Below the pieces are notes generated by a model. It saw only the letters and a program-made list of their open reading frames with translations, did not search any database and was not told the DNA's origin. Shown in pieces: positions 1-64,000 of a stretch of 64,000 bases of DNA. How positions within the stretch are numbered: position 1 is the first letter of the stretch; the number at the start of each line of letters is the position of its first letter. The translations under genes and the position numbers were made by a program. Where the stretch lies: the NCBI RefSeq assembly GCF_024521635.1, contig NW_026250418.1, positions 620,001-684,000 of the forward strand, given 5' to 3'. Source of the DNA: Tricharina praecox. Lineage: Eukaryota.

Positions 1-863
1 CGACATATCACTACATAATGTGCATTGTGCATTGTGCATGATTTATCACGGTGAGTGCAACTGTTCAAGCTTCAAGCCTCAAGCCTCAAGTGTCAAAAGC
101 TTGTGTCGAAAGCCTCAGGTGTCGAAACGAAAGCTTGTGTCGAAAGCTTGATTCTGGAGACCAGTGAACATGGTGAACAATCTGTACCACCGAGTGGAGC
201 GGCGAGGAGTTCTTCAGCCTTTAGTCTTCAGCCATCGTAGGAGTTGTGCAGCCCCATTCAGTCTTCAGCCTTCAGCCATCGGAACTTTCAATTGACGCTG
301 GGGGGCGGGGGGAGGGGGGACACTGGGCTGCTTGGTGGTTAGTGGGGTAAGTGGGGTAAGTGGTAAGTTAAGGACGGCATCAATTTGTCACCGTCGGATT
401 AAATAGATCCCGTATGTCATGTATGTCATGTATCACACCGCGTGTCAGTGTGAGCCAAGGAGGTGCCAGCAAGGTTACACGGCAGGTAGCGGACTTTATA
501 GTTAGGCTAGTATAGTAGTGTCGTGTCATCCCGATTCCTGAAGACTCATCAACTCCGGCGCCTTGTGGTTATTATGTACCAGGTATAGATTTATCGCCTC
601 GAGGCTCGGACATCCGTTTATCCGCCACATACACATCGCTGCAACTCCGAGTTCCTCACATGGAGGCTGCCTGAGGCGGGCATGAGCTTGCTAGATATTG
701 TGCGGAGATTAGAGTAGGCACTGGGCAGACAGACAGCTCCTCGTGTGTACCATGCATGGATTGTAGGTGTGTAGTTAGCAGCTATAAAACCGCCAGGGCC
801 CCGGGGCCATCGCGAAAGAAAAAAAAAAGCTGAAGAACCATCTCGCACAGCCGCACACTTACC

Positions 864-1676
864 ATGTCGCCATCGAAACTCGAAACCACCTTGTCCAGCG
901 CGGCCCTGGCTACGGGCGAGTCGGAACCACTTCTGCCCGCCACCGCCGCTGCCGCTGCCGCCTCCCGTCCGCCATTCACATACACGCTGCGGCCGGCGAC
1001 CCTCGCCGACGTCCCGAGCATGGCCTCCCTCGCCGCATGCGCCTACCTCTCCTCCAGCTTCAGCGACTTCCTGTCCCCGGGGCGGTTCGCATACATCAGC
1101 GAGCACGCGTACGGGTACACGCAGCGGGTACGGTACCGGATGCTGTCTCCACGCTGCGTCTCGATCATAGCCGTGTCCTCCTCCGGGCTGCCGGTGGGGT
1201 ACGCGCAGTTCGTGCGGCACGGCGAGGACGCCGCCGCGAAGGAGGTGCATAGAAACGGCAATACCTGGGCGTTCCAGCTAAAGAGGGCCTGGCTGTATGC
1301 GAGATTCGCGTGGGATTATATCACCTTCACCGATAGGAGTATGGATCAGAAGGCACTGAAGGTCATGATGGCCCATGGAGATATGTGGAAGGGAGAGCAG
1401 CCGAATAGGTGGCATGCCCAGAGCGTCGTCGTTAGTCCTGGACATCAGAGGAGGGGCATTGGAAAGGCGCTCATGCGGGGAATGATGGAGAGGGCGGGGT
1501 CGGAGGGTGTCCCGCTCGGCCTCGAGGCGAGTCCGGACGGGGAGTTGTTGTATACTAAGCTCGGGTTCGAGCTGAAGAGGAGGTTTGAGATTGACTTTGA
1601 GGGCTTGGGGAAGGAGATTGAGGAGGATAGGGGCGGGTTGATGATTTATTACCCGCCTGGGTGCGAGAGGGAATAA
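864..1676 (+). CDS. GNAT family N-acetyltransferase (270 aa, single exon)
   Basis: N-terminal LRPATLADVP; acetyl-CoA motif A VVVSPGHQRRGIGKALM; C-terminal LEASPDGELLYTKLGF, typical of fungal GNATs. Confidence 0.9.
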   Translation: MSPSKLETTLSSAALATGESEPLLPATAAAAAASRPPFTYTLRPATLADVPSMASLAACAYLSSSFSDFLSPGRFAYISEHAYGYTQRVRYRMLSPRCVSIIAVSSSGLPVGYAQFVRHGEDAAAKEVHRNGNTWAFQLKRAWLYARFAWDYITFTDRSMDQKALKVMMAHGDMWKGEQPNRWHAQSVVVSPGHQRRGIGKALMRGMMERAGSEGVPLGLEASPDGELLYTKLGFELKRRFEIDFEGLGKEIEEDRGGLMIYYPPGCERE

Positions 1677-2053
1677 GAGGTGTGGGTTGGTGTATGTAGA
1701 GTACATACGATGGCGAAAGGACGTCCGCGAGCTCCGTCAGTTGTCAATGGGTGCTCACGATGGAGGAGGGGAAGGAGGGCTGTATTGAGCATATACGGTA
1801 CCATATTCACATATCGAGTCTCATGGTGGTAGTTTAGTTAATGAATACCAAGAATCCGATCGATATATGCGCACAGTTCATGTTCATGTGGGATCTCGAT
1901 GGCGGGGGGACGGGAGCTGCCGTAGCGCGGCAGGGATCGTGGACACTGGACAGAGCTCAATGCAAGCGCCTGTACCTCATCAACCTCACCTGTAACTGCT
2001 CTACTAGTATTGTACATCCAACCCACGCAGCATTGCAGCATCGCAGCGTAGCC

Positions 2054-3740
2054 ATGAAGTCGACCGCCGGGTGGTTGTGGACGAGTATCCTTTTCACTAT
2101 CACCACCGCTCTGGACACCGGCATCACCTATCCCAACAACACGCCTCCAAAAGGTGTCGATGTATGGTGCGGAAAGGCGTACAGGGCTACCGACAGTATG
2201 TACCTACGTACGCCATGATGATGGGGGACATAATGGCTAACTGCTGCGGTACAGAAGCATTCACCAGCCTCGTCGAAGCTGGTTGGCAACACCCTCCACC
2301 GCCCTCGAAAGAACCATTGCTGGAGTTGACTTGCCGCCCGCGGTTGAAGCCGTACGTAAAGGGCCTCTCGCCTCGGCCAGGGGTACTGTTCGATGCGAAG
2401 GTACACACTCCATTCCTCCAATTGTCCGTGACCTCGGTTGATGGCCTGGTCGAACGATAGCTATCCCACGACATCGGTAGTCCATTCGTCAATGCGACCC
2501 CTCCACAACGGATCTGGGTGAGCGCGTGGATCGGGTCCATATCACTCGGCGGGGGATATATGGACCTCGGCGGGCAGCTAGAGATACAATTCGCTGGGCT
2601 TGAAGAGCTCTCCACCCGAATGGAGGCGTATACCGTCGACTGCGAGGCGGCTGTGGGGCCAGCCGAAGCGCCGTTTGCAAGTGCGACCGCAGAGCTGTTC
2701 TGGCTGCCGCCGAATCCGTATGGTGGCTCCACGGTGCAGTTGGATACTAAGACGGATGAGCTGGTGTCAGCTTCTTTTCGTGGGCACAAGATCTTTCCGA
2801 TCGGGTATTACACGGGCTGGGGGAATTACCTGGCTGGCAACTGGAGTGATCTGGGGCATATCAAGAAGGCGGGCTTCACGATGGTGCATCCGATTCCCGG
2901 GGGCGGGCCTGCGAGTGTGGCTTGGGGCGAAGAGTCCGGCAGCTTGGAGAGGTTTCGCGAGTTTATGGATAAGGCACACGAGGTCGGTCTGTGGGTAATG
3001 TATGATATGCGCCATACATTTGCGTCCGCCGAGGAGCTGGAGGTACAGGTAAAGATGTTTCGGGGGCATCCGGCACTGCTGCTTTGGTATACTGCGGATG
3101 TGGGTGGTGGCCATTCCGTTCGCTGTGTGTAGATAAGGTGCTGACTGATGCCGAACAGGAACCAGATGGTCACAATAACCCAACCGATTCGACGCTTCTC
3201 GCGTACAACACCATCAGCGCCCTCGACGGCTACCACCCAATATCCTTCACCCCCAACTGCCAAAACTACTTCTTCACACAGTACGCGTCCGGCGCTGACA
3301 TAGTGATACCGGACGTCTATCCTGTGGGGCTGAACCCAACCTTCTCCAACGTGTACAACACTCCCTGCAACCGCACCTATGGTTGCTGCGGCTGCGATAA
3401 CTGTGCGGCTACACTGCAGGACCTTGGCACTCGAATTCTCGAGATGAAGGAGTACGCACGGTGTTCAGGAACGCACAAGACCTTTTGGGGCGTGGCTCAG
3501 GCCTTTGGGAATTCCGAGTTTTGGACGCGCATGCCTACCAAGGCTGAGATGGTTGAAATGAGTCGCGACGCCGTTGTCCGTGCGGGTGCGAAGGGACTGT
3601 TGTATTGGAGTGCGCCGACCACCCGCGAGATTTGGGAGGGCACGGCGGATGTGGCCAAGTGGATGAATGGCTACGCGGCGGAACCCGTCATCAGGATGGA
3701 GGAGGTGGGAGGGAAAGAGACAATCAAGAGTGAGCTGTAG
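2054..3740 (+). CDS. Secreted glycoside-hydrolase-like (TIM-barrel) protein of a conserved uncharacterised fungal family; 4 exons
   Basis: Signal peptide MKSTAGWLWTSILFTITTA. Predicted introns 2196-2254, 2401-2460 and 3100-3158 join the ORFs in frame. Motifs WCGKAY, FPIGYYT, VMYDMRH, LLLWYTAD|EPDG (NEP/DEP-like acid-base motif), DVYPVG and Cys-rich CNRTYGCCGCDNC. Confidence 0.75.
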
Positions 3741-4692
3741 GATGGCTTTACTTGGAGAAGCGTTGTTCTTATGCCTATTTTTGCGGAAGTCGTGTGGTGG
3801 ACTTTAATGCGTCTTTCTTTTGTCCCGCGCGTCAGAGCTGTTGAGCGGGAGTAAAGCCGGGGAGAGGACGGGAGGTGACACTGTGACGGTGTCCATCACT
3901 CTAGCTAGTCGTGGAAAACAAGTCATCGGACGGATGTCGTGCTTTCACAGTTCTCTCCTGGGACTGACCGATACATCCCGAGCTGTCACCTGTGTCCCAC
4001 TAGTTAGCGGGATATTCAGGCAACCGGCAACCCCACAGCAGATCACTACTTCCGACAGCTTACTCTCACCAGACCGACGGTCCGAAAACCTTGGACTCGG
4101 AAGGATGTAAATTGACGTTAACCTATCCCTTTGATTGTTTCCAGTGCCCCGAGCTACGGCACGGGGGGTGGAGAGACAGGCGGGTGGAGGCAACTAGTGT
4201 GTAGGTTATGATGTCGGGCTGATGACAAGTGGTATGGTGAGGCGACTGTGCGGCCGACTAAGAGCTCCCTCGCCGCCGCCGCACCACCTATGCCCGCACC
4301 ACAAGCCAGCCTTCTTCAGCCGGCTGATGGGAGGTTACTTGCAAGTAACCAGATTCGGACTACCCCCTGTGTCCCCCACTCGCCCCCCGTTGCCTTGAAA
4401 TATTTTTGACAAGGGAAGGGTTCGGGTTCCTTCCTGCCTGCGGGGCAGGCTCTGGAGTAGATTTTAATAATGCCTTGCCAGTCGTGTACCTACGTGTATA
4501 TGACGGAGCCCGAGGTGAGCTTCGTAGCAACAGGTACCCACACTCGCCTGATTATAGCCTAACGTAGCCCATTTGCCATCCGCCGTCCATCTTCCGCTCG
4601 GCTTCCTCTCCCCTCCCCCCCCCCCCCTCCCCCCTCCCCCTCCCACATACCTTTGACCTTTGACTCGCGACAATGAATGCGAACGTCCACCA

Positions 4693-7638
4693 ATGTCTCA
4701 ACATTACTATATGTCAATGTCGCCCAGCAAGTTGCATCAAATGCCCGCGACGCTTGTCCTGGGCGTGTCGATAATGCTGTGCACGCTGTCGAGTACGGCT
4801 GTCGCCCTCAGATTCATCTCCCGCCGCTACATACACCGCGGGGTCTCGGTTTCGGATTGGTTGATTCTCGTTGCGTTGGTGGGCACTCCTTAGACGGCAG
4901 TGAGGTACGGGGGGAGGAGGGGCGGTGTTTGGAAGGCATTGGTGTTGATGTTAATGGGGATATAGATTCTGGCGGTTTCTTTTTCAGTGGCGTTAATAGT
5001 AGGCACCAAATCTATGAATCCGAGGGCGAGGAGAATAGTGAGCCCAACTCCCCATTCACATTCGAAGGCAGCAGTGGATGCTGATATTTTTTCTACCAGT
5101 GCAGGTTCATCTATACTTTCCTCTTTGTATGATCTCTTTTTTTCTCCTCTGGTTCTGCCTATTCGCACCGGTGTAAACGGCTGATTCTTCCAGAATCCCA
5201 CAGCAGCAATGATAAAGAACTCCGTACTCCTCTACTACCAAGATCTCTTCTGGCGGTACCGTGCAGTGCACTGGATCGCGTGGGGGGTGTTAATAGTGGT
5301 CAACATCAGTGCCTTCACTGTATCGGTCGTGGTGTTACTACAATGCAAGCCCGTATATATCCCTATTCTCATCTCACCTCCAAAAAACCTCCCATGTTGA
5401 CTGGGTATGGGAAAGTTCTGGGTGGTGTTTGCGACGAGAGCACAAGACCGCCTTCCCCGGGGCTGGAAGTGCATCGATACCGTGAAACTGGTGTATGCGG
5501 CCGCCCCGCTCAATATCTGTACAGACTTTGCCCTGATCCTCATACCAATGCCCATATTGGCTTCGCTGCAGCTCCCCAGGAGACAGAAGATCACGCTGAT
5601 GCTGTTGTTTGGGCTGATTGGATTGTATGCCCTCTTCCCCACTTCCCCACTTTCGTTCTTCTGGGTCAGGAGGCGAGGGCTGATATCTGGCTGGCTGGCT
5701 GGGGAGTGGTATAGTACGGCGATCCTCGAAGTGATCCGCGCCTACTACTTCCAGAAAGCAAATCAAACCACAGAGTTTGGCCGAGAGGACGCTATCTCCT
5801 TCCTCTGGGCATCGATAACCGTTCACGTGGGCATCGTGGCCGTGTCCGCACCGATGGTGAAGCCGCTATTTACGCGGTGGAAACGGCTATTCGAGCTTGT
5901 CGTACATTATGTGAGCTCGAAACGATACAGAAGCTCTGAGGAAACGACGCCGGAGATTTTGCACCACAGGCTGTCGCACGAAGCTGGCGGGGATGATGGA
6001 CAGCTGGTCCGCGGGTCGCTGACGAGCGGCGGGCTGAGGCCCGATCTCGATATTGAGGATTATAGGGATATCAAGAAGGCGTGGCCGTTTTTGCCGTTAC
6101 TTTCAGGGCCGTTTTGTAGGTTCCCCAGACGAGTGGTGCGAGGGATGCTGATGGATTAGTCATGTGGGGGATTACGTTCATTCTCATCGCTGTTATTCAA
6201 AAGAAGCTGGAGGCGATAGGCGTGGCTACCGATACTCGGTCGCTGGGATTGCATATAGCATACTACGGGTGAGATACCTTTCCCGGTGCACTCCATGGTG
6301 GTGGTGGTGGTGGTGGTGGTGGTGGTGGTGCTCATAGGTATGCACAGATCCCACAGCATATCTGCCCTCACCCTCGGTGGCTGGATCTTCCGTAGTTACG
6401 GCTTCAAAATGGCCATCTCGATTGGCCTCTTCCTCTACGGTATGGGAAGCATGTGCTTCTGGCCCAGCTCCATCCAAGAATCGTACCCAGGCATGGTAAT
6501 TAGCATGGTGGTGGTAGGCGCCGGCAGCGGGTCGATGGAGATCGCAGCCAATGTTTTCGGCATCCTCCTCGGACCGCAAGAATACGCCGAGATCCGCCTT
6601 AACATCCTACAAGGCTTCCAAGCTGTCGGCGGCCTACTCGCAATCCTAACCGAAACTACCGTAGTGTACGAAAGCATCGGCGGAATGACCTACTCGACTC
6701 TGGTGGACGTACAATGGATCCTCCTCGCCTGCGGAATCGCCGCGTTTATCCTCGCGGGCGTGTTCCTCTGCGTGAACCTCCCCGAGCTTCGTGGCCTAGA
6801 CCCTCCCAACACCTTCTATGCCTCGACCAAAAACATTTACACCTCCTCCTTCGGCCCGGGCTTCGCTCTGTCCGTGTTTACACTCTTCTGGTACGTCGGC
6901 GGTCAAGAAATTACCACCCTCTATGCCCGCGGCTTCCTGGTCGAAAACCCGCACACGAACGTTCACGAAGCCCTCGGGATCGAAAAGTCCGCGCAAGCGC
7001 TCTTCGCAGCGGGGCGCTTCATCGCCGCAGCAATAATGCTGATCATCCGGCCGCGGTTCCTGCTGCTAGCATTCACGCTCGGACTGATCGTGACCGCAGC
7101 GATCGGCATGGCGGGGCGGCACCCGACACACGACGGGATATGGCTGCTGCTGAACTCATTCTTCCAGGGAATGGCGTACCCGACAATAATCGCAATGGCC
7201 ATACGCGGGCTAGCAAAGGGCGACATCAAGGCCGCCAGCATATGGCTCGTCAGCTCGCAGCTCGGCGCCGCCGCTGTCCCCTGCATCTTCCACGCCGTCA
7301 AGATCACCCGCGGCTCCGTCTACGCGCTGTCCGTGGTCGTGGCAGCGTTCGCCGTCATGCTCCCGCTGCCGGTATACCTTATGGTCAGGAATAATGAGCG
7401 AGAAAGGACTAGACGCGTCGATGAGTGCCAGTTGACGGCGAAGGGCTGTGGTTGTGCCGATGGCTGTAAGAGTGGGTGTGCGGCGGCAAACGCGGTGCTC
7501 AGAACTTGTGCCGAGAATGTTAGGCGGCGCAGTGGGCATGGCGCCCCCGGCTTCCTCAAGACGCGCGAAGATGATGTTAGGAGGAGAAGTGGTGGGAGTG
7601 AGGCGGGCATGGTGGAGGCCGGGATGGGGTTTCCTTGA
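4693..7638 (+). CDS. Fusion protein: PTH11-like/fungal rhodopsin-domain 7-TM region + FucP/glucose-galactose-type MFS transporter (~817 aa, 8 exons)
   Basis: Predicted exons 4693-4878, 4966-5037, 5100-5126, 5194-5352, 5416-5624, 5715-6115, 6160-6268 and 6348-7638 total 2454 nt, open to the TGA at 7636-7638. Rhodopsin-domain motifs: VALRFISRR..SDWLILVA, NPTAAMIKNSVLLYY, LQCKP, NICTDFALILIPMP..LQLPRRQK. FucP motifs: PFFMWG, SLGLHIAYYG, RSYGFKMAISIGLFLYG, MEIAANVF, RLNILQGFQAVG, FWYVGGQE, GRF. Confidence 0.8.
6296..6330. repeat. (TGG/GTG)n microsatellite inside predicted intron 6269-6347
   Basis: About 11-12 perfect triplets; they produce the spurious poly-V/poly-H/poly-T ORF translations. Confidence 0.9.
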
Positions 7639-7933
7639 TGTTCATGGTGGTATCACTCGTGCTGGGTTTTTGGAACGGGCTTAGAAAGGTGTTATGTATT
7701 ATCAATTTAATGAGTACGTCGTCATATCATACGGTTATAGTCTTGTTTCTCACAAAGGCCGAATATGAGTATGATGAAACGAAAATACAAAAAACAAATG
7801 TATTAACCATTCCATCTATAGTAGAGATGGTCTCAGAAGTAAAGCGACCCATTCGCCTTGTGCTATCTAATTAATCATGTAAAGTACATTGCGGCCATGG
7901 CTAGGACCTTCTAAAGCTTTTATTGAGTTGCGA

Positions 7934-10319
7934 TCAAATCTCCTCCGAAGCTTTTCCCTCATCCGCGCGCTTCAGCTTCACCCGGCCCTTGTCGTCGATA
8001 AACGGCTCGTAGCCATGTTTATCAAGCACCTCGCTGGGCACAACTTCCCTAGCGTTGAGCTCCTCGACGATCGCCTGGTTCTCCTTGTTACCCTGCAACA
8101 GAGCGCGAAGACACAGGATGGCGTGTTCACGGATATCTGTCAAAATCTATCAGTATGGCCACACACTCAAATGGGGAAATGATACGCACAAGGGTTGTCA
8201 TCATCGATCTTGCACTGGTTCAGGACAACCGGCAATCCCGCCTTCTCCCTGACCAGGTCCTGAACCTCACGATTCTGCCAGGCAAGTGTGCTGATGAGGA
8301 TTACGATGAAGCGCTTGATATTCGGCCAAGTGAACTCGTCTGGTTCAACCAGCTCCCTATCGTTATCATCATCGTCTGCCTCACCATCCGATTCTTCCTC
8401 ACCTTCTGCATCATCCTCGCCACTGCCGCCGATATCGAACGGACGTTCCACCAGATGCTTCGCCTCCTGCTTCTTGGGGGGTTCCTCCTTCTTTGGCGCT
8501 TCGGCGGTCGCGGGAGGGGAGGGCTTGTTTGGCTTTGTGGCAAGGTAGCGCGGGATGGCTTGGTCCAGCTCGCCCAGTAGACGGACCAGATCGGCGACCA
8601 GTCCCTTCTCGTGCGTGGAGAGCGTCTTCTTTGCCTCTTCGTCCTCCGAGAAGAGGACAAACAGCTCTAGGAATTGATACAGGCCTTCATAAATCCTGTC
8701 CAGGTCCCACAAGCTGAGCTCGAACGACTCCTTGCTCTCCTTTCCGGTGCGGATTGCGCCCTGCAACTGAATGATCTTGATGACGGGGTTCACTACCTGC
8801 TTCCGGAAGGTGTTGACGAAGAAAGTGGGAATTGCACTCTCGATAACGGGTGGGATATCGGCAGCTTCCTCATCACTTCCGGGACGAACGTTGGTAGCAG
8901 CAACTTCAATGGCGATGGTGGCGGCGTCTTTCGGTGGCTCAGTATGAACGGGAAAGCCCATAGTGGAAGGCGACTGCATTGCCGGTATTGGCGAGCCGCG
9001 GGGCCATTCTCCCTGGTTATGCTGAGGAAGACCGTTTTGTGGTCGGTAGACAGAAACCAAAAGTTTCAAGAGAACCGATTGAGCTGGGGTGACAATGTCC
9101 TTGTCGTCCCGAAAGCACTCGTACGCATATGGGATCAGTCCATTGAGAAGGATAGCCTCCACAATCTGTCCCAGCACGCGGAAGCAGAAGTCTTCTTCAT
9201 CCACCTCCCAAGCACCCAAGAACACCAGGACTTCGCGCAAAAGACTGCGTCCGTATCCCTGCGCCAGCATCAACTTGCATCTAACCGACTGCATGGCTTC
9301 ATCCGATCCATCGAACGCCACAATCCCGCTCTGCAGGATCATGAGTAATGGCTCAATCTCGTCGGGCTGCAGAAGCCGGGGCACATCGGTAAGAAAGCCA
9401 GGTTTGTAGTACTTGGCGTTGAACCCAGCCGATAGCGAGTTGCACTTAGCAGCCGTTTCATTGTGGTGAGCAACAGTACCACCGACAAATCCGACACCGA
9501 CGCCGGAACCGGGTGATGGTTGGGGTTTGGTGGATTTTCGAGCTTTGCTCTTGCTGGTGGCCTTGGCTATCAACGGGGAAGGGCCGGTGGTGTGGATCGA
9601 GGAAGGTGTGCCGAACAGGTGCAGCCAGATGTGAAGCTTCCTGGTTTCATTGCAGGTCATGAGGTTATTGAAGAATTGCAATGCCGTAATCATCACCTTC
9701 TTGTCTGTGGTAGCAATGTCAGCAACTTCCGGGAGTGAGAACCAATGGGGCTAGGAATGCATACATCCTCCCTTCATCTGCAATTCTTTGTCGTGGGTCG
9801 GCTTGTCTAAGTTTGGTAGAATCGGTTTGCTCGCTTTTTCGACACAGATTGAAAGAAGCCGCCGGATCTCTGCATCGAATCCCTGCTCTCTGCACCATTC
9901 TCAGTCAACTGTAAATACACCGTGACGGGGTATGGAGCTCATACGCTGCGAGGTTTTGGGCCCGCTCCTTCGCCGCAAGCAAATTGCGTGCCAGTAAAAC
10001 CAAGTCCCAGACTTTCGGTAGCAGGTGGTGTTTGTTCAATGTGAGCTGGTCGTTTCCAGCCAGCAAGGTCTCAGTCATGGCTTTCCACACTCGCTCCGAG
10101 AACCCCAGAATTTCCCTACCACATTTAGCATGCCCCGCACATTCAGGAGAAATTGACCATCGCCTACCTCGCCTCGCGACTCCTCTGTGTCTGCTTGACT
10201 ACATTCTTGAGTTCCGCATCTCCAGTCGATTCGACGGTGGGAATCAGAATGCCGGGATGCGTGAAGCTCGCCTCGACGCCGAAGAGGAGGGTCAGGAGCA
10301 GATCCTCGAGAAGAGCCAT
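7934..10319 (-). CDS. CTR86: Ataxin-10 / Ctr86-like ARM-repeat protein (multi-exon)
   Basis: C-terminal ataxin-10 domain: WPNIKRFIVILISTL..NREVQDLVREKAGLPVVLNQCKIDDDNP|..IREHAILCLRALLQGNKENQ. Upstream exons contain LVLLARNLLAAKERAQNLAA and ALQFFNNLMTCNE. Start at MALLEDLLL is probable, not certain. Confidence 0.85.
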
Positions 10320-10798
10320 GGTTAGATTTGTCGGGATACCGAGACTGCTTGAAGAGAGATTGGCGGAGGCCGCCGGTACGGGGAATGTGGTTGGTTCGTT
10401 CGCTCGTTGATGTAAACTGCAGGGTGTGGGATTTAGTGATGTCAGCTGGGTTCGCACGGTTTGGTGGGGCAGTCTGCTTTGAGTGTCAGGGTAATTAACA
10501 ACGCGCGGATGACAGCTCGCCTAGCTTGTGACGCTTGTGATGCAAAGCTTGGCAGAATCGCGCTTAGTTGCGGCGAATTTGTCCCATCCAATTCGGGAAT
10601 CGTTTCTAGCGGCCATGGTTCTAGACCCAAAGACTTGGCATGTGGCTACAACGAGTGGTCACGTGCTCGTAGGAAAGAAAGGCATGAGTTTCGTGTCAGC
10701 GCCATAACCACCAACCATTCCTACTACCACCATCACCGTATCCGAATAACTTCCACCAAATGTCTTCTTCCGGTATGATTCCCTACACAACATGCGCC

Positions 10799-11874
10799 CT
10801 ATTGGAAGAAGCAACTCATTCTGTCAAACTTTAGTCGCCCGGAGATCTCGGCACGAGTTAAGGTTCGGCGGTGGAAAAGTCTTGACAGCCACGATGGACC
10901 ATCGACAAGTATATAGTTACGCGGCAGCAAACTCTGATGAGCGGCCAACCTAAGGTGGCCTCTCAGTCTTAAATAGAGGTCTTCCCCGTAGACGATAGGT
11001 TCTTCTTCTGTATCGAATAGAATATCATCATCTGTCTACCCGTATATTCCAACACATTCAGTAAGAAAACCAGTTAAGTTGCCGGTGGATCAGTTCGACG
11101 AAGTTTGACCATTGGTGGGCAATGTTTACGCGTTTCGAAAATAAGAGTATACAGTAGAACAGAGCTGCACAAGCCGAGCACAGGGAATTAGAGAAAAGCC
11201 GGAGATCTAGCAGTATCTAACCACGACTCATCAAATGCAGAACCAGCAGCGTCCGCGGTAAAGATCAGTGTTCGGTTACTGTCAAGTTGATGCCTCAACT
11301 CAACGGACTGCATCCTACTGTTACCCTCGAACACAAAACCGAACATTACCTTACCACTGTCACGATTGTGAAACCAGTTGCATCGTGAAAAAGTCAAAGT
11401 TTGTACAGGAGCTGCCCGCCTGGTGAAGTGCAGGATAATGGACGGATCGAGGTAATTCTGGATCTTTGTGTCGTCAAAGTACAACTACGACATACCACCT
11501 ATAGAATACATGAGTTGATGGGGAAACCCAATGGGAGGGCCATCGGCAGCAGCAAGTTACTCGCGCTTGGATGGAGGAGGTTAGGGAAGCTGTTGCACTG
11601 TTGGTAATTTCATGCCCGAAGGAAATTTAGAAATGCACAAATCATGGGAGTTGTAAATATTTTCTTCTGAAATAATTTTACTATGGGACGAGTAATCGCG
11701 AAAGTTATAATTTTCGAAGAGATTGTTTGAAGGACAAGTCACAAGAGTTGGTATGCCGCAGAATCTGCTATGGTTGTGCTGTTCTGGGTGGACGACGGTG
11801 TTGAGTGCACGAAGTACAACAGGGGGCGACGACTCTTCGATAGGCGGCAGCCACACCCACTCGTGTTGTGCCAC
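10799..11874 (-). pseudogene. Possible degenerate multi-exon gene of unknown family
   Basis: Consecutive minus-strand ORF fragments (11581-11874 and 11188-11484 are in the same frame; an ~80-codon open stretch follows at ~10799-11035), interrupted by stops. The region looks lower in GC than flanking genes. No recognisable motif. Confidence 0.25.
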
Positions 11875-12324
11875 ACGCTAAATCGTAGCGTCATGGCCGC
11901 TATGTAGACAAGATTCCGGTGGCATGTTCCAGTGGCGCGTCGCGCAGGGCTGCACATCCCTGTAATTAATCGCTGTCTAGTATCACGTGACCACGCTTGG
12001 AAGCTCTGATTCAAATTGACGTCGACTCTTCCCGGTCTGTTCAGCTCCACCCCACTCTCCCGCTCTCCATTCTCTCTACCCTCTCGACATCATCCCTCGT
12101 CCCCCTCGTAGCATCCAACGCTTCACCTCTCATTCACTCTCCCACGCATCCCCGCTCTCTCTCTAGCAAACTCGAACACTCACACCTCACGTTACCCCAC
12201 TGCTCCCCTCACCTCCGTTAGAAGCTTTCGAATAGCTATAGCTGTCGCAAGGGAACCAAATTCCCTCTTCCTCCTAACCCGGGGTGTTGAGCCGAAACCT
12301 ACAACCGGTTCGGCCGATAGCAGA

Positions 12325-14853
12325 ATGTCGGGTCCTTCCAAGCTGCGCCGTTCCGCACGGTCGCGACTAAAGGTGGATTACACCAAAGGTCTCGGAGACG
12401 GCGATGACGATGACTACGCCGATTCCAGTCAGGTTGGTGATAGTGTCGCGCTGGCTGCTAAAACTGGATCCGCTACTCGCCGAACCATTGCTGCTAGTGC
12501 CAAAATGCAAAACCAGGATGTGAAAGTGGAGGGCGACGGAGATGAGGATTCGGACTATGCCCGGCGACCCAAGAAGAAACCGAAATTGGCTGTCGTCAAG
12601 CGCCAGAGGGTCATTCTCAGCTATGCAGAGAGGGTTGAGCTTAGGATGAAGACTACTTGCTTTATCTTCAATATCCCATACAGCACGTTCGACAAATGGC
12701 CTTTCTCTCTGAACCCGGAGCAGGACGGCGGCCCTTCCCTATCAACCATGCCGAACGAAGTCCTACTATTGATTTTTTCATTCAGTAGAAGTGATGATCT
12801 TCTTTCCCTCAGAAAGACATGCAAGCATTTCAGGGCACTACTTAGGCACGAGAGGTACGGAACCGTTGATATTTAGTCATCCTATTGGGGTAGACATACT
12901 GACAACCGTAGCATTTGGCGTGAATCGCGCCTGAACTACCTCCCTCCACTTCCCAGCGAGCTCCCAACGCCGCTGCCATTTGGTCTGACTGAAATCAAGT
13001 TGTACCTACTCTCATTCTCGAAGTCGTGTAGCCACTGCGGTCAAGTGGCGAAGCCGCAAGCAAGACCTCGAGTCTTCTACAACTGGGGCATGCGCGGCTG
13101 CAAGGTACGATTCACCGTTTTCTCGACTCTGAGTAGAACCTGATGTTGGACTAGGACTGCGTAAAGCAGTATACCATTTTACACAAGGACCTAATGGCCT
13201 TGCTTTCGAAGAAGTGCGGTTTCGATTTCCACGAACGAGAGGCGCTGGTCTCGACTCTGGAATCGCACGATCATTCCATGTGGAGGTACCGTGGCATCTT
13301 CTGGAAAGCTCAGGTTTATGAGCGCCTTGAGGATGCGGAGATTGAACTTGTGTCTGACAATTTCACCAAATGGGCAAAAGATAACAAAGTTCCTCACTCT
13401 GTGGAACAGTACCATGGCATGCTGGATAAGTGGCGTTGGAGAGCTGCGGATGCGATCATGCGCAACGAGATAGACTTTCACTGTCACAAACGTCGACAGA
13501 GACGTTTTCTTCTAATTGAGCTGTGTAAGGTGCGTTCCGCTAAATGTGCCCCATGCCCGTTAGTTGAGACACAAACCTAACTTCGAGATGCAGCGACTTC
13601 CCGAGCCAATTCCAGAACAGGCCCTGCCCTTCCTCAATCGCTTTATGATTCTCCTCTATCGCAACACAGAACTCCAGAAATCCGAGTTCATTGAAGCTCT
13701 TCCATTCTTGCTGAAGGAATGGGCCTCTTACCGGGAGGAGCAGACGCAGGTGGCTCGTCTCGAGCGTATCTGGAGAATCCAATTGCAGTACTTCATCGAA
13801 GAAACCGCCGGGAAAATCTTGGCTGATCTTCACATCAAGGGAGACATCGATCCCATCACCTGGCGTCAGATCCTCATCAGGACGATTACGAAGGCCGCGA
13901 ATGTAAAACCCCGTTACAGAATGCCAAAGGATGCGAGTGACAAGTACACCAAGATATTTAAGGATTGGAAGCTAAAAAACAAGCTCGGAGGGAGAGAACT
14001 GGGAAAACTCGATAAAGCTCTTACCCAACCAATTTACTCCGGAATCGAATTCTTCAAGCAGGTGCCCGAATCTGCCGACGATCGTGCCTCAGAAAACAGG
14101 GAAATAGTGCTTCCCCGTACGATCTACGAATTCTTCGAGCGCGGAAACGATCGTGTATTTGCGTGTCCGTATCGCTGGGGCCATCGCAAGACAGACCATA
14201 TTTGCAATCACGCGACTCCGATGACTTTACTGGAATTAGTCGAGCATTGTGCGGCAAAGCACTCGGCGAACTGGAACGATAAGAAAGAGACTACCTGGGA
14301 ACGTATTATGGATCACCTAGTTTTGCATCCTAATTTTGGTGGAGAGATCTACTGTTTCCTCGGACCTGTCGGCTCCGTGTTCCCCACCGGATCCCACGAC
14401 GGATTCCGCTGCTATCCCTCGTCTCTGCGTTCTACAGACCCGCAGGGGCCCATTTCGGTGATGGTGGTCGCCAAAAAGTCAGGAATCGTTGGATACCTCA
14501 TCAATGCATCGTCTGAGCGGGTAACCTCAGGGCCCTGTTGCTGCAAGCCACCACGGTACCCGGCAATCAATCTAGATACGACTGGCAAGGACATTTCTGG
14601 CATGGATTTTCAGGTTGCCGTCGCAAGCAATGCTGAATCTAACCAGAAGCACCGCAAAGCCAGTATCGAAACCTTTGGACGTCGCAGTGAAGTCTTTTCC
14701 CGACATCCATCAGCATGTATTAGTTTCAATGCACAGCACATGACCCTCAAGGGGACTTATGTCAGGCTCAAGATCACCTTCGGAGATAAATCAAAGAAGC
14801 TCGATGCGTGGCTCAAGTCTGTTCCAACGCAGCCGGCGACCCTCACCGATTAG
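12325..14853 (+). CDS. F-box domain protein with CxxC..CxxC Zn-binding motif (4 exons)
   Basis: F-box LSTMPNEVLLLIFSFSRSDDLLSLRKTCKHFRALL|SIWRESR; CSHCG...WGMRGCK|DC; N-terminal basic NLS-like RRPKKKPK. Introns at ~12854-12911, ~13105-13154 and ~13530-13593 keep the frame. Confidence 0.8.
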
Positions 14854-16495
14854 ACAGCGCTTCTTAGCAGCGTGCTCAATTCCTCCTTCGCCTTTTTCGG
14901 CATTTTTTTCGGACATTTTTACCCTAGAGAAGAACCAGTGGTTCTGGATGGACGATTTGCTGCTTTTTTTCCCTCCTCCCATCCCTCCTTAGTCTACTTT
15001 TCAGATAGACTCGATTGAACTGGGTGTGGCACAACTAGACGGGGGATGGAATACTTTACCGATGCGATACTAATTGTTGTTTTTCCAGCTCTCTTGTTTC
15101 TTTTGCTGACAGTACATTTTACACCTTTTAGGCGGATTGTTTGAGATTTATGGACGGTTGATTTGATTTGTTGGACGGCGCCTTAATTTCCTGGATTGTT
15201 TGAACATTGTTTTGAGGACTTGATTTGCTGATTTGTTTGAAAGGCGTTGAAGAAGAAAACGGGGGGGGGGGGGTGATACTTTACTTTTACTTGTGGTGTT
15301 TAGTGTGCGGAAATGTTTGCGTTGTTTGTCATTGCAATTGGGGTTTGTGTGCGCACTCACTGAGTGGTTTCGATTTGCTCCCCGTGCAAAGGGAGGAAAG
15401 GTCGGTCATTGCAGCATGGTTAGGTGTGCAAAAGCGAGATTTGTTTTTGTTTTGTCATTCTGAATTCAACCTATTCTTACCACCATCAGGCACAAAACCA
15501 CCGCGTGAAGTTTATGCACTAGGATACCGGAGCCATTCGAACACACGAAGCCGCTCAACGTCACGAAACAGCAGAGATATCATGAAGCCAGCCGAGTGAC
15601 CACTCATGTAGGCACCTCTTCGTCGAGTGATTTCTGTGAATACCACATTCCAGGTGGAATTGCGGATATGCCGAGATTTTGACTGCATCGACGTGCTTTT
15701 CGGCTGAGCTCGCCGGTACGAGCGATATGGGTCGGGTATGGAAGCTCGGATGGGAGCTTTGGGAAAGTTGGCGATCACTGTGGCTGAGAAATAATGTTGT
15801 CGAGACGCGGAGGGCAAGAGCCTCTCGCTGTTCTAGCGGGCATGTAGGTACCCGGGGGGTGGGTAGACCTGAAATATTAAATGATGCCTAGCCGGTCTTT
15901 ATCTCTACAGCACTGTTGGTGGTAGTGGAACGATAGCTCGGGGGACAAATGTGCGTGCTTGAAAACTCAACCTCGCGATGACCGAGCTTTACGCGGAGCA
16001 TCTCTCTTCCCGTGACCGATGGAAGTTGAATGGCCCGATATATCAATCTTGTGACTAGAGCAAAGAACTAAAGTTCAGAGTAGGTATTAGGCCTACAGTC
16101 TCTCGAGCATTATCCGTCCGGATCCCATCTTTAAGCTCGGGAGCAGTTTGTCAAGATGTTCCAATATCTGATAAGGCAGTAAGGCATCACTTCAAGCACT
16201 TACGCGCTCCGTACATCCCTTGAGCTTGCCCGGCTCTCCTAAACATTTGACGACTAGCTATAGGTGCGGATGGCCGTACCTGCAATAACCATATCACGAT
16301 GGTTTGTTAGTCTCACTAGCGCCAACGGCATTACTAGAGCCGTATCATAATAATATACTTTACCGAAGGTTACCTCTCCGGTGAAGTTGGTTTTATTGCC
16401 TGAGCTCGGATCAAGAGATGCCGTGAGCATGTGAGAAGAAAGGTTTTGAAGGAGAGCTCGAGCTTCCTCCCCAGAAGGCGGTTTCACGCCCAAAG

Positions 16496-19374
16496 ATGCT
16501 GATCCCTGTCGTCGATCGCGCTCCTGCACCGCACTCATCATCACCACCACCATCAACGCGCCCGTCAGCGTCAACTTGGCGTCTCCGCCTGTACCGCATC
16601 CAGAAGCCGCAACAACAAAGACAACAGCCCCGACAGCTCAGTACGGCTGCTAATGCATGTTCTGTTCGTGGGGAATTTCTTCAACAGCTTTGTTTGCGCG
16701 ACAAGATGGTGCCCGGTGATCGAGGGCTCGGGATCGAGCTTGGAGGAGGAGCAGGAGGAGTAGGAGGAGGAGACGGGAGGGGGAGAGTCGGACACGTTTA
16801 CCCAACACCACCGCCAGAGGACAGGCTGTCCGAATTGCGGCAAACATCAGGGCCCGGCGACGATAGTGGGATGGCTTGGGAGGGCGAGGGGCAGAACAAG
16901 GAAGCGGAGAAAGAGGACATGGTGGCCGTGGGTAAAGTGCTGAAGCTGTCTCACGAGCAGTTAGGCGAGCTTCTACCCTTGGATACCACCTCGACGCCGT
17001 TCGTTTTGCAGCCATCGTCTTCGTCTTCCTCTCCAGCTCGCCGCGCGAGATCGAGCACCCTTACGAATACCGGGACTGGGCCTGCGAGACCGTTGGTCGC
17101 GGGAAGGACGTTGTCTACACCGCCTACCTCAAGGAGAGTTGTGACCACGCCAGCGAGAAATCCGAATACGACCTCATCCAGGAGGAGAGAGAGTGGCAGC
17201 AGGGACAGAGGCATGATTACACCGAAACGAAAAAACTCTGGTTCCACTACGAGCACGGCTACGAGCACGACAGTGGTACACAATTATGGCGGCGGGGATG
17301 CGAGCTATGATACCCCGGGAGGCAGTGACGTCGACAAGGTGAACGGCAGTCGTCGGGAAGGCAGTCAACCGACTTCGACATCGACAACAATAACTACACC
17401 GTCGGCACTCCCGCCGCTGCCTTTCCAGAGCTACCTCTCATTAGCGCTGTCATCGCCGACTTCTGCAAGTTTCCCCGACACGCCGAGTACCAACGATGAT
17501 GCATCTACACAGAGAGCAGGGCCGGTGTACGGAAAGCCGCCGCACCACTCTGATGATTCGGCAGAAATTGCGATGGAGCGTATCATGAACTTTTTTCTCC
17601 TTCCGCCGAAGCTGGAGGCTGCATTGGTGTTCGGCGTCTTCGCATGCCTGGACAGCTGGCTTTACATATTCACCATCCTGCCACTGCGATTTTTGAAGGC
17701 TATCGGCGTGTTGATGGGATACTGGAGGATGCGAGTATGGAATTACTTTAACTACGATGGCAACAAGTTGCGAAAGAAGTCTAGGAAAGATGGTGAAGCC
17801 GAAACGCCCGAGAAGCGGCGAGAGCGTAAGAAACGTAAAGAAACCAACGTGAGCGGGTTGAACCCAAATCATAAGGCAGATATCTTGAGGGGTATGATTC
17901 TATTTACCAGCTGCTGGTTCTTGATGCGGTTCGATGCTAGTCAGATGTACCATTCGATCCGCGGGCAGAGTGGCATCAAATTATATGTCATTTACAACAT
18001 GCTCGATGTAAGTTCCGGCATAGGCTTCGACTCTTTGATAGATGCTCACGGGTGGCCTAGTTTGCGGACAAATTATGTGCTGCCCTCGGACAAGACATCT
18101 TCGATGTGCTTTTCTCTCGAGAAGTGCTCGACCGGCGTCCCGACGGCCACAGCAAGATCTGGCGGCCCATCGCGTTCTTTTTGCTCGCATTGGCCTACAA
18201 TAGTTGGTACCCAATCCGGAGAATCAACTCCCTTACTGACCTTTATTAGTTGCTCACTCACTCGTACTTTTTTATCAAGTGATCACCCTCAACGTCGCCG
18301 TTAACTCTTACTCCAATGCGCTTGTGACGCTGCTGCTATCTGTGCAATTTGTCGAGATCAAATCCACCGTTTTCAAGAAGTTCGAGAAGGAGAACCTGTT
18401 TCAGCTCCTCTGTGCCGACATCGTCGAGCGGTTCCAGTTGATACTGATGCTCGTCATCATCGCTACACGGAACTTGGTAGAGCTGGGGGTGTGGTCCCTT
18501 TCGCCGTCTCCCAGCGGCGGAGTCCTCCCGAAAAGCTTCACGTTCTTCCCCAAGTGGACTGGAGAAATCATGGGTCCATTTTTTATGGTGATTGGGTCCG
18601 AGATGATCGTCGACTGGCTCAAACACGCCTACATCACAAAGTTCAACAACATCAGGCCAGTGCTATACGAGCGCTTCCTGGACGTGCAATGCAAAGACTA
18701 CTACTCCCGCGTACGTAGCATCATCCCCCGGTCTCTCCCTCCATCAACTAACAATCGCACAGGCATTCACGGACCAAAACCTAACCAAGCGGATCGGCCT
18801 CCCCGTGATCCCGCTGGCCTGCCTGTTCATCCGCGCCACAATCCAAACCTACCACATGTTCTTAGCCACACACGTTCCGTCGCCGCTGCCCAGCACGTCC
18901 GCCACGACGTCTCTCAGCGAGAACCTCGCGACCTCGGAGACCTCCGCGGCACTAGCTAGCATCGACACGATCCTGCGGCGGGCGCTCTCGCGCTCTGACG
19001 CCTCAGCCTCCACGCTCTTCGACGACTTTGTCGCCGCCGCAACAATGGCGTTCTTCCTGCTCGCGTGCTTCCTCATCTTCCTCGCCGTCAAGCTGCTGCT
19101 GGGGATCACGCTGCTCGGCATCGCCCGCAGCCGCTATCGGGGCCTCAAGGAGCGCGAGCGGATGTGGACGCATACCGGCGCCCATAGGAGTAGTGCCTTC
19201 GGCACTACTACTATCACTGCCGAGAATAGGGCTATCATATATGGTGGTAATCCGGATGAGGAATTGAAGGTGGCGGAAATGGTCCGTAAAGGACGCGAGA
19301 AGGAGATGCGCGTAGAGATGGACTCCCTCGAGGGCGTCACCAGGTATAAAATGTGTGCTAAGAGGATCTGGTAG
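16496..19374 (+). CDS. EMP65: ER membrane protein 65 / TAPT1 (DUF747) family protein
   Basis: ERIMNFFLLPPKLE, CLDSWLYIFTILPLR, MYHSIRGQSGIKLYVIYNMLD, YQVITLNVAVNSYSNALVTLLLSVQFVEIKSTVFKKFEKENLFQ, VDWLKHAYITKFN, C-terminal RYKMCAKRIW. Three introns (~18008-18060, ~18203-18249, ~18711-18762). The start codon is uncertain and may be ~16706. Confidence 0.92.
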
Positions 19375-22239
19375 TGTTGCTTTACGGTACTTTACTCGGC
19401 TTTACTCGACTTTGGGGCGGGCGGGCGTTGTGTGTTTTGTCGGTGTCTTTGTAGAGAGAATGAGAGAGAGAGGGAGAGAGAGGGAACACCGATTTATTGT
19501 CGCATACGGCGTGTCTAGACTATGGCAAATTGATGTCTTTGTACAATAGCGGAGAGACCGTGCTTGCAATGTGTACCGAGTGAGTATGAGTGTTTGACGA
19601 TGGCTGGAGAGTTAGGTAGAGGTTCAACTTAGCCGTCAGGATTCAGGAATTAGGATGATCTACGTAAGAGCCAGGAAATAGTTGAGCAATCCAATCTAAG
19701 CCCGGATTCTAAGTACATACCTGTTCCGAGCGCACCTGCGTTCCCCATCAATGTGTAGAGTGCTTGCTATCTATATCACAGCGACAACCCGGTTACCTAC
19801 CCGGGGTTTGAGTCTCGATGCCGGACGTAGAGTACCTATTACATAGTAGAGTAGAGTAGATGCGCAATCCAGCATGATACGGTAGGTACCGTACTATGTA
19901 GGTACGGTAGTGAGGAGGTAGGCACGGCGGTGGGGAGTTAGTGGGAAGGTACGGCGGTGGGGAGGAACCGGGCGAATGCAGTGATGATGATGACGATTAA
20001 ACAAAAAAGGAAACAAAAACAAAACAAAAAAAGAAACCAAATCCCGCATTCCCGCAGGCGCATGCGGTAGAGTGGCGGTAGCGTAGCGGCTTCGAACGTT
20101 GAAGAAGCATTCTACAGCCTAGTGGTGTGTGTGTAGACTACGTGTAGAGTATAGGCAGTTTACTCTATAACTATTTCCAAATATCGGCAGAATACATGAC
20201 ATGGCATCGCGAGTACGGTAATTATGGCAGCGGTTCACCGTTATCCTTCCATTCCACTCCCGGGTTCTTTCTTTTTTCCGTTCTTTTTTTACCCAGCGGG
20301 ACGTACGCAGCGCGAACCACGGGGCGGGTACGGTACATTCATGACGCTCGCCCACCCAGCGTTGCCCACCCAGCGTCGACTCTCACTCTCTACCTATGGT
20401 GCGGCCTACCTATCCAGCTGCGGGGTTTCGTGTTTCGTGTTTCGGGTTTCGGGGCTGTCGATCGGCGGCGTGTAGTTCCTCTAGAGTATTGTAGAGTACA
20501 CTGTAGGGCGTTGCCGCAGGCCCGCAGCGCCTGGGCGGAGGAGGCGTTTTGTTTCAGAGCTCGGGTACCGGGGAGTACTGCGTGGCCTGCGTGGCTTGCC
20601 AGGTGGCTTGGGTGGCTTGCGGGAGGGGGGCCCGGGGCGGGAGATCGAAATACATCATACATACTGTACATGCATTGCCGGTATTCGTGGACGATGCGCG
20701 GGAGTCGTTGGGACTCGGGGATTCGGAGGTGAGGAATCGTGTATTGTGTCGTGGGAGGATGGTCGGCGGCATATCTACCGTACTTACTGAGCTACTAAGC
20801 AGCCTGAATGTGCGGGAATTCAGACAGCAAATTCCCCCGATCCTCGTTGCCTGCAACTTCCCGCTTCATTGCTCTCGTGGTCTCGTTATGATTCGCCGTT
20901 TGGCCAGTGAGCCTTGAGGGGACTCGGGAGCACTGAACTTTGAACTTTGAACTTTGAACTTTGAAGCCTGGGAACGGTCCGGGTATGTCGGCGGGGTGCC
21001 GATACTAGGTACTTTTATACTCTATCATATTATCATAATCTCTCCTCATCTCTCATCTCTAGACTCCAGGGTAGTTATGGTACCTATCTCTACTCCATCT
21101 TGTCCACAGCTCCAAGATAGAAGGTCTCACACTGAGGTCATCTATCCACCTATCCACGCGTGCATGTGGTGCATTTCCACCCACCGAGCACCTACTAACG
21201 GAGAAACGCCATCTGCAGGGAATCTGCAGGGACATGAGCCAGGACTCCTGGCGACGTTAATTACTAGGGCGACGTGGGGAAGCGCCGCAAGGTACGCGAG
21301 CCGCTGATAGGCTGGCGGGGTTCAGGAATCGGGAGGGATGGCACGAAATAGTTACGCGGAATGGGCAGGCGTATGAGATTTGGGGGTTTGGGGGGTTTGA
21401 GGGGGTGGGAGTGGGTGGAGTGGGTGAGGCGATTGGTGACTGGAGACTGGAGGCTGGTGTGCGGGTCCTTGCGGTCACTCTCTGGTAGATTGATCGATTC
21501 GAGACGAGAGAGGAGAGAGAGTGCGCTCGCTTGGTGTGGTGATGGGACCGAGGAAAGGGAGGGAGGAGGGACTGCCTGCTGCTGATGTTGATGATGCTGC
21601 TTACACCCCCAAATCCCCGCCCCATGGTTGTGTGTGAAGTAGATTCATTCTTGTACATTGCATCCCACACTTGCTTTCACACTTGCTGGCTGGCTCTGGC
21701 TTTTTCGTTTCTTCCTTTGCTTGCCCTTTCCTTTCCTTTCCTCTTCCTTGCGTTTTCGTTTCTATCGCATCGCTGGTCGAAGTCAACGTTTCGGAGAAGT
21801 CGACATTCAACTCCCCCCACCGCCCCTCCCAGCTAGCGAGCGCCATTCACTCTCACCCCACACTCCCCACCACGTTCTATCGGCATCATCGTCGCTGGCC
21901 TTGGAGTGTCGCTCGGTCGATCTCAATCTCCGAATCGGATTGAATGGCGCTGGCTGGTTGATCCCAACAAAACACACCCTCCTTCCACCGTCGTGGACCA
22001 CCGCAACCCGGCGTAAACAATCACCACTTACTTTCCTTGAACGACGACAACATCGACACCAACTCGGCTCACTTTTCCTTTCGGTTATTTTCCTCCTTCT
22101 CTTCTCGACGGCGGACTGGTCCGCGGTTCCTCCCTTGACGGGCATTTGATTTCGCGACATACTCAGCGTACAGGATACCTAGGATATTCGGTGGTGAATC
22201 TACAAACCTCGCAACGGACCTCAACAAACATCCCCAACC

Positions 22240-24995
22240 ATGGGGTGCTTCGGGCGAAATCGCAAACAAGAGTTTGTGCTCGCCGAGCACAAATTCGCAT
22301 ACATCGTGCGTATACCCACTCCCGCGCCGGGCTGGGACAGGAGGAATGTGGGCTGACGGACGACAGAACATGAATGATTACACCAGCAAGAGCTTCATTA
22401 ATTATGTGGCCTATGGGTGGATTTATGTTGGCACGTTGGTTTCGGTGGCTTGCTATGCTGCGGACATGTAAGTTATACATGCGTGGGGAGGAGTCGCATC
22501 GCGCACGGATGATGGTCTATGCTCGATTGGCGAGATGTCGGCGTGCGCAACGGCTTTCTTTTTTTACTTTATTTTCTGACGAGTGTGAATGCGCAGCTAC
22601 ACGGCCGTTATCCTCCTCGCGTTCAACCGTTGGACCAACGATACCCTCGAGAAGAGTGGTATCATCGATTTCGATGTCGCCAGGATTGTGTTCTCGGTGT
22701 GTATATTCTTCTCGATTGTGCTGCTGGCCATCGATTGGTTCCGTGCGATTCGCGTCATTAAGAGCGATGGTGTCGCCGAGGCATATATGGACCTGATCGC
22801 GGTCGGGTTCAATTGCATTTGGGGTGGGAAGGGGAAGGAGGATACGGGCTGGAAACGGTTCCTCGTCTTCTCGAGGTTGACTAAGTCGAGAGGCGTGGTG
22901 GACTATCTCGCACTGTTTACATACTTCGCGTTCAAGGGCTGGGTGAGGATCATCTTCGCTGAGGGCCCGCGGGTCGTTATCAACGCCTTGACTTTCATCT
23001 CTGTTACCCAGGCGGATGTGATTGTCCACAGCGGTCAATGGGATGGTTGGGACAAGTTCGGCAAGAACGTCCAGGCGCTTTACGATGAGAACAAGCTTCA
23101 AGTGATGATCTTGGGGACCATGGCATTCACGAGTCTGTTCTGGGTCATGGCGGTTCTTCGGGTAGGATCTGATCTCCTAGAAAATAGGCACGAATCTTGC
23201 TGACCGATGCATCTAGCTTCTGCTTGCGGCGATAATCTATGTCGTCTACCTATGGCACACGATGACGGGAACTCAGAGTCTGAGCAAATACTGCAAGGAG
23301 CGCATTGACACGCGGATGGGCGAGATTGTCCAGAAGAAGCACGACAAGGCGATTCAGCGAGAAAAGAAACAGGGCACTGCATTCATCGCGCGACAGCCGA
23401 CAATACCCGTTCTTGCGCCAACTCGCAATCCCACCGTCGGGCGCGTAGTGGCATCGAATCCGATGAGCTCCAGTGCGAATCTGATACCGCGCTCCAACAC
23501 ATTGGTCTCGAATACGCCGCCCCCGAGCTACATGAGCCGAGAGCCGAAGCTTCCGTTCATTCAAGAATCGGGACCCGCACCGCCGGCTCGTGCTCTCACC
23601 CGTGGGCCTGGAAATGCTCCGGTTGGTGTTGTGCATCAGTCTGCTCCTTCGAGGTCTGGAACCATGCGGACACACATTAGTTATGAGTCGTCCGCCTCTT
23701 CGAGGGACTACCAGCAATCGGTAATCTCAGATCACCGGATGCAGCCACAGCAACCTTACTACGACCCTACAGTTGATTCTGGATACCTACCACAGCCAGT
23801 GGGGGGACAGAGACGCATGGAGGAACAGCACAGTGGGTATGCTGGTGACGGAGAGTACCACCAGCTGCAGCCCCTCCAGCCAGGACAGTCCGGAAGAAGT
23901 ACGTTCGTGATGGACAGGCTCGCCCGAAACAACACGGTTGGCGGAGGATACGACAACGGACAACCGCCGGTTCTTGCTGGCCAAGGTGGACGAGGCAGAT
24001 TTCCCATCCGCCCCCGAGAGCCTGTGGACCAACAGCTCGGTGGTTGGGGCGCACCACCGCCAGGACCCAGGAGGCAGACCGCTGGTCTGCAACAGATGTA
24101 CAGAGCACCGCAGCCTGGGCCCAGAAGCCAGACGGCGGGTCCTATGGAGGGGAGATACGGACTGCCACCACAAAATTTAGCGCCTCAGATGAGGGGATAT
24201 GGCGCGCCACCTCCTCGAAGTCGCACGGCAGGACCATCGGAAGGAGCATATGGCCCTCCTCCTGTAGGCAACACTGTGGTGGACAGAATGGATGGTGGAT
24301 ACGGTGGTGGTGCTCCCCCTCGCAGCCATACCGCAGCTCCCTCAGCTGGTGCCTATGATCCTCCTCTCAGAAGTCAGAGCACAGCACCGGCGGCCGGAGC
24401 ATACGGTCCTCCGCCTAGAAGTCATACCGCAGCACCAACAGCCGGAGCATACGGCCCTCCTCCTAGAAGCCGCACAGCTGCACCCAGAGATGACAGCTAT
24501 GCTCTTCCTCCAATAAACACAGCAGTCGGACTCGACGACGGCTTCCACACCCCTCCACCACCACCGATAAAAGACACCGGCTACACGACACCGCAAAGCG
24601 GCGTATCGAACTCCGATTACTCACCATCGCGCACCATGACCGCCGTTGCAATCGAGGGCGGCTACGGAACTCCACCACGCGGCCAACGCGAGTACAGCCG
24701 TGACAGCGGCCAGTCGTCACTGCGTGATCGCGAGGAGCAGCTCGCACAACCACTGTACGCGGGAAAACCGACTTTCCGTCCACCCCCACGCGAGCAGTCT
24801 AGGAGCCCGCCGGTTCAGGTTCAGGACTATGGGCTCGAGGAGTTTGGCCCGCCCAGAAGATCCAGAACTGCGCCGGTCGAGGGTGGTCTCGAGGCTCGCA
24901 ATACTACACCACCACCACCGAGATCAGAAACTGTACCCCCTCCTCCGCCCACTACGATGAGGGGAGGATTTGATGGGAATGGCGGTATGTTTTGA
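22240..24995 (+). CDS. KCH1: Kch1/Prm6-type low-affinity potassium transporter (vacuolar/plasma membrane) with long Pro/Gly-rich tail
   Basis: MGCFGR..AEHKFAYI|NMNDY..VSVACYAAD|IYTAVILLAFNRW, RFLVFSRLTKSRGVVDYLALFTYFAFKGWVRIIFAEGPRVVINALT, YCKERIDTRM, RQPTIP. Introns ~22306-22366, ~22468-22596 and ~23162-23217. Confidence 0.88.
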
Positions 24996-25398
24996 GTACC
25001 TATAATCTGAGTAATTATTGGTGCGGTAGAATATTGCTGTGATAAACGCATGATTGTGATTGATTGGCTTGGTTCTTGTACATATCTTCTGCGTCTGAAA
25101 GTGTTTTCTCGTTTGTTTATTTGCGGCCGCTGGAGTAGATTGGGTGTATTATCGGAGTCTTACTGCATGATGGGGAGGTGATGATTGATTTGGGTTGCCT
25201 GCTTGGTTACCTGCTTTTGAAGTTGCACGATAGCAAGTACGAGAATGAGAATGATTCGAGTTGTCGAGTACCGTAATAACGATAATGCGTGCGTAAGTAC
25301 ACAAAGCATCAAACAAAGCGAGCAAAAGCAAAAGCAAAAGCAGATCTATATCGACACGCCCCGGTGTCCTCCTTCCACCCGCCATCCACCGCACCAGA

Positions 25399-26162
25399 TC
25401 AGGTATGACTACTCAAGAACTGATTCAACTCCGTCTTGCCCAGCGGCTTTCCATGAGTACGATGCTTCTTACTCTCCTCAGTCTCCTGTAGCGAATCCGT
25501 ATCGCCCACCCACACATAAGTTCTACACTCAGTATTCGACCAGCCCGTTCCCGGAAAATCCCCCGTGCCCTTCCAATCCTCGGTGAGATAGTGCAGAAAC
25601 CCACCATGGAGCACGCAGACAACATTTTCCTCGGGCCTTTCCCTGAGCCACTTCCTCACCCACCGCGCACGCTCCGTCAGCGCGGCCGGATCCGGCCCCC
25701 AAAACCCCTTCTTGCTCGTCCACTCCGATGCGGCAGCTTCACACGCCGAAAAGTCGAGGACGGCGCGGGATCCGTGCGCCGTCCGCTTCAGCATTGGATC
25801 TGCCCGCAGGATGGGCACGTCGCTGCCTGTGTCGCAGGGGAGAGAGGAGGTCTCTTGTAGCTGTGGCAGCAAAAGCACCGGCACGCCGGAGTGGATCTGC
25901 GTGGGGAATCCGAGGAGGGTCGTTTGGATTGTGCGCTTGAGGGGAGAGCTGACGAGGAGGGATACTGGGGGGGAGGGGGGGAAGCGGTCCGGCAGGGTGA
26001 GGCATTGTGTCTCCCCTAGCGGAGTCAGGTATGGGTCCCGGATGTGGTAGCGCTCGTTTACGTTGTGTTCTGCTTGGCCGTGCTGAGGAGGGTTAGCTAC
26101 AGGGAGGAGTGAATGGGGGAGGCGGGACGAACGCGGATCAGGGTGACGATCTTGGGGGCCAT
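25399..26162 (-). CDS. Phosphoglycerate mutase-like histidine phosphatase
   Basis: MAPKIVTLIR|HGQAEHN (RHG motif split by an intron at ~26084-26132), DPYLTPLGETQC, VSSPLKRTIQT, LQETSSLPCDTGS, VLHGGFLHYLT, GWSNTECR. Confidence 0.92.
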
Positions 26163-26333
26163 TATGGATGGCGGTTGTGCTGGTGGTGCTGCTGCTGGTG
26201 GTTGTGATACGGTGGTGGAATGGGAAGGAGTGGATTGAAGTCGAGATAGAGGGGTGCCTGGATGGATGAATAGCCGTTGAGTCGAGTCAAGTCAAGTCGA
26301 GCAAACCGAGCCGAGCCGAGTTGCGGACCGTTT

Positions 26334-26341
26334 TGACGTCA
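26334..26341. promoter_or_regulatory. Perfect CRE/ATF palindrome TGACGTCA in the ~540-bp divergent promoter of the phosphatase and HECT genes
   Basis: Exact 8-bp bZIP site between head-to-head starts; function untested. Confidence 0.3.
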
Positions 26342-26703
26342 CTCCAAACGTGCGTACGATTACTCAACTCTATATGCGTACCGCCGGTGACTTGGTGAGA
26401 AGGTTTTCAATGGCAGCCAGCGCGGAGCTCTATGTAGAGTGGGATGGCGATGCCTTGCTTGCTGGAGGTTACACCGCCGTGTAACTAGAGTAATCTCACT
26501 AGAGTGGGTACCTCAAGATCCCTACCTCTGTCTCCGCCGTGCAGTGCAGCTTCGCCTGGCCTGGTGAGTCTAGTAGAGCACTATACACCACACTACATCA
26601 TCACCATCTCCATACTATCGCGCCCCTCCCCCACCACGACGACGAAGACGACGGCACTCTTCCACCCCGCCTCCGCCCCACCCCCACCGACGATACCCTA
26701 CAG

Positions 26704-29700
26704 ATGGAGAGCACCCTCTTCCCATCCACGCCCGCGCTCCCGGCCCGCGCCCCGGAAATCATCCGCGCTCACACGATACAGCTACAGAGTGCGTCGCTGA
26801 GCTCGCGCGAGGCCGAGCGGCAGCGGCGGTTCCAGGGGCTTGTGCGGCGGTGAGTTTCTCCGCCCCCTCGTGCCAGCCATGGAGCTCGCTCGCTCGCTCG
26901 ATCCTGAAGTGCTGATTCCGGTCCCTGTCTATGTAGCTACATGTCGCAGCTGCTATACGGATGCCAGCGGGCGCACTGCGACACGCCGACGTGCTACAGT
27001 GCGCGGAAGCGTTTACCCCGGAACTCGAATGCGTCGCGCCGGCTGTCGCTGCTGTCGGCGCGCATCATTGCGTGCAATCTCGCGGCCGGCGATGAGCCGC
27101 TCCGCGCGCTGTGTCCTGGCAAGCCCGTTGTGCCCACGCTCGCTACGGGGGGAAAGCGCACAGAGAAGGAGGTGGGTGTGGTCACCGATAAGGGCGCGAA
27201 GGATCCTAGGTCGTTTACGCAGATGCTGTTTAATACTGTCGCCTTGAAGATGGTCGAGTGGATTAGTCTGCCGCCACCGCTGCCGCCGAGGAAGGTGGAG
27301 GGGGAGGAGGGGGAGGAAGACGGGGAGGGGGAGGAAGACGGGGAGGGGGGGGGGCAGGAGGAGGAACACGAACCGCCGAAATTGAAGTTCCCGGTTAATC
27401 CTCTGGACGTGATGGATACTGGCCGGATGAACAAGGATTCCGAGGCGGTCAGTCAGATGCATCACCAGGAGATACTACAGCAGCAGACGAGGCGGAGGAT
27501 GTCGTCCGCAAAGGATGTGACGCCGACGCCACACTCAAATGCGAAGGCGAAACTCACCACCCCCATAAACACTTTTATACCGCCACCAGTATATCACCAA
27601 CCACGACTGCGGAAGGAAAAGGACGCGGCAGCGGTTGCGAAGCCACATCTCACGCCTAGCAGAAGCGACAAGAACGCGGCGACGTTGATGCTTTGGCCGG
27701 CAACGGAACCGGTGGCGGTGGGGCCGCAGAGCTTGAAGATCCTGAATGAGGATATCTGCGAGGCACTGTGGCAGATGTGCAGCGACCCTGCGACATCGGA
27801 AGCGGAGATGATCGGAGTGGTGGCGTTTGCGGAACAGAGTGTTTTCTACGTTCTGTCCACACCGGAAGCTGCTCTTGCGTCGTTTGGTGGCGTTGGAGAT
27901 GACGATTCGGTCGGCTTCGATTCGGGATCGGTCGAGAGGGCGCTCGGCTTGCTGTACAAGTGTGGACTGCAGGAATGCGCTATACGCGCTGTGTGGGAAG
28001 GAATGGCAAACGTCTTCTCGAAGCCCGGTAAAGGCTTGTCGGATAAGGCCGCGGCGGGCATGATCGTCGTGGCTCTTCATGTGCTGGCACGGGGGCTTGT
28101 GGACGACGAAGAGGTGTTCAGGATTGTGACGGAGTTGAGGGCGGCCGGGAAAGTGTCGAATGGACATGATGTCGCCCCGGATATAGGCTTCGAGGACGAG
28201 CTTGCCGAGCGGCTGATGAGGAGAGTTTTGAGGGCTATAGCATTTAGAGGGACGGAAGGGGATGCCACGGTTTCTCATCTGAAGCAGTACCTGCGGAGGT
28301 GCGAACAGCTACATAGGAAACAGAGAGATCTGCAGATTGTGGCTGATTTCGGGAAGGAGCTGGTTGGAATGGCTAATGATGGGTCTATCAGAGGAGGAAC
28401 GGGACTCGCCAGGTGCATGCTGGAGTGGACGAGGGTGGTGTTCGCTAGGTGTTGGAATGGCGACGAAGTGGTGACGCGGAACGGTCTCGCTGGTGCATGT
28501 GTTGAGATGTTCGAGCTGCTCCATGCGGATTACGAGGCCTATGGACTGTTTCCAGAGGTCTTCGAGACGTGGATGATCGGACAGCGGATAAGTCCCACTG
28601 TCTGGCCAGTCGCGTGGTGCAATAAAACTATCAAGACAAGAGCACCCGACGATATCCACCTCCTGGACCACGCATACCTCTTTTCGGTCTCGCATCGAGT
28701 CACGTATTTCCGTGCCATCAACCTGGACATCATGAAGAAGGCGTATGAGAGTGCGATCGCGAATCTCCGCATGGTCAGCCAGATGAGCGATCTGACGAAA
28801 CTGGGGTATCCCTACTTTGCGGCAAAGATCGATACCGCTCTCAGCATATACTTCGTCATTGCCGTTCGCCGAACAAACTTGCTAGAGGACGCACTCAACC
28901 AATTGATTCATCGCGAACACCGCGAGTTACTACGACCACTCAAGATCCGGTTTGCGGAGGGAGAGGAGGGCGTTGACCAAGGTGGCGTGCAGCAGGAGTT
29001 CTTCTCCCTGTTGATCAAAGAAATCATGTCACCAGAGTTCGGGATGTTCGTGACGGACGAGCGCACACGGATGTCGTGGTTCTGGGAGGGCAGTCTCGAG
29101 AGTTCCGCAAAGTTCGAGCTCGTGGGTCTCGTCGTCGGCCTCGCAGTCTACAACGGCATCACCCTTCCCGTGAACTTTCCAAAGGCGCTGTACATCAAGC
29201 TCCTTGGCGGCACGCCGACTCTCGACGACATCGACGATTGCTGGCCCGAGCTGGCGCGCGGCCTGAGGGATCTCCTCACCTGGGAGGACGGAGACGTCGC
29301 TAACGTCTTCATCCGCACGTATGAATACTCCACCGATGTTCTTGGCCAGGTCCACTCTGTCGATATGGAGCATGCGAAAACGAACGGCCCCGAGTTCCTG
29401 CCGCGCCCCATCCCGAGGATTAAATCTCCCAAGAAAAAACCCGCCGCCGTGGCGGAAGACAAGAAGCTGGAGCATTGGCTGCCCACACTCGCTGCGCCGG
29501 ATGAGTGGTTGGGCTCGCTGAGCCAGATCCTGGAGAACATCAATTCCGAGGAACGCGATGAGCGCATGCAACGACAGAGGACTGCGAATGCCGAGGCACG
29601 CGAGGAGCTTCTGCAACGGCAGAGGGCTCGGGGCACCGAGGAGCGAGATGGGCGCCTGCAACGACAGAGGACTGCAAATGCCGAGGAACGCGCGGAGCGC

Positions 29701-30897
29701 CTGCAACAACAGAGGACTGCGAATGCCGCGGCACGCGAGGAGCACCTGCAACGGCAGAGGATTGAGGATGTCGAGGAACGTGAGGGGCGCCTGCAACGAC
29801 TGAGGACTGGGAATACCAGGTATACTGTTACGTATCGTGATCTTAATGAGCCTAGTGGTGACGAGGAGGAGGGGGATGCAGAGGATGCGAAAGAGGATGA
29901 GCCAGTGGTGGGGGCAGTGCGCCCGGATGCACCAGAGGAGCAGGTTGATTATAGGCCGGTGGCGCCCCAGAGGACTATTGAGTGGATACCCGCGGAGGAG
30001 ACAAGTATTCAGAGTCCACCTGCGCCTGCACCTGCACCGGCTGGGGAGGAGGATCCGCCTGTTCATTTGGCTGGTGCGCCTGTTGTGGAGGAGGATCCAC
30101 CTGTTGATACGGCTGATACGGCTGGTGTGGATGATATTGGGCCAGGTGATGGTAAGCCTGGCAATGGAGATGAGCAGCCGGAGACGATGCCGGAGCAGTC
30201 TGATACCCAGTTGGTGGAAGAGGTGGAAGAGACGAGTACAGAGACCCGAACGGACGAGAAGCCACAGCAAGTCCCCGATTCTCAGCCAGATCTAGCCAAC
30301 GCCCCACCGCCACAGCCAGAAGACGAAGAAGCTCTCCTACCCTCACCCCCAACTACACCCCACGAAGCCCCTCTAGTAACCAACGCCAACCGCGAGGAAT
30401 ACGTCCGCGACTACATCTCCTGGCTGACATCACGCTCGATCCACCCCGCCTATACCTGTTTCGCGCGGGGCTTCCACGCGCTCCTCCCTCAACGCAGCCT
30501 GCACCTATTCTGTCCCTCGACGCTGCAAACACTGATTGAGGGCTCGTCCTCCACCACGCCGCTGTCGATCACACGTCTCGAAGCAGTGTGCAAATACGAA
30601 GACGGGTACCACGCGGGACACCGAGTGATCCGCGACTTCTGGGCGGTAGTGCACAGCTTCAACGAGGAGAAGCGGCGGCAGCTGCTCGAGTTCGTGACCA
30701 GCTCGCCGCGCGTGCCGATCGGCGGCGTCGAGAACATCATGTTCTATATCGTCCGCAACGGCGAGGACTCGGAGCGCCTCCCGTCCAGCCTGACGTGTTT
30801 TGGCAGGCTCCTGCTGCCGGAGTATGCCAACAGGAAGAAGCTCAAGAGGAAGCTGGAGCTGGCGCTGGAGAATAGTAAGGGCTTTGGGAATCCGTAG
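26704..30897 (+). CDS. HECT E3 ubiquitin ligase, UBE3A/E6AP-like, with N-terminal AZUL Zn finger
   Basis: RRFQGLVR|RYMSQLLYGCQRAHCDTPTC (AZUL; intron ~26850-26936). HECT motifs VRRTNLLEDAL, FAEGEEGVDQGGVQQEFF, GLAVYNGITLPVNFP, FWAVVHSF..LLEFVTSSPRVP, RLPSSLTCFGRLLLPEY (catalytic Cys), ENSKGFG. Confidence 0.93.
29548..29817 (+). repeat. Six 45-bp (15-aa) coding repeats, EER.ERLQRQRTANA, inside a HECT-domain insertion
   Basis: The unit ctgcaacgrcagaggactgcraatgcc recurs every 45 nt. Confidence 0.85.
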
Positions 30898-31461
30898 CCT
30901 GTAGCGTGTGTAGAGTGTGTACTTGTGCATGTACTTATGATGTGTATGTACGATAGGAAATGGAAGGAATGACAATGAGGTGTTCTAAGTATCATACCGT
31001 ACCTGTTCAGTTTTTATCTATACCCCAAGAGAGAGAAAATGTGCCCAGCACAGCAACGTAGACTCGTAGAGCAAGCAAAATGAAATCCACATCGATCAGC
31101 TTTATATATACCCTCGCCCCCGTCCTCTTCTTCTTCTTCCTCTTCTTCTCCCCCCTCTCCGCAAATGACAAACTCCTGGTCAAACAAAAGGAAACAAAAC
31201 AACAAAACAACAACGCCAGTCAGTACTAGATAAGTAGAAGGAAGAAAAGAAAAAAGAAAAACCCCAAACAACTCGAGGCAGTAGATGTATCTAGCACAGT
31301 AGCAAACCCCCCGCTCCCCCTCCCCTCCCCCGCCCCCCTCCCCCCCGGCACACCCCCCAATCGTTAATTTCTATAGATATCAACAAGAAGTAAAAACAGT
31401 TAAAAAAAGAAAAGCTAAGCTTGCGTGCTTGCACATGACAAAATCGCAAATGAAATGAAAT

Positions 31462-33267
31462 TCAGTCAAACTCGGGCCAGCGCTCGTAGGCCTTGACCTC
31501 GGGGCCCTCCCAGCGCTCGCCGTAGGGATTGGTGCGCTCGCCGCGGAAGAAGCCGTCCTGCGCGCGCTCGATCACGTCGAACCACGAGTTTGGTTGCGGG
31601 TGTTTGAGCCACTGCGAGTTGAATCGTTAGTATAAGCGGATGCGGGAAAGAGGAGGGGAAGGAGGAAGGGGGGTGCGGACCTGGTTGTGGATGTGGTACG
31701 TCCAAGCGCCGCGAAAGAAGTTTTCGAGCGTGCGGTTGTTGGGCGGGTACTTATCCTCGACGGCGCGGTAGTCGCGGCCGCCGTAGGAGCCATCTGCGCC
31801 CTTCGTGGGAGCCGGACTTGTCTCAGCCTCGCGCCTCCTAAGCTCGGTGGGCGTTCCATCGGCACCGCCGAGTGTGTTCTTGAGCGGGAGGGGAGCGCCG
31901 TCGTAACTCTGCCACTCGTCCTTGATCGCGTCGCGCGTGCCAACGAATGCGACGCCGTAGTCCTTGAAGCACGGGACGGCGCAGCGGCCCTCGCGGCCCC
32001 AGTTGAATTCGCCCCAGATCGGATCGAACAGCCCGGTTTCGAACATGGCGAGCTCGTTGACCCGCCCGTCTTTCCATGCCATGCGTCCGACGATCCGGGG
32101 GTGGAAGTTGAGCCCCATGCGCACGCCGCCGCGCACGAGGTACGAGGATAGCGAGGAGTTGGCGTTCAGCGAGAGGACCGCGGTGTTGAAATCGCCGGCG
32201 TGTGAGTGCACGGCCCAGCGCTCGGCGAAGTTGTGGTCGGGCGTTAGCAGCAGGGGTCGCATGTCGCGGAGGAGGAGGATGTCCATGTCCAGGTACACGC
32301 CGCCGTAGAGGTGGAGGACGACGAAGCGGACAGCGTCGGAGACGGCCACCGGGAGGAAGGTCATTTGTCGCTCTGTGAGCACGATCCATTCGCTGCCGTC
32401 TTTCTGGATCATCAGCCCGTCGCCGATGTAGGTCTCGCCCTTTGCGTTTGCGTTCTTGGTGGCGTCCTCGATGCTGCCGGAGCGGCTTAGGTATTTAGCG
32501 TAGTGAGGGTCCTGCTCGATGGTACCCTTGGGGAGGGGGATTCTCGAGGGGAATTTCCACGCCATCAACATGATGTCGCCACGCTCGACCAACGGAAGGA
32601 ACCGTGCGAACCCGGGATCCTTCATCATGTCGTCCGTCGCCTTCGGATTACTGTCGGAGTCCAACCAAATGTACAGCCGACTGCACGGGAGATTCTGCGT
32701 GTACAGATAGCTCTTGACGAACAGCTCCACGCGCCACTGCGACGGGCCCGTCCAGTACGTATGGTACAGCTGTACCGGGCCCGGACACTCTCCCGAGCTC
32801 TTCCTGTTCGGCTTCGCTGCGCCCCCGATTGTCGGGTACCCCGTAACGCTCTGCGACGGCCTCCCCTCCGGAATAAAGAAGTAATCGCTCTCCCCCTCGG
32901 CCAAAAATTTTAGGCAGTCGTGGACGTTGCGCATCCTCTCGAGCCCGATCGCCGACCCACGGCACGCTTCTATCAGCCTTGTGTAGTTCGCGTACGTGTC
33001 CACGTCCGGCCGGGCGCCCAGGTAAGCATCGTTAATATCCTTCACCAGGGACTCCGGTCGTAGTCGCCAATTCACGCCGCCGCTCAGAGAGCCCTCCGGG
33101 ATGACGGCTGGCTTCTGTACCACCTGCGAGAACGGCGAGATCGAACCGGTGCGGTAGACGTGTACGAAGCCGACGACGGAGGTGTATGCCAGCGTGGCTA
33201 TCAGGAGATTACGCAGTAGGAGGCCACATCGTTGCAGTTTCGAGGTCGATGGCCCGCGGTCGACCAT
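31462..33267 (-). CDS. Type II membrane glycosyltransferase, GT32-like (DxD sugar-binding)
   Basis: Single N-terminal TM helix; LYHTYW; SDAVRFVVLHLYGGVYLDMDILLLRD (GT32 signature); FNTAVL. Intron 31612-31680 gives a last exon WLKHPQPNSW...WPEFD*. Confidence 0.88.
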
Positions 33268-35083
33268 GATGTCGGGGAGTTTGTTGTTTGTTTTTGGCGG
33301 CGGACGTTAGGACACGCGACAGTGATGGTGTTGTCCTAGGCGTCGGCGTTGGAGTGCTAACGGCACTTTCGACTTCAGGAGCACAATGGGCTCCGACAGC
33401 TGCCACTGGCTCGACCAAGTATCGTATCGAGATGCGGGGAATCAATTGCCTCCTTGGAAACGAGCGAGCGCCGAGACGGCACGGCACGGCAGGGGGAGGG
33501 TCGGTTCGGTTCGGTCGGTATCGGTGGGGTGGATGGGCTCGATCGATAGCGGATCTTGGGGGGGTGGGGGGTCTTGGGTTCTATTGTAGACACGTCTGGC
33601 TCCAAGGAGTGTGAGTTGTGTTGCGGTTGCCGTTCCTTCGTGCTGGTCGTCCCGATGCTCCTCCGGGGCTGTGTTGCATCTCTCGTTCTTCAAAAAGGGG
33701 AAGCAGGCATGCGCGGCGTATTCGTACGTACCATATCTACCCTAAAGAATACCGGCATATCCTATGCTATTAGTAGATAGATTAGCCAGCCGTATTCGAC
33801 AACTGCTGGAGAGTTCTTGGCGTTGCGAGGGTGGCTGGAGGTACCGGTATCCAGGCACAGCCTATCTAGAGTAGAGTGAGTACTATGTAGATGCTTACTC
33901 CAATGTAGGTCTACCGGTAGTAGTACTCGTACTCGCTCAGAGAGATTTAGCCAGCAAATGGTGAGTAAGGACTTAGGTAACGACTGAAGAGCTCCGTCCA
34001 GAGCGGGCGGACGGAGGGCGAGTGATGCCGGTGCTGCACGGTGCTAGAGTACTGAGTACAGCGGAAACGGCGAGGAAATTTCGCCGACCTGGCTAGGCCC
34101 TTTACGGTGGCCCAAACGTTCGGAGAGCTCTTATTTATTTTGTCGACTGGTTGTTGTTTTCTCATTGTCCGCTGATCAGTCTGTCTCGTCGCTGTTTTCG
34201 GCGTTGTCGTTATTTACTTTTTCGTTGATTCTCATCTCGGGATTCAACTTTCGAGGTTATTGAGACTGGCCGCCTGAAGAACACAGGAGGCTCTTTCTTT
34301 ACTTGTCGCTTTCTCTCTAGTGAAATAAAATCGGTCACCTATCTTCTTACCAAAGTTGCCAGAGGGTCATCACGGCCATAGTGCTTCACTACTAGTAAGT
34401 TGATACTATACTGACCGACACCATACTGACCGACACCGAACACGATGCTGTAAATTCGCGTTTTTGGGTTTTTGTTTGATCAGTGAGTGCTTGTGACGTA
34501 CCTACTCCAGTCTCCAGCTATGTGTTATCTAGACGATGGCTAACCAGTTATTAGGTGCCTACTCTAGAGTGGACGACGAGGGCGCCGCAGCAGTCATCAG
34601 CCCCACCGACCATGCCGAAACCCCCACCCAGGAACCCTCATCGTCAAAGCACAACGAAGAACGATCCAAACCAAGAAATCTCCATAGAAACGAAGCATGA
34701 GGTGCAGTTGCCGGCACCGGAGTTCCGTTGTTGTTACCGGAGGAATCCAGCAGGCCAGACGCCGAAGCCCAGCACCTGGTCAACTGTACTATACACGCGA
34801 ACTCAGATTCCCCTGGTTTATCGTTTGACCGTTTGTGGGTACGGCCTGCGGCACCGAAATGCCCCGATGCCGGAGCGGTAAGGCTTGTCCTGCCTCGCCA
34901 GCTGCCAGACGGGTGATCACCCCATGCCAATCATTCTCCTCACATAGGGACCTATCAGTTATTCAGACATGCCGTCCCATCCATCATGTCGGAACTTCGG
35001 TATATAACCTGGCGCTTTCTGTCGTGTTCTTCAGGAAAATGCATATGTGCTTAACGGCAGTGAATTCAACTGGACTTCGATAA

Positions 35084-36694
35084 ATGGCCAGATACACTCC
35101 CATCCTCGCCACCTCCGGTGTGATTACCATACTCCTCACGCGTCTCCTGCCGCACCTCCTCTTCGTCGGACCAGTAACGACTTTTATATGCCTTGTCTCA
35201 ACCCTCTCCCTCGCGCGAGCATTCTACTACATCATCATATGGCCGCGCTTCGTCTCGCCGCTCCGGCATCTCCCCGGCCCTGAGAGGGAAAGCTACTTCA
35301 TGGGCCATGGCAACTCAATCATAAACATGCCCATCGGCGAACCGCACAAAGCCTTCCTCAAGATCCCCAATGACGGGCTCATCCGCTACCATACATTATG
35401 GAACCGTGAGCACATCATGCCGACGAATGCGCGGGTGCTCCAGCAGGCTCTGACGACCGACATCGACATCTGGGTCAAGCCACCGCAGATGCGGCTGGGT
35501 CTCGGACGGATCCTTGGCAGTCGCAGTGTGCTGTTCGCAGAGGGCGAGGAGCACAAGGCGCACCGCCGCATCATGAACCCCGCCTTCTCGCGCAAGCAGA
35601 TCAAGAATCTCGTCCCAGTGTTCTGGGAGAAGGCGGTGTATCTGGGCGACAAGGTCGCCTCGGAGGCTCCGAAGCAGGAGAATGCTGGCTGGCTGGATAT
35701 GGCGCTGTGGGCTTCGCTCGGCACGCTGGACATCATCGGTGCCGCCGGCCTGGGCTACGACTTCCGTGCGATGGAAACAGGCGGCAACGGCAGCGAGATC
35801 GCGAGAGCCTACAACGTGATATTCACCCAGCGCCGGGGCAGAAAAGTCATGCAGCTCCTCATGACCATCTTTCCAAACTGGCTGTTGAAAAACATCCCCA
35901 TCAAGCGAAACATCGAGATGCGCGCCGCCCATGCCTCGATCGTTTCCGCCTGCCACGAACTGATCCGCACCAAGCGCCAGGAACTCAAGTCCCAAACCGC
36001 CGGCGACGAAAAGGACATTCTCTCGGTGATGATCAACTCGTCGTACTGGGACGCCCCCTCCACGGGCGGCGACGACGGCATCCAAGAGCAGCTGATGACG
36101 TTCCTTGCCGCGGGCCACGAAACCACGTCTACACTGGTGCAATGGGCGCTCCACCTTCTCACCCTGCACCCGCAATACCAAACCCTCCTGCGCACCGAAC
36201 TCCGTAACAAATTCCCCACCTGCCCCTCGCCCGCGCACATGACCTACGAAATCCTCGACTCCCTCCCACTCCTCCGGAACTTCACGCAGGAAGTAATCCG
36301 CTTCTACCCGCCGGTGGCGCTGACGATGCGCGAAGCCGCGCGGGCGACCACGCTCGACGGCCACCCCATCCCCGCAGGCACCACGCTCGTCATCGTCCCC
36401 TGGGCCCTCCAGAAGGACCCTAAAGTCTGGGGCCCGGATGCGGACGAGTTCCGCCCTGAGAGATGGGAGGGCCGCACGCTGGATAGTAACTATGACATCC
36501 TTACGTTCCTGGCGGGGCCACGCATCTGCATTGGAAAGGACTTTGCGAGAATGGAGTTTATGGCTATCATGGCGGTCCTCATGGCGAGGTTTACGTTTGA
36601 GAGCACTGGGAGGGAGATCGAGATCCAGGGTGGCATCACGAGTAGGCCAAAGGGTGGGCTGAAACTTAAGGTTACGGAGGTAGGGGGGTGGTAG
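35084..36694 (+). CDS. Cytochrome P450 monooxygenase (intronless, 536 aa)
   Basis: N-terminal TM + PLRHLPGP, I-helix FLAAGHETT, K-helix EVIR, PERW, heme motif FLAGPRICIG. Confidence 0.96.
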   Translation: MARYTPILATSGVITILLTRLLPHLLFVGPVTTFICLVSTLSLARAFYYIIIWPRFVSPLRHLPGPERESYFMGHGNSIINMPIGEPHKAFLKIPNDGLIRYHTLWNREHIMPTNARVLQQALTTDIDIWVKPPQMRLGLGRILGSRSVLFAEGEEHKAHRRIMNPAFSRKQIKNLVPVFWEKAVYLGDKVASEAPKQENAGWLDMALWASLGTLDIIGAAGLGYDFRAMETGGNGSEIARAYNVIFTQRRGRKVMQLLMTIFPNWLLKNIPIKRNIEMRAAHASIVSACHELIRTKRQELKSQTAGDEKDILSVMINSSYWDAPSTGGDDGIQEQLMTFLAAGHETTSTLVQWALHLLTLHPQYQTLLRTELRNKFPTCPSPAHMTYEILDSLPLLRNFTQEVIRFYPPVALTMREAARATTLDGHPIPAGTTLVIVPWALQKDPKVWGPDADEFRPERWEGRTLDSNYDILTFLAGPRICIGKDFARMEFMAIMAVLMARFTFESTGREIEIQGGITSRPKGGLKLKVTEVGGW

Positions 36695-39600
36695 AGGGAA
36701 GAGGGGGAGGTGGGGGAGGAAACGCTGAGATAGAATTTATGATATTATGTACTAGATTATTCCCGAGTGTATGTACTTGGGAGATGGCTATGAGATTATG
36801 AGATACCTAGCCAGCGGATCCTTCCCACTGCTGCTCTTAACGACCAAGAGTGAAACTACGAGTAGATGGGTTGAAGACCTACTTTCGACCGGCCTCGTAT
36901 GTACTAGTACTCTCCATACCAGCTCACGCTCCGCAGACCGCGGAAGCCTCGGCGGGGCAATAGCGTCGACTAATGCCACAATATTATTCGGTACCGTATG
37001 CACCCAGCACGGTCTCCCATCCGTCAACAACCTGGATCGAATTGTCAGAAAGTCCGAATCTTCGCAAGGAATACCTAGTAATAAACCATCCGACTACTTA
37101 GGATTGGGCTTGGGCCTGGATATCGTTTTTCAGCTCCAGAAGTTCATATGTAACACCGTGGTTGTGAAAGACGGCGATGGCTCGGTGGGGGGAATACAAA
37201 AAACGCCGGTGGAGCAATAAGCCTTAAGGAAGCATGCATATCTTTGCATCTTTCCTCCATTGAGCTCGCAGAATAAACCCCTAGATATCTGGTGCGGCTG
37301 TTGACTTGACTTGGTGCTTCGAAAACCTGAGCGTTGTGATCGCCCATGCGACCAGTTCCCGATTACGCGGGCGATGTAGATGCTCAAACAGTTCCCACAG
37401 TTCCACAGTTCAACATCTTGAGTTTTCGGAACTGTATGAAAAGGTTTATTCTACATACCTACCTTGAAGATTATTAGAGCCGGAAGAAGTCACTTGATGC
37501 GGGAACGAGCAGGATAAATCATGTGGTGGTCACTGGTCGCCTAGGCCTATGCACTACCACTATGCGAAATGCGGTATGCCGGAATGATGACTGCAATTGG
37601 GTTTTGAAACCCTTCTCTAAGGTGTACTGTGCTTGGAGTCCTTGGACTCTTCCAGTACAAGGAGCTGATGCGAATCTTCAAGATGTACCCTATTGGGATG
37701 GTCGCCTCTGTACTGCATTATGCCGCCGGGAACTTGGAAGGGGGATGTAAGATGCCGGAATGTCACTCGTGAAGGTTGCCCAGGTCGAATCAGCTCGAAT
37801 TTCAAGCACGAGTTGGAAATTCTTCGCTGCATTGGTCTGCCATTTGTGGTCGCGACTTTGTGCCATTTGAAGGCATTGCTGCGACACAAAGCACGAATTG
37901 GCGTTCAAGATACTCATCCATACCACTGTACTTCTACTTCTACTTCTACAGCTTGAAGCTTCAAATACAAAAGTCCAGACATCCGAGTAACGTTCAGACA
38001 ATGGCCTCGAACCCTTCTATCCTGCCCCGCTTTCCCGCAGACACCGGTACTGCGAAGAACCATACTGACCAGACGCAGGGCAATCGGTTTAACTTGGGTG
38101 TCTGCATCATCACACTCCAATGCCTACTTAGTCGATTTCTTTCGAATTTCTAGCTGAGACTTCGACACTTGGAGATACATGCCATGAGGATAGTTAACGG
38201 TGGAAAGTACACTGCGTCGGGAAGCTTGCAGCCCTAACTACAGTCTACAGCGAGACAGATGGAGTTGAGGATATGTTCGGTTGTGGCATAGACAGAGAGG
38301 GTGGTGACTGGTCTATTCTTAACCAAGAATGGCAAGCACCTGGGTAATTCCGCTGATAGAATGTTGCAATGGTCAAAATTGTATGTACAAGTTTGCCACA
38401 TCGCAGCAAATTTTGGAGAGAAGCCATTTGAATACGTTCCCCAGACGCTGTAAGCGGAGATGAGACAACTATTTACGGCGGCTATGTAGTACATCAAAGC
38501 TATGGGTGGCTGTGCTGGATGTACTTTCAACTTTTGCGTACGTACTGGTTAGTAGTACGTACCCGGGGTGGCGATCGTCATACCTGTGTACGCGTAGACA
38601 TTCTCGGTTGGGCAGGTATAACGACCGACCATGGTCCATGGCACAGACTCCTGCACAATCCATCACTCCACCTCTCCCCCTCTCAGCCCCCTCACCCCCT
38701 CCGACGATTTTTAGCCCCACCAACCAAGACGACAGCGACGCAAAAACCTGGATTTTGCTCACACCCGACCACTACCTACCATACCTATATGTACTGCTGC
38801 CAATCGAAGATGAGCACTATAGACTGTGTATGGAGCACTCTACTCCAAATAGCGCACATACTATGATATAGGTATATCTATAGGCATATATACAGCAACT
38901 GGCAACGTTTTGCGCGATCTCCCATCGCTCACTCACTATCGATGATCGTGAGCGGCGCTGCGCTGTTGGTGCTGCCCTATCTCTACCTATCCGGTGGTGG
39001 TGGTGGTGGCGGGGCAGAAAAAAAGGAAGCAGGTGCCAGCGAATCGAAGCCATACCGTATGTACTGGTATCGGTGATCAACTGTAATCCAATCCGTTCCA
39101 TTCCAATCCAATCCAATCCAATCCGGCCTGCACTACTACTGGTAGTATATCGACAGCCCCACGATGATACGTACTTGGTACGTACTGCGCCCCATGTGGC
39201 GCTCGGGTTAGGGTTAACTAGCCACTAGTAAGCGCTCTGGCTTGAGTCCGTCTCGACAGCCCCACCAGCGGGCCTTCACATGTCTGTGAATGTCCCGCCA
39301 ATCCGCCAACGTCAAGGTCCCTCCCGGAACAGATAGCATGTCCGCAGTCATGAAACGACACCTGGTAGCATAGGTACATAGTCACGGTTGTATCGAGGGT
39401 TGTCAAGGGCCTCGCTGGCATGGTTGGAACGACGCTCCTTATGCGTGCGGGGGCTTGCGTTTGTTCCCTGCGCACATGTTGTATGTAGCATGGAGGGATT
39501 CGAGCGCGGGGGCCGGGGCGACGGCATTGCGGAAGTTCCAACAGCCCGCGAATGAGGTTGAGGAAACATCATCACGACCGAGCGAGCACGCGCGGAAAGC

Positions 39601-40262
39601 GACACGAGACATCGCAGCAGGTGGTATGTGTAGATCGCCGGCACGGGCGAACCAGAAACGGTCGTCTGTTTTTGTCTGCTCACCGTCACGTCACGTCAAT
39701 CGCCCTTCCCCCAGACCCGGACCCGGATTCATCGTCGTACATATCGCCTAAGCACGCAGTCACCTCCCCCCTCACTCGCCGGATCCCGTCTCGCCCAACC
39801 AGCACGCTCGGCTGGACACCCCCCTCATGCGAACATGTACGCCAATCACACTCTGCCAGCGAACCCGACAACCCCCGACCACCACCCCGACCACCAACCC
39901 CCGAACCCCCTCCCCGCCCCACGCGGCAGCAGAGCTCACTTTGTTGTCACCCTAGAATCGCCTCCCCTTCCCTCTGCAGAATCGCCTCCCCTTCCCTCTG
40001 CAGAACCAACTGCAACGCCGCCGCCTGCGCTGCATCACGGCCGCCGCCGTTCTTACCACAGCACTCTAGAGTACTCGACAGCACTTAGCACGCTGAGTTG
40101 CATACGCGAAGATGAAGAGGGGCGCCATCCATCCATCCACTCATCATGCCAGCCAGCAGCCAGCCCATCATGCCTGCCCCAACGGAGCACCGGCGGATGG
40201 ATAGCCCATCCATGGGGGGCGGGGGGGTGAGGTTTAAGGGAGCGGCCTCCCGCAGTGCTTCT

Positions 40263-40294
<32 letters not shown>

Positions 40295-40634
40295 TTCTTC
40301 CCTTCTCCACTACGCACGAATACAAAACCTCAACTTGAAACTTGTCATCAGTCGCCTTTGAAAACGAACATATACATACGCCCGTGCAACAACTGCCAGA
40401 TCGGATCTTCGTTTCGTTTATCTGACGCATTTCCCACCCACCCACCCAGCTGTCCCGGCAACGCAATCACACACCACGTCCCGGTCGATCATATAAACAA
40501 CACCACTCAAAAAGAAATCGCAAAAGCACAGCGCAACCCAACAAAACTATCCCTGTCGTACGCTCCGCCGGCGCGCTTTCGACTTTTGATACTCAACTCG
40601 GAAGCCATCGGAGGATAGAGATCGAGCTGCGAAC

Positions 40635-41115
40635 ATGGTCGGAAAGATGTCGCTCAATCCCGCGCAAGCACTGGCGACAGTGACGGTGATGAACCAGCAC
40701 GGCGAGGTGATCCACAATGGCGTAAGTCTCCGGTGTGCAATTGGCATCTGTGTGACAGGCCTGATTCTGACATTTCAATGCAGTCCAAATCCTTCTTCTC
40801 GGCGTTCAAGGAAGCGAAGGACGCCTACAAGCAACGCAAAGCCGAGATCGCTGTTGAGCGGCGGTCACAGGGCCGAGCGCGCGAGACGGTGATGCGCCGG
40901 AATACGACCCGCACGGCTGGATCGATTCAGGAGGCGCCAGCAACCCCGATGGTCGAGGACAACAGTGCACACCATAGCAAGAAGAAGCATCGCAAACCCA
41001 CCCGCCGCAACTCGTCTTCGCTCAGCAACCGGTCGGGAGAAGAGGAGATCACTGAGGACGCGCTGGTCGTCCGGAGTGCTGGTGCGGGAGATGCATTCGC
41101 CCGGCAGGACAGCAT

Positions 41116-41146
<31 letters not shown>

Positions 41147-42277
41147 CAGCTGCAGCAACAATACGAGGAGGAGCAGGAGCACCAGCTGTATCAGCAATCC
41201 CACGGTGGGGCACTATCCGCCCACGACCACGCGAGGGATATGGCGCCGGCGCTATTCAACGATCCGTCCGTAGTGGCGGTGCAGACCCTCCTCGCCCGAG
41301 TCCAATCCATCATCGACGAGATCAACTGCATCACCATCGGCCTGACCACGCTGCTCACCGAGCTGCAAAAGACGCCCGAGACCTTCGCCGCCGTCGGGCT
41401 CTCCCTCGCCGAGATCGCCAACATGCTGACGCACATCGCGCCGGGCGCGATGGTCGTTCTCAAAGCCGGCTTCCCCACCGTATTCGCGCTTCTGAGCAGC
41501 CCACACTTTGCCGTTATCGCGGGCGTCGCCGGCGCCGCAACCGTCATCGTCCTGGGCGGCTACAAGATCGTCAAGAGCATCATGGCGGGCGCCGACGTGA
41601 ACATGGCGATGGCGTACGGCGAGCTGCCCGACGAGGCGATTCTCGAGGAGGCCGTGCTCGGCGGCGAGATCCTCGGCGAGGTCGTCGACGACGATAGACG
41701 CATCGAGGCGGCCCCGGCTCGCGTCTACTACGAGCGCGTCGAGGAACTCCCCCCCGTCGCGGTCCCCAGGTCGCCGGAGCAGGAGCAGAAGCAGGAGCAG
41801 AAACAGATCATGCCTGCGGAAGATCCGGTTACGGCGAACCTTAAGGAGGAGTCGAGATGGCTCAAGAGGAGTAATAGCACGTTTAAGAAGTCGGAGGAGA
41901 AGAAGGAGCGCGTGAAGGTGGAGCGGCGACATACCAGTGCCGTCACCTCGTCCTCGTCGAAGAAGGAGAAGGAGGAGAAGAAGGAGAAGGAGAAGGACAA
42001 GCGCCACAACAAGGACGAGAAGGAAGAGCGCCGCAGCAAGGATAAGGAGCGGGAGCGCGGGAAGTTGGAGCGCCGCGCTACTTCCACACGACAGAGCAGC
42101 TCGTCGTCGTCCGGCGTCAGCAGTAACCGCTCCGAGAGCAGCGAGCGGCCGAGCCTTAGGTCGGCAAAAACTTCGCCGGCTGTGGTCACGGAGAAGGACG
42201 GGAAAGATGGGAAGGAGAAGAAGGAGAAGAAGAAGAATCCGCTCATGAAGCTGTTTGATGGGAAGTCGTCGAAATAG
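40635..42277 (+). CDS. Conserved fungal hypothetical protein with poly-Q, central hydrophobic hairpin and charged C-terminal tail
   Basis: Exon 1 MVGKMSLNPAQALATVTVMNQHGEVIHNG, intron ~40722-40783, then SKSFFSAFKEAKDAYKQRKAEI. Hydrophobic segment AAVGLSLAEIANML..FPTVFALLSSPHF..VIVLGGYKIVK. Strong GC3 codon bias. Confidence 0.75.
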
Positions 42278-43360
42278 CGTGGAGGTTTACTGGGCTTTGC
42301 TTTACTTTGGGAGCGCTTTTCTACGTATATCATTTTTCTTTCCGGGGTTTTTTGTTCATCTTTTTCGTCATCTCGACATTTCATCGTCAATTAGTACATT
42401 TAAATTCACACATTTACATATATATATCACAGGGACAGGAGTAAATAGAGTTGTTTTCTTGGTTATCATGTTTCGTTCTCCTATCTGTTTTGTTTTGTCT
42501 TTGTCTTTGTCTTGCATTCCTTGAGTAAGAAAGGGAGTAGGAGCAACGAAATACAAGATGGTTGAAGCCCGATTTCCGATTTCGATCGTGACTGGAACGA
42601 ATGAACGAGCGAACGAGCGGACGAGAATGAAAGAACCCCGCAGTGACAGTGACGTTGACGTTGAATGGACTGGATACGTGGACCGAGCCGGAGGTGCAGA
42701 TCACCAAGCGAGCGAGCGCAGAGGGGGTGGGGACGAGTGACCAGCCAGCACTGCAATCATTGGCAGGGTGGGCGGACCTATGATGCGCACGGGATAACGG
42801 GATAACGACACGCCTGAAGGGTGGGATCCGTGGGGTGGGATCTGTGGATGCGTGGATCCACTCACTCGAGGGTTGAGAGGAGAGCCAGTGTCGTCGCGCA
42901 GCGGTGTGGGGTAGGTAGCTTGTAGGTCAGTAGCCTGTAGATATCCGTTGACGAGTCGGCGGCGGCGGGCCAATAGATGCCATATCTACATGCTACACAT
43001 GCCGTGCATAAATAGATACCACACCGAGTAGGCGGCCCGCAAGCCGCAGAAAGTCGGGCTGATTGACTGGTTGGCTGGTTGGCTACTAGCTAATTTACAG
43101 TGTTGGTGCTGCGGATTGGCAGCGGATTGGCATGACTATCATGGAGACCGTGGAGTGGAGACCGTGAAGACCGTGGGGCGTGCGAGTGAGAAATGGCGTA
43201 TGATGCTCTACTCTGCTTGGACTGAGTTGCATATCTTCACGACGATTGTTCCCAGATTGAAGTAACCATTAATCCCCTCCCATCATATGTACCCAACTTA
43301 CTCCACAGCTCACAGCTCACAGCTCACAGCTCACCTCACAGCTCACCTCACTCCACACCT

Positions 43361-43410
43361 CACCCCTCACCCCTCACCCCTCACCCCTCACCCCTCACCC
43401 CTCACCCCTC
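43361..43410. repeat. (CCCCTCA)n minisatellite preceded by (CACAGCT)/(CACCTCA) units
   Basis: About 7 tandem 7-mers, intergenic. Confidence 0.8.
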
Positions 43411-43761
43411 CCTCCTCCCTCTTCCCTCCTCCCTCCCCCTCGCCCGCCCACCAGCCCCACGGCGTGAGCACCGAGATCATATAAACGCAAAACGCAAAAA
43501 CGCAAAAACGCAAGAAGCAAAGAAGAAAAGCCGTTCAATTCAACAAACAATTGACGAAACCGAAACTACCCGTGACCCAACGCAAGCAAGCAACTAATGA
43601 TCCAATAACAACAAGCCCAGCAATACAATGGAAAGAAGAGCTACCTAAGAAAAGAAAAAGGAAAAAAAGGGAAAGGAATAAGGAAAGAATAGAATAGAAA
43701 AGAATAGAATAGACGAAAGAATAGAATATCGTATCTACCGCCTTGGTGAACGTACAACCTC

Positions 43762-44653
43762 CTAGCCCAGGAATATCTATGCGTATCATCAGCAGCTGCA
43801 ACCATTTGATCTCAGTTTCTCAGGAGCAACCCACCGCCAACAACACAATCGTCAACACGATCGCCAGAATCAGGAGAAGACAGCAGGCCCTATTCCTCGC
43901 GCTCTTCTGATACCTCGACGCGCTGCGCAGCTCCAAGTCAGCCGCCTTATGATCCTGCGAGACACTATCGACATTCGCGCCAATGACGTCCAGCTGGTCG
44001 CCCTGATCCCTGATCATCGTGCCCAGGTCGCGAAATATATCGTTGATCTCCGTGACGCCGCGCTCCAGCGATCGGATCTCCTCCTCGCGCTGCAGAATAA
44101 GACTCTCATGAAACTCGACCTCATTCTGGTCCGCGAGGGCAGCAGCCTGCTGTTGCTGCAGGAGCAGCCCCCCCTCGCCACCACCGGGCGCCCCCTCCTC
44201 ATCCGTATACCTCTCCGTCTCGCCATCATGCTCATGCACGCGCCTCTTCGCAGCGGCCACAAACTGGCGCATCTTCTCGGCACTCAGCCTCTGCGCGCTC
44301 TGGAAGTCCGCGAGGGCACTGGTAAGCTGGTTCTGCAGCTTATCCTGCGTGTACTTCATGGCGGGCGAGGCGTCGGGCCAGGCCTTGGCGCGCTTGACGC
44401 CGTCGCTGATGTCGCGGAAGCCCGTGCGCGTCTCGTCGAGGAGGCGGGTGACGCGCTCACGGACTACGTCCGAGTCCTTCTTCGTGCCGACCAAGGAGAG
44501 TTGTCGGTTGAGTTGGGTTATGTTGCTGGTGAGCGTGAAGAGTCGTGACGAGAGCGACGTCGTGAGCGCTGTAAACTCCGGGCTGTCGCTGTACCCCGTA
44601 CTACGTGACGTCGTGGGCTGCGACTCGAGCGAGGGGAGCCGGTCGAACGACAT
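43762..44653 (-). CDS. PEP12: Endosomal/vacuolar syntaxin (Qa-SNARE, Pep12/Vam3 type)
   Basis: Habc region, SNARE motif LILQREEEIRSLERGVTEINDIFRDLGTMIRDQGDQLDVI, RYQKSARNRACCLLLILAIVLTIVLLA TM. Intron 43777-43834 adds IFLG*. Confidence 0.9.
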
Positions 44654-45095
44654 CGTGATCGTGCTGGTGCTAGTGGTGATGGAGGTGGAGTGTTTGCTGG
44701 TTGTGGTTGGCGATGGCGAGGGTCGGAGCTGTGGGTGTGTATGTAGAGGTTGTGCGGCGTCGTCATGTGGAGGCGAGCTTATGCTTGCTTGCTTGGGCCT
44801 GCGTGCTTGGCGCCTCGGTTGAACTTGATTTCAGCTTGACCACAATTCACAGGTGAGAATTTTGCATGCGATATTTCCAAGATCGTCAGGAACAATAGTG
44901 TAGGTATATCAGTGTCTCGAACTAGTTCTTCTACGCTTCATTCACCGAGCTTCGATGCACTTCTATTACGGCCAACTGTAACTCGGGGCGGACTGTACTA
45001 GTAGTTTACTGCTGGAAGCAAAGAAAACACTGACTGCGAAATACAAAAGCACCCCAAACGCGGAAACCGAAATCGACCTAGTTGTTACAGTTCCC

Positions 45096-46270
45096 TCACG
45101 AAAGATCCACCTCGCCATCGTCCGCCACTTCGCCTTGCGGAGGAGGTCCACCCGAGGACCACTGGGCGGCCGCAGCAGGGGGAGGACGGGCTGCTTGAAT
45201 GCAGGCTACGAAACACCGTCAGCATTAGTTTGGCACACTGGAGAAAAGGCGGACTTACAGTTCTTGATGTGCAGGAACAGCTGTACCTTCCACTTGTCCA
45301 GCTCGTTGACCTGGCTGAATTGGAAGAGATGTTCCGAGTACGCAGCCTCATCGCCAGCCTCAATTGCCGTGATCAGGTTCTGAATCCGTCAGCCTTCGCT
45401 CGTCACTTCTCAAGCAGCGAAAGGATACCCACCTGCAGCACCATAGACTCCCGCTGATTGGGCCAGTTGAGATCGATCTCGGCATAGCTCTGCAATGCTC
45501 GCTTGGCCGTTCCGATTTCCTATGTGCCGCATCAGCATCGTCGTCATCTCCATCTGGATCACCACTAGCTTACCCCGGTGCAAAGGTGACATATGGCCGC
45601 CTTGAAGAAGTACTCCTTCAAGCTCCACTTCATGAGGTTGTTACTGGCACTGCTCTTGGCCACCTCCTCATACTTATCGATAGCCCTCCTGTAGTCGCCC
45701 GCCAGCGCCGCATTATCCGCCACCTTCAAAAACATCTTATTCGCCATCTGCGTCGACCCCTCGACCTTGTACCAGGTACCCGCCTGCTCATATCCCTCGA
45801 CGGCGCCCTTCAAATCCCCAGCCTTCTCCAGCACCTCTGCCATCTTCTCCTCATAGCTAGCGGCGCGTCTAAAGTTCCCCTTTGAAGTATAATGTGTGAT
45901 AGCGCCCTTGAGGAGCCTGGCCGCATTCTCCGCATCCTCAGGGAGCATGTCGGGCTTTGCCGTGTAGCACTGCGACGCCTGTACCAGCGAGTTCGCCATG
46001 TCGTCGGGCTCGCCGATCTCGTTCTGCAGCTGCGCGGCCCGCTCGAGGATCCGCGCCGCTTGGTCGTAGTTTTGGCGCGCTTTGTACCCGTTCGCGGCTC
46101 GTACGTACTCGCCCGATGCGTCCTCGAGCTTCTCTTTGCGCCCCCCGAAGAAGCTGAAGCCGCCGCGCGCGGACTTCTCGAGCGTTTCGGCCTGCTGGCT
46201 GTTAGTGGTGGGGTGGTTAGTCGGTGGTGGGTACAGGTACCTTCTTGAGGATCGCGGAGGGGTCTTCCAT
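45096..46270 (-). CDS. SEC17: Alpha-SNAP (soluble NSF attachment protein)
   Basis: GGFSFFGGRKEKLEDA, HYTSKGNFRRAA, ANKMFLKVADNAAL, LMKWSLKEYFFKAAICHL, LDKWKVQLFLHIKN; 5 exons ending ...DDGEVDLS*. Confidence 0.95.
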
Positions 46271-46884
46271 GGTTGTAGATGTCGATGCAGGTGAGGTACG
46301 GTAGGATAGGAGAGTGGATGTGGATTTATTGGAGTGGTAGAGAGGGCGGTCGTGTTGTGATGATTGTGGCAGGTGCCCGTAACAGCTTGTGATGACCTGG
46401 AGCTCCCTTGCCGGCGGGGTGAACGCACTAAGAAGCAAGCAGAGTAAGCTGGTCTTGGCGCATGACCGGAAATGGACTTGGCAACTCTCACCTCGTTATG
46501 TCGGTATCTCGCTGGGAACTTCGGCGCATAGCTTCATGATCAAGATACAGGAAGTTTGTTACCCAAGCAAACTGGAGTTTGGTTGGCATGAGTTTCAGCT
46601 CGCTGGAATGACCTCTGGCTAACATGACCACTGCACTCTCCAGTACAAGCTTCAACTAAACGTCAAGATGCTGTGGGAGAGAACCCTGGCGGGAGTTTTC
46701 TGCACACTGATGGGATGTAGTATCACATTTTCCGCACCCTACATGGGAAGCATGTTATGCCCGGCATTTCCACGAGTGACGCCACATGCTCCGATAAGTG
46801 GACGATTGAATTCAAAGACATTGCCATTCCGTAGATGGCTCCTCGCAGCCGTTAATGCACGGACTTCGAAGAAACATCCACAAT

Positions 46885-47974
46885 CTAGCTCTCTTCCATT
46901 TTCTCATCATCGTCGTCACCCTCCAAAGCCTTCTTCGCCTCCTTCTCAGCCTCTTCAATGAGCTCCTTCGGGACCTCCTCGTGTTTGCCAAAGCCCTTGA
47001 CCGCCGAAGCCTCGTCAACCCGGATCCAAGTCATCTCCAGCTCGAAGTCTTTATCCTTCCCAGAGTTGTCGCCGTGTGCGGCGTGGATGATTCTGGCGGC
47101 GTGCTTGACACCCTCGTCGACGGTGATGTTTGGGAGGTCGAGCTTCTCGAGTTCAGCCTTGGCCGCCTGACGCCCACGTCCGGTGGCAGCACCGAAGTAG
47201 CCCTGTAGTCACGTTAGCTATCATCTCGACCCTACGAGGTACGAAGCAACGTACCCAGCCAACTCCACTAGGCTCGACCATCCACAAGCTCGGTCCACCC
47301 TCCTCGTCCACACCACCAATGATCGCCGTCACACCAAAGGGCCTAACACTCGAGTAGAGAGTGTACGCCTGGGTGTACTGTCCCATCCGGTCCGAGAGAC
47401 TCGACACGGGGATCGGGCCGTGGTACTGTTTCCGCCACTGGAAAGCTTCGTTGCGAGCACGGGAGGTGAAATGACGGGCGTCGGGAATCAGTCCGGAGCA
47501 TGCCTAGAGCGCAGAGAATCCATCAGCACCAACAATCGCGCGAACGTCGAAGCAGTAGAAGCAGAGGGAAACCAACGATTCCAATGTGCCTATCGACAGT
47601 GCTGATCCTCTTGTTGCTTCCGGGCACCAGTAGCTTGCTTCCAATAAGCTTCTCAACAGCGAGAACTACACCATCCTTACAACGCAAGCCGATAGCAGTT
47701 CCGCCGTTCTCGACAGCTTTGGTAGCGTATTCTACCTGTCGCACATCAACATTCCATCCCGCAATTCACACCGGAAGCTCGCAGAGTGGCGTAGTATCGT
47801 ACTTGGAAGTTTCGGCCATCAGGACTGAAGACGGAGTTGGAGAGATCGTAACCTGTGCCGATGGAGGTCTGTTATGGATGTTAGCAACGCGGGGTGCTTC
47901 TCTGCGCCCAGTTGGCTGTGGGGCCACGCTTATGATGTGCTGGAGACACGGAATGGAGCAGAGTAGCTTACCAT
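46885..47974 (-). CDS. PRE10: 20S proteasome subunit alpha-7 (PSMA3)
   Basis: [63 protein letters not shown], acidic tail. The first coding exon is the ATG alone; 4 introns. Confidence 0.97.
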
Positions 47975-48290
47975 GATGGGTGGAGGGGTATGGAGAAGTC
48001 CGGAGGATGGAAATCGACGGGGCGGTGGTGATGGTGGTTGATGTTTTTGGTTCGGTGTTGAGATGGCAGATGCCGCCCGCCAGGTGAGGTTCAACTCTCA
48101 GCTGCTAAACCGCATTTGTCCGTAGAGGGGTTAGTAACTTTTGTTATCTACTTGATCTTATCGGCTGCACCCGGCACGTGCGATCGACACCATCGTTCGG
48201 CTAATTCCGCAGCAGCGGCGTCACCCCCACCATTTTCGCGCAAACACTCCAAATACATCATAGCTCCCCCCATCCATCACTCTCCTCAAC
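47975..48290. promoter_or_regulatory. Compact bidirectional promoter region between PRE10 and translin
   Basis: Head-to-head start codons only ~316 bp apart. Confidence 0.55.
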
Positions 48291-49328
48291 ATGTCCGACC
48301 CATACACTTCAATCGACCATGACATCTTTGCCACTGTTCAAGAGCAGATCGAGCGCGATACTCAGGTCAAAGAGGTCCGTCGAAAAGCTTCCTTCGGGCA
48401 TGCCAACAGAGCTCAAACTAAGCATCCAATAAGCAGAGAATCCGCGACTCGTTGAAGGGCCTGGAGAAACAATGTTTACATCACTATACACGATGGGTAA
48501 AATCATGCGCTGATAAGGAATAGCCAAGCAGATCAACTCTATTCTTTCTCGCGTTCACTCTGTTGCGCCGACCGAAGGTACTGTCGTGCCTTGTTACGAG
48601 TGATGCATCCTATCTGATTCGGTCCTGTGCCTCTAGTCCCCGGCCTCGTTGCTAAAGCTAAGCCGGTCTTCGAGGAGGCCAAGAAGCAGCTTCACGGACT
48701 CATCAATGCTACCAAAGCTTACCCTTACTACAAGTACAACGGACTGTGGTCGAGGGATCTGCAGAACCTCGTGGGTGCTATCTCGACTGGAGTAGTTATA
48801 TCCGTCTAACGAAAATTAGATCTTCTTGACGATGTTTGAGACCTGGTTAGAGAGGATGTACACCACGGACACTCCGCAGACGGGAAACGCCTTGTTGACC
48901 ATTGAGGAGGTCGGCGAGCGGTTTGGAGGTGTGCAATATCGTTCAATGGCGGGATATTGACTAACAGATTGAAGTGCCTGTCAACCTCACGACCGAGGAC
49001 CAGTTCCACATCACGGTCGAGGAGTATCTCCACGCCATCATCTCGCTGGTTGAGGAGCTGGTAAAAGCCTCTTTCCAGCTGTATTGGCACCTTGCTAAAA
49101 TTTGGACAGTCGCGTCTGATGACCAACGCCGTCACCCAACGTGATTTCAAGCGGCCACAGCTCATCAGCACTTTCGTCAAAGACATACATTCGAGCTTTC
49201 AGGTGCTGAATCTCAAGAATGACTCCCTGAGAAAGAGGAGCGACGGCTTGAAGTACAACGTCAAGAAGGTTGAGGATATCTGCTACGATTTGATCGTGAG
49301 AAACCTAATTACGACCGAGCCAAAATAA
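48291..49328 (+). CDS. TSN1: Translin (C3PO subunit), multi-exon
   Basis: IFATVQEQIERDTQVKE|RIRD, YPYYKYNGLWSRDLQN, FHITVEEYLHAIISLVEEL|SRLMTNAVT..DFKRP, FQVLNLKNDSLRKRSDGLKYNVKKVEDICYDLIVRNL. Confidence 0.95.
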
Positions 49329-49414
49329 GAGGGGATGAGGAGCTGAAATAGTCTGCAACGTGGCCTCATACTGGATGATCTCACGTAAAATTTAGTTTAG
49401 ATAGAAACAACAGC

Positions 49415-50266
49415 AAACGTCTATAATGCCATAGTTTTGTTGAACGTTTCAAACCCACTCACTCAAGCCCACCACCATGCAAACCAACCACCTCTCAAAC
49501 CAACCACCATCCCCCACCACGCAAACCCACCGTGGCGAGCGATGGAAGAGCTGTCGGCGTGAGGAGGAAGTGAAGGAGGACTCCTGTCGGCGGGAGGAAA
49601 CGAATGTGGTTAGCAGTGGGCATGAACGTTGGTTGGCATGGCGGGGTCGACCACTGAGTGAGGAGGGGGACTTAAGCTGGGTCGAGTGGGGGTTTCATCA
49701 CCATCGTCTTCCTCTTCCTCTTCCTCTTCTCTCTGTATCATCATGTATCGAATAGGTAGACGGTCAACCCCCCATCTCCGGTCTCTCTTCTGTGTGTGCC
49801 CCCTTCCTCGTCCCACGCCTGTCGGCCTGGAGTTGGCAAAGAGCCCTCGCAAAACCACCACAACTAAAACACTCGTCTACCAGACCGGGAAGCGGATCGA
49901 AAGACGGAGAACACACAAGGAGAGAGAGGATGTAGATGTTGATTGTCTATTCTGTAGATGATGAGAGAGAGATAAGAAGAAGAAGAAGAGGAAGCAGACG
50001 ACGGAGAAAGCAGACGACTCGCTGGCCCCGCCAACGTTGATGCTCCCTACTAACCACATTCGCTTCCCCCCGCTGACGAGTCCTCCTCTCGAGTCTCGAT
50101 CCCTTTTCTCGCCGAAAGCTGCTCCATCGCTCGCCACAGTGGGTTTACGTGGTGGTGCATTTTCATGGTGGATCTGAATGGTTGTAGGCTTGAGTGGTGG
50201 TGGGCTTAAAACGTCAAACAAAACTATGGCATCATAGGTGCCAAAGCTATGGCATTATAGACGTTT
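49415..50266. mobile_element. ~850-bp degenerate palindrome (foldback / non-autonomous TIR element)
   Basis: Left end AAACGTCTATAATGCCATAG mirrors right end CTATGGCATTATAGACGTTT. Internal blocks pair throughout (AAACCCACCGTGGCGAGCGATGG vs CCATCGCTCGCCACAGTGGGTTT; CGAATGTGGTTAG vs CTAACCACATTCG; CTT-rich vs GAA-rich tracts). Centre ~49855; no coding capacity. Confidence 0.75.
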
Positions 50267-51089
50267 TCCGTAGGACAAAAGTTTAGTTCTCAAAGATTGT
50301 AGCCGGTCATATGTCCGCAACACTTTTCTAATGTTTGTGCAAATTCGGCAATCATGATTCAGCACTCGCAATGCCGGTTTGCAGCTGTGTTGATGTATGA
50401 TTCGGTTCGCGCGAGCCCCAGGAAGGCGAAAGTCGGGGGAGAGAGCGAGATGGCAGCAGGAGGAGCGAGTATATGTGTAGGCCCATATCGGTCTTGGCTG
50501 TCAATCTATCTTTTGCTTGTATCGGCCCGAGGCGGATGGGCTGGGGATGGGCAGGGGATGTCGAGCGCCGCATTGGACTGATCGATGCGGGTGTTTCCAC
50601 CTCAATTGGTTAGGGCAGATAGGAAAGGAGTGCGTTGGTTCGCCATCTTCGAGACAGGCTGCATGACACCTGAATTGATGTTCTCTCTCTTTCTCTCTCG
50701 GTTGCCCAGCTCGGGATGTAGAGCCTTGTCAAGCTAGAATCGCACTGCTTCGTGCTTAGGCGGAGGGCGAGGCTGTTACGCCGAACCAGTCACCGCGATT
50801 GCAATCACCGGAGTAGTGGCCACGGACGCGGAAGCAAACTCCTGGACCGAAGGAAAAGTGCCCGGGCCGTCGCAAGTTGGAAACATGCCAAGCAATTCAA
50901 TTCGCCGCACAGTGGAGAGCTCCCCACCATACCTAATTCAACCTCTTCATTCTTTCCTCTTCCTCTTCCTCTTCCTCCTCTACCTCTACATCCTCCTAGA
51001 CCTCCTTGACCTCCTCGACCACATCTTCCCCCCTGTTTATCCATTCTACCAACCAACCTCGACGAAACTCACCATATCAATCGCCCAAC

Positions 51090-51830
51090 ATGCAGATCTT
51101 CGTTCTCACCATGACCGGTGGAACCCTCACTCTTGACGTGAGCTCTCCATTCGTCGCCTAGGTGTACATGTGACGCCGATAGCAGCAGCCTCCCCCCTCG
51201 TACTTGCCGTTGTTAAAAAAAGCAAACAGGTTGAAAGGACAGACACCATCCGTCACGTCAAGGCCCTCATCAAGGAGAGGGAGGGTATTGACGCCATAGA
51301 TCAGCGCCTGATTTACTCAGGAAAGCAGCTCAAGAGTGACAACACCATCGAGGAGTATGGCATCCAGAAGGAGGCCACTCTCCACTTGTGCCTGCGCCAA
51401 ACGGGTGGCTCGCCCAATTCTGTCAAGACCCGTAAATGCACCCCTATGTTCCAAGGTTGCACGATTGGCTGTTGACATCGCTTTTTCTATATAGTTACGG
51501 GAAAGGGAAAGATCGTCACCCAAGAGGCTGGGGCTGACAAGGCCGACGCCATCAAGGCTTCCGATACGGTTGACGAAATCAAGGCTTCCGATACGGTTGA
51601 CGACTTCAAGAACAACGGCAAGGAGGGCTTCACCATCCACAAGTATCAGGACAGGGAGGGCTTCCACTTCTACGAGCAGCTCATCTTCGCCGCACAGCAG
51701 TTTCAGAACGACCACGAGGTCTCTGCCCCCAGGGTTCAGAAGGGCTCCACCCACAACCCCGACCTCTAATTACGACATTACGAAGGAGTCCACTGTCTGT
51801 TCTGTTCTTCGCCTGCGAGAAGGACAGTAA
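51090..51830 (+). pseudogene. Diverged polyubiquitin-derived gene: one intact ubiquitin-like unit followed by a degenerate, frameshifted unit
   Basis: [68 protein letters not shown] (intron 51138-51229). Second unit VKT|LTGK.. (intron 51432-51494) has a duplicated IKASDTVD and a stop at 51767-51769. The tail SNYDITKESTVCSVLRLREGQ* lies in another frame. Confidence 0.75.
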
Positions 51831-52140
51831 ATGGTCGGGTTGGCTATGCTGGGATGATTTGATGGGTGTTTTTATTTTCATTTGTTTTGTTCGGTAGTCT
51901 TTTTTCTGTCGGTTTCAATCTCTTCTAAGGTACTAGCTTCGGTCACTTGCGAAATACCTAACTGTTTTAATTCCTGGGTGTTGTTTTTTTTCTTCTTTTC
52001 TACAGACTGGACATCTTGTGTGATATCATGTACTTTGCAAAGCATCCGTAGTATGTACATAGGTGGCATACTGTCGAGATGTATTTGTCTATCCTCAAAG
52101 ATCCACACAGAGAGATCTATGTAGGTACATATGCAACTAA

Positions 52141-52562
52141 GGCCCGTTTGGATGGCCTCAGTTTTGAGTTCCAGTTTTAGAGCCAAATCCAGTTCCCCGC
52201 CGGGACACCGAATACTGTGGCCAATTTCAGTTTCCGGAGAACTTTGAGGTGAACAGAGTGCTTGGCAGTTCTCAGTATAGGTACTCAGTCATAAGTCTGA
52301 ATAATATGCTTCACCAGAACTTTAATATGTAGTGGACACATTGTGGCCCCGCTTTTTTCTCTTCCCCGGAACTAAAGGGAGTCCATGGTTAAAGTTGAAG
52401 TTAAAATGTGATACTGAGTGGCGGCAAAGCTTCATCGCTGGAGCTACACAGTTTCAGTTTTTTTTAAGTTTTTGTGCCATCCAAACAGGGTTGCAGTTTT
52501 TTTTACTCGATTTCTCGAAAAACTGACAGTTTTCGCTAAAACTGAGGCTATCCAAACGGGCC
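52141..52562. mobile_element. MITE with PIF/Harbinger (Tourist)-like TIRs, 422 bp
   Basis: 25-bp TIR GGCCCGTTTGGATGGCCTCAGTTTT (52141-52165) vs AAAACTGAGGCTATCCAAACGGGCC (52538-52562), one mismatch. Flanked by (C)TAA on both sides; AT-rich non-coding interior. Confidence 0.85.
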
Positions 52563-55500
52563 CTAACTACCTAGCCCTCTTCGTTGGTTCGAGTCCCAAC
52601 TGTAAACTGACTACATATCATACCATACCTTCAGCACGTCTCGCCGGATGTTCACATTCCACCGGCAAACTTACTATTAATGTCAAGGGATATCTTCGGG
52701 TGGGAAGCTGTGACCTGTGCTATTGATAGGTTCCGACGGCGGGGAGATCTGAAGAAGACATACCAACCAAAATCGACCGGACAATCATGCGATCTCACTC
52801 TTACTCCAGCAGGGTGGAGAAAAAGCGGGACCCACGACGGCGGCCACGAGGATGCTCCAACAGTTGCGGATGAGTGGAGAGGTCGATTTGGAATACCGGT
52901 AGTGACAGAGCGTCTTTTGGGTACCAGTATGTACATACGTCAAGCAACAAATCCGGCACGTATCGCTATCGAGTCAAGTCGAGTCAAGTCGAGTGGAGTC
53001 AAGTCGAGTCGAGTGGAGCTACGCAAAGTCCAACATCTAACATCCAACGTTCATACTCTATCTGGCGTCCTCCAGGCTCCAGGTCGGCCGCAAGGCGTGA
53101 GCTTCATGATTCATGATTCATCCATCAAACCGTAAACGTTCCGTTGCACCGTGCACGTGAGACTCCGCGTGCACTGTAGAAGTCTCGGATTATCATCGGC
53201 TTTCCCTGCCGGAGATCTGGGCCTTGGGGCCTGGGCATACTGGTAGCTTTTGGATGCGGGCCATGTGGGCTATTTGGGCCTTGCGAGCCATGCGGGCTTT
53301 GCGGGGAGATGTTGGCTGGGGTAGCTACTTAGCTTTACCTACATGGTAGGAAGATCCAACCAGGTTTTGGGTGTTGCCTAGCATAACTAGCAGTGACGTC
53401 CGCATGTCTGTGGCTGTGGGGGAGTTCACGGATACTGCTGCCTATGTGCCTTATCGGTATGCCCATTACACACTGACTCCTAAGGCTCAGACAGTGCTGA
53501 CTGCTCGCGGGGATTTGCTAGTATGTGTTTCTTCACCGATCACACCACTCTATCATAGGTATCCTAGGTAGTCCAGTTCGGCTTACATACCGACGGCGAA
53601 AAAGCAAGACACGGGGAAATACGGTATGTATTTATGTACCCTTTCGTTGGCCGGATCGATTCCTGGGAGAATATCCTCCCCCGCAGTACCGTAGGTACAT
53701 AATCCCCGCAGAACTCCGCCACGGTCAGCTACCTACTACCTAGTACACACAAGGCTTCATAGCCAGCCAGTACGTACCCAAGTATGTATCTCACCATCTC
53801 GCCGTATCGCCGTATCATCATCCTCCATCCTCCAGGCTCCAGGCTCCGGGTTCAATCTTCCAGAATTCCCGGTTTCAGCGCCGTTTCGACGAGACGATGA
53901 TCTCCCCGCTCCGCCCCCCCCCTCCCCACCCCGATGACCCCCCGACGACCCCACAAACTTCAAGGACCAGGTGTGCTGGTGCAGTTGCAGTGACTGATTG
54001 GAAGTAAAGTGACGAGTCGTTTGGGTTGGTGGTTGGTTGGTGGTTGGTGGTTGGTGATTTGTGGTTGGTTTGTTGCGTTGCGTTGGTTGCGACATCCGTT
54101 CGTCCGCTGACTCGCTGAGGAGGACCGTACCGGTACATGCCGTACATACCGTATTCTGGGAATCTGGGGTCCGCCCTGGTTTCGATGGAGCACTCTTCCG
54201 GGGAAGGGGATTCGCGGCTGTGGGACTGTGGGACTGGGATGGTTCGAGTGGGATTAGCAGATGGATTATGGCCCCAGACGAGGCTGTGAGGCTTCCAGTG
54301 CTTATGTACATACGAGTCTCGCTCCACCTATTTCGTTTTCCTCTCGAGTCTTGAATCTCACGGCCGCAGGGATGCCGCGGAAGAACTCTCCGCTATTTCT
54401 CCGTGTACGGATTTGTCGCGTGCTTTGCTTTTGATCCTTCCCTTTGCGGTGGTGAAATTGCTTCCACGTCAGGGAAACCGGACAAGGTGTGCCTAAGTAT
54501 ATGTGCATAGCATATCCATCGGGCCGAGGAGCATACTGTATATGTAGGGACCGCAGCATTGGAAGATCACGCGGTTGCCTGTAGCTTGTAGGTTTCTGAC
54601 CGAGTGCTATTACGTGTTTCCATCGATACGTCCTCTACTCCTAGATCCTGTGCGACCATCATTACGGCCACGCGGATGGCCCCGGAAGTTAGCAAAGCAA
54701 TAAAACGTGCTCATCCCATGCTAGGTACATACTCTCCATAACCAGCGCTGGTGGGGGCGGTGGGGATGGGCAGTCCCCCTTCTCGAATTGCCCCAACCCC
54801 ACCCACCCCCAGGACCATCCCCCGGAAAGCTCGAGCCATGGTCGGATCATCATAACCTCTAGTCAGGTAACTACTCGGCGGTGCAGTTTTGGATAGAGAT
54901 ATCGCCAGAAAATGGTGCTCCCACGAATACCGGTATGTACTATCGCGCGGAGTTACTACGGGCCGACGGGGGCTATATCATAGTATAATCCAGGGGGTAT
55001 ATTGCGAAACGAGATGAACCCCCGAGCGGCGAGCGCAAGCGTTTATACCGTGCTGATGCGTGCGCACGTCAACGGTCGAACTGAACTGGGATACTGGGTT
55101 GGCAAGTATCCGACGATAGACAGGATACGATGCGTGGTGTGTGATATGCGTGGTATATCCGTGGTATATGCCAAACGAGCTCGTTTCGTTTCGCTTCTGG
55201 GATGGATGGCGCTTGCTTTTGTTTTGTTTTTTTTGTCTTTTGTCTTTTGTCTATGTAATGTTTCGTCACGCAAGCACACACGCACTCTGTCTGCGGTGGA
55301 GTAGGACGTGATGCGTGATGCGAGTGTGTCTTTCCTTCTTCCTCTTCGTCTTCCTCTTCTTGGGTGGGCGTCGGATTTTGCTTTTGACGGAACCGACGGA
55401 ACCGACGGGACCGACCGACCGACCGGGCGAAAATCGGTTCGACATGTGGTCTGTGACTCTGTTCGGCGGGGGGCGGGGGCTTCCTCGCTCGGACTCTTCA

Positions 55501-56322
55501 GGGATAGCTTCTCGCGCTACATATCACACATCCCGACGGCCGGTTGGAGCCACGGTTACCGACGATTCTAGAGGACTTCGAGAACATCGCACCGGAGAAT
55601 TCCATGAAGCCTGTAAATCAGGTACATCTCTACCATATGGTGCCAGGCCACGCCTCATCCCAGGCCATGCGATTCCATGGAGGCCCCCACCCCCCCACCC
55701 CTCCACCCCCTCACCCCTCCATTCCCCCGGTACATATGATCCGAAATTAAGCAGAGGAAACTCAGCACGCTACTACTTGTTATTAGAGTGGGATGAGCGA
55801 GGGAAAGTCATCCATCCATCCATCCACTCAACTGGCCCATCCTTCGACATCACGATATGCATGTTAATCAGAGAAGAGTGTCCACCCGACACCCCTGTTC
55901 GCCGCTAATTCCCCATGCCACTGGAATGCGCGGGCACACTGGCTTTGGCTGGCACTGGTACGGTACTGGTACGGTACTGGCTCTGGCTCTGGCTGGCTGG
56001 CACGGGCACTGCCCTTTCCCTTCTCTACCTTTCGACAGGAGAATAGGAAGAAACGGCGAAAGGCTCAGGGGCGCTCGATTCCTCTGCTGCGGCCTGCCTG
56101 CCTGCCCTGCCTTATGCTCTTCCCTCCCCCGTTAGCCGTGGCAACTCTCACCCCCGATATATACATACGACTAGGTAGCCCGTCGCCGTCAACAGCTTCG
56201 TAAACGCTCTCCCTCGGACGTGTACGATACCCACCCAGCAGCAGTACTCCCGCCCGCCAGACTGCCCAGTCCATCCAGCCCAGCCCAGTCCAGTCCAGTC
56301 CGAACGATCCGATCCGCCCATC

Positions 56323-57670
56323 ATGAACCTCATGACCATCCCGACGGCCGAAGTGGAACACGATCTCGGCCAGCAAATCGAAGTCGACGAGGCCGTCATC
56401 TCGCGTACGTTCGGAAGCCATCTCGAAAAAAAAGAAAAAGGAACGTTGGCTAAGCAGGCTGTAACGTGCTGCAGGGTTACCAGCGGGGGCACAGATCCTC
56501 AGCGCATCACGCCACGGCTCCGACCGGTGGGCGCGGTCAGCCAAGCTGGTCGCAAAGCTGCCCGACGGCAGCGTGCGGCCATATCTCCTGCGGGTATATA
56601 CACTACACACCATTCCCTCGACGCCGGCACCATCCCCGCAGCAGCCGTGAAGACTGACCACCCCGGCGCGCGCGCAGGGCTCCGCCGGCGAATCCGGCAA
56701 ACAGATGATGCGGGGCGAATACGAGTCGCTCAGCGCGATCCACAGCGTGGTGCCCACGTTCTGCCCTCGGCCGATCAGCTGGGGCGCCTTCAAGACGAAG
56801 CCGAACACGTACTACAGCCTCTGCGTGTACCACGAGCGGACGTCTGGTCCTTCGGACGCCGCAGCGTTCTGCAGCATGCTCGCGCGCCTGCACGTGCGCT
56901 CGCGCGCCCCCGACAACCGCTTCGGCTTCCCCGTCGCCACGTTTTTCGGAGAGGTCCTCAACGAGAAGATGGCCTGCGAGTCCTGGGAGGAGTGCTTTAC
57001 CGCGTGTCTGAGACACATGCTCGCGCTCGACGAGGAGATCAATGGTGTTGATGACACGCTGGTCGCGCTGCGCGAGGAGCTGATCGCCCGCGTTGTGCCC
57101 CGGCTGCTGCGGCCGCTCGAGTCGGGTGGGAGGAGGATCAAGCCCGCGCTGATTCATGGCGACCTGTGTGCGGCGAATGCGGGCGCCGCGGATAGCGCCG
57201 ATGGCGTGGGAAGCAATGCGATGGTGTGGCGTCCCGCGGCGCTGTTCGCACATAACGAGTTTGAGCTGGGACACTGGCGCGCGGTGCGCAACGGGTTCGA
57301 CAGCAGGTTCCTGCGGGCGTATCTCAAGCTCGTGCCCATCAGCGAGCCGAAGCAGGATTTTGAGGACCGGAATGCCCTCTACGCCCTAAGATATGTCATT
57401 GCGTGCTCGATACGATACCCCGGAAGTGCGAAATACCGCCAGGCGATCGTCGAGGAGATGGGATCGCTCGTTGGGAGGTTCTCGCCGGGGCCGGAGATCG
57501 GACTAAGCCCGGGATACGTCGAGGAGAAAGAACAGGAGGGTAGGGACGAGGCTGCCGTGTTTGCTAGTCCTGGGGTGCACTCGATGAAGGTCGTTAGGAG
57601 TAATAGCACTACGACGAGGGGGAAGCATAATTATAAGCCGCCAATTGGCGGGAAACTGGTGAAGCGGTGA
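56323..57670 (+). CDS. Fructosamine-3-kinase / ribulosamine kinase family protein with degenerate active site (3 exons)
   Basis: Introns 56405-56474 and 56594-56677 give VDEAVISRLPAGAQILSASRHGSDRWARSAKLVAKLPDGSVRPYLLR|GSAGESGKQMMRGEYES; RFGFPVATF; VVPRLLRPLESGGRRIKPALIHGDL; AHNEFELG; FEDRNALYALR. Confidence 0.88.
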
Positions 57671-59148
57671 CGAGTGGTGGGTGCTGGTGGTGGTGGGGGT
57701 GGGCTGGGGGACCGGATGCTGCTGGCGGCAGTGCAATACAATACCTTGGGCAATGGGCATTTCAGCGGGCGTTTCTATTTCGTATCTACAAGGGTTAATA
57801 CATGGCAGAAAGTGCAAGTTTGAGTCTTGACGGACGGGAGAGTACTTACAGAATTCCGAGGAGGTGGATCTGAAGAACCAGTGCAGCAGGGAGGTCCCAC
57901 TCCCGAGGGAGGGGAAAACGTTCGAATATATCGCATTCCGACCCGAAGCTCTGCACACACATCTCCATCTCCATCGCAAAGTCCGTTTTCAGCCTAATTC
58001 CGCACTGCCGTCTGCCCCTCCCTCCTCGTCTCTTTCATGGAGACGGCTGGTTAGTGCCTGGGCATGCTGAAGTGCCGGTATGCATAACTAGGAACGGACG
58101 GGATTTGCCGTGGCGAGCGAATCTGCCGATTGAGGTGTGTAGAGTAAGTACGAAACGAAGGGCATGTTTGTTTGCTACGGACTTTTTCTTTCTCTTCTTT
58201 GGCGGGCACGCCTGGTATTGACGGAAGCTGCAAGACGATGGATGGATGGACATGAGCTGTGATTTAATCTCTTCTCTGCTGCTATGTACATGCGTCTGGG
58301 AAATAGTTGTGTTTGTTTAGAAGCTGATCTTCGGTAGACCGTAGGCCCCCCCATATGCCATATGGTGACAAAATTCCAGTCCGAGGTGGTACTACCCACT
58401 GCGGTTCCTTTTCCGACCCGGCGTTTGCTTCCCGTGCATTCCCTACATACATATTTCCCCGCCGGAATCCGGATGCTGCAGGCTGTTTGCTCGCGGATAT
58501 GCATATGATTTTTCCTCGTGCATATCGTAGGCTGGCCGCTGGTATCGCATACCTATGTCGCATATGCACATGCCTACGCCCCACCCACACACCACTGTTA
58601 TGTATGTACCCCATAGCTGTGCGGTATGGCATGGGCTTTGAATATCGCATATTGCAGATTCGGCTCCGTATGTATTGTATGTACGGGAGCTTCCAGAGAG
58701 TTCGCATCTAGTTATTGGAATTTGGTGCAATCAACAATTGCCTTTGCCTTTGCCTTTGCCTTTTCACATCGATGTGAGATGTGCAGACATGTCCGGAATT
58801 GATTGTACGCTTTTTTGCAGTACAAACTTGAAGATGAAGGGAGATGAAGGGAGACGGGATGGGGGATGGAAGGGGAGATACTGGTGGTGGGATGTAGGGA
58901 TAGTATTGCCGGTACATGTCCACCTCCACCTCCCCCGCCCATTAATTAGAGTACCTATCTTGCCTTCACGTCCACGTCCCGAGTTCTCACCACCACCTCC
59001 TTCACCACCAGCCCGAACTTTACTCCCGTACCTACTCCATCTTTCATTTCCTCCTATCCCCTTCCCACCTCTCCTTCCCACCTCTCCTTCCCACCTCTCC
59101 TTCCCACCTCTCCTTCCCACCTCTCCTTTCCATCTGAACACCTCAAGC

Positions 59149-61872
59149 ATGAACACCGAGTGTATAACTCTTTCCTCGGACGATGACCTAGACGAGGACA
59201 CCGCACGTCCGACCCCAGTGTGGGGCCCAGTGTGGATGAAGAAATCCCGGTCCTCTTCGGCGTCGCCAATGCTGGGACATAGTGCGAGGTTTTTGCCGGG
59301 TCCTCTGGAAATTCCGTTGGAGATTCCGTTGGAGATTCCGTTGGAGATTCCGCTGGAAATTCCGCTGGAGGTTCCGCTCGAGGTTCCGCTGGAAATTCCG
59401 CTCGAGGTTCCGCTGGAAATTCCGCTGGAAATTCCGCTGGAGGTTGCAGAGGAGGTTGCTACATCGGGACCGGGATCGGGGACAGTCGAGGCTGAAGCCG
59501 AAGCCAGGGCCGAAGCTAGAGCGCCAGTTGCTGCGATGTTGGGTGTTCCGGCTGCGATGCAGGTTGAACTGCCAGAAGCAGTGTCAGTGCCGGTGCCAAC
59601 TGCAGCTCTGGTCGAGTTGTCAGCTCCCGTACTGGCTGAATCAACAACAGCCCCGGAACTGTCGGATCCCGCGTCAGCTTCGGCCACGGTGTCGCCTGAA
59701 CCCGCCATGCCAGGAGGTGGAGTTCCAGGAGTTCCAGTGCTCGCAGCGCCAGTCATGATGGAGACCGAGATCGTCAATATTCTCCCAGCACCGCCTCTTG
59801 CCGTAGACGATTTGGCCCTTGTTACTAGAGCTGTGACGCCTCATCCGGTCGAAATGCCAGGTGCCATACCGGCCGTCGTTCCTGTTACAACGCCGAAATC
59901 TCCGGTATTAACTTCGGTACCGGTCGTGAAGACTTGTAACGTCCTTGCTGCGCTGCAGCCGGGGAAAGAAGACGCTGAAGTTATCACAGTCCCGGCCTCG
60001 GTAGATCTGGCCCCAAAAACTCCGGCTCTGGTAGCTCTGGTACCGACAGCTCTAGCATCTGCAACTAAATCGGAGCCCTCGGCCCCGAGGATTCAAGATT
60101 CGGCCCAGAACGGACATCATACACCCACTACGCCTCCCTCCGCAGATGTAGCATCCCCAGTCGCTGTAGCTTCGGCTTCGGCCACTCCTTCCCAGAATGC
60201 CATCACATCTGCTGCTCCTCGATCCCCTACTCCACCTTCCGACGCTCGGCCCAAACAGTCCATCGACGCGAGAACACAGCCCGGCACGCCCAAGCCCGCC
60301 CACACCCGGCCCATTGCAGCATCTACCTCCATAGCTCCAGTCACACCCACATGTCTCACCAGAACCAGAACCAAAACGCTACCTCCACCGCCTCCACCGC
60401 CTCCATCTCCTGCCACACCCCGCGGCGAGAACCCCGTAATCTTCATCGACCGGCTCCTCCGAGCGTTCAGCAACGAAGTCGGCGAGACGACCGCCGGGAC
60501 CACCGGCAAGGCGCACAAGTTCCAGCTCGCGCTGAAAAAAGAAATGGAGAGCTTCTCGGCGTGTCTATCGACCACGTGCCCGCACCTGCTGGTTCTGCCC
60601 TCGCCCGCTGCCGAAGACGAGGAGCTTAAGTTGTGGCAGACGTTTATCCGCCCACAGAGCACGCAGAGCACACAGGGCGCGCTGTTCGGCGATGTAAAGA
60701 GGAAGCGCGAGGTTACGCCGACGATGACGATGACGCCCCTGAGAGGCGAGGTTACGCCGCAAAGTGCCAGTAGGAAACGCAACGTCGCGTTTGTGGATAT
60801 GACCAACGCCTCGTGGTCGGGCAAGGATATGTCCAGCGTTAGCAAGCGGTTGAAGGCCGCTGCTACTACTACTACTCCGTCGACGGCTACTTCGAGGGTT
60901 AATAAACGGTCGAAGGCCACTGCTACTACTACTACTACTAGTACTCCTTCAACGCCCGCCTTCCCTCCGCGAGGTCAGTGCCCACCGCCCAAAATCTCCG
61001 TCGTCAACTAATCACCGCAGACCGGCCCGCAAGCGCATACACGCTGCCACACCTGTGCCAAATAATCGAGAGCGTGTCCACCGGCGGGCTACCGAACCAA
61101 GTCTCACCTGACGCCGTCCGATCAATAATCCTGACCTCGCTCTCATCATGGAGCACCAAATTCCAGCAATTCACTAGCACGCTCTCCACGCTCGTCCGCG
61201 AAATGCTCCAGAGCGCCTTCACCGCGCACTTCCGCTGCTACACACATACGCCACTATTCTCGCGTGTACAATCCGTTCTCTCCTTGTTCCTCACCCGGTG
61301 CTTCAACAGCACACACATGCACCTGGCGCGGCTCCTCGCGCTGGAACAGCGCAACGTGCGCACATCCCTCGCGCCCGCGGCGTTCCGCAGCATCGTGGCG
61401 GAGACGCGCGCGGGGCTCGCCGAGAAGCGGCGGGCGAATCTCGAGGCGCAGTTTCCGCGCCGGCAGAGGGGGATGGCGGCGCCAATACCGGCTACTGAGA
61501 GGTTCGCGAGGGAACTCGAGGTCCTGGCGGAGGCGGAGGCGTATCATGGCGTTGTTTGTGGGAGGTTTGTGGATTACCTCGGATTGTTTGTGGTAGGCGA
61601 GTTGCTTGAGGAGGTGAAAGGGGGCGTTATGGACGCGCTTAGAGATGGGCTTGGAGTGGATGCCGTGGATGGTAGGTTACTCCTGGAGAATGGGGATGGA
61701 TTGGGGTGGAGTGGAGTGGTTGCTGACTGGTAACTGGGCGATAGCCGATGAAACCTGCAGAGCTCTGCTGAAACAGGTTGGGTCTGCTGCCGTGCTGGAG
61801 CCGCTGACGCCGATGCAGACGCCGCTGAGAGGGCGGCATAAGGCGATCAAGGAAGAGGCTGATGAGGATTAG
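59149..61872 (+). CDS. Low-complexity protein with C-terminal dynamin-family stalk/GED-like region and no GTPase domain (3 exons)
   Basis: Introns 60974-61020 and ~61672-61744 keep the frame. Segments IIESVSTGGLPNQVSPDAVRSII..W, FRCYTHTPLF, ELEVLAEAEAYHGVVCGRFVDYL and GLGVDAVDADETCRALL resemble the fungal dynamin/Mx-like middle and GED domains. No G1 P-loop is present. Confidence 0.65.
59302..59445 (+). repeat. 12-bp coding tandem repeat (PLEI/PLEV x ~12)
   Basis: ccgytsgarrtt units in tandem. Confidence 0.9.
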
Positions 61873-62162
61873 CGGGTGGCATTTAGGCTCTTGGTTTGGT
61901 TTGGTTGGGTCTTTTTGGGGGGTTTTATTGCGGTATATCTATTGCTTTTTGAGTTCTGTATGGGCTGTGATGCAAGGCGATATATTATCTGGTGTTGATT
62001 GAATGGCAGTTTCCATTGATGGGCTGTTGACGTCGGGGTATGGTAGTTGTGCTGGGGGTCTTTGGGATCATTATATATCACTCTCCACGTTTCTACTTTG
62101 GACGCGTGACAAGTCGTGACTCGCGAGGATTTGCAGCCCAACTGAAGGATGTATATTCACCG

Positions 62163-62284
62163 ATTCCTTCCATTCCTTCCATTCCTTCCATTCCTTCCAT
62201 TCCTTCCATTCCTTCCATTCCTTCCATTCCTTCCATTCCTTCCATTCCTTCCATTCCTTCCATTCCTTCCATTCCTTCCATTCC
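62163..62284. repeat. (ATTCCTTCC)13 perfect minisatellite between convergent 3' ends
   Basis: 13 exact 9-bp copies plus a partial copy. Confidence 0.95.
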
Positions 62285-62600
62285 CAGCCTCCAGGTAGTA
62301 CGCAGCGCAACCACAACAGAAGTACCCGGACAGAGTAAAGTAAGTTAAGACAAGTTGAAGAAATCAAAAAGTAGTAGTAGTCAACACGAAGTAAGTTAAT
62401 CAAGACAGCAAAAAAAAAGACTCGATACCAACAACAATACCAGCAACAGAAACACACACAGAAGGGGCAAAAAAAGAGTACAAAACGCCAGTCCAGTCCC
62501 CCATCGCGCGCCAACCAACCAACCATCCATCCTACACAGCCCCAGCCACGCAACACACAACCCACACAATGCAAAACGCGCAGTACATACATACACCATA

Positions 62601-64000
62601 CTACATGATCCTCGCGAGCCTATTGATGCCGGCACACCACAAGAGCAGAGTAGGCACGCCAGCGCTTCCGGCGACGAACTGTCCCAGCACGCCCAGTCCG
62701 CGCCAGACCTCAATCACCTCCCTAAGCACCGCCGCGTTCCCCTCGACAGCAGATACAGCGACAACAACGCTCCAGCCGTCGCCCTCGGCGCCGCCGTCGT
62801 GCCGCAGTAGCAGCCCCGTGGGTCGGTACTTGAGTTTTTTCTCTAGCTCGCCGCGCGGGCGCAGAGTGTGCGCGAGCACTACCCCCCAGCTCTCGTCGAC
62901 CGCGTCGATAAGTACTGCGTCCGGGTCGAGGTCGTTGGATGGGTCGGGACCGCCGGGCGTGTTGGCTGATGCCTCGGGCGAGAGCATCGACGAGGGCCCC
63001 GGGGTGGTGACGACCGGGGGTGTGGATATGTTGCCGAATACTGGGGGCGTTGAGATGTTGCCGGCGGGCGTGGACATGGCGCCGATGGGTGGGGTGGAGG
63101 TGTTACCGGTCGCAGAATTGATGTGTTGGTTTTCTGGGAGGGACGGATCGTCTTTGGGATCGAGCACCTCTTCGGGGGAGAAGTCTTGGATCCGCAGCGG
63201 AGAAGAGATGTCTGCAGCGAGCAGGTAGATGGCGGACACTCGCTCGTGCGTCTCAACGAGCGTCTGCCACGTCTCTATCTCGTCCTCGGGCATGGTGGTG
63301 CTGCAGACTTTGGTGAAGCATAGGCGCCATTTGACGGCGGGGTACTTGATGAGTTCGACAGTTGTATCCCAGATCTCGTGCATGACTTCCTCGAAAGGGC
63401 GGAGAAAGCCGGCGGTGCTTCGCCGCGCGAGGTTGATGATCGCCGTTTTCTGGACCGACCCGGTGTTATCGCTCCACGCTGCTGCTACCCATCGCTCATC
63501 TGTGCTCTGCGAATAGGCGATATGTAGTAATTGGTTCTCCTTGAGCAATGCCGGACTAGGATCGGACGTCTGCCGAAACTCGATGTTCTTGGGGATAGGC
63601 CGGGCCACCTGAATTGGAAGCGAGGTCAGGCGCTTCGCTTCTTCGAAGCCCAGGTCCGGGTCCGTAGGAATGCACCGCGAGTAGACCTCCACCGCCAAAC
63701 GATGAGCAACGCCCACCCTCATGACAGCACCGAGTTTATGTGCCACAAATCCAGCAGGCACAACCTGCAATACCAGTTGATTCGGCAGAGCATCCGGAAA
63801 CGTAGCGATGCTGGCCTCGTACAGCCGCTGCATGCGGATGAAGCTAGTGCAGATATCGACGAGTGACGATGGGTGATCAAACGGATTGATGACGTAGATC
63901 ACTATGTTCACCCCCTCGTCGCCAACAGCATGTGCAAGCGCTTGTCCGAATCCTTCAAGATGGCCCTGGATCGCCTTCATGCCGAGTTCGTAGGTTCGCG
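62601..64000 (-). CDS. MED13: Mediator kinase-module subunit Med13 (Ssn2/Srb9), 3' part; runs off the window
   Basis: Med13 C-terminal motifs IVIYVINPF, LVLQVVP, LAVEVYSRC, LHIAYSQSTDERWVAAAWSDNTG, IWDTTVELI. The frame is open to the window edge. Confidence 0.9.
   Translation of the reverse strand, partial: RTYELGMKAIQGHLEGFGQALAHAVGDEGVNIVIYVINPFDHPSSLVDICTSFIRMQRLYEASIATFPDALPNQLVLQVVPAGFVAHKLGAVMRVGVAHRLAVEVYSRCIPTDPDLGFEEAKRLTSLPIQVARPIPKNIEFRQTSDPSPALLKENQLLHIAYSQSTDERWVAAAWSDNTGSVQKTAIINLARRSTAGFLRPFEEVMHEIWDTTVELIKYPAVKWRLCFTKVCSTTMPEDEIETWQTLVETHERVSAIYLLAADISSPLRIQDFSPEEVLDPKDDPSLPENQHINSATGNTSTPPIGAMSTPAGNISTPPVFGNISTPPVVTTPGPSSMLSPEASANTPGGPDPSNDLDPDAVLIDAVDESWGVVLAHTLRPRGELEKKLKYRPTGLLLRHDGGAEGDGWSVVVAVSAVEGNAAVLREVIEVWRGLGVLGQFVAGSAGVPTLLLWCAGINRLARIM

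Follow-up and report, generated by a model that had tools for sequence, protein, structure and literature searches.

A seven-helix PTH11-like domain joined to an FHS/FucP-type transporter domain in a divergent protein of Tricharina praecox

The PTH11-like proteins constitute the largest putative receptor class of filamentous ascomycetes and are almost entirely orphan. Sensing in fungi is also served by the transporter fold, viz., in the yeast proteins Gap1, Pho84, Mep2, Snf3 and Rgt2 and in CDT-1/2, HGT-1/2 and RCO-3 of Neurospora, with Snf3 and Rgt2 additionally bearing long regulatory tails (treated in part in PMC3824880, PMC12892961). In these transceptors and sensors the signal is passed on by the transporter fold itself or by its tail, and none of them is known to be joined covalently to a receptor-like seven-transmembrane (7TM) domain.

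The locus considered here lies in a 64,000-nucleotide stretch of the T. praecox genome (the window, from whose first letter all positions are counted) and encodes both kinds of domain in a single polypeptide. Its product shares with Pth11 of Magnaporthe oryzae, and with the PTH11-like class at large, the same Pfam domain and the seven helices. Moreover, the confinement to Pezizomycotina that is described for the class (PMC12842992) is common to the class and to the fusion. Unlike Pth11, however, the window protein lacks a CFEM domain, and its 7TM domain is followed by a whole transporter domain. On the carrier side, Escherichia coli FucP (3o7q) is the only solved sequence relative and also the best structural match of the model of a relative. 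FucP and the window protein have in common the residues Glu135, Arg154, Gln159 and Asn139 (FucP numbering), whereas the latter has Ala in place of Asp46 and Gln in place of Asn162, and carries an extra N-terminal 337 aa comprising the 7TM domain and the linker. A 7TM domain that is permanently joined to a sugar-permease fold and conserved across Pezizomycotina amounts to a natural experiment on PTH11-like function.

The gene and its transcript

Positions 4693-7638 of the + strand are one expressed gene of eight exons with an 817-aa product. The joined exons measure 2454 nt and give 817 codons with one terminal stop only. The product begins with a 7TM domain (aa ~19-277), which a linker of ~60 aa connects to an MFS domain of the fucose:H+ symporter (FHS/FucP) family with twelve helices (aa ~338-747), and it ends in a basic, Ser-rich tail. 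The exons, and the two introns closest to the meeting point of the domains, are:

4693..4878, + strand: exon 1, aa 1-62; start codon and 7TM helices 1-2; joint 4877/8>4965/6
4966..5037, + strand: exon 2, aa 63-86; joints 4965/6 and 5037>5100
5100..5126, + strand: exon 3, a 27-nt micro-exon, aa 87-95; two joints with a 27-letter side in both runs
5194..5352, + strand: exon 4, aa 96-148; Fung_rhodopsin profile positions 67-119; contig pieces 5194-5352
5416..5624, + strand: exon 5, aa 149-218; Fung_rhodopsin profile positions 129-180; contig pieces 5416-5624
5715..6115, + strand: exon 6, aa 218-352; 7TM helices 6-7, linker and first half of carrier helix 1
6116..6159, + strand: intron 6, 44 nt, GT..AG; one contig per run, 108-letter side
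6160..6268, + strand: exon 7, aa 352-388; remainder of carrier helix 1 and start of helix 2
6269..6347, + strand: intron 7, 79 nt, GT..AG, containing the (GGT)n run 6289-6338; implied by bin depths and by the coordinates of the contig records
6348..7638, + strand: exon 8, aa 388-817 and stop; carrier helices 2-12 and a 70-aa tail

Contigs from two public runs of two studies (X1 and X2) were compared with positions 3000-10000 of the window, and in each run one spliced contig bridges the whole locus (record 2 of X1, 2567 nt; record 6 of X2, 2552 nt). Both show the joints 4877/8>4965/6, 5037>5100, 5126>5194, 5352>5416, 5624>5715 and 6115>6160, all of them GT..AG. The RNA nature of the runs is a guess on record ('RNA?'), and transcript status is read solely from the spliced contigs, which we take to be transcripts because GT..AG or CT..AC borders were observed at 11/11 of the joints listed for three neighbouring genes. 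The contig pieces covering exon 8 are 6347-7691 and 6347-7678, and the helices encoded in this exon end at aa 747 (position 7425). At the other end of the gene, exon 1 aligns to helices 1-2 of family members in an open frame, and the true start may instead be a later in-frame Met at aa 7, 9 or 17. Next to none of the words of the locus were present in three soil metatranscriptomes. The surroundings offer no functional hint: the gene downstream codes for an ataxin-10 domain, and no Pfam family matches the last exon of the one upstream.

The two domains meet within carrier helix 1. The 44-nt intron, which is removed together with six more GT..AG introns, begins with GTAGGT at 6116 and ends with the TAG at 6157-6159, the sole in-frame stop between the two domains; the splice 6115>6160 splits a TTC codon and yields GPF/F/MWG. 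The splice 6268>6348 likewise splits a GGA codon and yields AYYG/SHSISAL. This second joint is absent from the listing because the GGT repeat at 6289-6338 was skipped, and is implied by the record coordinates, in which the pieces 5715-6115 and 6347-7691 are separated by 108 letters, as against the 109 nt of 6160-6268 (one ambiguous base). The bin depths of X1 and X2 leave no room for a contig retaining either 6116-6159 or 6269-6347. Further, M265 in helix 7 of the 7TM domain is followed by no in-frame Met until M353, which already lies in carrier helix 1, and the carrier therefore lacks its own start. The contig evidence is compatible with a further, internal site of transcription start. The preliminary description, made from the DNA letters, had predicted a single gene for a 7TM domain and a transporter, the removal of the only stop by the 44-nt intron, a second intron at 6269-6347, the motifs rebuilt across both junctions and the lack of an independent carrier start; the spliced contigs of the two runs, the open 817-codon frame and the distribution of Met residues bear out these points, the second intron through record coordinates and bin depths.

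Could these instead be two adjacent genes, bridged in the contigs by read-through or by an assembly artefact? A contig that spans two genes does not in itself show a single transcript, and the guessed RNA status of the runs also leaves space for such a reading. However, splicing of the GT..AG intron at the junction restores the frame and makes carrier helix 1 whole, the carrier lacks a Met start, and the same contig structure recurs in two runs from two studies. Moreover, 58 Pfam-confirmed and at least 120 listed fungal proteins display the same architecture as single polypeptides. The two-gene reading is thus close to refuted.

The two domains and their predicted fold

Scored exon by exon rather than on the joined protein, the Pfam profile PF20684 (Fung_rhodopsin; cut-off 27) recognizes exon 5 with 53.6 bits (E 2.9e-14) and exon 4 with 30.6 bits, while exon 6 (profile positions 186-237) falls below the cut-off at 21 bits. 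Exon 1 has no Pfam match at E<=0.1, and with helices from about aa 19 there is no CFEM domain in the window protein. Hydropathy reveals six clear segments in the first domain, with helix 3 being weaker. A profile built from 31 fused relatives covers aa 19-277 and aa 338-747 of the joined protein, i.e., both domains. In a phmmer search of PDB with the last exon, E. coli FucP (3o7q) was the only sequence family matched (E 1.2e-18 over 327 residues). Pfam MFS_1 scored 26.7 bits on exon 8, below its cut-off of 33.4, because the domain is incomplete in that exon.

Fold and helix counts come from a full-length relative, P0007, which is 39% identical to the window protein in the carrier exon. Its AlphaFold2 model (mean pLDDT 83.8, pTM 0.83) displays seven long helices before a disordered linker and twelve after it. 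The pTM of 0.83, for domains of ~280 and ~440 residues, suggests that the 7TM and MFS domains are arranged in a defined side-by-side manner in this relative. Its best PDB match is again FucP 3o7q (TM-score 0.83 on the target), and a Foldseek search with the whole 786-aa model recovered MFS structures only among the 46 matches listed (to rank 50). The PF20684 scores, the FucP match and this model agree with the earlier proposal of a PTH11-like domain followed by a FucP/FHS-type MFS domain, with ~19 helices in all.

The linker (aa 278-337; positions 5893-6072) is shorter than that of the family and is devoid of its consensus FFDFVN motif. It is probably cytoplasmic, as the N-terminus of an MFS domain requires, because an odd number of helices precedes it. 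The 70-aa tail bears two RRRS motifs (7522-7533 and 7579-7590) and a Cys-rich stretch. Across the family, linkers and tails are long, poorly conserved and supplied with basophilic-kinase motifs. Counting R[RK]x[ST] in 31 family tails gives 24 occurrences, as against 6.1 +/- 2.4 in shuffled tails (0/500 shuffles as high), a statistic that ignores the kinship of the tails and comes from the 14/31 that possess the motif.

A fusion family of Pezizomycotina

Searches with the carrier exon established that 56 of the 150 best representatives carry the N-terminal domain. Among the proteins with this domain, PF20684 was matched in 58/58 and MFS_1 in 50/58 (E<=1e-5). A search with the family profile gave at least 120 matches, and all 120 of those listed carry PF20684, with 117 also carrying MFS_1 (PF07690). 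The fused proteins come from Aspergillus, Fusarium, Neurospora, Trichoderma, lichen fungi and Pezizomycetes, and are annotated, for example, as 'fucose permease' (Trichoderma reesei RUT C-30, 986 aa), as 'MFS monosaccharide transporter-like protein' (many Dothideomycetes) or as 'Rhodopsin domain-containing protein' (Fusarium, Aspergillus). Names like 'fucose permease' make the family easy to overlook, and inventories of receptors that filter for exactly seven helices would probably miss it. The conjecture in the preliminary description that similar fusions exist in other ascomycetes was well founded, as they are far from rare; an impression of rarity from a word-index search, which found only 2 fused proteins, reflected the limit of that index and was discarded. 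Likewise, its remark that no functional characterisation is known agrees with the literature searched (subscription journals and supplements lie outside that scope), in which we found no description of a PF20684-MFS fusion and no transport, binding or signalling data for any member of the family.

In a tree of the carrier domain, all 45 fused rows fall in one clade of 66 rows (SH-aLRT 99), and 0/15 rows outside it are fused. The named outside rows are stand-alone permeases from bacteria, a chytrid, basidiomycetes, a yeast and one protein of Aspergillus fumigatus. Of the 21 rows within the clade that were not scored as fused, 12 start at a profile position within the 7TM domain or the linker and are therefore truncated models, while nine are modelled as stand-alone proteins. 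Fused proteins are the norm in this carrier clade throughout Pezizomycotina.

The window protein belongs to this large Pezizomycotina family of uniform architecture, as a divergent representative from a Pezizomycete lineage. It groups in a 4-row set (support 100) within a 6-row set (97) of the fused clade, on a long stem branch of 0.74. Its nearest relatives are Pezizomycetes, the best being only 46-47% identical, and the searched sequence collections hold no copy of the protein itself. It has the domain order, carrier clade and disordered linker and tail of the PF20684 + PF07690 family, but differs from it in the shorter linker without FFDFVN, in the Ala at the place of Asp46 and in the lack of the GLGxH loop after helix 2. 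This loop, whose G76 and G78 are invariant in 31/31 aligned full-length fused relatives, is replaced in the window protein by a 12-residue gap in the alignment. With the family already in the databases, the contribution of the window copy is limited to a divergent representative of a lineage that branched early.

Such divergence raises the prospect of lineage-specific decay, in which the fused gene would be drifting to loss of function, transcribed yet no longer useful. The long branch, the loss of an otherwise family-invariant loop and the divergence of carrier helix 1 could all be read this way, as could the word depth of the locus in the contigs, about a tenth of that of two neighbours, itself a poor measure. 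Decay is nonetheless highly improbable: 817 codons remain open over seven correctly spliced introns, including those flanking a 27-nt micro-exon, the cavity residues Glu452, Arg471, Gln476 and Asn456 are kept, and three other Pezizales genera have members of the same subclade at 43-47% identity over the whole carrier.

Carrier residues and the possible role of the 7TM partner

In FucP, Asp46 and Glu135 have been assigned roles in its activity, with Asp46 being needed for proton-driven transport (as discussed in part in PMC3824880). We mapped these places through an alignment of E. coli FucP and 79 relatives, with 46 fused and 14 outside rows. Glu135 corresponds to Glu452 of the window protein (6538-6540) and is kept in 44/46 fused rows; beside it, the window protein keeps the cavity residues Arg471, Gln476 and Asn456, whose counterparts Arg154, Gln159 and Asn139 are kept in 46/46, 40/46 and 42/46 fused rows, respectively. 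The place of Asp46 is occupied by Ala362 (6189-6191), and the window protein also differs at the places equivalent to Tyr42/Gly43 in carrier helix 1. Asp is found at the Asp46 place in 10/46 fused rows as against 13/14 outside rows, a contrast between one clade and its outgroup that stands for one evolutionary event and not for 46 independent ones; the remaining fused rows have N (19), G (8), A (3), S (2), F (2), T (1) and one further type. The conservation of the acidic proton-coupling residues of FucP, which the preliminary description proposed to check, thus holds for Glu135 and not for Asp46. Because the latter is lost here and in 36/46 fused relatives, a plain sugar:H+ symporter of the FucP kind, as the preliminary description had it, is unlikely.

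The explanation that we favour, and that we consider somewhat probable when taken jointly, is a single-gene, divergent family member with an inferred history of fusion, whose carrier has a tethered 7TM partner. The 7TM module would have been added to an ancestral fungal FHS permease in one event, close to the root of Pezizomycotina. Since the residues matching Glu135, Arg154, Gln159 and Asn139 of FucP are kept, the MFS part may still bind and carry a small sugar, such as L-fucose or a related hexose. With the Asp46 proton relay gone, it would work as a facilitator or be coupled in some other way. The attached 7TM module, predicted to be packed beside the MFS domain in the membrane, might serve as a built-in regulatory or sensing partner, and basophilic kinases are likely to act on the RRxS-rich tail. 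The 'transceptor' idea of the preliminary description, a putative coupling of sugar sensing to transport, would further require that a signal leaves the protein. For the mechanism itself, i.e., sugar carriage without the Asp46 relay and with the 7TM domain as a built-in partner, we see the chances as evenly balanced.

A sensor that does not transport would account for the loss of Asp46 just as well. The MFS domain would then have become a ligand-binding sensor akin to yeast Snf3/Rgt2, with signals passing via the 7TM domain and/or the tails. Within the window's four-row subclade the Asp46 place has A, D, S and N, as if unconstrained, and the long, variable linkers and tails with their kinase motifs are in keeping with a signalling role; other fungal MFS proteins have been discussed as transceptors or sensors (in part in PMC12892961). 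The strongly kept cavity residues and twelve-helix fold are needed by a carrier and a sensor alike and do not discriminate between them. However, loss of Asp46 alone does not stop facilitated diffusion. In T. reesei the 'putative L-fucose permease' 78833 is described as co-induced with fucosidases by the fucose regulator FUR1 (in part in PMC12370193), which suits uptake if that gene is the fused one. We regard a purely non-transporting receptor as unlikely.

A bolder reading, which we deem decidedly unlikely, would make the 7TM domain and the permease one obligate sensing machine, established at the base of Pezizomycotina. In it, the sugar occupancy of a permease that no longer uses proton coupling would be relayed through the 7TM domain to G-protein/cAMP-PKA signalling, with PKA-type sites in the tail closing a feedback loop. 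If true, a receptor-like 7TM domain would here be hard-wired to a solute carrier for the first time, and the large orphan PTH11-like class would gain its first ligand logic, namely 7TM domains as partners of transporters. The systematic loss of Asp46 after the fusion provides a concrete hypothesis that is testable in Neurospora, Aspergillus or Trichoderma.

A spliced transcript through both domains

Contigs assembled from two public sequencing runs of two separate studies, X1 and X2, were compared with window positions 3000-10000; each run contains about 0.75 of the sampled words, and the kind of run is a guess. These contigs are transcripts, because every one of the 11 listed joints, which come from three adjacent genes, is bounded by GT..AG or CT..AC, and the long contigs stop in intergenic stretches. 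One contig per run spans the locus without a single mismatch to the window (X1 record 2, 2567 nt; X2 record 6, 2552 nt). The exons, all on the plus strand, are:

4693-4878, plus: exon 1 (gene model)
4966-5037, plus: exon 2 (gene model)
5100-5126, plus: exon 3, a 27-nt micro-exon of 9 codons in the 7TM domain (contigs of X1 and X2)
5194-5352, plus: exon 4 (gene model)
5416-5624, plus: exon 5 (gene model)
5715-6115, plus: exon 6 (gene model)
6160-6268, plus: exon 7 (gene model)
6348-7638, plus: exon 8 (gene model)

Joined, they give 2454 nt or 817 codons with a single, terminal stop. The contig joints (4877/8>4965/6, 5037>5100, 5126>5194, 5352>5416, 5624>5715 and 6115>6160) are all GT..AG. The remaining joint, 6268>6348, is absent from the joint list, the comparison having passed over the GGT repeat at 6289-6338; 108 record letters separate the pieces 5715-6115 and 6347-7691, in agreement with exon 6160-6268, and X1 bin depths of 37.6 and 33.7 versus 48.4 are as expected with neither intron covered by any contig. 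The repeat, a (GGT)n microsatellite, has about 16 units and lies within intron 7.

The preliminary description had proposed that a short intron removes the only stop between the two domains, and the reading of 4000-8400 bears it out: the stop-to-stop frame 5401-6159 terminates at TAG 6157-6159, which also closes an intron of 44 nt with GT..AG ends, 6116-6159 (GTAGGT at 6116, a CTGAT branch-like site, the terminal TAG), and the spliced contig of each run lacks this intron. Both motifs said to be rebuilt by splicing read as described, GPF and MWG flanking a split TTC codon across 6115>6160, and AYYG, with its split GGA codon, preceding SHSISAL across 6268>6348. The division of the locus into separate ORF pieces was likewise as the sequence reads. 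An artefactual joining of two genes is unlikely. The contigs are compatible with an extra internal start as well. No Met was found in the spliced protein between M265, which sits in the first domain's helix 7, and M353, already within the first helix of the carrier, so that the carrier, as had been claimed, lacks its own start and cannot be made alone from this mRNA.

Record length puts the transcript start near 4633, and the 3' end lies 40-53 nt past the stop codon. Two out-of-frame ATGs (4673, 4677) lie within it, 14-20 nt 5' of the annotated start at 4693; they may form short upstream reading frames, or translation may really begin at an in-frame Met further on (aa 7, 9 or 17). Just upstream of the inferred start, at a long C-rich tract made up of C runs and a few T (4596-4650), short contigs whose loose ends are poly-C accumulate in their hundreds, at a bin depth of up to 9477 in X1.

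Domain composition and the fusion family

On single exons, the Pfam model of the PTH11-like 7TM domain (Fung_rhodopsin, PF20684; cut-off 27) scores 30.6 bits on exon 4 and 53.6 on exon 5, and 21 bits, under the cut-off, on exon 6; the same scan found no CFEM domain. MFS_1 reaches 26.7 bits on the last exon, under its cut-off of 33.4, helices 1-2 being missing from that exon, and the sole match of this exon in a PDB sequence search is E. coli FucP (3o7q, 3o7p; E 1.2e-18). Both proposed domain identities are thus upheld. On the spliced protein, a profile from 31 full-length relatives spans aa 19-277 and 338-747. The AlphaFold2 model, built from the 31-row alignment for a relative, P0007 of Rhizina undulata (786 aa), and not for the window's protein, has mean pLDDT 83.8 and pTM 0.83, and its top PDB match is FucP (TM-score 0.83 on target). 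It displays seven long helices, a disordered 285-319, twelve helices and a disordered end; seven helices place the linker in the cytoplasm, the proper side for an MFS N-terminus, and hence the topology is coherent. The high pTM of this model suggests a defined side-by-side packing of the two domains.

That similar fusions occur among ascomycete proteins, as anticipated, is amply borne out. Searched exhaustively with HMMER, 1.84 billion representatives yielded 1180 matches to the carrier exon at E<=1e-3, and 56 of the best 150 were also matched by the N-terminal 285 residues of the window's protein. Two matches from another search bring this to 58 of 152; at E<=1e-5 Pfam places PF20684 in 58/58 of these and MFS_1 in 50/58. 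A word-index search with the 31-member profile returned 1218 matches at E<=1e-20, which may include single-domain proteins beyond the best 120, all 120 of which carry PF20684 and 117 PF07690 as well. Named sources among the listed matches include Aspergillus, Penicillium, Fonsecaea, Fusarium, Neurospora, Trichoderma reesei (986 aa, labelled 'fucose permease'), Diaporthe, Gaeumannomyces, Bipolaris, Septoria, Cadophora, Lachnellula and several lichen fungi, which together span Eurotio-, Sordario-, Dothideo-, Leotio- and Lecanoromycetes. The closest relatives are Pezizomycetes (Trichophaea, Pyronema and Sphaerosporella, 43-47% identity), followed by Rhizina and Choiromyces at 39%; with no match above 47%, the window's own protein is absent from the searched collections. 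We are nearly certain that this is one gene with two domains, a member of a conserved fusion family. As the architecture is already present, with Pfam annotation, in many public proteomes, the copy in the window is one more, divergent member of an existing kind. Full-text searches over the main texts of openly available papers yielded no description or test of the fusion.

Origin of the fusion and fate of the FucP residues

A likelihood tree was built from 81 near-complete carrier domains, with E. coli FucP as its root. The 45 fused rows all fall within one 66-row clade (SH-aLRT 99), and the 15 rows outside it include no fusion; the named outside rows are from bacteria, a chytrid, basidiomycetes (Mycena, Ramaria) and Scheffersomyces, with one A. 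fumigatus protein. The 21 in-clade rows without a fused score comprise P0153, a database relative that is a full fusion, 11 that start, on the family profile, within helix 7 or the linker and are therefore truncated models, and 9 putative stand-alone models that start at the carrier, one marked 'partial' by its source. A section of PMC12842992 reports PTH11-like proteins from Pezizomycotina only. We infer a single acquisition of the 7TM module by the ancestral FHS permease of fungi, close to the base of Pezizomycotina. The outlying Aspergillus fumigatus protein (P0053, 381 aa) is a stand-alone FHS permease that groups tightly with Mycena proteins; either retention of a second paralogue or horizontal transfer may explain this.

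FucP residues in the window's protein, 46 fused rows and 14 outside rows (one clade against its outgroup, hence a single historical event rather than 46 independent events)
FucP residue; window; fused rows keeping it; outside rows keeping it
Asp46; Ala362; D 10, N 19, G 8, A 3, S 2, F 2, T 1, other 1; D 13/14
Glu135; Glu452; 44/46; 13/14
Arg154; Arg471; 46/46; 14/14
Gln159; Gln476; 40/46; 13/14
Asn139; Asn456; 42/46; 12/14
Asn162; Gln479; Gln 38/46; Asn 9/14

Conservation of the acidic residues of FucP proton coupling had been raised as a check, and it holds in part: Glu135 of helix 4 is kept as Glu452, but the proton-relay residue Asp46 is Ala362. Taken with the residue roles in the relevant part of PMC3824880, citing Dang et al., the alignment makes the cavity look preserved and the FucP-type proton relay look gone. 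As far as mechanism can be inferred, the protein would most likely still carry sugar, or at any rate bind it, as an FHS-type protein lacking FucP-type proton coupling; the 7TM domain would be its built-in regulatory or sensing partner. The main rival is a pure sensor with no transport. A possible functional lead is T. reesei protein 78833, if it is the fused one: a portion of PMC12370193 describes this 'putative L-fucose permease' as induced with fucosidases by the fucose regulator FUR1, and a portion of PMC3998047 describes it as also induced on cellulose and sophorose. The family and its post-fusion loss of Asp46 appear under-explored and are testable in model fungi.

Peculiarities of this copy and its surroundings

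In the likelihood tree, the window's copy and three Pyronemataceae proteins share a long stem branch (0.74). Behind helix 2 the copy has a 12-residue gap in place of the GLGxH loop, in which G76 and G78 are invariant in 31/31 relatives, and its carrier helix 1 is atypical, with Phe/Ile at the positions equivalent to Tyr42/Gly43. Such features would fit decay of the window's copy, which is unlikely. RNA contigs back the gap region, micro-exon included. The C-terminal tail (7426-7635) has two RRRS motifs and, absent in seven aligned relatives, a Cys-rich stretch (seven Cys in ~30 residues). R[RK]x[ST] occurs 24 times over 31 tails versus 6.1 +/- 2.4 in shuffles, a count that ignores relatedness, the motif being in just 14 of the 31.

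The neighbouring genes are:

3000-4221, plus: upstream neighbour, transcribed, intron 3100-3158
7862-9945, minus: downstream neighbour, ataxin-10-domain gene (Pfam Atx10homo_assoc, over two exons)

The upstream neighbour's last exon encodes 192 aa with a Cys-rich CCGCDNC stretch and has no Pfam match at E<=0.01. At 4124-4420, intergenic, several contigs with many differences and loose ends on both sides look like a dispersed repeat or transcripts of related copies elsewhere. The ataxin-10-domain gene has spliced introns 8137-8189, 9705-9764 and 9890-9944; X1 alone shows an additional joint, 8339>8403, a possible case of alternative splicing.
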